A stretch of 35,790 bases of DNA. It comes from a virus (Duplodnaviria > Caudoviricetes). The stretch is from the IMG/VR virus record IMGVR_UViG_3300031965_000096, positions 1 to 35,790 of that record; one strand, 5' to 3'. Numbering within the stretch: position 1 is the first letter of the stretch; each line of letters starts with the position of its first letter. The notes under the pieces were generated by a model. The model was not told the DNA's origin, made no database searches, and saw only the letters and a program-made list of their open reading frames with translations. Shown piece by piece: positions 1 to 35,790 of this stretch. A program made the translations under genes and the position numbers.

Positions 1-154
1 GACGCCGGTGGAGATGCAGCGTCTCGCCCGCCTGTCACGAGTGAACATGTTGAAGTTCGTGGTGAACAGCCGGGTCCAGTCGATGTATGTGGACGGGTTC
101 CGGGCCCCCCGCGCCGATTCGGATGCTGATACGTGGGCTGTGTGGCAGGCGAAC
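1..154. repeat. Terminal direct repeat (circular overlap), copy 1
   Basis: 1-154 matches 35637-35790. The first 126 nt are identical, with mismatches at 127, 130 and 139. Confidence 0.97.
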
Positions 155-1195
155 GGGATGGACGCCCGCCAGATCGGAGTCCACCGTGGCGCCCTCTCCT
201 ACGGGGCCGCCTATCTCACAGTCATGCCGGGTGAACCGGTTCCGGTGATGCGTGGTGCCTCCCCGCGGAACCTGACGACCGTCTACGGCGACGACGACAC
301 GTGGCCGCTCCTCGCCTTGGAGAAACGGCGTGCCCGGTCCGGTGAGCTGTGGCGGCTGTACGACGACGAAGCCGCATACTGGGTGTGGTACCCGAAGGGT
401 TCGGACAAGCCCGAAGGCAAACCGCAGGTCGAGATCCATGATGCCGGGGTGGTGCCGGTCATCCGATATTCGGACACCAACGACCTCGACGATCCGACGA
501 CCGGGATCGTGGAACCGTTCATCCCGCTGCAGGATCAGATCAACATGACCACCTTCGGCTTGTTGGTCGCCCAGCATTTCGGTGCGTTCAAGCAGCGGTG
601 GATTATCGGCTGGCTCGCCGAGGATGAAGAGCAACGGTTGAAGGCGTCAGCGTCGGTGCTGTTCACCGTCGACGAAGACCCGAACCAGGTCCAGATTGGG
701 GAATGGTCCGAAACCGACTTGAGCGGATACATCCAGTCTCGTGAGGCCACCCTGAAGCATCTGGCGACGGTCTCACAAACCCCGGCGCATGAGCTGATCG
801 GGGAGATGGTCAACATTTCCGCCGACGCTTTGGTGGCGGCGGAAGCGTCGAAGCAGCGGGCGATCGAGGAGAACAAGCGGGTCGTTGGGGAAGCCCACGA
901 ACAGGCTTTGAACCTCGCCGGTCAAATGATCGGGGTGGAACCGGACACGGGTGCGTTTGTCCGCTGGCAGGACTCCGAAGCCCGTTCCCTCGCCCAGCTC
1001 GTCGACGCGCTCGGCAAGGCGGTGTCGCTTCTCGGTATCCCACCGCAGGCCCTGTGGGATCGGGTGGCCGACGCGATGGGCGTCTCCCAGCAGGAGGTCG
1101 AAGGGTGGCGGGCGTTGGCCCAGTCCGGGGACGCGTTCGCCGGACTCGAGCAGATGCTTCGGGAACAGTCCGAACCGGCCGAACCGGCCGCCTGA
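2..1195 (+). CDS. Portal protein (SPP1 gp6-like), 3' part; the start is at 35494 across the join (about 445 aa in total)
   Basis: Follows terL. Segments such as VWQANGMDARQ, GVVPVIRY, LQDQIN and AFKQRWIIG are typical of actinophage portals. In frame with ATG 35494. Confidence 0.92.
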   Translation, partial: TPVEMQRLARLSRVNMLKFVVNSRVQSMYVDGFRAPRADSDADTWAVWQANGMDARQIGVHRGALSYGAAYLTVMPGEPVPVMRGASPRNLTTVYGDDDTWPLLALEKRRARSGELWRLYDDEAAYWVWYPKGSDKPEGKPQVEIHDAGVVPVIRYSDTNDLDDPTTGIVEPFIPLQDQINMTTFGLLVAQHFGAFKQRWIIGWLAEDEEQRLKASASVLFTVDEDPNQVQIGEWSETDLSGYIQSREATLKHLATVSQTPAHELIGEMVNISADALVAAEASKQRAIEENKRVVGEAHEQALNLAGQMIGVEPDTGAFVRWQDSEARSLAQLVDALGKAVSLLGIPPQALWDRVADAMGVSQQEVEGWRALAQSGDAFAGLEQMLREQSEPAEPAA

Positions 1196-1803
1196 TGGCC
1201 CGCTCCGAAGCTGGCCGCCTGCTCACCATCCAGCATCGGCAACGTCAACTCCAGTTGCGTGCCGCGACGCTCCGCACCTTCACCCAACTGTGGGGCTTGT
1301 GGGACGGGCAGACGATCCGCACGTTCCCCCGGTTCGCCGAACCTGCGACGACGCTGGTACAGGACCGGTTCGGCACGTCGGCAGGGCTGGCGGTCGGCTA
1401 CTACCAGGCGCTTCGTCTCGCTGAGACCGCCGGGGGTTCACCGACCCCGCGGGTCGCGGACCCGCCGGAAACGGACAGGGTGATCGGCAGCCTCCGCGCG
1501 ACCGCGCTGGCGTCGACCCTTCGAGGACTCCGGTCGGGGTTCTCACCGCAGGCGGCGAAACAGAACGCCCTCGTCGCCGCCATGGGCAGTGCCGGCCGGA
1601 TGGTGATGCGAGGAGCCGCCGAGTCTCTCGTTCTCACCTCGGCTGCTGACCCGCGGGCGCGTGGCTGGCAGAGGGTCGCCGGGTCCGGGGCCTGTGACTT
1701 CTGCGAGATGCTCGCCGGTCGGGGACCCGTCTACTCGGAGGACACCGCCGATTTCCAATCCCACGACCACTGCGCCTGCAGCGCCGAGGTCGTCTTCAAC
1801 TGA
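1195..1803 (+). CDS. Capsid maturation protease / MuF-like head morphogenesis protein
   Basis: TGATG overlap with the portal. C-terminal GWQRV..ACDFCEMLAGRGPVY...FQSHDHCACS motif; lies between portal and scaffold. Confidence 0.8.
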   Translation: MARSEAGRLLTIQHRQRQLQLRAATLRTFTQLWGLWDGQTIRTFPRFAEPATTLVQDRFGTSAGLAVGYYQALRLAETAGGSPTPRVADPPETDRVIGSLRATALASTLRGLRSGFSPQAAKQNALVAAMGSAGRMVMRGAAESLVLTSAADPRARGWQRVAGSGACDFCEMLAGRGPVYSEDTADFQSHDHCACSAEVVFN

Positions 1804-1815
1804 AGGGGGGAATCC

Positions 1816-1926
1816 GTGATCCTCAGATGGCTAAGGGGCACGCTCTGCCGTTGGTTCGGAACCCACCTCGAGGTCCGGAAGGCGTCGTGGGCTCGATGCC
1901 CGGCCTGCTGGATTCGACTCTCATAG
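1816..1926 (+). CDS. Small Cys/His protein, 36 aa (LCRWFGTH...RCPAC; DUF1660-like)
   Basis: GTG 1816 with a G-rich RBS and TAG 1924-1926. Below the ORF-track size cutoff. Confidence 0.55.
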   Translation: MILRWLRGTLCRWFGTHLEVRKASWARCPACWIRLS

Positions 1927-1996
1927 CGCGGTGGCTGCTGGTAGCCCGCACGGATTCATAACCCGTGTCCCGTCCGTTCGATTCGGACCCGCGCAA
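1925..1996 (+). tRNA. tRNA-Met(CAT), initiator-like, with a divergent D arm
   Basis: Acceptor GCGCGG/CCGCGC with an unpaired 1:72 position; anticodon loop TTCATAA (CAT 1957-1959); perfect T arm GTCCG-TTCGATT-CGGAC; no encoded CCA. Confidence 0.72.
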
Positions 1997-2035
1997 CGAC
2001 ACCTATCGCAGCGATTGCGAGAAAGGAAGGCCGCG

Positions 2036-2575
2036 ATGGCCGATAAGAAACCGGACCCCAAGCCCGACCCGAAGCCAGACGACGATCTGGGAGACGCCGG
2101 GAAGAAGGCCCTGGACGCCGAGAGGAAGGCACGGCGCGACGCCGAGAACGCCTTGAAAGCCGCAGAGCAGGAACTCGCTGACCTGAAGGTCGACTCCGAC
2201 ACCACCAAGTCCGAGATGGACAAGGTGACGGCGAAGATCGACGGCTTGGAGAAGCGGGCCGCCGAGGCGGAACGGAAAGCGCTGGTCGCCGAAGTGGCCC
2301 AGGCGAAGAAACTGCCGGCAGCGATTGCGGGCCGTCTCACCGGCTCCACGAAAGAGGAGCTGGAGTCCGATGCCGATGAGCTGATCGAGGCGCTCGGCCT
2401 GGACACCGATGACGAAGACGACGACGGGTCTGCGACAGACTCGAAGACGGCACCCAAGCCGAAGCCTCCGTCACGTCCAAAGGAGAAGCTCCGTTCTGGC
2501 GCGTCCAACGACGACGACACGGACGAGACCGATCCGCTCAAACTGGCCGAGAGCATCGGCCGTATCAACGGCTGA
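2036..2575 (+). CDS. Capsid scaffolding protein
   Basis: RBS GAAAGGAAGG. LGDAGKKALDAERKARRDAE coiled coil and RLTGSTKEELESDADEL; immediately upstream of the capsid gene. Confidence 0.88.
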   Translation: MADKKPDPKPDPKPDDDLGDAGKKALDAERKARRDAENALKAAEQELADLKVDSDTTKSEMDKVTAKIDGLEKRAAEAERKALVAEVAQAKKLPAAIAGRLTGSTKEELESDADELIEALGLDTDDEDDDGSATDSKTAPKPKPPSRPKEKLRSGASNDDDTDETDPLKLAESIGRING

Positions 2576-2617
2576 CCCGCGTCCGCGGGCAGCCCACCGA
2601 CACAGAGGAGGCCCTAA

Positions 2618-3544
2618 ATGGCCAATGCATTCCTGACCCCGTCGGTGATCGCCCGCGCAATCCTCGCCGTCCTGCGGCGTGAGACTGTCCTCCCCAACCT
2701 GGTGTTCCGCGACGCGGAAGCCGAGTTCCGGGGGAAGATCGGCGACACCGTCACTGTCCGACTCGGCGCGTTCGTCGCGGCCCGGACCCGTACCTTCGGC
2801 GTCACCTCGTCGATCAGCACCGACGAGGCGATCGAGTTCGCCGTCCCGGTGCAGCTCGTCACCGATGTCTACTCGGCTATTCCTGTCACGGACGCCGAGC
2901 TGACCATGAGCGTGGAGAGCCTGGTCCGCCAAGTGATCGCGCCTCAGCTGGCCGGGGTGGTCGAAAAGCTGGAAGACAGCCTGGCCACCACGATCACCGG
3001 CGCCACCTACCCGGCCGGAGGCGACCTGACCTGGGACGAGTCGGACCCGTTCCAGAACCTGGTCGACCTGAACAAGGCGCTCAACGACAACGACGTGCCC
3101 CGTGCGGGCCGTCGTCTGGTCGTCGGGTCGGCCATCGAGGCGAACCTGCTGATCGACGATCGGATCACGTCGGCGAACGTGGCCGGGCCCGACGCCCTGC
3201 CCGCCCTGCGCGACGCGATGATCGCACGGCGTCTCGGGTTCGACATCTTCGGGTCGAACGCTCTGGCCGAAGACGAGAGCTACGCCTTCCATCGGACGGC
3301 GTTCATCCTCGCCTCCCGGGCGCCTCAGGTGCCCGCTTCGGTGCAGGTCGGGTCATCCCAGACCCTGGAGACTCTGGCGGTCAGGCTGATCCAGGACTAC
3401 GACTCCGACACGCTGCAAGACCGGTCGGTCATCAACTCCTACATCGGCACTGCCGTTGTGGAGGAGCCGGACGACCCGACCGACGAGTCGGAGGCCGACT
3501 TCACGCTGAAGCGTGCGGTGAAGGCTTCGATCGCCAGCTCCTGA
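2618..3544 (+). CDS. Major capsid protein (HK97 fold, P22-coat-like family)
   Basis: MANAFLTPSVIA..., GDTVTVR, VPRAGRRLVV, AFHRTAFILASR; strong GAGGAGG RBS; position in the head module. Confidence 0.92.
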   Translation: MANAFLTPSVIARAILAVLRRETVLPNLVFRDAEAEFRGKIGDTVTVRLGAFVAARTRTFGVTSSISTDEAIEFAVPVQLVTDVYSAIPVTDAELTMSVESLVRQVIAPQLAGVVEKLEDSLATTITGATYPAGGDLTWDESDPFQNLVDLNKALNDNDVPRAGRRLVVGSAIEANLLIDDRITSANVAGPDALPALRDAMIARRLGFDIFGSNALAEDESYAFHRTAFILASRAPQVPASVQVGSSQTLETLAVRLIQDYDSDTLQDRSVINSYIGTAVVEEPDDPTDESEADFTLKRAVKASIASS

Positions 3545-3550
3545 GCTGAC

Positions 3551-3578
3551 TGAGAGGGGGGATTGCTCCCCCCTCTCA
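3551..3578 (+). terminator. Perfect 12-bp hairpin after the capsid gene (terminator or mRNA stabiliser)
   Basis: TGAGAGGGGGGA-TTGC-TCCCCCCTCTCA; no U tract. Confidence 0.7.
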
Positions 3579-3624
3579 CCGTCTCACAACGTACGTTGAG
3601 CTGTAGAGCTTCTTTGGAGGTGCC

Positions 3625-4050
3625 ATGCGGGTGCTTGTCTTCGGAGCTTTCGACCTGCTCCACCTCGGCCACATCCGCTTTCTGAAATGGTGCGCCCGAC
3701 TCGGAGAAGTCCACGTGGGGCTGGCCACCGACGAGCTGGTAGCCGACTACAAGCGGCAGCCGATCCAGTCTTACGAGATGAGGAAGGCGGCCCTGATAGA
3801 GCTGCCCTGGGTCCATCAGGTGCTGCGGAAGACATGCCATGACGCCAAGCCGCTGATCCGCCAGGTGGACCCGCAACTGATTGTCGCCGGGTCCGACTGG
3901 TACGACTCGGAGCTGTTGGGCGGATATCTGGCCAGCATCCAAACCGGCATCGGATATCTGGAAGACCATGACATTGGGCTCGTCTTCTACCCGAACGACC
4001 GGCTTATTTCTACCACCAAGATCCTGGAGGCAGTACGTGAACGTCTTTGA
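3625..4050 (+). CDS. Cytidylyltransferase (TagD / glycerol-3-phosphate CTase-like)
   Basis: GAFDLLHLGH (HxGH motif), VGLATDE, GSDW and ISTTKI motifs. Confidence 0.88.
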   Translation: MRVLVFGAFDLLHLGHIRFLKWCARLGEVHVGLATDELVADYKRQPIQSYEMRKAALIELPWVHQVLRKTCHDAKPLIRQVDPQLIVAGSDWYDSELLGGYLASIQTGIGYLEDHDIGLVFYPNDRLISTTKILEAVRERL

Positions 4051-4660
4051 GAACTTCCCCCAAGTGGTCGAGAAGACCGGCCTCCATCTCGACCATGTGG
4101 TCCACGTGGGGGCGCACAAGGGCCAGGAGATGGAGTTCTACAAGGCGGCGGGCATCACCCGGTTCACTCTGGTCGAGCCTAATCCCGACCTGGCCGAAGC
4201 TCTCCGGACCAACTTCGGGGAAGCCCGGGTGGTCGAAGCCGCCTGCGGACCTGCCGGGGATGGCGTGCTGTCGGTCAACCGGATCGACTCGTCGTCCACT
4301 CTTGCCGAACCCCACCCTGACGACAAGATCGTCGGCCAGGTTCCGGTCAGAGTGCTCCCGCTTCGAAACGTCGCCGGAGATGCCGACTGCGCGGTCGTCG
4401 ACGCTCAAGGCCTCGAACTGGAAGTGTTGCAGACCGCCGACCTGGCACAGTTCAAGATGGTCATCTGCGAGACCTGCACCGTGCGGGACCAGACCATGGC
4501 GTCGTATTACGACGATGTCGTGGCGTTCATGGTTTCGGAGGGTTTTCGAGAGTTCTGCTATTGGGTCCGAAGCTATCAGGCGATAGCCAGATATGTGCGG
4601 GAGGTGGACCAGGGTTCACCCGACGACGAGATACGCGATGTCGTCTTCATCCGAGCCTGA
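4037..4660 (+). CDS. FkbM-family SAM-dependent methyltransferase
   Basis: VHVGAHKGQE, VEPNP and VDAQGLELEVL motifs; GTG 4037 with GGAGG RBS. Confidence 0.82.
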   Translation: MNVFENFPQVVEKTGLHLDHVVHVGAHKGQEMEFYKAAGITRFTLVEPNPDLAEALRTNFGEARVVEAACGPAGDGVLSVNRIDSSSTLAEPHPDDKIVGQVPVRVLPLRNVAGDADCAVVDAQGLELEVLQTADLAQFKMVICETCTVRDQTMASYYDDVVAFMVSEGFREFCYWVRSYQAIARYVREVDQGSPDDEIRDVVFIRA

Positions 4661-5543
4661 CGTCGTTTTCGCTCTGGGGCCGAGAGTCGGTCGGGTCGAG
4701 CTCCAATACGCCCTCCGGTCTCTGTCCAACCTTGCCCACGGGCGGGTCTGGCTGATAGGCGGGAATCCGGGATGGGTGGTCAACACGACCCACGTCCGGT
4801 TCCACGACGGGTCGGACAAGTGGAAGAACATCGCCAACAAGTGGCGGATGCTCCCCTCCCTCGAAGCCCTGTCCGAACGGTTCGTCTACACCGAAGACGA
4901 CTATTTCATTCTCGAGCCGGTAGAAGAGCTTTCCGCCTTCGTCCATCCGATGGGCCTGGATGCCCGGGTCAAACACTACAGGCGTTCGAGGAGCGGGGTG
5001 GGCGGCTGGCTGCTGGAGGCCCGCAACGCTCTCGCCGCCGGCGGGTATCACGACTGCCCGTCCTTCGAGGTTCATGTCCCGATGCTGGTCGAGAAGAGCC
5101 GGATACCGCTCCACCTCTATGCGGGCCGGTCGATGTCGTGGCGTTCCCCCGTCGGGGCGACCAGCGGACGAGAGCCGGTGTTGATGGCCCGGGACGTGAA
5201 GGTGACCAAGGCTGAAGCCCTACCGGGTGCGGTGGCCACCGGCTTTCTCTCGTCGAGCGAATCCACCTTCAAGCGTTGTGGAGCCCAGGCGCTGTTACAC
5301 GGTCTCTTCCCCGACCCCTGCCGATACGAGAAGGAGTACTACATGGACGCTTCCGAGATGCTGCCAGAGTCCTCTGAGTACGGGGCTATCTATTCAGACC
5401 AGGAGGATTCTCGGCCTCCGAATCGGACCATTTCGGTCCGTGAGGTGGTTGCGCGTCGTCACCGACTGAACAAGCCGAATCTGGTGAAGTTGGCATCCGG
5501 GCAGTGGGTGCCGGAGAGCGGAGTGTTCATCAATGAGTCGTGA
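4638..5543 (+). CDS. Stealth-like sugar-phosphate transferase / glycosyltransferase
   Basis: ELQYALRSL...P.W...LSERFVYTEDDYF resembles Stealth conserved region 2; FPDPCRYEK resembles the Stealth C-terminal motif. Confidence 0.68.
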   Translation: MSSSSEPDVVFALGPRVGRVELQYALRSLSNLAHGRVWLIGGNPGWVVNTTHVRFHDGSDKWKNIANKWRMLPSLEALSERFVYTEDDYFILEPVEELSAFVHPMGLDARVKHYRRSRSGVGGWLLEARNALAAGGYHDCPSFEVHVPMLVEKSRIPLHLYAGRSMSWRSPVGATSGREPVLMARDVKVTKAEALPGAVATGFLSSSESTFKRCGAQALLHGLFPDPCRYEKEYYMDASEMLPESSEYGAIYSDQEDSRPPNRTISVREVVARRHRLNKPNLVKLASGQWVPESGVFINES

Positions 5544-5733
5544 AGTCGTCGTCGACTGGTGGGACATGCACCCCTGCCCTGTCCCTGAATGGAAGTGCAA
5601 ACTCGACCACACACCCGACATGGTGAAAGCGCGGCTGTGCGAGGTCTGCGACAAGCCGTTCGTTCCGAAGCATTGGGAGGATCGGTACAACGTCTGCCAG
5701 CTTTGTCACTACGGATCCGAACGTGCCGTCTGA
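5533..5733 (+). CDS. Small Cys-rich (CxxC) hypothetical protein
   Basis: Overlaps the upstream stop; CEVC and CQLC pairs. Confidence 0.6.
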   Translation: MSREVVVDWWDMHPCPVPEWKCKLDHTPDMVKARLCEVCDKPFVPKHWEDRYNVCQLCHYGSERAV

Positions 5734-5829
5734 TGTGCGGGTGCCGGGTGGCGCGCACCGGCTAAGTGGACCGGGGACTAGCGCCCCCGATTTTAGGAAA
5801 CAGCCCGCACCATGAAGAGTGGAGGCACC

Positions 5830-6105
5830 ATGTCGGCCAGACAGTGGAAACAGAGACGTGTCAGACGAAACAAGCCGAACCGCGTACAGCTTGTAACCGG
5901 TGAATGGGTGGAAGAGACCGAACTGGATACGACCGACTTCAATGACCCAGTCGACTCCGAGGTCGACACGTCGACCCTCGTCGATGAAACCTCGGACGAG
6001 TTCGATACCACCACGATCGGGGATTCCCTGGTATGCGACTGTGGGTTCGTCGCCAAGACGGCGGGCGGGCTCACAACCCATCAGCGGTCCCACAAGGAGG
6101 AGTGA
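5830..6105 (+). CDS. Small protein with an acidic linker and C-terminal C2H2-like zinc finger
   Basis: GGAGG RBS before ATG 5830; CDCGFVAKTAGGLTTHQRSH. Confidence 0.72.
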   Translation: MSARQWKQRRVRRNKPNRVQLVTGEWVEETELDTTDFNDPVDSEVDTSTLVDETSDEFDTTTIGDSLVCDCGFVAKTAGGLTTHQRSHKEE

Positions 6106-6305
6106 TGCCGTCGCTTGAGGTGAAGATCGACACACGCATCCCCTTCAGAACGAAAGCTCGCATGAAGGTCGGGTGGCTGACCGCCCGGCTCGGTCTGCTC
6201 ACCCTCACGTCTCGTCTGGTGCGCCGGCTGGCGGTCGACTATCGGATCGGGCGTGGCGAGTGGCGGCGGCGGTGGGTGGAAACGGAGATGACGTGGCGCT
6301 CCTGA
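6105..6305 (+). CDS. Hypothetical basic protein
   Basis: TGATG coupling and AAGGAGG RBS. Confidence 0.6.
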   Translation: MPSLEVKIDTRIPFRTKARMKVGWLTARLGLLTLTSRLVRRLAVDYRIGRGEWRRRWVETEMTWRS

Positions 6306-6715
6306 CGGTCGCCGAGCTCGAAGCCAGATACGGGTCGGTCGACGAGACGAAGGCGGAGGCCCACATCGATGACGTGTCCGCCGAAGTCGTCGACTATGTG
6401 ACGATCCTCGACACCGACGCTGACGATCTGATCAGCCCGGAGGACTGGGACGACGAGACAGTCCCGGCCGCGATCAAAGGGGTTGTCGCACGAGTCGTGA
6501 ACCGTGCCCTCACCAACCCTCTCGCCCGCACCGGGGAACAGCTGGGCGATCACAACTGGCAGGCGCCGATGGCCGCCTCCGGTGGCACCCTCGGCCCGAA
6601 GGACCGTCGGATCATCCGCCGTGCCGTCGGCCGTCTCGGAGTTTCCACGGTCGGTCTCACCGGCTACCTGCCTGTCGAACCGCGCATCTCAGACGAAGAC
6701 GACCTGGTGCTGTGA
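6293..6715 (+). CDS. Head-to-tail adaptor
   Basis: LLTVAELEARY...AEAHIDDVSA...VPAAIKGVVARVVNRALTNP...EQLGD, typical of actinophage adaptors. Confidence 0.82.
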   Translation: MALLTVAELEARYGSVDETKAEAHIDDVSAEVVDYVTILDTDADDLISPEDWDDETVPAAIKGVVARVVNRALTNPLARTGEQLGDHNWQAPMAASGGTLGPKDRRIIRRAVGRLGVSTVGLTGYLPVEPRISDEDDLVL

Positions 6716-6963
6716 TGAACGATCCTGTGCTCGAAGCGGTCGACAAGCTCAGGGCAGAGATCGCAGCCGAATCAGGTGACGCCGCCTCAGTCACTACCCG
6801 CGCGCTGATAGTGGCGGAGTTCATGGAGGCCGACGGGGCTCGGAGGCTGCACATCATCCGCGACGAACGTATCCAGAACTGGGACATTCGCGGGATGCTC
6901 CATGAGGTCATCGCAGACTTGGACGCCTTCGACATCGTGGGTGTGCTGGCGGAGGAGGACTGA
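6715..6963 (+). CDS. Hypothetical protein in the neck region
   Basis: Coupled to the upstream stop; the ORF fills the gap between adaptor and stopper. Confidence 0.7.
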   Translation: MNDPVLEAVDKLRAEIAAESGDAASVTTRALIVAEFMEADGARRLHIIRDERIQNWDIRGMLHEVIADLDAFDIVGVLAEED

Positions 6964-6964
6964 A

Positions 6965-7330
6965 TTGTCTGCCGTCACCCATTGGCTCAACACCGAGCTG
7001 CACGTCTGGCGGGCGTCGCTCGTCGCTGATGGGTCGGGCGGGTTCACCGAGACTCTCGTGGATCAGGCGGTCAACCCCACTCCGAAGTTCAAGGTGGATC
7101 AGTCGTCCGCCGCCGAACAGCAGGTGGCGCAGCAGGACGGAGCCAGCCACACCCACAACATCTTTGCCGAACCCGACGCGGATGTGGAGAGGGGTGATTG
7201 GCTCGCCCCGTCCGGTGTCGACCCGAACGACCTGACCGCAGGGGAGACGGCGTATCAGGTGATCTCCACCACCCAGCCGTCCACGCCCCGCTACCTGAAG
7301 TGCGCCGCCGAGAGAATCGAAGTGGCATGA
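6965..7330 (+). CDS. Head-tail stopper / joining protein (SPP1 gp16-like)
   Basis: TTG start after GGAGGAGG; DGSGG, THNIF..DADVERGD, YQV motifs. Confidence 0.78.
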   Translation: MSAVTHWLNTELHVWRASLVADGSGGFTETLVDQAVNPTPKFKVDQSSAAEQQVAQQDGASHTHNIFAEPDADVERGDWLAPSGVDPNDLTAGETAYQVISTTQPSTPRYLKCAAERIEVA

Positions 7331-7668
7331 ACATCAGCATCGAAGGCATCCCCGAACTGGAGAAGGCGCTCGCCGACAAGACGTCGGAGATGCACGGTCA
7401 GCTGGTCGAAGCGGTCGAAGAGGCCGCCCGGGCGGTCCGGGACGACGCCCGCCAGCTCGTCCCCCGCGACACCGGAGCCCTCCACGACGGGATCGGATAC
7501 ACGACCGACGGGCCCACAGCCGAGATCGGGGTCCTAGACCCGACTCTCCACTACGGGGCGTCCGTCGAGTTCGGCACGTCGAAGATGCCTGCCCGGCCGT
7601 TCATGGCCCCGGCCGGCGACCTCGAACGGGCCCGATTCGTGAAACGACTGAAAGACGCGGTCCGATGA
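7327..7668 (+). CDS. HK97 gp10-family neck/tail component
   Basis: PRDTGALHDGI and YGASVEFGTSKMPARPFMAPA motifs. Confidence 0.9.
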   Translation: MNISIEGIPELEKALADKTSEMHGQLVEAVEEAARAVRDDARQLVPRDTGALHDGIGYTTDGPTAEIGVLDPTLHYGASVEFGTSKMPARPFMAPAGDLERARFVKRLKDAVR

Positions 7669-8096
7669 CCGCCCAAACACCGGTCGGGCTGATCCAGACA
7701 GCCATCTACACGCTCCTCGACGCCGATGTCGACGAGTCGGGCGCAGGCACACTCGGAGCACTCGGTGTCGAAGGAGTCTTCGACCATGTGCCCGAAGGGA
7801 CACCCAAACCGTATGTGGTGGTCGGTGAAGCCTACGAGACGCCCCGGAACTCACATTCGGAGCATGGCCGCCGCACCGTCCACACCATCCACGTCTGGTC
7901 CGATCATCGCGGGTACTCCGAAGCGACCGGCATCTGTGACGTCATCATCGCCTTGTTGGATCATCAGCCGATGACCCTCGCCGGATTCAACACCGTGTCG
8001 GTTCGGTTCGAGTTCCTCCAGCTGGCCCCCGACCCTGATCCGGACGTCCGGCATGCGCTGGTCCGGTTCGTCGTCACTACAGAACAAACCTCCTAG
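7665..8096 (+). CDS. Tail terminator / completion protein (DUF3168-like)
   Basis: VFDHVPEGTPKPYVVVGE, TIHVWS and RHALVRF motifs. Confidence 0.85.
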   Translation: MTAQTPVGLIQTAIYTLLDADVDESGAGTLGALGVEGVFDHVPEGTPKPYVVVGEAYETPRNSHSEHGRRTVHTIHVWSDHRGYSEATGICDVIIALLDHQPMTLAGFNTVSVRFEFLQLAPDPDPDVRHALVRFVVTTEQTS

Positions 8097-8119
8097 CGCC
8101 ATCTCGGCACCCAACTCGA

Positions 8120-8142
8120 AAGCCCCCGAAGTCCGGGGGCTT
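8120..8142 (+). promoter_or_regulatory. 9-bp GC hairpin upstream of the major tail gene
   Basis: AAGCCCCCG-AAGTC-CGGGGGCTT. Confidence 0.5.
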
Positions 8143-8168
8143 CCTCGCGTCACGAAGGAGAAGAGACA

Positions 8169-8588
8169 ATGTCCGGCAAAGACGGATTCGGTATCGCGCT
8201 GCTTCGCAGCGACATGGAATCATCCCCCACGTTTACCGAGCTGGCGGGGATCACCAACTTCAACAACGAGGCATCCCGGGACGTCCACGATGTGACCGCC
8301 CACGATTCGCCCAACAAGTCTCGGGAGAAGCTCGGCGGGCTCATCGACTGGGGCTCGTTGGACATTGACGTCAACTACGACCCGGAAGTCCACGACATCT
8401 GGGTCGACGATCTCGAAGATGTGGACCCCAGGGACTACCAGATCGAGTTCCCGGACGGCACGGTCCGTGAGATGACAGCCATCCTCAGCTCGTTCTCATG
8501 GGATGGCCCGTTCGACGACAAGATGACCGGCTCCGCGTCGTTCGACATCACCGGCAAGCCGACCATCACGCCTGTTGGCTCCTCATGA
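8169..8588 (+). CDS. Major tail tube protein
   Basis: DVTAHDS..REKLGGLIDWGSL and SFDITGKP motifs; AAGGAG RBS. Confidence 0.9.
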   Translation: MSGKDGFGIALLRSDMESSPTFTELAGITNFNNEASRDVHDVTAHDSPNKSREKLGGLIDWGSLDIDVNYDPEVHDIWVDDLEDVDPRDYQIEFPDGTVREMTAILSSFSWDGPFDDKMTGSASFDITGKPTITPVGSS

Positions 8589-8980
8589 GCCTTCTCACAC
8601 GTGACCTGATCGACGGTGCCGACGACCTTCCCTACGAGGACGTTCCTGTCCCCGAATGGGGAGGCACTGTCCGGCTCCGTACCCTCACCGGATCCGAACG
8701 GGACGCGTTCGAAGGGTCGATTCTGGTTCAGAACGGGAACAGTCGGCGGCTCAACTTGAAGAACGCTCGCGCGAAATTGCTGGTATTGAGCCTGGTCGAC
8801 GAGGACGGGAAACGGCTCTACGCCGAGACCGACGTGGCGAAGCTCGGAAAGAAGTCCGCCAAGGTCCTCGACCGGCTGTTCGACAAAGCCCAGAAGCTGT
8901 CCGGGCTCACCGACGAAGACGTCGAGGAGCTCGTCGAGGGTTTCGGGACCGCCCCGAACGACGAGCCTGGTTCCGAATAG
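8585..8980 (+). CDS. Tail assembly chaperone (gpG-like)
   Basis: VPVPEWGGTVRLRTLTGSERDAFE and SLVDEDGKRLY; lies between tail tube and tape measure. Confidence 0.9.
   Translation: MSLLTRDLIDGADDLPYEDVPVPEWGGTVRLRTLTGSERDAFEGSILVQNGNSRRLNLKNARAKLLVLSLVDEDGKRLYAETDVAKLGKKSAKVLDRLFDKAQKLSGLTDEDVEELVEGFGTAPNDEPGSE
8938..8944 (+). other. Programmed -1 frameshift slippery site G GGT TTC
   Basis: XXXYYYZ heptamer phased in the chaperone frame; the -1 frame is open to 9258. Confidence 0.8.
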
Positions 8981-9258
8981 CCGCCCATCTCGGGATGACG
9001 GTCCGGGAGGCGCAGGCCCGCATGGATGCGCGGGAGTTCGCCGAATGGCTCGCATACGAGAGGCTGACCGGTCCGCTCGGCGGTGAACGGGGCGACCTCC
9101 ACACGGCGATCGTCGCCGCCACCGTCCACAACATGTGGGCGAAGAAGCCGAAGAAGCTGCGGGATTTCATCCCGGAGTGGCACAAGCGCCCCAAGAGCTG
9201 GCAGGAACAGCTCGTGACGTTGGATTCAATTCTGCGGAAGGTCGGAGGTGACGAGTGA
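8944..9258 (+). CDS. Tail assembly chaperone frameshift extension (gpT part of gpGT)
   Basis: -1 frame reads RPERRAWFRIAAHLGMTV..EFAEWLAYERLTGPLG.ERGD; ends overlapping the tape measure start. Confidence 0.82.
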   Translation, partial: RDRPERRAWFRIAAHLGMTVREAQARMDAREFAEWLAYERLTGPLGGERGDLHTAIVAATVHNMWAKKPKKLRDFIPEWHKRPKSWQEQLVTLDSILRKVGGDE

Positions 9259-11186
9259 GCACCCTTGCTGAGCTGATGGTGAAAATCGGCGTGGACGACG
9301 CCGACCTCGAAAAGTCCATCTCCAGTATCGGAACGAAGGTCGGCGCGTTGGCCACCGGTATCGGCGCCGGCCTGGAAGGGTTCGCCCGTTCCCAGCAGGA
9401 ACGCAACGTCACCCTCGAACAGATGGGCCGCGTGACAGGCGAAGGCTCCGACGCGTTACGGGAGATGGCCACCGACCTTCAGAACGTGACTCTACCGATG
9501 GAGGATGTGATCTCGCTGATGGAGACCGCCACCCAGCGGGGCCTCCGCGGTGACGCCATCGCCGACTACGCCACCTTCTGGGACATGGTCGGTGACGCCA
9601 CCGGTGAGGCGGGCCCGGCGCTCGGCAAGGCCGGTGTGGCGCTCGGGCAGGTTGGTATCGCCGCCGGGGACGAAGCGAAAGCGTTGGACGCGTTCGGGTT
9701 CATCACCGACAACACCACCTCCTCGATCGAGGGGTTCCTGGGGTTCATCGAGAAGACCGCCAACGAGTTGGGGGACGCCACCCCCGACATCGACGACATG
9801 GCCGGGGCCCTCGGCGCTTTGGAGGATGCCGGGTTCTCGTCGTCGCGGGCGCAACGTGAATTACGGTCGGCGTTGTCCGCGGCAGACGGGGACATGCTCG
9901 CCGCACTTGAAACCCTCGGCATCAGCCAGGAGGCCTATGAGGCTCAGGTTGAAGCGGTCGGTGCGTCGTCTGGCGCCATCGAGGCCAACGCTCAGGCGTA
10001 CGCCGACTCGTTCACGCCGATGCAGAAGATGCAGGCGAAAATCGAGAACCTGATGACCAAATACGGGGGGCTCGCCGACGCTGCCGGGATGGTGTCCGCC
10101 CCCCTGTCGTCGGTCGGTGTCGCCATGATGGGATTCTCACGGCTCGCACCCGGGTTCATCGGCCGTATCGGCGCGATGGTCGGCGCGATCGGCACCAAGA
10201 TCACCGCGCTCGGCGCCTGGGCCGCGGCGACCGTCGCGCAAGGGGCGAAGGCGTTGGCGTCGATGGCCGCCACCTCCGTGAAGTTCGTCGCCCACTACGC
10301 CCGGATGGCCGTCGCGTCGCTTGTCTCCGCGGCGAAGATCGCCCTGTCGTGGATCATCGCTATGGGTCCCATCGCCCTTGTGATCGCCGCCGTCGTCGGA
10401 CTGGTCGCGTTGATCATTGCGAATTGGGACACGGTGAAGAAGTGGACGAAGAAGGCGTGGGAATGGGTGTCCGAGAAGATCGCCGCCGTGTGGGACTGGA
10501 TCAAAGGTGTCGTCTCGGGCGGTGTGACAGCGGTCGTCGGGTTCTTCACCAACCTGCGGGACAAGATCAAAGCCGCCGTCACCGCCGCCCGTGACTGGGT
10601 GATCCAGAAGTTCGGTGAGCTGGTGACTGGTGCGATCGGTAAGGCGGTCGAGCTGGTCTCCTGGCTGAGTGGGCTGCCCGGCCGCATCCTGTCCGCCATC
10701 GGGGACCTGGCGGGGCTTCTCGTCGACGCCGGCAAGAACGTTGTGATCGGCTTGTGGGAGGGGATCAAGTCGATGGGCGGTTGGCTGGCCGAGCAGATCG
10801 GCGGCTGGGTGAAGGACAAGATCCCCGGCCCGATCGCGTCGGTGCTTGGCATTTCGTCGGCGTCGAAAGTGACTGCCGGGTTGGGCGGTGAGGTGGTCGC
10901 CGGGCTCGCCCTGGGCATGTCGAAGGATCTGCGTCTGGTCGAGCGGTCCGCGATGCGTCTCGCCGCAGCGTCTATCCCGGAGATCTCCGGTGTGCGGACG
11001 GCTGGCGTGTCGACTGATACGGGCGACCAGATGGCGGTTCCTGCCGTCTCTGCCGTCTCCGGCGCCTCGGCGAACCGTGCTGGCTCCCAGCCGCCCATCT
11101 ACATCGGGAACGTGTACGGCTGGGATGACTTCGTGAAGAAGGTCCGGGAGGCGGGCGTGGACATCAACCGGCTCGGCTGGCAATGA
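9255..11186 (+). CDS. Tape measure protein
   Basis: 643 aa, Ala/Gly-rich, LAELMVKIG start, periodic Trp repeats; follows the chaperones. Confidence 0.93.
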   Translation: MSTLAELMVKIGVDDADLEKSISSIGTKVGALATGIGAGLEGFARSQQERNVTLEQMGRVTGEGSDALREMATDLQNVTLPMEDVISLMETATQRGLRGDAIADYATFWDMVGDATGEAGPALGKAGVALGQVGIAAGDEAKALDAFGFITDNTTSSIEGFLGFIEKTANELGDATPDIDDMAGALGALEDAGFSSSRAQRELRSALSAADGDMLAALETLGISQEAYEAQVEAVGASSGAIEANAQAYADSFTPMQKMQAKIENLMTKYGGLADAAGMVSAPLSSVGVAMMGFSRLAPGFIGRIGAMVGAIGTKITALGAWAAATVAQGAKALASMAATSVKFVAHYARMAVASLVSAAKIALSWIIAMGPIALVIAAVVGLVALIIANWDTVKKWTKKAWEWVSEKIAAVWDWIKGVVSGGVTAVVGFFTNLRDKIKAAVTAARDWVIQKFGELVTGAIGKAVELVSWLSGLPGRILSAIGDLAGLLVDAGKNVVIGLWEGIKSMGGWLAEQIGGWVKDKIPGPIASVLGISSASKVTAGLGGEVVAGLALGMSKDLRLVERSAMRLAAASIPEISGVRTAGVSTDTGDQMAVPAVSAVSGASANRAGSQPPIYIGNVYGWDDFVKKVREAGVDINRLGWQ

Positions 11187-12355
11187 CCCAGCCGACGGTC
11201 ACGGTCGAAGCAGCGTTCGGGTCGTCCATGTTCGACGCCGCACCGGCGTGGACTGACATCTCCGCCTACTTCCGGTCCGGGAACACAGCGAGAGGCCGGG
11301 CGTCGGTCGATCAACGGTTCGAGACCGGTACCGCGTCGCTGGTCTTGGATAACCGGGACGGCCGGTTCACCGCTGACAACCCGTCGTCGCCGTACTACCC
11401 GGATGTGAAGATCGGCGTTCCGATCCGCATCACCGCCACATGGGCGACCGTCACCTATCCGGTGTTCTACGGGTCGGCGAGGTCGTGGCCACCGGACTAT
11501 CCGACCGGGAACATCGACTCCACCGTCACCGTGCCGCTGGCTGACGGGTTCTACAACCTGAACCTCGAGGACCTGGCCGGCGAATCATTCGACGCCCAGC
11601 CGACCGACGAGCGGATCATCGCCGTGCTCGACGCGATCGGCTGGCCCGCTGCCTTGCGCGACATCGACGACGGGGTGGCGACTGTTCAGGCGACCGATGT
11701 GGCCCAGCCGAACGACGGCGGTGAACAGCCCGCCCTCGCCCACCTCCTCGACGTGGCCGAGTCCGAGGTCGGTGTCCTGTTCATGGGTGGGGACGGGAAG
11801 GTGGTGTTCCGGAACCGGGTCGCCATGTCCGCGGTCGTCTCGGCCGCCACCTTTGATGGTGGCGACTATCAGGAGATCGGCCTCCGGTATGACGATTCGA
11901 TCCTGTACAACGACATTCGGGTTGCCCGTGAGGACGGCATCCAGGTCACCTTCGTCAACGCCACGTCAGTGACCGAGCATGGCCGCAGGGTGTTGACCCG
12001 GGACGTGATGCCCATGGGGAACGATCCTGAGGTTCTCAACGTGGCTGAGTGGCTGTCGGCGCTGTTCGGGACCCAGCGGCTCCGTATCGAAGGGCTCAAG
12101 TTCAAACCGTTGAAAGATACGGCGCTGATGGCCTCCATGCTGGACCTGGATCTGCGTGACGCGGTCACCGTCCAGATGACCCCTCCTGGTGTTGACGCTC
12201 TCAGTCAACTGTCCGCGGTCGAGCATGTGCGTCATGAGATCCGCCCGCAGGACTGGACGACGGTCTGGTCGGTGATTCCGCTCACCGAGTTGGAGCAGCG
12301 GGAGTTCTGGATTCTCGGCACCTCCGAGCTCGACACCGAAACACGACTCGCATAG
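11183..12355 (+). CDS. Minor tail protein (distal tail / hub)
   Basis: WTDISAY..GR...LVLDNRDGRF; position after the tape measure. Confidence 0.82.
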   Translation: MTQPTVTVEAAFGSSMFDAAPAWTDISAYFRSGNTARGRASVDQRFETGTASLVLDNRDGRFTADNPSSPYYPDVKIGVPIRITATWATVTYPVFYGSARSWPPDYPTGNIDSTVTVPLADGFYNLNLEDLAGESFDAQPTDERIIAVLDAIGWPAALRDIDDGVATVQATDVAQPNDGGEQPALAHLLDVAESEVGVLFMGGDGKVVFRNRVAMSAVVSAATFDGGDYQEIGLRYDDSILYNDIRVAREDGIQVTFVNATSVTEHGRRVLTRDVMPMGNDPEVLNVAEWLSALFGTQRLRIEGLKFKPLKDTALMASMLDLDLRDAVTVQMTPPGVDALSQLSAVEHVRHEIRPQDWTTVWSVIPLTELEQREFWILGTSELDTETRLA

Positions 12356-12364
12356 GAGCCCTTC

Positions 12365-12895
12365 ATGGCATATTCCACCCCGCGCACGTGGGCTACCGAC
12401 GAGGTTGTGACCGCCGCCCAAATGAACCAGGAAGTACGCGACAACCTGGATGCGGGGTTCCCTGACGAGGTGGAAGCTATCGATTGGACGCCCACGCTGG
12501 AAGCGTCCGCATCGAACCCTTCCACGTCGGCGGTGACAGGGCGCAGATGGCGTGTCGGACCTTTGCAGTTTGTGCTCGCCCGGTTCGTCCTGTCCACTGG
12601 CGGTTCCGGTGAGTACTTCGTCACGCTCCCTGTCGCCGCTTCGGGGATCACTGCCAACACGGGGGCGGGGTTGGGGCAGGCGATCGGCACGTTCCAAGCC
12701 CGTGACATCACCCCGGCGTGGATGCTGCAAGGCAACGTCCTACTGAAAACGGCTGACTCGGTTGTGTTTCATGCGTCGTCGGCTGAGGGGGCCGCCGGCG
12801 GCGGAACCGAGTCCGGGATTTTGCAGCACTCCGGCCCGCGGGCGTGGGGCTCCGGGGACGTGTTCTCGTTCATGGCGTTCTACCCGGTCGCATGA
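12365..12895 (+). CDS. Minor tail protein
   Basis: N-terminal PRTWATDEVVTAAQMNQEVRDN is typical of actinophage tail proteins. Confidence 0.78.
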   Translation: MAYSTPRTWATDEVVTAAQMNQEVRDNLDAGFPDEVEAIDWTPTLEASASNPSTSAVTGRRWRVGPLQFVLARFVLSTGGSGEYFVTLPVAASGITANTGAGLGQAIGTFQARDITPAWMLQGNVLLKTADSVVFHASSAEGAAGGGTESGILQHSGPRAWGSGDVFSFMAFYPVA

Positions 12896-15099
12896 ACACC
12901 AACACGCTTCGCCGCCTGAACTGGTTGTGGAAGCACCGTCACACCCACGACGACGACCCCGTCGTAGAGCAGCTGACAATCGTCGTCGGTGAGGTCCAGC
13001 AGCAGGTTGATTCGGTCGCGTTCGAAGACTGCTGCGGGAAACTGCTCGACGGTGCTCAGGGTTCGTTGGGGGCGTTCACGGAGGGCCTAGAACCCATCGA
13101 CGCCGCCGGGGAGACAGTCACGTTCACCCTTCCTGCGTCGGTTGCTACCGGACATCAAATGTATTTGGCGTGCCACGGCACCACCGATGTGACCGCCCCG
13201 ACCGGATGGTCAACGGTCGTCAACGAGGACGGGTTGGACGGGTCGAACAACTTCATGACCGCCATCTTCCGCAAAGTGGCCGAAGCGTCGGACACCCCGA
13301 GCTCTGAGCAGACGTTCGACGCGGGGGCGAACGCATCGGGGGCACGGGTCGGCTGGACATGTTGGGATCACTCGGCACCGTCCGGGGTGGACTATTCGAC
13401 ATCCACCCCGGACTTCGCAACGTCCGGCACGGCGAAGCAAGCTCCGGCGACTTCGCCGGGGATCGATCCGACCGCCGAGGGTGAGCATTGGGTGTTCGCG
13501 GTGGGGATGTGCGACACCACGACTGACGAGACGGCCCCGGCGGGGTACGCGTTCGGCAGCTCCGACCCGAGTGCCCACCGGACGATCCCGCATGTGGCGT
13601 ACAGGAAGGTGACGTTCGGGGCGTCGGATGTGGAAACACCGGGGGACTGGGCGACCCAAGGTTGGGGGTTCACGCTGGCTTCCTTGGCGGAGGGTGATCC
13701 CACCGTCGCGGAGTTCGATCACACTCACACTGAGGACGAAGTGTCCGACATCGACACCCTGGCTCAGAAGGCCACCCCGGTTGACGCGGACCGGGTGAAG
13801 ATCTACGACTCGGAAGATTCGGACACTTTCAAGTACGCCGATCTGGGGGACCTGCCCGGTGGCGGCGGGTCGTCGTCGCTGGACGATCTCACCGATGTGA
13901 CGATCGACGGGACCCCAGCGGATAACGAAGTCCTGGCGTATGACGACGGCACATCCGAGTTCATCAACCAGACCGCGGCCGAAGCGGGACTGTCCGCGAC
14001 AGGGCATACGCATACCGAGTCGGATGTGACCGACCTTGACCATTGGGTTGAGGCCGATCATGACGCGTTGGATCATACGGGGCTGACCGGGGTTGGTGGG
14101 GCGTCCGCGATAGATGACCTGTCGGATGTGGACACGACCACCGACGCTCCTACGACCGGGCAGGTGTTGAAATGGGACGGGTCGAACTGGGTTCCCGACG
14201 ACGACGATGTCGGATCGGGCTCTCTCCCAACCCCGGCCACGAAGGGTGATCTTGCCGTCTGGGACGGGGACTCCTGGGAGATTCTCGCAGCCGGAACGAA
14301 CGGGCATGCGGTCGTCGCTGATTCCGGTGAGGCGCTGGGCTTGAAGTATGCGTCTGTTGGTGGCGGTTCTTCGGGGGACTATCTCGACACGAAAGCATCA
14401 CCCGACGACCCACCCGACGACGAGTTCGACGACACGACCGGCATGTCCGGATCTACGAACGGCCTCGACGCGAAGTGGACGGCGGTTGCTGGCTCGTCGG
14501 GCACGGTGTCGTTCCTCGAAACGGGGAACGTGTCGGAATACGACCTGGCCACCCGCGATGGGTCCCTGCTGCTGCAGGTTGGGAACAACGGTTCGCAGGT
14601 GGTGTCGTTGCGGCAGGACTTCACGCTGGCCGATACGAAGTCGATCGTGGCAAAAGTACGGCCGGGACTGCTGTTGCCCGGACAGCCGGGCTTCAACACC
14701 TCCCAGCAATACCGGTTCGGGATGTTCGTCAACGACGATAACACCGGATTCACCGCCGGCAACGAGTGGGGTGTCCTGTTCCAGTCCCGTACGAGTGCTT
14801 GGCGTCTTATCTCCTGGGCGGACGGTGGGACGGTAGTGAAGGGAACGGGTGACTCGGCCGGGATAGTCACCAGTAGTGCCACCTATCTGAGGATCACCCG
14901 GTCGGGAAGCGTCTACTACGCGCACGTCTCGTTCGACGGTCGGGTGTGGTGGTCCCTCGGGTCGACCGACCTGGGAGCGAACATCGCCGACAACGTGTGG
15001 CTGTTCGCCGACAACCTGAGCGCTGTGACCAGTGAACCGGTACCCATCCACGAGGTGGAATGGTTCCGGCTCGGCACCAACGCCCTCGACCCGTGGTAG
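12892..15099 (+). CDS. Tail fibre / receptor-binding protein with fibre repeats and a C-terminal beta-sandwich (ConA-like) domain
   Basis: HTHTE.(D/E)V.D repeats, LDDLTDV/IDDLSDV..GQVLKWDGSNW repeats, and a C-terminal YLRITRSGSVY...SFDG..W segment. Confidence 0.75.
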   Translation: MNTNTLRRLNWLWKHRHTHDDDPVVEQLTIVVGEVQQQVDSVAFEDCCGKLLDGAQGSLGAFTEGLEPIDAAGETVTFTLPASVATGHQMYLACHGTTDVTAPTGWSTVVNEDGLDGSNNFMTAIFRKVAEASDTPSSEQTFDAGANASGARVGWTCWDHSAPSGVDYSTSTPDFATSGTAKQAPATSPGIDPTAEGEHWVFAVGMCDTTTDETAPAGYAFGSSDPSAHRTIPHVAYRKVTFGASDVETPGDWATQGWGFTLASLAEGDPTVAEFDHTHTEDEVSDIDTLAQKATPVDADRVKIYDSEDSDTFKYADLGDLPGGGGSSSLDDLTDVTIDGTPADNEVLAYDDGTSEFINQTAAEAGLSATGHTHTESDVTDLDHWVEADHDALDHTGLTGVGGASAIDDLSDVDTTTDAPTTGQVLKWDGSNWVPDDDDVGSGSLPTPATKGDLAVWDGDSWEILAAGTNGHAVVADSGEALGLKYASVGGGSSGDYLDTKASPDDPPDDEFDDTTGMSGSTNGLDAKWTAVAGSSGTVSFLETGNVSEYDLATRDGSLLLQVGNNGSQVVSLRQDFTLADTKSIVAKVRPGLLLPGQPGFNTSQQYRFGMFVNDDNTGFTAGNEWGVLFQSRTSAWRLISWADGGTVVKGTGDSAGIVTSSATYLRITRSGSVYYAHVSFDGRVWWSLGSTDLGANIADNVWLFADNLSAVTSEPVPIHEVEWFRLGTNALDPW

Positions 15100-15213
15100 G
15101 CCAGAAGATCCTCGCCGGACTGGTCCTCGTCGTCGCCCGGCCGCCTCCGCTAGCCAGGAGACTTCTATGCCCAACGATTTCCCCTGGCTGCCCGCGTCCG
15201 AAAGGAGCCGAAC

Positions 15214-15309
15214 ATGGACTGGCAGATAGCCCTCAACGTCGTCGGCTTCATCGGCCTCGGCCTCAACCGGCACGCCCTAAAAGGTCAGGAGACACTCGAT
15301 GCCCCCTGA
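15214..15309 (+). CDS. Possible 31-aa hydrophobic peptide
   Basis: AAGGAG RBS; MDWQIALNVVGFIGLGLNR... Confidence 0.35.
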   Translation: MDWQIALNVVGFIGLGLNRHALKGQETLDAP

Positions 15310-15315
15310 CTTCCC

Positions 15316-15708
15316 ATGCTGACCGTCGCCGTGAAGGTCGGCCAGCTCGTATCCAACGGTCTCATCGGTGCAGGCGTCGTCGTCGTCGCCCAAGCGTCCG
15401 CAGTGTCGGACATCGACCGGATCATCGGCGGCTCGGTGATCCTCGGTTCCGGACTGCTCGCCCTCCGGATGATCCTCAAGGCCGCCCGCCACGAACGCGA
15501 GTCGGCGGCGACCATCCAGAAGGCCCTCGTTGACCGGGTCGCCGACCTTGAAGCAGACCTGGTCGACGCCCGCATCCGCGAGGCGGAACTCCAGGAGAAG
15601 TACGACAGCGAACGTGCCCTCCGGATCAGCCTCGAACGTGCCGGAGTCGCAAACCGGCGACACGACGACCTGCCCGCCTCTGACGACATCGACGGCACCG
15701 CCGTCTGA
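15316..15708 (+). CDS. Membrane protein with coiled coil (lysis-associated)
   Basis: Hydrophobic segments followed by a charged heptad region; upstream of holin and endolysin. Confidence 0.7.
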   Translation: MLTVAVKVGQLVSNGLIGAGVVVVAQASAVSDIDRIIGGSVILGSGLLALRMILKAARHERESAATIQKALVDRVADLEADLVDARIREAELQEKYDSERALRISLERAGVANRRHDDLPASDDIDGTAV

Positions 15709-15756
15709 CATGCGCGCGATCGCGCGCATCACGTACGCAACGAAGGAGGCTCCATC

Positions 15757-16020
15757 ATGGAGATGCTCACTGGAATCATCATCGTCTCGACCGGTGTGAA
15801 GCTGGTCATCGACAAGCTCCGCAAATGGCTGCCCCGCCTCGACGGGGACCTCGTCAACCTTGGCGCCCTGGGCCTCGGCTACGCCGCCACCTACCTGCCC
15901 GACGTCGTCACTCTCGACTCCGGATCGTGGACGGAGCGCATGTCAGCGGCGATCTTCATCACCGGCACGTCCGCCCTGTTCGCGCAGGCGACGAAGAAGA
16001 CCGAACCGATGGGCGTCTGA
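15757..16020 (+). CDS. Putative holin
   Basis: 87 aa with 2-3 hydrophobic segments; AAGGAGG RBS; coupled to the endolysin. Confidence 0.65.
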   Translation: MEMLTGIIIVSTGVKLVIDKLRKWLPRLDGDLVNLGALGLGYAATYLPDVVTLDSGSWTERMSAAIFITGTSALFAQATKKTEPMGV

Positions 16021-17201
16021 TGACAGTCGTCTCACCCGCCGAATGGGGCGCACGCCTCACATATGATGCTCGGCCTCCGATCAGCACACCCCGCGAGCGG
16101 ATCGCCCTGCACTACAACGGTGGGCCGATCGCCTCCTACGACAAGGGCCGCAGATTCGAAGAGGCCGCCCTCCGCGCCATCGAGAAATGGCATATCGAGG
16201 GGAACGGCTGGACGACAGGCATCGGCTACGGGTTCGCCGCCGGCCATTCCGGCACAACCTACCGGCTGCGCGGCTGGTCATCATTGGCCGCGCACAAAGG
16301 CGACTACGACCGTGACGGCGTCGCAGAGAACTTGGAGACCCAGGCGATCCTCCTGATCCTCGGCGGCACCCAGACAATGTCTGAGCCGATGAAACGGTCG
16401 GTGGCGGAGCTGCGTCTCGACTTCGAACAGAACCAGGGGCGGGAGCTGGTTCTGATCGGCCATCAGGAGATCGCCCAGCAGGGCACCGGCACCGCCACCC
16501 AATGCCCCGGCGCCGGCGTCATGGAGTATGTGCGGGCGAACCGGCGGCTCGGCAGCATCCCGGCCGGTGAACCGATCATGGGACAGGCGACCACCACGGC
16601 CGCCGACGCCGTCATGTGGGCGTCCGGGAAAGGCTCCGCCCAGATCTTCGTCGACGTGATCCCGATCTACTACGACGTGTTCCCCGTCTACGGGGTACGT
16701 CCCGAAGTCGGCGCCGTGCAGGCGTTCTGGGAGACGGGTGGCGGCCGCTTCGGCCGGGCGGTCACCCCGGGCCATCACAACTGGTGCGGGCTCAAAGTGA
16801 CGGACCCGACCGGCGCAGACGACGACCCTGACTCTCACGCCCGGTTCCCCACCGACCGGCATGGGATCATCGCCCACGCCGAACACCTTCGCCTCTACGC
16901 TTCGAAGCCCACGCCCGGCGCGATCGATCCCCGCCACTTCCCATGGCTGGCAGGTACCGCACCCACCGTCCGCAGCCTCGGCGGCAAGTGGGCGCCATCA
17001 GCCACCTACGGGGAACGGCTCGAGCAGCTGCTCCGCGAGCTGACGACCGGTGCGGATTTGTGGCCGGCGGGGCTCGAACCGCACTTCCGCCAGTCGTGGC
17101 AGTGGGCGAAAGAGAAGGGGATCGTCTCGGACTCGTCGATGCCTGACGCCGCCGTGTCGGACGAGCGGCTGATGGAGTTCCTTCACCGGGCGCTCACATG
17201 A
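16020..17201 (+). CDS. Endolysin: Amidase_2 + GH73 glucosaminidase + SLH-like C-terminus
   Basis: Amidase: ALHY, IEKWH..GW..IGY, GHQE..TQCPG. GH73: QAFWETG..NWCGLK..GKWAPSATYG. C-terminus: WQWAKEKGIV..P. Confidence 0.88.
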   Translation: MTVVSPAEWGARLTYDARPPISTPRERIALHYNGGPIASYDKGRRFEEAALRAIEKWHIEGNGWTTGIGYGFAAGHSGTTYRLRGWSSLAAHKGDYDRDGVAENLETQAILLILGGTQTMSEPMKRSVAELRLDFEQNQGRELVLIGHQEIAQQGTGTATQCPGAGVMEYVRANRRLGSIPAGEPIMGQATTTAADAVMWASGKGSAQIFVDVIPIYYDVFPVYGVRPEVGAVQAFWETGGGRFGRAVTPGHHNWCGLKVTDPTGADDDPDSHARFPTDRHGIIAHAEHLRLYASKPTPGAIDPRHFPWLAGTAPTVRSLGGKWAPSATYGERLEQLLRELTTGADLWPAGLEPHFRQSWQWAKEKGIVSDSSMPDAAVSDERLMEFLHRALT

Positions 17202-17266
17202 GCGAGCTGTTCGCAGTCGACTATCCGATGTCGGTTGATAACCGACTATCCGACAGGAGGTGCGGC

Positions 17267-17371
17267 ATGTACGCCTGGCTTCCGTGGCTGATCGGCGGCA
17301 CCGTGATCGTCGTGATCTCCCTGCTCGTACTGTTGCCACGCTTGTGGGGTGGTGACGACCCGCCCGGCTAG
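17267..17371 (+). CDS. Small single-TM protein (34 aa; 57 aa if started at 17198)
   Basis: AGGAGG RBS; MYAWLPWLIGGTVIVVISLLVLLPRLW. Confidence 0.55.
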   Translation: MYAWLPWLIGGTVIVVISLLVLLPRLWGGDDPPG

Positions 17372-18381
17372 CCTGGATCGTGAGGGCTGAGCCGTTCCTG
17401 CGAGTACATACGGGGTAGGTCTTCCCTTGGCCCCTCGGTTCTCCTTCGGGAGGATCGGGGGGCTTTTCCTATTGCCGTCAGCACGATGACCGCCGCCGCG
17501 AAATGAACCTGCCCCAAGTCCGTCAATCCCAACCACACCGAGAAGTCGTTCCACAGCCAGAACGGAACAGCAGCCAACACCCACCACCGTCGCTGTGTCA
17601 GCGCCCACGCCGCCGCGGGGAACAGCACAAGATGATATCCGGGCCACGACACAGGAGGGACGAGCGCCGCAGCGACCGCGGCCAAACTCATCCCATGATC
17701 GTATGAGGTCCGGCGGGAACGCCACGCCATCACCACTCCGAACATGATCGCAGGGATATACCCGAGGAACCGGGCTATCGACGTGGTGCCCGGATGATCG
17801 AGAAACGCGCCACCATTCTCAACCAGATCCGCCACCCCACTATCCGGTACCAGCATGAGTCCCGCCACCGTGAGCACGCCGACAGTACTAACCGTCGTCC
17901 GCCACCGTTTCACAGGGAACGCGAAGATCATCGGGTACATTCGTAGCGCGGCGGCCGCCCCCACCAACACACCCGATCGTCTCGCCCACGCCACACAGAC
18001 CAGCACAGCGACCACGGATGCCATGTTCCCCGACACCACTGCCACACGAAGCGGGAAGGAGGCTGCGACCAGCACCGAAAGCACGGGCAGCCATATCAAC
18101 CTCAACTCCAACAGACGCCGGCATAGCCAGGCGACAGTTACAGCAGCCGCCACCCCCGCTGCCCGCGAGATAAGAATCGGGTCGATCCACGCGAGCGGCA
18201 TCTGCAACAGCCAGGCGGACGGCGGACGTGGAACCACACCGTATTTGTAGGGGTTTCCGCCGTTGATGATTATTTGCGCGTAGGTGGCGTCCGCGGCGAA
18301 GTCGAGCCGTCCTATCGGGATTCGCCATACGATGACCGTTGCCAGTCTCACCGCAACCGCCCACATCAAAAGACGCTTCAT
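17368..18381 (-). CDS. GT-C fold membrane glycosyltransferase (GT87 / DUF2029-like)
   Basis: Polytopic; D..Y...GGNPY...PP...PLA, GN, G..AALRMYP and PVSWPGY pattern. Confidence 0.75.
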   Translation of the reverse strand: MKRLLMWAVAVRLATVIVWRIPIGRLDFAADATYAQIIINGGNPYKYGVVPRPPSAWLLQMPLAWIDPILISRAAGVAAAVTVAWLCRRLLELRLIWLPVLSVLVAASFPLRVAVVSGNMASVVAVLVCVAWARRSGVLVGAAAALRMYPMIFAFPVKRWRTTVSTVGVLTVAGLMLVPDSGVADLVENGGAFLDHPGTTSIARFLGYIPAIMFGVVMAWRSRRTSYDHGMSLAAVAAALVPPVSWPGYHLVLFPAAAWALTQRRWWVLAAVPFWLWNDFSVWLGLTDLGQVHFAAAVIVLTAIGKAPRSSRRRTEGPREDLPRMYSQERLSPHDPG

Positions 18382-19205
18382 TAGTCCTCGTAGTTGATTG
18401 CGTAGACCGCGTTCACCAGGCGGGTCACGTTCTTGCGGGTATAACGTTTCGTTGTGTCCGGCCTCGTATGCCCCGCGAATGCTTGCGCCGCGAGTAAATC
18501 ACCGGTCCGATCGTAGACCTCTGTGATAGCCGTGTGCCGAAGCTCATGAGTGGTGATCCGCGGTATCCCCGCTTCCTCCGCCACCTTCATACACCACTTC
18601 CAGACGGTGCCCTGAGTGACATGGACCCGTCCGGCGTGACCGGGAAAAACGAAGTCGCCGCGCCGTCGAACATACCGAAGGTCATCAAGGAGCGTCGGAT
18701 GGACGGGTAGTTCCCGTGTCCGGTCGCCTTTGCCGATCGCCGTGTACCAGCTCATCTCCCGATCGAAGCGGGACCACTGCGCCGACGCTATCTCTGTGAC
18801 CCTCAACCCGAGGTAAAGCCCGAACATGACGGCGGTCCCTTCCGGCACCCAGTATCGGGCCGTCTTGTGCAGGAGTGTCGCCCGTTCGCGTTCGAGTGCT
18901 CTGCTCCTTCCCTGCGGCTGGGTGGGGACTGGGATCGCGCCGAGAGGTGCGTCGATCCCCTTCATCCGATAGAAGTATTTGAGGGCGGACCTCAACTGGC
19001 CGCGAACCGTGTGGGACTTGTGGAACGCCTCGGCCATCTCCTTCATCGTTTCGGCGTTGAGGGTGGCGAGATGTAGCCCCCGCTGGTCGCACCAGGCTTC
19101 CGCTTGGCGCAGTCGCATCTCGTAGTTGCGGATCGTGTTGTCGGTGCGGGTGTGGGCGATCAGGAAATTCCGGTATTCCCCCATCCACACAGGATGAACC
19201 GACAT
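18381..19205 (-). CDS. int: Tyrosine recombinase / integrase (compact, Xer-like, no arm-binding domain evident)
   Basis: GLRVTE (R), GKGDRTR (K), HELRH, AGH and TTKRY (Y) catalytic motifs. Confidence 0.93.
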   Translation of the reverse strand: MSVHPVWMGEYRNFLIAHTRTDNTIRNYEMRLRQAEAWCDQRGLHLATLNAETMKEMAEAFHKSHTVRGQLRSALKYFYRMKGIDAPLGAIPVPTQPQGRSRALERERATLLHKTARYWVPEGTAVMFGLYLGLRVTEIASAQWSRFDREMSWYTAIGKGDRTRELPVHPTLLDDLRYVRRRGDFVFPGHAGRVHVTQGTVWKWCMKVAEEAGIPRITTHELRHTAITEVYDRTGDLLAAQAFAGHTRPDTTKRYTRKNVTRLVNAVYAINYED

Positions 19206-19249
19206 GTAGTCGAGTCGATGGGCCTCTGGTACTAGATCCGCGTACCCGT

Positions 19250-19432
19250 TCAGGCGGGGGCCTTTGCTGGCAATCTGATGTGGGTTTCGGCTGCGTTCCG
19301 TGTCCGTGTGCGCACCAGGAGATGCCAGTGCGGACCGAGCGCACAGTCGCAGTCGGCGTAGACCTCCCAGATGCGGCCCTGCTGTTCCATCTTGTATTCG
19401 ACGCCGTTGATGCGGTAGATGCTGGCGGTCAT
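19250..19432 (-). CDS. Hypothetical protein between repressor and integrase
   Basis: ATGA-type overlap with the repressor stop; 60 aa. Confidence 0.6.
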   Translation of the reverse strand: MTASIYRINGVEYKMEQQGRIWEVYADCDCALGPHWHLLVRTRTRNAAETHIRLPAKAPA

Positions 19433-19896
19433 ACCGCCACCTTGATGGGGAGTGTTTCGGCTTGTAGACCGGTCCAGTAGTCTGGATTCGGTAGGTGCAT
19501 CATGTCGTCACGTTGGAGCCATCCGGCTGTGACGAGGGCGTTGTCGGGGTGGTCGCGGGGGAGCGGGGCGGGGTAGGAATTCAGATAAAGCGGCTTATCT
19601 GCACTCAGGTCGCGAAGACCCCGTGCCTCCTTCTCGACGGCGACGATCTGATGGATCGGCTCGTTGAGCCAGTTGTAGTCGGTGCCGGTGGCGAGGGCGA
19701 TGGCAGCTAGCAGGCGGCCCTCAGCGTCGCGGTCGGCCGATTCGACGCGACTGATGATGCTGCGGCTGATCCCATTGTGGTTCAGGATGCTCGCACACTG
19801 CACGGCGAGTTCCGTCTGGCTCATGCTTGCGCCCGCTCGGGCCATTTTGACCCGCCGCGCTACTTCGGGGTTCCCCGGTATGCCTTCCCGTTTCAT
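19429..19896 (-). CDS. Immunity repressor, XRE/Cro-CI HTH
   Basis: RVKMARAGASMSQTELA...ISRSIISRVES..R...LAAIALATGTDYNWL; divergent from the cro-like gene. Confidence 0.88.
   Translation of the reverse strand: MKREGIPGNPEVARRVKMARAGASMSQTELAVQCASILNHNGISRSIISRVESADRDAEGRLLAAIALATGTDYNWLNEPIHQIVAVEKEARGLRDLSADKPLYLNSYPAPLPRDHPDNALVTAGWLQRDDMMHLPNPDYWTGLQAETLPIKVAV
19578..19605 (-). other. dif-like recombination site (candidate attP) inside the repressor gene
   Basis: Minus strand AGTGCAGATAA-GCCGCT-TTATCTGAATT: 11-6-11 layout, 8/11 identity per arm to E. coli dif. Confidence 0.68.
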
Positions 19897-19933
19897 GGCG
19901 TTCCTCTCTGCTCGATGCTACGTGGCAATGTGG

Positions 19934-19963
19934 AATATACGCACCTTGCGCACCACGTGTCAA
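19934..19963 (-). promoter_or_regulatory. Leftward sigma-A promoter (repressor/int operon)
   Basis: Minus strand TTGACA-18 nt-TATATT. Confidence 0.8.
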
Positions 19964-19991
19964 GCGGTCTCGTCAGTCACGAGCAAGATGC

Positions 19992-20020
19992 TTGACAGTG
20001 CGTCGCTTGCGCATTACGGT
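19992..20020 (+). promoter_or_regulatory. Rightward early promoter, probably giving a leaderless cro mRNA
   Basis: TTGACA-17 nt-TACGGT; ATG 20029 lies 8 nt after the -10 with no SD. Confidence 0.8.
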
Positions 20021-20028
20021 GCATTCCC

Positions 20029-20250
20029 ATGGCTGGAACATCACAACGGGATATGGCCGACGTCATCTTCAGAACCAGAGGACCCGGCTACCCCATCCTC
20101 TCCTTCATCGCACACAAGCGAGACGAAGACCCCCCGGCCTCCTGGAAAGACATCGCAGACGCAATCGCAGAGATCACCGACGGCGCCGTCGAGGTAGGCC
20201 GCGACACGATCCGCCGCTGGCACGAAGCGGCCCTCGAGGCCGTCGCGTGA
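20029..20250 (+). CDS. Cro-like HTH protein
   Basis: SWKDIADAIAEITDGAVEVGRDTIRRW; first gene of the divergent early operon. Confidence 0.72.
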   Translation: MAGTSQRDMADVIFRTRGPGYPILSFIAHKRDEDPPASWKDIADAIAEITDGAVEVGRDTIRRWHEAALEAVA

Positions 20251-20669
20251 GCATCGATCCTCGCATTCTGGAAGCGCGTAAGAACCCCCGCCGCACACAG
20301 AAGCGGTGCTCTGAGTGCCGCCAAACAAAGACGCTCGACGGGTACCACCTGGGCAGCTCGACGATCGACGGTCGGTCGAACAGATGCAAAGAGTGCGCCA
20401 CCGCTGCGGCCACGGCATGGAGGTTGGCCGAGGCGCCGCGCTCCAAACTGCCTGTGAGCGCCAAGACGTGCCCCGCGTGCTGCGTGGAGCGGAGTGCGTC
20501 GCAATATCGCAAGTCTCGGCATCGGCCCGACGGGCTCCAGACATATTGCAACGAGTGCCAAGACCGCCTCGCGGCCGGAGAGACCGTCGTGGACATCCGC
20601 CGCAGTCGAGGGCTGCCCACCATTCGACCGAGAAGGGTGTTCTCGCTGCGCAGGGAGGCCGTCGCGTGA
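20247..20669 (+). CDS. Double zinc-binding protein (two CxxC...DG....CxxC units)
   Basis: CSECRQTK..DGRSNRCKEC and CPACCVER..DGLQTYCNEC. Confidence 0.75.
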   Translation: MSIDPRILEARKNPRRTQKRCSECRQTKTLDGYHLGSSTIDGRSNRCKECATAAATAWRLAEAPRSKLPVSAKTCPACCVERSASQYRKSRHRPDGLQTYCNECQDRLAAGETVVDIRRSRGLPTIRPRRVFSLRREAVA

Positions 20670-20758
20670 GCTTCCTATACCGCATCGATCTGATCGTCCG
20701 CCTGTCCGAATGGTGGGCCGACCGTCGCCTCGCCCGGAGTCTCCCATGGTTGATGTGA
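20666..20758 (+). CDS. 30-aa hypothetical protein
   Basis: GTGA overlap and GGAGG RBS. Confidence 0.5.
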   Translation: MSFLYRIDLIVRLSEWWADRRLARSLPWLM

Positions 20759-20901
20759 GAGTCCGTCCACGCCGAACCGCCTGTCCGCACCCACTGCTCC
20801 TGCTGCGGCTCCCGCCTCTTCGATGTGGGCGGGATGGTCGCATGCCGGAACTGTGACACCCCCATGCCGGGGCTTCCACCGTCGGACCGTCAGGTCGCGC
20901 G

Positions 20902-21063
20902 ATGATCCGCACTGTTTGGGAGCAGACCGACGTTCCCGGCGTCTGGGTGAACGCGGGCGTCGCCTTCGACTTCCCGGCAGCCGACTGGCGGACCGTCATC
21001 CTCGTGTTCGCCGCCGCCTGGGGCGTGTCGTGGGCTGTGCTGATAGCTACGGGGCGCGCATGA
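20902..21063 (+). CDS. Small membrane protein (53 aa)
   Basis: ATGA overlaps; C-terminal TM segment VILVFAAAWGVSWAVLIA. Confidence 0.6.
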   Translation: MIRTVWEQTDVPGVWVNAGVAFDFPAADWRTVILVFAAAWGVSWAVLIATGRA

Positions 21064-21131
21064 TCTGGCTGCTGCTCTATCTGACTGTGGTCGCCGTGAT
21101 CCTCGTCGCCAACCACGGAGCCCACCGATGA
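21060..21131 (+). CDS. Tiny membrane peptide (23 aa)
   Basis: MIWLLLYLTVVAVILVANHGAHR; ATGA overlap at both ends. Confidence 0.55.
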   Translation: MIWLLLYLTVVAVILVANHGAHR

Positions 21132-21301
21132 ACCGGCAACGCTGGGCGGGGCCCATTCTCGCAGGGCTGATCGGGCTCAGCGTCGGTGTCTTCGCCGCGG
21201 CGCTCGGTTGGCCTCTTATCGCCAGCCTGTCGATGAGTGTGGCCCTCGTTTTTACTGCCGCTCTGGCGGGGTGGTGGAGCGAATGGTGGGACGCCCGATG
21301 A
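21128..21301 (+). CDS. Small two-TM protein (57 aa)
   Basis: GGAG RBS and ATGA overlaps; MNRQRWAGPILAGLIGLSVGVFAAALGWPLIASLSMSVALVFTAALAGWWSEWWDAR. Confidence 0.62.
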   Translation: MNRQRWAGPILAGLIGLSVGVFAAALGWPLIASLSMSVALVFTAALAGWWSEWWDAR

Positions 21302-21504
21302 GCCGTTTCTCCACCGACATGCAGATCGTCGGCCTCGTCCTGGTCGTCTGCTGGCTCGTCTTCTACCTGGGCCCCGTGTTTCTGAAGGCGCTGATCGATC
21401 CGTACGCCGACGACTTCGACGACGTCGACGGGCTGGCGAAGCGTGACAGGTTTCCCGACCGGCAGAACCTCCACCCACGGTCGGGAGGGGAGAGGCCGGG
21501 CTGA
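21298..21504 (+). CDS. Small single-TM protein (68 aa)
   Basis: ATGA overlap; IVGLVLVVCWLVFYLGPVFL. Confidence 0.62.
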   Translation: MSRFSTDMQIVGLVLVVCWLVFYLGPVFLKALIDPYADDFDDVDGLAKRDRFPDRQNLHPRSGGERPG

Positions 21505-21612
21505 CCGATCCTGGCAACCAACAGTCCTGGTCTCTCCCCAGACACAACGAAAACCAGCGGCATCGACCCCGAGTTAGGACGCCGATGCCGCCGATACGGA
21601 AGGAACAATACA

Positions 21613-21816
21613 ATGAGATTCACTGTCGACCGGGACACCCCTCCGGGTGCCCCATATCAGGTGGGCCGAGCCTATTCGGCGTCTGAGAACCGGATCGAGG
21701 TGTGCCCGGTTTGTGAACGGTCCGCCCATACGACCGTCGAGACGAAAGCGGACCGGGGTCGCCGGTTCGTGGACTGTCAGGGCGAGCCGATCGACATGGC
21801 CGGAGTGCGGACATGA
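21613..21816 (+). CDS. Small hypothetical protein (CPVC)
   Basis: GGAAGGA RBS; coupled to the next gene. Confidence 0.6.
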   Translation: MRFTVDRDTPPGAPYQVGRAYSASENRIEVCPVCERSAHTTVETKADRGRRFVDCQGEPIDMAGVRT

Positions 21817-22250
21817 GCGACTACAAGCATTGGCTCCGCACGTTCGACCATGACGACGAGGAGAAGGCTGCGACCGACGCGCTCGACGATCTCGGGCGTC
21901 TCAACCAGGTGGCTCGTTCTCTGCTGTTGCCGATCCTCGCGGAGGCGATCCTCATGGTCCGCCGTGACGATGCTCGGACGGTGGAACGCCAATTCGACCT
22001 GTCCAGAGTGTTCTCGGGTGAAACCACACTCGACCAGCGGGCTACCCGGCTGTCACAGTCGTTCGTGCTGGGCGACGGTCGTCGGGTGACGTGGGACGAG
22101 GCCACCGAAGAGGACCATCGGGCTCGCATCGAATACTTGTCGGTTCATGTTCGTGGCGTGCTGGAAACCATTTCACGTCATGAGGAGGCCATCGGACTGA
22201 TCCGGGAGCACGGTGTTTCGTGTCTGGGTGAGATCGAGGTGGCAGCGTGA
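21813..22250 (+). CDS. Hypothetical protein directly upstream of the Tas-like gene
   Basis: 145-aa helical ORF with ATGA and GTGA coupling on both sides. Confidence 0.78.
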   Translation: MSDYKHWLRTFDHDDEEKAATDALDDLGRLNQVARSLLLPILAEAILMVRRDDARTVERQFDLSRVFSGETTLDQRATRLSQSFVLGDGRRVTWDEATEEDHRARIEYLSVHVRGVLETISRHEEAIGLIREHGVSCLGEIEVAA

Positions 22251-23269
22251 CCGCCCAGCCGTACCGCCAGCCCGAAGTCGTGACGGAAGCCACCGGGCGA
22301 ACGGCTGGCGGTACTGACCATTCCCCCGAGTCCGAGCGCCAGCCGACAGCCAAACGACTTCCGGCTCGGGGGGACTTTCTTGACTTGCGCATATGGGCCG
22401 AGTCGTACGCGGACGTCCAACAGAACCGGATTGCTCTCGTGAACCGGATGGAGCGGGGCGGCATCGACGGCGACCTCCTCGCAGGACACAGGGCCATGCT
22501 CGAAGCGTCGGAGAACGCGTTCCGTCTGTCAATGGTCCGCTCCTACCGGCGCACCGTCCGCCAGTCCATGCCCGACGTGGAAGCCTGGCAGAAAGGGTCG
22601 TTTGGGATCGGTGAGCATCTGCTCGCCCGTCTGCTCGGCACCCTCGGCCATCCGGTCATCGCCACCCCGTATGCGTGGATGGACGACGCCCTCGACGGCC
22701 ACGTCTGCATCCCTGAGCGGTGCGGTAAACGGCACCTCGTAGCGTTCGAGCCGTACCGTCGCACCCTCCGCCAACTCTGGTCCTACTGCGGTCACGGCGC
22801 TCCTGTCCGTCGCCGCAAGGGGATGAGCCAAGAGGATGCGTTCGGTTTGGGTTCTCCCCGATGCAAGATGCTGGTGCATTTGCTCGCTGAGGGAACCATC
22901 AAATGTGGCCCCCAGCCCATTTCGGACCCGACAGCCATGAGGGCCGCGGCTGGGGCCACCCTTCCCCCGAAGCCCTGGCCCTTGTCGATAGCCAAAGAGA
23001 ACGCGGCTTCGGGGGATTCTTCCCCGCCCAAAACCCCATCGGAAGCCATACGGGTTACGGCGGGTTCCGGTAGCGGCGCAAGCTCCATTGCCGTCGCGAC
23101 GGCCGCTGCACGTTCGGGCAAGTACCGCTACCGGAACATCTACGACCGACGCCGTGAGGCCACCGTTGATCGGGAATGGACCCCCGGCCACTCCCATGCA
23201 GACGCCCTCCGCATCGTCGGCAAGGAGATCCTTCGTGACCTGTGGCAGACCGCAGGGGGTGGCGCATGA
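22247..23269 (+). CDS. IS110-C-terminal / Nop-like RNA-binding protein without a nuclease domain (TasA-like)
   Basis: Coiled coil (QQNRIALVNR), then GIGEHLLARLLG, QLWSYCGH, RRRKG, SPRCKMLVHLLAE, YRNIYDRRR and GHSHADALRIVGKEILRDLW. No DEDD/RuvC or HNH domain evident. Confidence 0.78.
   Translation: MTAQPYRQPEVVTEATGRTAGGTDHSPESERQPTAKRLPARGDFLDLRIWAESYADVQQNRIALVNRMERGGIDGDLLAGHRAMLEASENAFRLSMVRSYRRTVRQSMPDVEAWQKGSFGIGEHLLARLLGTLGHPVIATPYAWMDDALDGHVCIPERCGKRHLVAFEPYRRTLRQLWSYCGHGAPVRRRKGMSQEDAFGLGSPRCKMLVHLLAEGTIKCGPQPISDPTAMRAAAGATLPPKPWPLSIAKENAASGDSSPPKTPSEAIRVTAGSGSGASSIAVATAAARSGKYRYRNIYDRRREATVDREWTPGHSHADALRIVGKEILRDLWQTAGGGA
22261..22374 (+). ncRNA. TIGR-like stem-loop guide array, units 1-2
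   Basis: U1 22261-22314 and U2 22321-22374: stem-CCN-9nt-CG(GA/AC)AGCCA-9nt-CG-stem. Confidence 0.72.
22905..23064 (+). ncRNA. TIGR-like stem-loop guide array, units 3-5, inserted in frame in the CDS
   Basis: U3 22905-22959, U4 22963-23016, U5 23023-23064; same fixed geometry as units 1-2. Confidence 0.75.
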
Positions 23270-23505
23270 AGCCGCAGACAGACCAGGTCTTGAGGCTGGT
23301 GTCCCGCCGTGAGGGCGCCTGCATGGACTCGTTCGTTCACGCGCGCATCCTCCGCTATTCGGCGCGTATCCACGAACTCCGCGAGACCGGATATCTGATC
23401 GGAGAGTCACCGTGTGACCGGACCGACCATAAGGGCCATCCCAGTTACCGGCTGGTCGCTTCACCACCGGAGAACCTCCTCGAAATGATCGAGGTATCCG
23501 CGTGA
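23266..23505 (+). CDS. Small winged-HTH protein
   Basis: ILRYSARIHELRETGYLI...YRL motif. Confidence 0.75.
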   Translation: MKPQTDQVLRLVSRREGACMDSFVHARILRYSARIHELRETGYLIGESPCDRTDHKGHPSYRLVASPPENLLEMIEVSA

Positions 23506-23708
23506 GCTGCCATACGGACGATCCGCTCCGCGACCTGGCCGTCCTCGTCCAACGGCTCGCCCTCTCCCTCGGCTACGAGCGGACCGCCGAAGAGGCCGGA
23601 CACATCATCGACAGTCTCGACGGCCCGTCGGAGTACGCCGAGGCACCGTTCGGTGCGGACCTCGAAGCCGAAGCCGGCCGAGAACGTGCCATGGAGCGTG
23701 CCCCGTGA
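23502..23708 (+). CDS. Hypothetical protein
   Basis: GTGA coupling and GAGG RBS. Confidence 0.65.
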   Translation: MSCHTDDPLRDLAVLVQRLALSLGYERTAEEAGHIIDSLDGPSEYAEAPFGADLEAEAGRERAMERAP

Positions 23709-24229
23709 CCACCGAACAACTGTTCGAACTGGTACGCGACGCCTACTCGTCGGCCATGTGGGATGAAGACTTCCCGGCCCTCGCAGACCTCGACGACATG
23801 ACCATCGACGATCTGGACGGCCTGCTCGGCCAGCTGCTGGTGCTCCGTCAGACAGTGGACCGGTTGAAGCGTCAGACTGAGACGGCGGTCGCCCGACTCC
23901 TCGGGGAGGGTGGCGCCGCCCGGGTCGGTGACGTCGTCTACCGGTATAAGCCGAAGAACTCTCAACGTGTGGTCGACCCTGACGGTCTGATCGGCTGGCT
24001 GGGTGCGGACTGGCATCACGTTGTCCCTGTCACCCGGTCCACCACGCTGCGACGTGGCGGACTGAAGGCGGTGTGTGAGCAGCGGGGCGTCGAAGTGGCA
24101 ACCGTCGAGGACACGTTCCTCGAATGGGAGACGGGCGACCCGACAGTAGATCGGATGGCGCTCGACAGGGCGCCGAAGTTCCTCCAGGCACTCACCGACG
24201 GGGAGATCATCCGGAAGGGGGCAGCGTGA
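23705..24229 (+). CDS. Hypothetical protein in the recombination module
   Basis: Coupled ORF upstream of ERF; N-terminal coiled coil. Confidence 0.72.
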   Translation: MTTEQLFELVRDAYSSAMWDEDFPALADLDDMTIDDLDGLLGQLLVLRQTVDRLKRQTETAVARLLGEGGAARVGDVVYRYKPKNSQRVVDPDGLIGWLGADWHHVVPVTRSTTLRRGGLKAVCEQRGVEVATVEDTFLEWETGDPTVDRMALDRAPKFLQALTDGEIIRKGAA

Positions 24230-24948
24230 CAGATATCGCGCGACCGGTCGGCGTGCATCAGGCGCTTGCAGCGGTCGCCGCCGACCTGGGCGGCATCGAC
24301 AAGTCGGAACGGAACACAGAACAGAACTTCAACTTCCGCAGCATCGACGCGATCGCCGGAGCCATCCGCCCCCTGTTCGGCAAGCACGGTCTGTCCGTCA
24401 CCCCCTACGTCGAGGACGTCACATACACCGAGGTCGAATCGAAGAGAGGCACGAAAGGCTACCGGTGTGTTGCTTGGGTTCGCTATCAGATCCGCCATGA
24501 GGACGGGTCCGCCGTCGAAGCCCGCATGGTGGGTGAGGCCGTCGACTACGGGGACAAGTCCACGTCGAAGGCTGTGCAGATGGCCTACAAGTACATGCTC
24601 ACCGAACTGTGCATCGTCGGTGCCGGCGACCGGGACCCTGACGGGCACACCGTCGAAGAGATGGGACGGGGCGAGCCCCTCTCCGAGCTCGAGATCGCGG
24701 AGCGGGCCACCAACAAGCTGAAAGGCGACATTCTCGAGATAGTCGGGGACAGGAAACGGGCGGTGAAGGCGTATCGGGATGCGGTGTCGTCGCTTGGCCT
24801 GGACCCGGACGAGCCGGTGCCCGGCGAAGAGCATGAGCGGGTGCTGGCCATCGTCCAGGCACTCGAAGAACCTGCCGTCGACGCCACCGATGTCGCCGGT
24901 CTTCCGCTCGACGACGCCGACAACGCACCGTTCGAGGAGCCGCAATGA
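24226..24948 (+). CDS. erf: ERF-family ssDNA annealing protein
   Basis: IDKSERN..QNFNFRSIDAI...PLFGKHGL and GEAVDYGDKSTSKAVQMAYKY motifs. Confidence 0.88.
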   Translation: MTDIARPVGVHQALAAVAADLGGIDKSERNTEQNFNFRSIDAIAGAIRPLFGKHGLSVTPYVEDVTYTEVESKRGTKGYRCVAWVRYQIRHEDGSAVEARMVGEAVDYGDKSTSKAVQMAYKYMLTELCIVGAGDRDPDGHTVEEMGRGEPLSELEIAERATNKLKGDILEIVGDRKRAVKAYRDAVSSLGLDPDEPVPGEEHERVLAIVQALEEPAVDATDVAGLPLDDADNAPFEEPQ

Positions 24949-25130
24949 CCGAACCCGTCACGGCGACCGGTGCTGTCTGGCTGGACCGGCTCACCTACCC
25001 GTACTGGTGGCTCCTTGAAGTGTGGTCGACGCTCCGGTTGGATCGGGTTCTCGGCATTTCGGGGCCGTGGTGGACCCGCCGTGCTAAGCGTCGCGCCTTG
25101 TGGGATGCGGTCGCATGGTGGGACCAATGA
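24945..25130 (+). CDS. Trp-rich hypothetical protein
   Basis: GAGGAG RBS and ATGA coupling. Confidence 0.6.
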   Translation: MTEPVTATGAVWLDRLTYPYWWLLEVWSTLRLDRVLGISGPWWTRRAKRRALWDAVAWWDQ

Positions 25131-25408
25131 TGGACCCGCTCAACATTCTCGCCGACCTGTATCAGACGACCCCCGACCGCATCCTGACCGTCCGTAACGG
25201 CCATCCGGAGACTGATGCCCGTCAAGTCCTGTTCTGGTATTTGCACTGTTGGCAGGGCATCCAGATTAAGGAACTGGCCCGCCGGTTCCCGTGGACGGAA
25301 ACGACGATCGGCTACGGGGTGCGCCGGGTGAACAAGTCGCTTCCGCACAATCCGGAGCTGCGGGGCGTCTGTCTGGCGTTGTTGGAGTTGCGGATGGTGG
25401 CCGCATGA
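25127..25408 (+). CDS. DnaA C-terminal-like HTH protein
   Basis: ARQVLFWYL...IKELARRF..TETTIGYGVRRV resembles the Bac_DnaA_C domain. Confidence 0.72.
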   Translation: MMDPLNILADLYQTTPDRILTVRNGHPETDARQVLFWYLHCWQGIQIKELARRFPWTETTIGYGVRRVNKSLPHNPELRGVCLALLELRMVAA

Positions 25409-25641
25409 CCGTCCCTGTCACCTACTGCCGTAGCCGAACCTGCGGCGCCCGCATCCAGTGGTACCGGTCGTCCCGGGGCAAGCCGATACCCGTCAAGCCA
25501 AGTCCGAATGGGAACATCCGGATCGATGCGGACCTGTTGGGGGAGCCGGTGGCGGTGGTCGTGTCGGATGGGACCGGGGATCGTCTCGCCCATTGGGTGA
25601 CCTGCCCGGACGCCGACAAGTGGCGGAAGCGGGGCGGGTGA
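25405..25641 (+). CDS. Small zinc-binding phage protein
   Basis: CRSRTCGARIQW...GKPIPV...HWVTCPDADKWR. Confidence 0.72.
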   Translation: MTVPVTYCRSRTCGARIQWYRSSRGKPIPVKPSPNGNIRIDADLLGEPVAVVVSDGTGDRLAHWVTCPDADKWRKRGG

Positions 25642-26648
25642 TGTGGTACTACATGCCCTCCACCTTTGCAGCGGATACGGCGGGTTCGAGCTCGCCCTAC
25701 GACTCGCCAGTGTGCCGGTACGAACCGTGGCTCACGTTGAGCGGGACAGCCACGCAGCGGCCACTCTCGTCGCGCGTATGGAAGACCAGGCCTTGGATCG
25801 GGCGCCTGTCTGGTCTGACATCGAGACCTTCGACGGTGGCCCGTGGCATGGCCGAGTGGATCTTGTCACTGCCGGCTTTCCCTGCCCCGACTTCTCCTCG
25901 GCCGGACGGCGAGCCGGGGTTCACGGTGACCACTGGCTTTGGCCCGAATGTGCCCGTGTCGTCGGCGAGGTGGCACCCCGACTCATCTTCTTGGAGAACG
26001 TCCCCGGACTTGTTCGGCTCGGAGGTCTTACCCGAGTTCTCAGTGACCTTGCCCGCCTCGGGTTCGATGCGGAGTGGGGTTTGTTATCCGCGGCCGCCGT
26101 TGGCGCCACCCACCAGCGCGAACGGTTCTGGCTGCTGGCCTACGCCGATCAGCGGGGATGCGAAACAGAACAGCAACTCTCAGGACGCGTTGGACCGGGG
26201 CTTCAAGGGGACGTTGACGGATCGGGCGGTCCGCATGTGGGGAACACCAGCAGCGAAGGACGATCAACGGTCACCGGAAGCGTCGGCAGCGGCGAAGGAG
26301 CGGTTCGGTCGTCAGGCAGTGACCTCGTTGACAGTGCAGGCGAAGCTCTGGGCAACACCGACAGCAAGGGACGAACGCTCAGCCGACGTGGCGGGGCACG
26401 GCCGGCACTCACCAGGCAATCCGATCCTGGCCGAAATCTGGTCTGGCCACCACTCCCCGCCGACATCGAAGGGTGGGCGCACTGGATCAGCGAAGGCGGA
26501 CCTGAACCCCAGATTCGTCGCAGCACTGATGGGCGTCCCCTGGGATTGGCTGACGCCCTGCACCTCGGTGGGAACGGGCTCGTACCGCGTGTGGCTGCGG
26601 AGGCATTCGCCGAACTGGCGGTTCGTCTTGGCATTGGGGAGCGGCTGA
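25641..26648 (+). CDS. Alternative-frame partner of the C5-MTase (WxTP repeats, motif IX-like LNPRFVAALMGVP)
   Basis: 335 open codons overlapping the MTase; ATG 25641 is coupled to the upstream TGA. Confidence 0.62.
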   Translation: MWYYMPSTFAADTAGSSSPYDSPVCRYEPWLTLSGTATQRPLSSRVWKTRPWIGRLSGLTSRPSTVARGMAEWILSLPAFPAPTSPRPDGEPGFTVTTGFGPNVPVSSARWHPDSSSWRTSPDLFGSEVLPEFSVTLPASGSMRSGVCYPRPPLAPPTSANGSGCWPTPISGDAKQNSNSQDALDRGFKGTLTDRAVRMWGTPAAKDDQRSPEASAAAKERFGRQAVTSLTVQAKLWATPTARDERSADVAGHGRHSPGNPILAEIWSGHHSPPTSKGGRTGSAKADLNPRFVAALMGVPWDWLTPCTSVGTGSYRVWLRRHSPNWRFVLALGSG

Positions 26649-26668
26649 TGTCCGGATCGAGGCCCTGA
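25643..26668 (+). CDS. DNA (cytosine-5) methyltransferase, main frame
   Basis: Motif I LCSGYGG, IV GFPCPDFS, VI ENVPG, VIII HQRER, X GNGLVP. Confidence 0.9.
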   Translation: MVLHALHLCSGYGGFELALRLASVPVRTVAHVERDSHAAATLVARMEDQALDRAPVWSDIETFDGGPWHGRVDLVTAGFPCPDFSSAGRRAGVHGDHWLWPECARVVGEVAPRLIFLENVPGLVRLGGLTRVLSDLARLGFDAEWGLLSAAAVGATHQRERFWLLAYADQRGCETEQQLSGRVGPGLQGDVDGSGGPHVGNTSSEGRSTVTGSVGSGEGAVRSSGSDLVDSAGEALGNTDSKGRTLSRRGGARPALTRQSDPGRNLVWPPLPADIEGWAHWISEGGPEPQIRRSTDGRPLGLADALHLGGNGLVPRVAAEAFAELAVRLGIGERLMSGSRP

Positions 26669-27111
26669 TGGACCTGTCGAAGCAAGCTCAGATAGACCGC
26701 GCGACCTCCCGGTCTCGTCGTATCTGCCCGGACACGGGGAAGGCGCGGAAGGATTGCGTCTGCTGGTCATGCCGGAACAGCCGGAACAGTCGGAGGGGGA
26801 AGGCGGGGCAGCGGCAGGCCCGCACCGCGTTGCGTCTCGCCCCGGAACAGTTCAGGAGCCGGGAAGGCAACGAGGAAGCCTGGCGGGCTCGAGTTCGGGT
26901 CGAGGTCAAGTCGGGCGCCCAAGTCGGGCCGATAGCCACCAGGTATGTGGAGGCGCGTAACCAGTCCGACGCTCACCGGGCGATAGGAGACCTGCGTCCG
27001 TTCATCTTCGCCGTGGTCCCTGACGGTTCTGACGAGCTGCTGGTCATCGCCAAGAGGGATCTGTACGCGGTGGTTGAGGCCCTCGTCGAAGAATGGGGAG
27101 GGACGGCGTGA
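26668..27111 (+). CDS. PD-(D/E)XK nuclease, Holliday-junction-resolvase-like
   Basis: SRRGKAGQRQA...VEVKS, with an N-terminal Cys cluster. Confidence 0.6.
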   Translation: MDLSKQAQIDRATSRSRRICPDTGKARKDCVCWSCRNSRNSRRGKAGQRQARTALRLAPEQFRSREGNEEAWRARVRVEVKSGAQVGPIATRYVEARNQSDAHRAIGDLRPFIFAVVPDGSDELLVIAKRDLYAVVEALVEEWGGTA

Positions 27112-28286
27112 GCCACGCCCGCTATCTGGTCGGTGACGTGTTCGACCGTATGGCCGAACTCCCCGACGGGTCCGTGGATCTGATCTTGACATCCCCGCCG
27201 TTCCTGGCGTTGCGCTCCTACCTGCCCGCGGACCATCCCGACAAGTCCAAGGAGATCGGTTCGGAGGCGACCCCAGCCGAGTTCGTGGACACGCTGCTGA
27301 GGCTGACGGCGGAGTGGCGGCGACTCTTGGCTCCGCATGGTTCGTTGTGTATTGAGCTGGGGGACACGTATTCGGGGTCGGGCGGTGCGGGCGGTGATTA
27401 CGGCCCCGAGGGCCTCCGCGAAGGCCAACCACGATTCCGTCAGATGCCGCCAAACACAGCCCACCGCTTGCATGATGATGGGTCGCTGAAGACGGACGCG
27501 GAGACTCGGCGCAACGAGTCGAAGAACGGTGGCCACGTCACGCCGTGGACTGGCGGGCCCGGCTGGCCGATGGCCAAGTCTCTCGCCCTCGTACCCGAGG
27601 CGTACCGGTTCGCCCTCGCCTACGGCATCAACCCACACACCGGACAAGAGTCCCCCGCCGGACGTTGGCGGGTCCGGAATGTGATCCGCTGGGTGCGGCC
27701 GAACCCTCCGGTGGGAGCGTTGGGTGACAAGTTCCGTCCTGCCACTTCGGAGATGGTCGTCGCGTGTGTTTCGGGGAGCCGGTATTTCGACCTCGACTCA
27801 GTTCGGGAGCCGTGGTCAGCAAACTTGCACAGTGGAGGAGGCGTCCATAAGAAGGTGGCTGGCGTCGGACCTGGGCGAACACAGGCGGATGCCGATCGCT
27901 GGGGGGCATCACTAACAGAGAAGATCGACACGAATGGCGGCGCTCCCCCTCTTGACTGGTGGAAACTCTCACCAGGCGGCTACCCCGGCAGCCACTACGC
28001 CGTCTGGCCTGCCGAACTGTGTGTGAAGCCGATCAAGGCGATGTCACCGGAACGGGTCTGCATCCCCTGCGGCATGCCCTACCCCGCCGCAGCCGATCGA
28101 TGCCCATCCGGACATCACACCGACCACTCCCGCCCCGGACTCGTACTCGATCCGTTCGCCGGATCAGGCACCACCCTCGCCGTAGCCACCGGACACGGCC
28201 GCGACGCCATAGGCATCGACCTCGACTCGCGTAACGCCGACCTTGCTCGCGAGCGCATCGGCGAGTTCCTCGAGGTCGTCGCATGA
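27108..28286 (+). CDS. Beta-class amino (probably N4-cytosine) DNA methyltransferase
   Basis: LILTSPPF catalytic motif, then HYAVWP and VLDPFAGSGTT SAM-binding motif. Confidence 0.9.
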   Translation: MSHARYLVGDVFDRMAELPDGSVDLILTSPPFLALRSYLPADHPDKSKEIGSEATPAEFVDTLLRLTAEWRRLLAPHGSLCIELGDTYSGSGGAGGDYGPEGLREGQPRFRQMPPNTAHRLHDDGSLKTDAETRRNESKNGGHVTPWTGGPGWPMAKSLALVPEAYRFALAYGINPHTGQESPAGRWRVRNVIRWVRPNPPVGALGDKFRPATSEMVVACVSGSRYFDLDSVREPWSANLHSGGGVHKKVAGVGPGRTQADADRWGASLTEKIDTNGGAPPLDWWKLSPGGYPGSHYAVWPAELCVKPIKAMSPERVCIPCGMPYPAAADRCPSGHHTDHSRPGLVLDPFAGSGTTLAVATGHGRDAIGIDLDSRNADLARERIGEFLEVVA

Positions 28287-28747
28287 CTTGGAAGACCGAT
28301 ACTCGCAGTCTTCGCACGTTCGGCCCGTACACCCTGCATTCGGAGCGTGACGGGCAGGAGACGGCGCATCTGGTCGCCTTCCCTGACGGCCGGGAGGTTC
28401 GTGTAGTCCCGGACGGCCGGAACAGTGGGCAGAAGCGATCTCGGGTCACGTCAGAAGCTCTCGCAGCGATATGCGAGCAGGTAGGGGGCGTGGAGCACGC
28501 ATCCGAGCTGGCCCGCGACGGGATCGGCCCGATCATGGACCCGGTCGCCTACCTGGTCGGCTGCTTCGCGGTCGCCGGACTGACCTGGGAGCTGGTCCTC
28601 CCGGAGGTGACGATCGAGGAGTGGCTGGACGGCTGGTTCGACTGGCCCGGCGATCGGTTGTCGTTTGACACGCGCGACATGTCGCGCGCCCTGCTTTACG
28701 ACCTGGACACGGCTGGCTGGCGGATCGTCCGGAAGGAGGCGATGTGA
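28283..28747 (+). CDS. Hypothetical protein
   Basis: Coupled ORF with GAGG RBS. Confidence 0.7.
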   Translation: MTWKTDTRSLRTFGPYTLHSERDGQETAHLVAFPDGREVRVVPDGRNSGQKRSRVTSEALAAICEQVGGVEHASELARDGIGPIMDPVAYLVGCFAVAGLTWELVLPEVTIEEWLDGWFDWPGDRLSFDTRDMSRALLYDLDTAGWRIVRKEAM

Positions 28748-29433
28748 GTACCGACGCGGTCGCCCTTGTGAAGTCCCGTCGGGTCGGGTCGGCGGCGACG
28801 AAGGCGATCCTGTTCGTGCTCGCCGACTACGCCGACTCGGAATGGTCGAGCTTCGCATCACAGAAGCGGATCGCAGCTGAGGCGGAGGTCGGGGAGCGGA
28901 CGGTCCGTCGCACACTGGCCGATCTGGAGTCGAAGGGGATTCTGCGGAGGGAACGTCGGCATCGGTCGGATGGAACTCGCACGTCGGACCGGCTGCTGCT
29001 CGTCCAATCAGCACTAAAACGACTACCGGCCGCTCTGGCCGCTGGCGATTCGGAAGGCGACTACCGGCCACACAGGCCGAACCTACCGGCCACTGTGACC
29101 GCGACTACCGGCCACAGCTTGGCCGCGCATGAACCGTCAGTGGAACCATCAGGAGAACCCTTACGCGTCAGAGATGGTTCTGGTGTTCACGGCATAGGGG
29201 GGGTCCGGGGGGGGAATGCCGAATTCGACCGGACCATCCGGACTGTCGCTGAGGAGATCGCAGACCGTCGAATCGCCGAGGGCTACGACGTGAGAAAGCG
29301 GGAGGGCTACATCCGGGGTCTGATGAAATCCCCGGAGGTGCGGAATGAGGCGATAAAACGTAGCCGGGCTCCGGCGAACGTCCTGGAGCTGTTGGAGGGT
29401 ATCGGACGTATCGATGAAGCGAGGGAAGCATGA
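28744..29433 (+). CDS. Replication initiator with N-terminal winged HTH (lambda O-like organisation)
   Basis: KAILFVLADYAD...SQKRIAAEAEVGERTVRRTLADLESKGIL.R; internal iterons. Confidence 0.82.
   Translation: MSTDAVALVKSRRVGSAATKAILFVLADYADSEWSSFASQKRIAAEAEVGERTVRRTLADLESKGILRRERRHRSDGTRTSDRLLLVQSALKRLPAALAAGDSEGDYRPHRPNLPATVTATTGHSLAAHEPSVEPSGEPLRVRDGSGVHGIGGVRGGNAEFDRTIRTVAEEIADRRIAEGYDVRKREGYIRGLMKSPEVRNEAIKRSRAPANVLELLEGIGRIDEAREA
29020..29115 (+). repeat. Iterons / putative replication origin: CTACCGGCC x4
   Basis: Copies at 29023, 29061, 29083 and 29105; the last three are spaced 22 bp apart. Confidence 0.75.
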
Positions 29434-29690
29434 AAGTCCGAGAGCGTTTCGCACGATGGCTGTGGCCGTCCGTCTTCGCCCAGCGCGGCATCTTGCGCAC
29501 CAAGTACGACCACGCATGGCAAGACCATCTCGCCCGCTGCAACTGCCACGACTCCTGGGATCAGTGTCCGTGCCTGAGCATCGGCCACGACTGGAATCCG
29601 AGACAGATGATCGCGAACTGCGCCAATCGCTGCTGCCGGTGGTGTTCTCCTGGTGAGTCCCGGACGATCAATGAAGCGAGGGAAGCATGA
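29430..29690 (+). CDS. Cys/His-rich hypothetical protein flanked by a 20-bp direct repeat
   Basis: ATGAAGCGAGGGAAGCATGA at 29414-29433 and 29671-29690. Confidence 0.68.
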   Translation: MKVRERFARWLWPSVFAQRGILRTKYDHAWQDHLARCNCHDSWDQCPCLSIGHDWNPRQMIANCANRCCRWCSPGESRTINEAREA

Positions 29691-29857
29691 GCCGGCTGAT
29701 GTCTGTCGCACTCACCGAACAGGCCGTCCGCGATCGTCGCAAGACGGTGACCCGTCGTCTCGGCTGGAAGTTCCTCGCATCCGGGGATCGGCTGACCTTG
29801 TGTCGGAAGGTGCGGGGCCGTAAACCGGGTGAGCCGATCGAGCAGGCCGCGCGATGA
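29687..29857 (+). pseudogene. Truncated ASCH-domain-like gene (56 aa)
   Basis: MSRLMSVALTEQAVRDRRKTVTRRLGWKFL.SGDRLTLCRKV matches an ASCH N-terminus (KTxTRR) but ends early. Confidence 0.55.
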
Positions 29858-30495
29858 GCGTCTGTGTGGAGAAGGATTGCCGCCGCCCCGTCTGGGACCC
29901 GTCGGGGAATCCGAAATCGAAATCGAAGCATTGCATCGATCATCACCCTTCCGGCCTGTCTGGTCCTTCGCTGGCGGTCCAATTGCAGAAGGCCCGTGAC
30001 GCCATCGGCGATCTCGAAGCCGAACTACGCGCGACTCGTGCGGTGGTGGTGACGGAACGGATGGAGAAGAACACCGCCGACTTCACGAGGCTCGAGTCCG
30101 TGGCGCGAGCCTTGTTGGATGCCCACGACGTGGAGCATGCCTTGACGGGTGCTGCGGTCGGTGGGACTGACGGGAGGCCGACGGTGCGGCGCCGTAACGA
30201 CTATCCGCAGCCCGGTTCGTCGACTGCGGGGGCACGGCGTGCGGCGAGGGATTTGCGTAAGAGCCTGGATGGGGCGGTGCAGGCGTTTGAGGCGGCGAAG
30301 CAGCGGGAATGGCGGCGGGCTGTCGGCGATGAGCAGCCTCCGAAACTGAAATGCGGGATCCGCGGCTGTGCGGCGAGGGGTGTGGAGGTGCCGGCGTGGC
30401 GGTTTGTTCGTGGAGGCCGTCGCATCGTGAAATCCCATTGTGAGGCGTGCGGTACGGCGTTGACGGGTGCGGAGAAGAGCGAGGAGACCGCGTGA
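29854..30495 (+). CDS. Hypothetical protein with terminal Cys clusters and a coiled coil
   Basis: 213-aa coupled ORF. Confidence 0.72.
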   Translation: MSVCVEKDCRRPVWDPSGNPKSKSKHCIDHHPSGLSGPSLAVQLQKARDAIGDLEAELRATRAVVVTERMEKNTADFTRLESVARALLDAHDVEHALTGAAVGGTDGRPTVRRRNDYPQPGSSTAGARRAARDLRKSLDGAVQAFEAAKQREWRRAVGDEQPPKLKCGIRGCAARGVEVPAWRFVRGGRRIVKSHCEACGTALTGAEKSEETA

Positions 30496-30686
30496 GCGTC
30501 GAGATCATCTGCGGTCCATCTGACGACGACATGGTGTGTCCCATGTGTGACGGGAACAACCGAGGGAAGCATCGAATGGACGCCTGCGATTTGTGTGCCG
30601 GTGAAGGGACCCTCGGCCTGTTCAGTGGACTGTTCCGAGCTTTGGATCAAGCAAGGGTTCCTGTAGAGGGTGAGGGGAAGTCATGA
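30492..30686 (+). CDS. Small CxxCxG zinc-finger protein
   Basis: CPMCDG..CDLCAGEG; GAGGAG RBS. Confidence 0.65.
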   Translation: MSVEIICGPSDDDMVCPMCDGNNRGKHRMDACDLCAGEGTLGLFSGLFRALDQARVPVEGEGKS

Positions 30687-30967
30687 AGGTCTTGCATCCT
30701 GACGCGGTGGGCATGTCGGCGTTCCGTGCCTTGAAGAACGGCACCGGACGCCAATACTCGGCCGTCGAGTTCACCCGCGGATGGGCCGGTTGCGAGCATC
30801 AGCTTCGCGTGTTCCGCAAGCTGGGAATGGTTGACGAGGCCAACGACGGATATGCAGTGCTCGACATTCTCGACGCGGAGGGCGACATCGTTCAGGACTT
30901 CAACGTGAAAGACGCGCGGTCGTGGCGGTATGTGAAGCGGGTGCTCGGGCTGGCTGTAGAGGGGTGA
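30683..30967 (+). CDS. Hypothetical protein
   Basis: RBS lies within the junction repeat. Confidence 0.68.
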   Translation: MKVLHPDAVGMSAFRALKNGTGRQYSAVEFTRGWAGCEHQLRVFRKLGMVDEANDGYAVLDILDAEGDIVQDFNVKDARSWRYVKRVLGLAVEG

Positions 30968-30977
30968 GGGGAACTAG

Positions 30978-31152
30978 ATGGATGATCCGACCAAGAATCT
31001 GATAACCGCGGCATACCACGACGGGCTGCTTTGATCGAGAGGCGAGCCTGATGGCAGAGCTTCGAGAAGTGCGACAAGAGCTGCGTCGAGCGCGGGCTGC
31101 GGTACATCGGGAATTGGACGATCTGCGGGCTGTAGAGGGTGAGGCGAAATAG
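30978..31152 (+). pseudogene. ORF interrupted at CTT TGA (+1 frameshift or pseudogene)
   Basis: 18 codons then TGA 31032-31034; the +1 frame continues as a coiled coil to TAG 31150-31152. Confidence 0.45.
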
Positions 31153-31371
31153 ATGAGGCTCGGCAAATGGCGAATATGGCACGGAGGTTTCCGAGACACT
31201 GGCACCTACGACCGGACGATCATCGGGCGAGACCACGACTTCCTGTGGATGCACCGTTGGGACGCTGCTGCCCCGCTGACTGTGATGTGGTGTGGTCCAA
31301 GAGGCGTTATGGGTCGGGCGATTTGGCCGCGAGACAGAGCGCGGCGGGCGGTAGAGGGTGAGGGGCGATGA
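31153..31371 (+). CDS. Trp-rich hypothetical protein
   Basis: Bounded by junction repeats. Confidence 0.6.
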   Translation: MRLGKWRIWHGGFRDTGTYDRTIIGRDHDFLWMHRWDAAAPLTVMWCGPRGVMGRAIWPRDRARRAVEGEGR

Positions 31372-31862
31372 GAGCAGAACTGTGTTTGCCGTATCACACG
31401 ACGGAATCGGGGCTTGGGCTGACGTACCCGTATCGGTTCCTTTCCGACACCGACCTGCGTGGGATGGCCGACGAACTGTTCCCGATCCTGTTGGCGTGCG
31501 GGGAGTGTGAGAGAAGCGGGTGGGCCGATAAGGGTGAGCTGATCGAGAAGGTTCGTGCTGCGAACACTGGCAAGCGAGTCGCTGTGGCTGGTGCGGAATG
31601 CCCGTCCTGTGGGGGCTCAGGTCACGATCCGAAGGTTCGGGTGATGCTGTTCCGGGCATTGGACTTCGATCTCGCTTCTGACGCCGAGTTCGACGCGATC
31701 GCCCGCCAGAAGGGCTACGTGCGGCTCGACGTGGACGTGGAGGCGCTGCGAGACGCGGTTGACGATTATGAAGGCTGGGAAACGCTCGACGGCGACGATC
31801 AGGCGCTAATGGTTGCTCTTGCCACGGTCTACCTCAACGCTCTAGGAGGCTCCGATGAGTGA
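31368..31862 (+). CDS. Hypothetical protein with CxxC..CPSCGGSG zinc motif
   Basis: Coupled ORF. Confidence 0.7.
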   Translation: MRAELCLPYHTTESGLGLTYPYRFLSDTDLRGMADELFPILLACGECERSGWADKGELIEKVRAANTGKRVAVAGAECPSCGGSGHDPKVRVMLFRALDFDLASDAEFDAIARQKGYVRLDVDVEALRDAVDDYEGWETLDGDDQALMVALATVYLNALGGSDE

Positions 31863-32055
31863 CCACGCAGGCGTAGCGGGCGACGAGGCCTTCCGTGTCC
31901 AGAACCTTCAGGTTATCGCCCGCGATTCGACGCTGATGCTCTGCGAATGGTGCGGTGGCACGGGCAACGAGTTTTACGCCATGTACCGTCGCTGTCCCGA
32001 GTGTGGCGGCGTCGGAGTGGTTGATCGGGAAGGAGACGAGAGCGATGCGAAGTGA
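31855..32055 (+). CDS. Small CxxCxGxG zinc-finger protein
   Basis: CEWCGGTG..CPECGGVG; AGGAGG RBS. Confidence 0.7.
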   Translation: MSDHAGVAGDEAFRVQNLQVIARDSTLMLCEWCGGTGNEFYAMYRRCPECGGVGVVDREGDESDAK

Positions 32056-32386
32056 CGATATAATCCACCCTCCCTGGACCCCCACGCAGGTTCGTGCGGT
32101 GAACGAGTGGCAGCGATGCGGCATCGTCCACCCCTTCACCTGTCGGCGACGTACTAAGAGCCCACATTGGTACAAGTGGGGTGACTTCGGGATTCTCGTT
32201 GCCACAGTGTCGGGGTGGGTCTGTCGTGACTGCGGCTACACCCAGGACTGGGCGTACGACTTCATGTTCAAGGGCGGCCCCTGCCAACGCTTCCCAGCGA
32301 CGCCGAGGCCGTGCTCGCTCTCGACCCCGAAGGAGACACATGAGCCAACCAGCGAAGTTCAGAGAGCGTTGCCCGGTGTGCCGTAA
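32045..32386 (+). CDS. Conserved-looking phage zinc protein
   Basis: PWT..QV..NEWQ..HPFTC...LVAT..GWVC..CGYTQDWA. Confidence 0.68.
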   Translation: MRSDDIIHPPWTPTQVRAVNEWQRCGIVHPFTCRRRTKSPHWYKWGDFGILVATVSGWVCRDCGYTQDWAYDFMFKGGPCQRFPATPRPCSLSTPKETHEPTSEVQRALPGVP

Positions 32387-32504
32387 GACATTCACATCGT
32401 CTAGTCCGTTCGCCACTGCCGAAGCGATGCGGGAGCACATGGGAGCGCATTTCCCGGACGCGTCGCCGATCAGCTGGGCCGACCCCGAAGGAGACCCGCA
32501 GTGA
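32340..32504 (+). CDS. Small C2H2-like zinc-finger protein
   Basis: CPVCRKTF...MREHMGAH; RBS lies in the CGACCCCGAAGGAGAC repeat. Confidence 0.62.
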   Translation: MSQPAKFRERCPVCRKTFTSSSPFATAEAMREHMGAHFPDASPISWADPEGDPQ

Positions 32505-32668
32505 CCGTTGAGTCATGCCCCGCCAGTTCTGAGGTATGGCGTGAAGGTCCAGCGGGCCTGCCGGTCCTCGCAGCGTCGTTCTCTTGCATCCTGAAAGCGG
32601 GGCACGACGGCTATCACAGCGATCTGTCGTGGGGCGTATGGGAAGCCGACCCCGAAGGAGACTCCTAG
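32501..32668 (+). CDS. 55-aa protein with C..C.L..GHDG.H motif
   Basis: GTG 32501 after AAGGAG; TAG 32666-32668. Confidence 0.6.
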   Translation: MTVESCPASSEVWREGPAGLPVLAASFSCILKAGHDGYHSDLSWGVWEADPEGDS

Positions 32669-32800
32669 ATGGCGAGCATCCTTCAACGCCAATGAATTAC
32701 TGAGGGTTGCCCACAGTTCGCGCTATGTTGCATCAACAGTGCCAGGACTCCACCCTCAACAAGTGTTGAGACCCGCCCCATCCTCGCAGGAGGCCCCCTC

Positions 32801-32938
32801 ATGATCTGTCCAGTCTGCACCCAGCCCGCCGTTCATCAGACGACCGAGCGCGAACCCATCCGCATCGACCAGACGTTCGAGGCCGGGATCACCCGAGTCA
32901 CATGGACCCACGCAGACGGGCGAACCTGCAGCCGATGA
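32801..32938 (+). CDS. 45-aa protein (CPVC...H...C)
   Basis: AGGAGG RBS. Confidence 0.55.
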   Translation: MICPVCTQPAVHQTTEREPIRIDQTFEAGITRVTWTHADGRTCSR

Positions 32939-32968
32939 CCCCCGCCCCCTATCCAGGAGGCACCCCCG

Positions 32969-33301
32969 GTGAACACATCCTGGTCAGGGAAACGCACAGC
33001 CTTCCCAACACGCATCCGCCGGTACCTCCTCACACGCCAACCCGAATGCGCGGCTCCAACATGCACACGGCCGTCAGAGATCGCAGACCACATCGTCAAC
33101 CATCCCAACGCACTCAGAGCAGGATGGACACTCGACCAATACCACTCCCCCGACAACGGACAGGCCCTCTGCCGCAGCTGCCACGACCGGAAGACCAGAG
33201 CCGAACAAGCCGAAGGCCGCCAACGCAAGAGAGCCCGCCTCGGAAGACCAGCCGTCAGGCATCCAGGGGAACTGACGGTGGGGGGGGACCCCCAGCCCTA
33301 A
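32969..33301 (+). CDS. HNH endonuclease (terminase-associated, HK97 gp74-like)
   Basis: C..C...ADHIV...NGQALCRSCHDRKT; immediately before terS. Confidence 0.88.
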   Translation: MNTSWSGKRTAFPTRIRRYLLTRQPECAAPTCTRPSEIADHIVNHPNALRAGWTLDQYHSPDNGQALCRSCHDRKTRAEQAEGRQRKRARLGRPAVRHPGELTVGGDPQP

Positions 33302-33360
33302 GGGGCCAGCCACGGCGGGGTTTGCGCCTCTGACTCTGTACGGGTTTCCAGATTCTCAGG
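33280..33360. other. Probable cos / packaging-site region
   Basis: Position between HNH and terS, with GGGGGGGACCCCC and TGTACGGGT sequence. Positional inference only. Confidence 0.4.
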
Positions 33361-33367
33361 AGGGCTT

Positions 33368-33832
33368 ATGGCTGAGCGTGGTCCTGTCCCGAAGCGTTCG
33401 GATCAGAGGCGTCGGCGTAACAAGACGGAGCCGGTGGCGAAGGCGCAGGGGGGTGGGTCGAAGCCGCCTCCTGCGAGTTCGAAGTGGCATCCGGTGGCGA
33501 GACGTTGGTTTCAGTCGTTGAAGAAGTCGGGTCAGTCCCGGTTCTACGAGGATTCGGATTGGGCTACGGCGTACCTGTTGGCCGAGTCGATCAGCCGTGA
33601 ACTGAAGCCTCAGCCGATCGGCAACACCGAGGACGGTGATGTCATCTACGCGTCGCTGCCGCCGAAGGGTGCGAGCTTGGCCGCCTGGTTGAAGGCGATG
33701 ACTTCGCTGCTGGTGACGGAGGGCGATCGGCGCCGCGCCCGGTTGGAGCTCGCGGCCGCTCCGGAGGTGGACCCTGCGGAGGAGGCTGCTGTTGCCGACC
33801 TTGGAAGCTACCGGAAGCGTCGCGCCGACTGA
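33368..33832 (+). CDS. terS: Terminase small subunit
   Basis: GPVPKRSDQRRRRNK, WHPVARRWFQSLKKSGQSRFYEDSDW and LLVTEGDRRRARLEL motifs. Confidence 0.88.
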   Translation: MAERGPVPKRSDQRRRRNKTEPVAKAQGGGSKPPPASSKWHPVARRWFQSLKKSGQSRFYEDSDWATAYLLAESISRELKPQPIGNTEDGDVIYASLPPKGASLAAWLKAMTSLLVTEGDRRRARLELAAAPEVDPAEEAAVADLGSYRKRRAD

Positions 33833-35486
33833 CCGTCTGATAACCCTGCCGCCCGGCTCACCCGAGTTGTCTCTTGGTTGTGCTGCTGCGTGGTGGGCGA
33901 TGCACAACCTGGTCCAGCCGAACGGCCCCAATGCGGGCCAGCTGTGGCGTCCCACGCCGGGGCAGCTCCGATTCCTCGACTGGTGGTATGCCGTTGACGA
34001 GCAGGCGAGGTGGCTGTTCCACCATGCCGTACGGAGGCTGGCGAAAGGGTCGGGGAAGAGCCCGTTCGCTGCGGTATGGGCGCTCCTTGAGTTCCTGGGT
34101 CCGGTCCGGGTCAAGGACATCAGCGACCGTCCAGAGAAGTGCCCCTACTGCAGCGAGAAGCATCGGGTTGTAATCGGCACTCCGGTGGACATGCCGCTGG
34201 TCCTGATCGCTGCAACGGCCGAGTCTCAGACGTCGAACACGATGCGGATGATCCGCGCCTTCGCTCCGAAACGCTCCGAGCTGGTCGCCAAGTATGACCT
34301 CGACCCTGGGAAGACCCAGTACTACCGGCAGCCGGAAGGCGAGCTGAAAGTCATCACCTCGTCGTACATGGCGGCTGAGGGGGCCGAACCGACCGCGCAG
34401 GTTGCGGACGAGACGGAGTACTGGGTGCCGACCAACGGCGGGATCGACCTGTTTGACACTCTCGTTGACAACGCCACCAAGTCCGGTTCGAGGCTCATGG
34501 AGACCTCGAATGCTTGGAAGCCGGGCGCGGGGTCGGTGGCCGAGCAGTCTTGGGATGCGTGGCTCGCCCAGGAGGAGGGCCGCCACCGGGCCGACACCAG
34601 AATCCTCTACGACGCGCGGATGGCGCCGCCCGACACGAAGCCCGATGCGAACAACCCGTCGTCTCTCCGTGCCGCTCTCGAGTTCGTCTATGCAGACGCG
34701 TGGTGGCAGGACCTCGATCCGATCATGCAAAGGTTCTGGGCGAAGAACGCCCGACCCGACGAGAACAAGCGGAAGTATCTGAACTGGCCGACCGTCTCCG
34801 AAGACGCCTGGGTCGACCCGGCCGACTGGTCGAAGCTGGGCCCGGCCGGCTGGGAGAAGGAAGAGCCGTTCCCGCAGGTCGGAGACGACGACTGGATTGT
34901 TCTCTTCTTCGACGGTTCCAAGTCACGGGACGCCACCGCCCTGATCGGTTGTCGGATCAGCGACGGGCATGTGTTCTCGCTGGGAGTGTGGGAGCCGGAT
35001 CCGGCACACAACGCAGACGAGACAGTCGACGCCAACGCCGTTGACTTCGCAGTGCGTAGGGCGTTCGACCGGTTCGATGTGGCGGCGTTCTTCGCTGATG
35101 TGCGGGAGTGGGAATCGTGGGCTCTGACCGAGTGGCCCAACCGGTACAAGGACGACTTGAAGATCCATGCTGCGCCGAACGCGAAACCGCCTCAGCCGAT
35201 CGCGTGGGACATGCGCGGCCACACCTACGAGTTCGCCAAGGCGGTCGAAGCGTGCCGCACCGAGATCCTCGAAGGCGAGTTCACCCATGACGGCGACCCT
35301 GCAGTCGCACGCCATGTCGGGAATGCCAGGGCGAAGGAATACCGGGACGCCGTGACGATCAGCAAAGAGTCCCCCGGCTCGCCACGAAAGATCGACGCCG
35401 CTGTCTGTGTTGTGGGAGCCCGGATGGTCCGTCGGATCGTGCTGGGCAAAGGCCTCCGCCAGAGGTCCGGCAAGGCCGCTTTCTAG
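33792..35486 (+). CDS. terL: Terminase large subunit
   Basis: Walker A KGSGKS, Walker B ADETE, and nuclease motifs FDGSKSRDATALIG and KIDAAV. Confidence 0.95.
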   Translation: MPTLEATGSVAPTDRLITLPPGSPELSLGCAAAWWAMHNLVQPNGPNAGQLWRPTPGQLRFLDWWYAVDEQARWLFHHAVRRLAKGSGKSPFAAVWALLEFLGPVRVKDISDRPEKCPYCSEKHRVVIGTPVDMPLVLIAATAESQTSNTMRMIRAFAPKRSELVAKYDLDPGKTQYYRQPEGELKVITSSYMAAEGAEPTAQVADETEYWVPTNGGIDLFDTLVDNATKSGSRLMETSNAWKPGAGSVAEQSWDAWLAQEEGRHRADTRILYDARMAPPDTKPDANNPSSLRAALEFVYADAWWQDLDPIMQRFWAKNARPDENKRKYLNWPTVSEDAWVDPADWSKLGPAGWEKEEPFPQVGDDDWIVLFFDGSKSRDATALIGCRISDGHVFSLGVWEPDPAHNADETVDANAVDFAVRRAFDRFDVAAFFADVREWESWALTEWPNRYKDDLKIHAAPNAKPPQPIAWDMRGHTYEFAKAVEACRTEILEGEFTHDGDPAVARHVGNARAKEYRDAVTISKESPGSPRKIDAAVCVVGARMVRRIVLGKGLRQRSGKAAF

Positions 35487-35493
35487 GAGGATC

Positions 35494-35790
35494 ATGCCCC
35501 TAACCGACGAGCAGGTGTTCGAAGCCGTCGAAGAACTCAAGAACCAGCGGTCTAAGGACATGTCCCGGCTCGACCGGATCCGCAACTACCTCCGTGACGA
35601 CCCTGACCGGAGAAACCTTGAGGGGTTGCCGTCGGGGACGCCGGTGGAGATGCAGCGTCTCGCCCGCCTGTCACGAGTGAACATGTTGAAGTTCGTGGTG
35701 AACAGCCGGGTCCAGTCGATGTATGTGGACGGGTTCCGGGCCCCCCGCGCCGATTCGGATGCGGAGACGTGGGCGGTGTGGCAGGCGAAC
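35494..35790 (+). CDS. Portal protein, 5' part (continues at the window start)
   Basis: AGGAGG RBS, ATG 35494; in frame with VEMQRLARL at the repeat. Confidence 0.9.
   Translation, partial: MPLTDEQVFEAVEELKNQRSKDMSRLDRIRNYLRDDPDRRNLEGLPSGTPVEMQRLARLSRVNMLKFVVNSRVQSMYVDGFRAPRADSDAETWAVWQAN
35637..35790. repeat. Terminal direct repeat, copy 2
   Basis: Matches 1-154 with 3 mismatches. Confidence 0.97.

What the first reader, a model, noticed from the sequence alone, without database searches (positions are those of the whole stretch)
22904..23121. Array units 3-5 form an in-frame ~70-codon insertion in the Nop-like domain (dual coding)
Seen: between LLAEGTIK and YRYRNIYD the protein reads as a low-complexity P/A/S/G linker that coincides with the three hairpins plus a short tail, and the frame stays open. 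Units 1-2 likewise make up the first ~45 codons if the coupled GTG 22247 is used (alternative start TTG 22385). Inference: one transcript is both mRNA and guide precursor, so processing guides would destroy the message (negative autoregulation). Gain or loss of units would also have to preserve the frame.
Basis: partly seen in the sequence, partly recalled or inferred. Interest (0 to 1): 0.85.

Follow-up and report, generated by a model that had tools for sequence, protein, structure and literature searches.

The report
Guide RNAs inside phage tasA gene
A phage gene for an RNA-guided DNA-binding protein (TasA) carries six guide-like hairpins in frame inside its own coding sequence, so one stretch of DNA likely serves as both message and guide source; a 2026 preprint has already described this layout.

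Summary
ORF 22247-23269 is a nuclease-free TasA of a stem-loop TIGR-Tas system in a probable temperate actinophage. Two more lie in the N-terminal tail.

Relatives support dual coding. The insertion grows by about 21 aa per unit, and pN is about equal to pS. Adjacent core units are spaced in multiples of 3 (23 of 24; 13 of 33 downstream). Translated units avoid the Arg/Pro-rich frame (0 of 52 core, 0 of 125 tail). The coupled GTG start is supported; the TTG alternative is not.

Negative autoregulation is unproven: this protein lacks the long tail that processes guides in dual-repeat Tas, and no guide targets were found. Intragenic in-frame arrays are in print (Xu et al. 2026), and this scan has met them on other DNA.

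Not found in the texts I read: the frame-choice rule, and a 145-aa partner gene beside tas in 81 of 100 loci, including cultured actinophages. New member of a known kind.

The parts
21813..22250 (+). Conserved 145-aa partner gene of unknown function, directly upstream of tasA and translationally coupled to it
   Evidence: Profile hits 81 of 100 tas loci, 78 of them upstream; AF2 pLDDT 94.8, mostly helical; no Pfam family for this protein, PHROG 4604 in 30 of 80 members
22236..22250 (+). Shine-Dalgarno-like run (22236-22242) and GTGA start/stop overlap (22247-22250)
   Evidence: Sequence; same in-frame overlap in 39 of 78 loci with an upstream partner
22247..23269 (+). tasA, 340 aa: low-confidence N-tail (1-37), coiled coil and Nop domain, no nuclease domain
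   Evidence: Family profile hits TasR 9MTY (E 1.9e-8) and TasH (1.2e-5); top 10 Foldseek hits are TasR/TasH; model; 46 of 49 conserved columns intact
22261..22314 (+). Stem-loop guide unit 1 (spacers 22275-22283 and 22293-22301), in the N-terminal tail
22321..22374 (+). Stem-loop guide unit 2 (spacers 22335-22343 and 22353-22361), in the N-terminal tail
22904..23122 (+). In-frame 73-codon insertion (residues 220-292) made of guide units 3-6; by my mapping, 'insertion 1' of Xu et al.
   Evidence: the mapping to insertion 1 is inferred from the order of segments
22906..22959 (+). Guide unit 3 (spacers 22920-22928 and 22938-22946)
22963..23016 (+). Guide unit 4 (spacers 22977-22985 and 22995-23003)
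23023..23064 (+). Guide unit 5 (spacers 23031-23039 and 23049-23057), short 6-bp stem
23072..23129 (+).

Best explanation
This phage gene encodes a nuclease-free TIGR-Tas protein (TasA) whose reading frame runs through six guide-like hairpins, which are likely translated as floppy linkers and likely also cut out of the same transcript as guide RNAs that would steer TasA to bind and silence 18-bp DNA targets. Shown here: Tas membership, the hairpin units, the open frame, and signs in relatives that the units are translated. Inferred from published systems: release of guides at the stem bases by an unknown, probably host, RNase; loading on a TasA dimer; and repression by DNA binding, most likely of competing phages or host genes. 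The embedding most likely arises because the gene sits in a translationally coupled early operon with no spare intergenic DNA. Units accrete in tolerant places (N-tail, this loop, the wedge). Selection only requires an open frame and a near-neutral linker, so the Arg/Pro-rich frame is avoided. Loss of message on processing would be a cost or a side effect, not a demonstrated feedback circuit.
For: Tas hits. Units and covarying stems. Insertion spans 8-124 aa in 117 of 120 proteins with both anchors, 52 of them at 12 aa or less; mean identity to the query 0.065 in the insertion against 0.54 and 0.62 in the core; RNA-box footprint in the peptides 116 against 19 shuffled, maximum 33 of 500. At DNA level, 21 aa per unit, r 0.88, n 97. 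Near relatives L128 and L129 differ by one unit and 48 nt. pN/pS against L044: core 0.17/0.61, insertion 0.42/0.40. Core spacings in multiples of 3: 23 of 24 against 13 of 33 downstream; by locus 12 of 13 against 3 of 15. Arg/Pro phase: 0 of 52 core units against 35 of 82 downstream; 0 of 125 units in 34 coupled N-tails against 36 of 86 in uncoupled loci, although 84 of the 125 would be stop-free in that phase. CTT in linkers 81 of 202 against 45.7 shuffled. Xu et al. sequenced intragenic guides of BlTasA and showed repression by MbTasA.
Against: No guide target above chance was found. Unit counts are not independent: the wedge loci form one lineage in the quick tree, so unit-level P values overstate the case. 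The pN/pS values are uncorrected, near saturation and rest on 30-46 aligned insertion codons in 4 pairs. 86 of 97 loci have no detected unit in this insertion, so this site is not required. Expression of the protein and of the guides from this phage was not observed.
Confidence: 0.8

Rival explanations
1. Negative autoregulation: TasA, alone or with its partner, binds the hairpins in its own mRNA and promotes cutting. More protein then means less message, and it may also cut expression of the coupled downstream early genes.
For: Geometry: any guide cut from this mRNA breaks the ORF. 50 of 100 loci hold units in translated tas. In dual-repeat TasR the protein is required for guides to appear (Faure et al.). 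Xu et al. suggest a link between maturation and translation.
Against: [quoted passage not shown] Unit position varies freely (upstream, N-tail, wedge, insertion, C-tail, downstream). Bethlehem keeps its units between the genes, so feedback is not needed for the system.
Confidence: 0.25
2. Guides are made from separate short transcripts started at promoters inside tasA, so the message is not consumed and the overlap exists only at DNA level.
For: Xu et al. state that their data cannot tell processing from internal promoters. A terminator-like hairpin follows unit 2.
Against: No sigma-70-like promoter on the + strand in 19200-24300 (a weak test in actinobacteria). CTT-enriched linkers fit a processing signal. 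Terminator-like sites numbered 3 against 2.0 in shuffles.
Confidence: 0.15
3. DNA-level self-repression: guide 2 directs TasA to the gene's own 5' end.
For: Guide 2 matches 22263-22282 at 16 of 18 positions with a 2-nt gap.
Against: Only 1 of 427 units has such a match in its own locus, against 1 in a control 2.8 times larger. The geometry that I take from published targets has no gap. No gap-free match better than 4 mismatches exists in the genome for any of the six guides.
Confidence: 0.05
4. The array is intron-like (removed before translation), or tasA is a disrupted relic.
For: Homologues with about 10 aa at this site exist, so removal would leave a normal protein.
Against: A removed or dead insert would not keep multiples of 3 or avoid one frame. 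The core is intact and under purifying selection.
Confidence: 0.04

Closest known systems
Intragenic stem-loop TIGR arrays in tas genes, e.g. Bifidobacterium longum BlTasA (Xu et al., bioRxiv 10.64898/2026.09.09.750476)
   Same: Stem-loop dual-spacer units inside the tas coding sequence, in frame, in disordered regions; nuclease-free TasA; short C-tail; CUU at some stem bases; a proposed link between maturation and translation.
   Different: BlTasA's internal guides map to the wedge loop and here to the next loop (my mapping). Here every detected unit lies inside the gene. The frame-choice rule and the 145-aa partner were not in the passages I read.
Stem-loop TIGR-TasA of Faure et al. 2025 (PMC12045711) and PlTasA (Guan et al., bioRxiv 10.64898/2026.08.11.744272)
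   Same: [quoted passage not shown]
   Different: PlTasA's array is described as three subarrays, not as in-frame inserts. Box D here is CG. The accessory gene they describe (TasParB) goes with dual-repeat arrays; the partner here has no ParB match in Pfam or PDB.
IS110-family bridge-RNA recombinases (IS621, ISCro4)
   Same: Related Nop-type fold (Foldseek ranks 11-16); PHROG label 'transposase'.
   Different: No RuvC-like domain, and a multi-unit guide array instead of one bridge RNA; the transposase label is a family-level misnomer here.

Membership tests
TIGR-Tas (stem-loop TasA) | Nop-domain Tas protein | tested here: met
   Profile hits 9MTY at E 1.9e-8 and TasH at 1.2e-5; top 10 fold hits are TasR/TasH. 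The single sequence alone finds no Tas in the PDB.
TIGR-Tas (stem-loop TasA) | [quoted passage not shown] | tested here: met
   Five intact units and one degenerate, 9-nt spacers, boxes CC[A/G/T] and CG
TIGR-Tas (stem-loop TasA) | Variable palindromic stem closing each unit | tested here: met
   88.3% paired, 6 of 12 pairs with two-sided changes, covariation reached by 0 of 500 shuffles
TIGR-Tas (stem-loop TasA) | No RuvC or HNH domain | tested here: met
   Residues 1-37 are low-confidence and encoded by units 1-2; helix 1 starts at 39; no Pfam hit
TIGR-Tas (stem-loop TasA) | Short C-terminus without the Y/H processing loop | tested here: met
   7 residues after the last conserved Trp, none Y or H; feature from Xu et al.
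TIGR-Tas (stem-loop TasA) | Array expressed and processed into single-unit RNAs bound by Tas | not testable with these tools
   Needs pull-down and small-RNA sequencing
TIGR-Tas (stem-loop TasA) | RNA-guided DNA binding or repression at an 18-bp target | tested here: inconclusive
   Target searches gave chance-level hits only; activity cannot be assayed here
Intragenic TIGR arrays (Xu et al. 2026) | Units inside the tas coding sequence, frame intact, in disordered segments | tested here: met
IS110 transposase | N-terminal RuvC-like (DEDD) domain | tested here: not met
   No such domain in the ORF or the model
TasParB-associated TasA | ParB-like operon partner with dual-repeat arrays | tested here: not met
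   The arrays are stem-loop, not dual-repeat; no ParB family among 80 partner members; feature from Faure et al.

The most novel reading that the evidence does not exclude
This clade is a two-protein TIGR system. The conserved 145-aa partner, with no known fold, is the missing maturation or spacer-acquisition factor of stem-loop arrays. Together with TasA it cuts guides out of their own coupled mRNA, so guide production throttles the operon. The arrays grow inside genes under a frame rule that forbids the Arg/Pro-rich reading.
Probability: 0.2. Interest if true: 0.75.

Novelty: new member of a known kind. Interest (0 to 1): 0.36.

Why it matters
The layout is striking but published, so this locus alone adds one more example. 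Three results go beyond the texts I read. First, there is comparative evidence that embedded guides are translated, with a simple rule: keep the frame and avoid the Arg/Pro reading. Second, the length of this loop in the clade tracks guide number, which suggests an RNA cause for a protein insertion that Xu et al. discuss as protein-RNA co-adaptation. Third, a tightly linked partner gene is a concrete candidate for two open questions they name: how stem-loop guides mature and how spacers are acquired. Cultured actinophages carry partner, tas and units (Gordonia phage BENtherdunthat, mycobacteriophages Bethlehem and Rich), so these questions can be tested in native laboratory hosts.

Tried and rejected
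Guide targets: exact 18-nt scans of viral contigs for guides 1-5 gave 1, 1, 1, 0 and 1 hits. None was a tas gene, they lay in dissimilar phage genes (two contigs measured at 35% and 56% GC), and I treat them as chance; no control scan was run. Guides 3-5 against 301 genomes of the class of G001, up to 1 mismatch, gave 2, 0 and 0 genomes; the two hits were not examined and the host class is a guess. Guide 6 was searched only in the phage genome.

General self-targeting: rejected. General targeting of other tas genes: no excess over controls beyond one perfect match, and that 18-mer also occurs in 12 non-tas viral genes.

Expression: no RNA holder listed. Laid contigs gave no cover of the insertion that shows strain variants. 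TasA-partner complex prediction: no verdict.

Partner function: no match in Pfam, PDB sequences, Foldseek PDB (best E 1.4), VIA (best Z 5.2), BFVD (best E 0.012) or the Atlas; this does not show a new fold. The reverse linkage test (partner without tas) failed: the viral scan returned no relative. Rfam: no hit. The TTG 22385 start was rejected. One search used a structure string shifted by one column; one search replaces it. The tree is the quick one; the careful search did not finish.

Full report
Context. The window is a near-complete temperate phage genome: portal, capsid, terminase, integrase and repressor are present, and the first 126 nt recur at 35637. Terminase and capsid hits are almost all actinophages, so the host is likely an actinobacterium (inference). 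The finding lies in the rightward early region, in ORF 22247-23269, which overlaps the upstream stop (GTGA) and the downstream start (ATGA).

Observation. The ORF is open across 22904-23122: 73 codons, 60% P/A/S/G against 27% in the core. A unit motif matches 6 times against 0.76 expected, and five matches are units at 22272, 22332, 22917, 22974 and 23028. Their stems pair in 88.3% of cells with compensatory changes, reached by 0 of 500 shuffles. Whole-region folding z-scores are modest. All units share one codon phase. The 'short tail' is a degenerate sixth unit at 23085-23116, 57 nt after unit 5, and aligns with the last unit of L047.

Identity. The protein has no Pfam hit and alone finds no Tas in the PDB. 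A profile of 29 homologues hits TasR 9MTY and TasH, and the top 10 fold matches are TasR/TasH. The model is confident except at residues 1-37 and about 244-288, both encoded by guide units. There is no nuclease domain, and 46 of 49 conserved columns are intact. It is a stem-loop TasA.

Dual coding, protein evidence. I aligned the query with 119 of the 120 listed hits (of 272 found; the window's own record was left out). Of these 120 proteins, 117 had both anchors. The span is 8-124 aa, and 52 are at 12 aa or less. Mean identity to the query is 0.065 in the insertion against 0.54 and 0.62 in the flanks. The amino-acid footprint of the RNA boxes occurs 116 times against 19 in shuffles.

Dual coding, DNA evidence. 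133 loci were reduced to 100 at under 90% core identity, the window's own locus included; 83 have detectable units and 50 have units in translated tas. Insertion length rises 21 aa per unit (r 0.88, n 97; 86 loci have none here). L128 and L129 differ by one unit and 48 nt. Uncorrected pN/pS against four relatives shows purifying selection in the core (0.17/0.61 for L044) and none in the insertion (0.42/0.40). Adjacent core units are spaced in multiples of 3 in 23 of 24 cases against 13 of 33 downstream; by locus 12 of 13 against 3 of 15.

Frame rule. Units read in the phase where CCA is Pro and CG starts Arg are absent from translated DNA: 0 of 52 in cores against 35 of 82 downstream. In 34 loci with a coupled in-frame start they are 0 of 125, against 36 of 86 in uncoupled loci. 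Stops do not explain this, since 84 of the 125 would be open in that phase. That phase would add about +4.8 net charge per unit, against +0.9 and -0.1 for the other two. Caveat: loci are related; the wedge group is one lineage and insertion-type loci are scattered in a quick tree. I infer selection against a basic Arg/Pro tail on a nucleic-acid-binding protein. BENtherdunthat (8 intragenic units) and Rich (3), fetched later, also have none in that phase.

Start codon. The same in-frame overlap start occurs in 39 of 78 loci with an upstream partner, and 64 of 120 proteins begin MT. The TTG 22385 codon is CTN in 8 of 8 relatives.

Mechanism. From Faure et al. and Xu et al., stem-loop units are released as single guides, bound by a Tas dimer, and direct binding to 18 bp; TasA represses transcription. 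These steps are inferred for this locus. Autoregulation needs the protein to promote cutting. Stem-loop Tas lack the Y/H loop and this tail is 7 aa; CTT is enriched in linkers (81 of 202 against 45.7) and is present after unit 2 and between units 3-4 and 4-5. I therefore favour host processing with embedding as operon packing (0.8 for the overall reading) and leave feedback at 0.25. No target was established. Guide 2 matches the gene's 5' end at 16 of 18 with a 2-nt gap, but only 1 of 427 units does so.

Partner gene. ORF 21813-22250 has relatives in 81 of 100 loci (78 upstream); 14 of the 19 misses have under 300 nt upstream. The five other neighbours tested were not conserved beyond one weak hit. 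One contig of a related phage skips 21820-23296, both genes together. The family has 4,614 clusters at E up to 0.001 and a confident helical model without a known match. Distant members hit 84 (partner) and 91 (tas) GenBank phage records; in 4 of 4 fetched, the partner precedes tas and units are present.

Literature. Xu et al. (10.64898/2026.09.09.750476; parts 1-5 of 7 and passages read) state that stem-loop arrays can lie at the 5' end, 3' end or inside tas without disrupting the frame, in disordered regions, and may link maturation and translation. 'Autoregul' and 'accessory' do not occur in that main text. Faure et al. (PMC12045711; passages, section 6 and a search of the cut Table S1) describe only TasParB as an operon partner. 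Guan et al. (10.64898/2026.08.11.744272): passages only. Searches: 'TIGR + tigRNA' 18 papers, 'TIGR array + intragenic' 1, 'bridge RNA + within the coding sequence' 0, 'TIGR + mycobacteriophage' 6, 'TasA + TIGR-Tas + accessory protein' 1 review; other papers were seen as listings only. Faure's supplementary PDF and the bioRxiv supplements could not be read and may show the partner or this locus. The scan has reported intragenic arrays on other DNA (8 of 11 findings shown).

Verdict. Real, dual-coding on comparative evidence, and a new member of a described kind. Interest 0.36. The frame rule and the partner gene are the parts worth following.

Noticed in passing
window 21813-22250 (+): Unannotated 145-aa gene linked to tas in 81 of 100 loci and in 4 of 4 cultured phages fetched; large family with no known fold; a related phage contig lacks it together with tas.
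   Followed up: partly
NC_009878.1 gp72/gp71 (L153), MG099939.1 gp58/gp59 (L154), KY224000.1 gp51/gp50 (L155), MH153807.1 gp186/gp187 (L156): Cultured actinophages (Bethlehem, BENtherdunthat, Rich, Peregrin) carry partner, tas and stem-loop units. Bethlehem's tas is annotated 'transposase'. BENtherdunthat has 6 N-tail and 2 internal units in frame.
   Followed up: partly
L061:3045-3076 and L008:200-217: One L061 guide matches the conserved first helix of another phage's tas gene at 18 of 18, while its own gene differs at 4 positions, three of them synonymous. The 18-mer also occurs in 12 non-tas viral genes, so this is only a lead for anti-tas targeting.
   Followed up: partly
window 22263-22282: Guide 2 matches the gene's own 5' end (the stem and first spacer of unit 1) at 16 of 18 with a 2-nt gap; possibly a relic of spacer origin; not general.
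   Followed up: yes
partner genes of 14 loci (e.g. L003, L007, L023, L054) and L155: Guide units also lie inside the partner's open frame, 17 of 18 outside the Arg/Pro phase; start codons were not verified.
   Followed up: partly
L023, L024, L028, L031, L033, L036, L037, L038, L120, L131: A related lineage embeds units in the wedge loop instead, all 21 in one phase.
   Followed up: partly
L011 and L133: The partner lies downstream of tas rather than upstream.
   Followed up: no
window 23424-23482: In runs X2, X3 and X5 a related phage joins this stretch in inverted orientation to 21771 and 23483, suggesting exchange or inversion around the partner-tas module.
   Followed up: no
window 17368-18381 (-), 4593-5543 (+), 25643-26668 (+), 27093-28286 (+): GT87 glycosyltransferase beside the integrase, a weak Stealth CR2 match, and C5 and N6/N4 DNA methylase genes.
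   Followed up: no
window 19934-19963 (-): Strong sigma-70-like promoter (11 of 12) facing the repressor gene.
   Followed up: no
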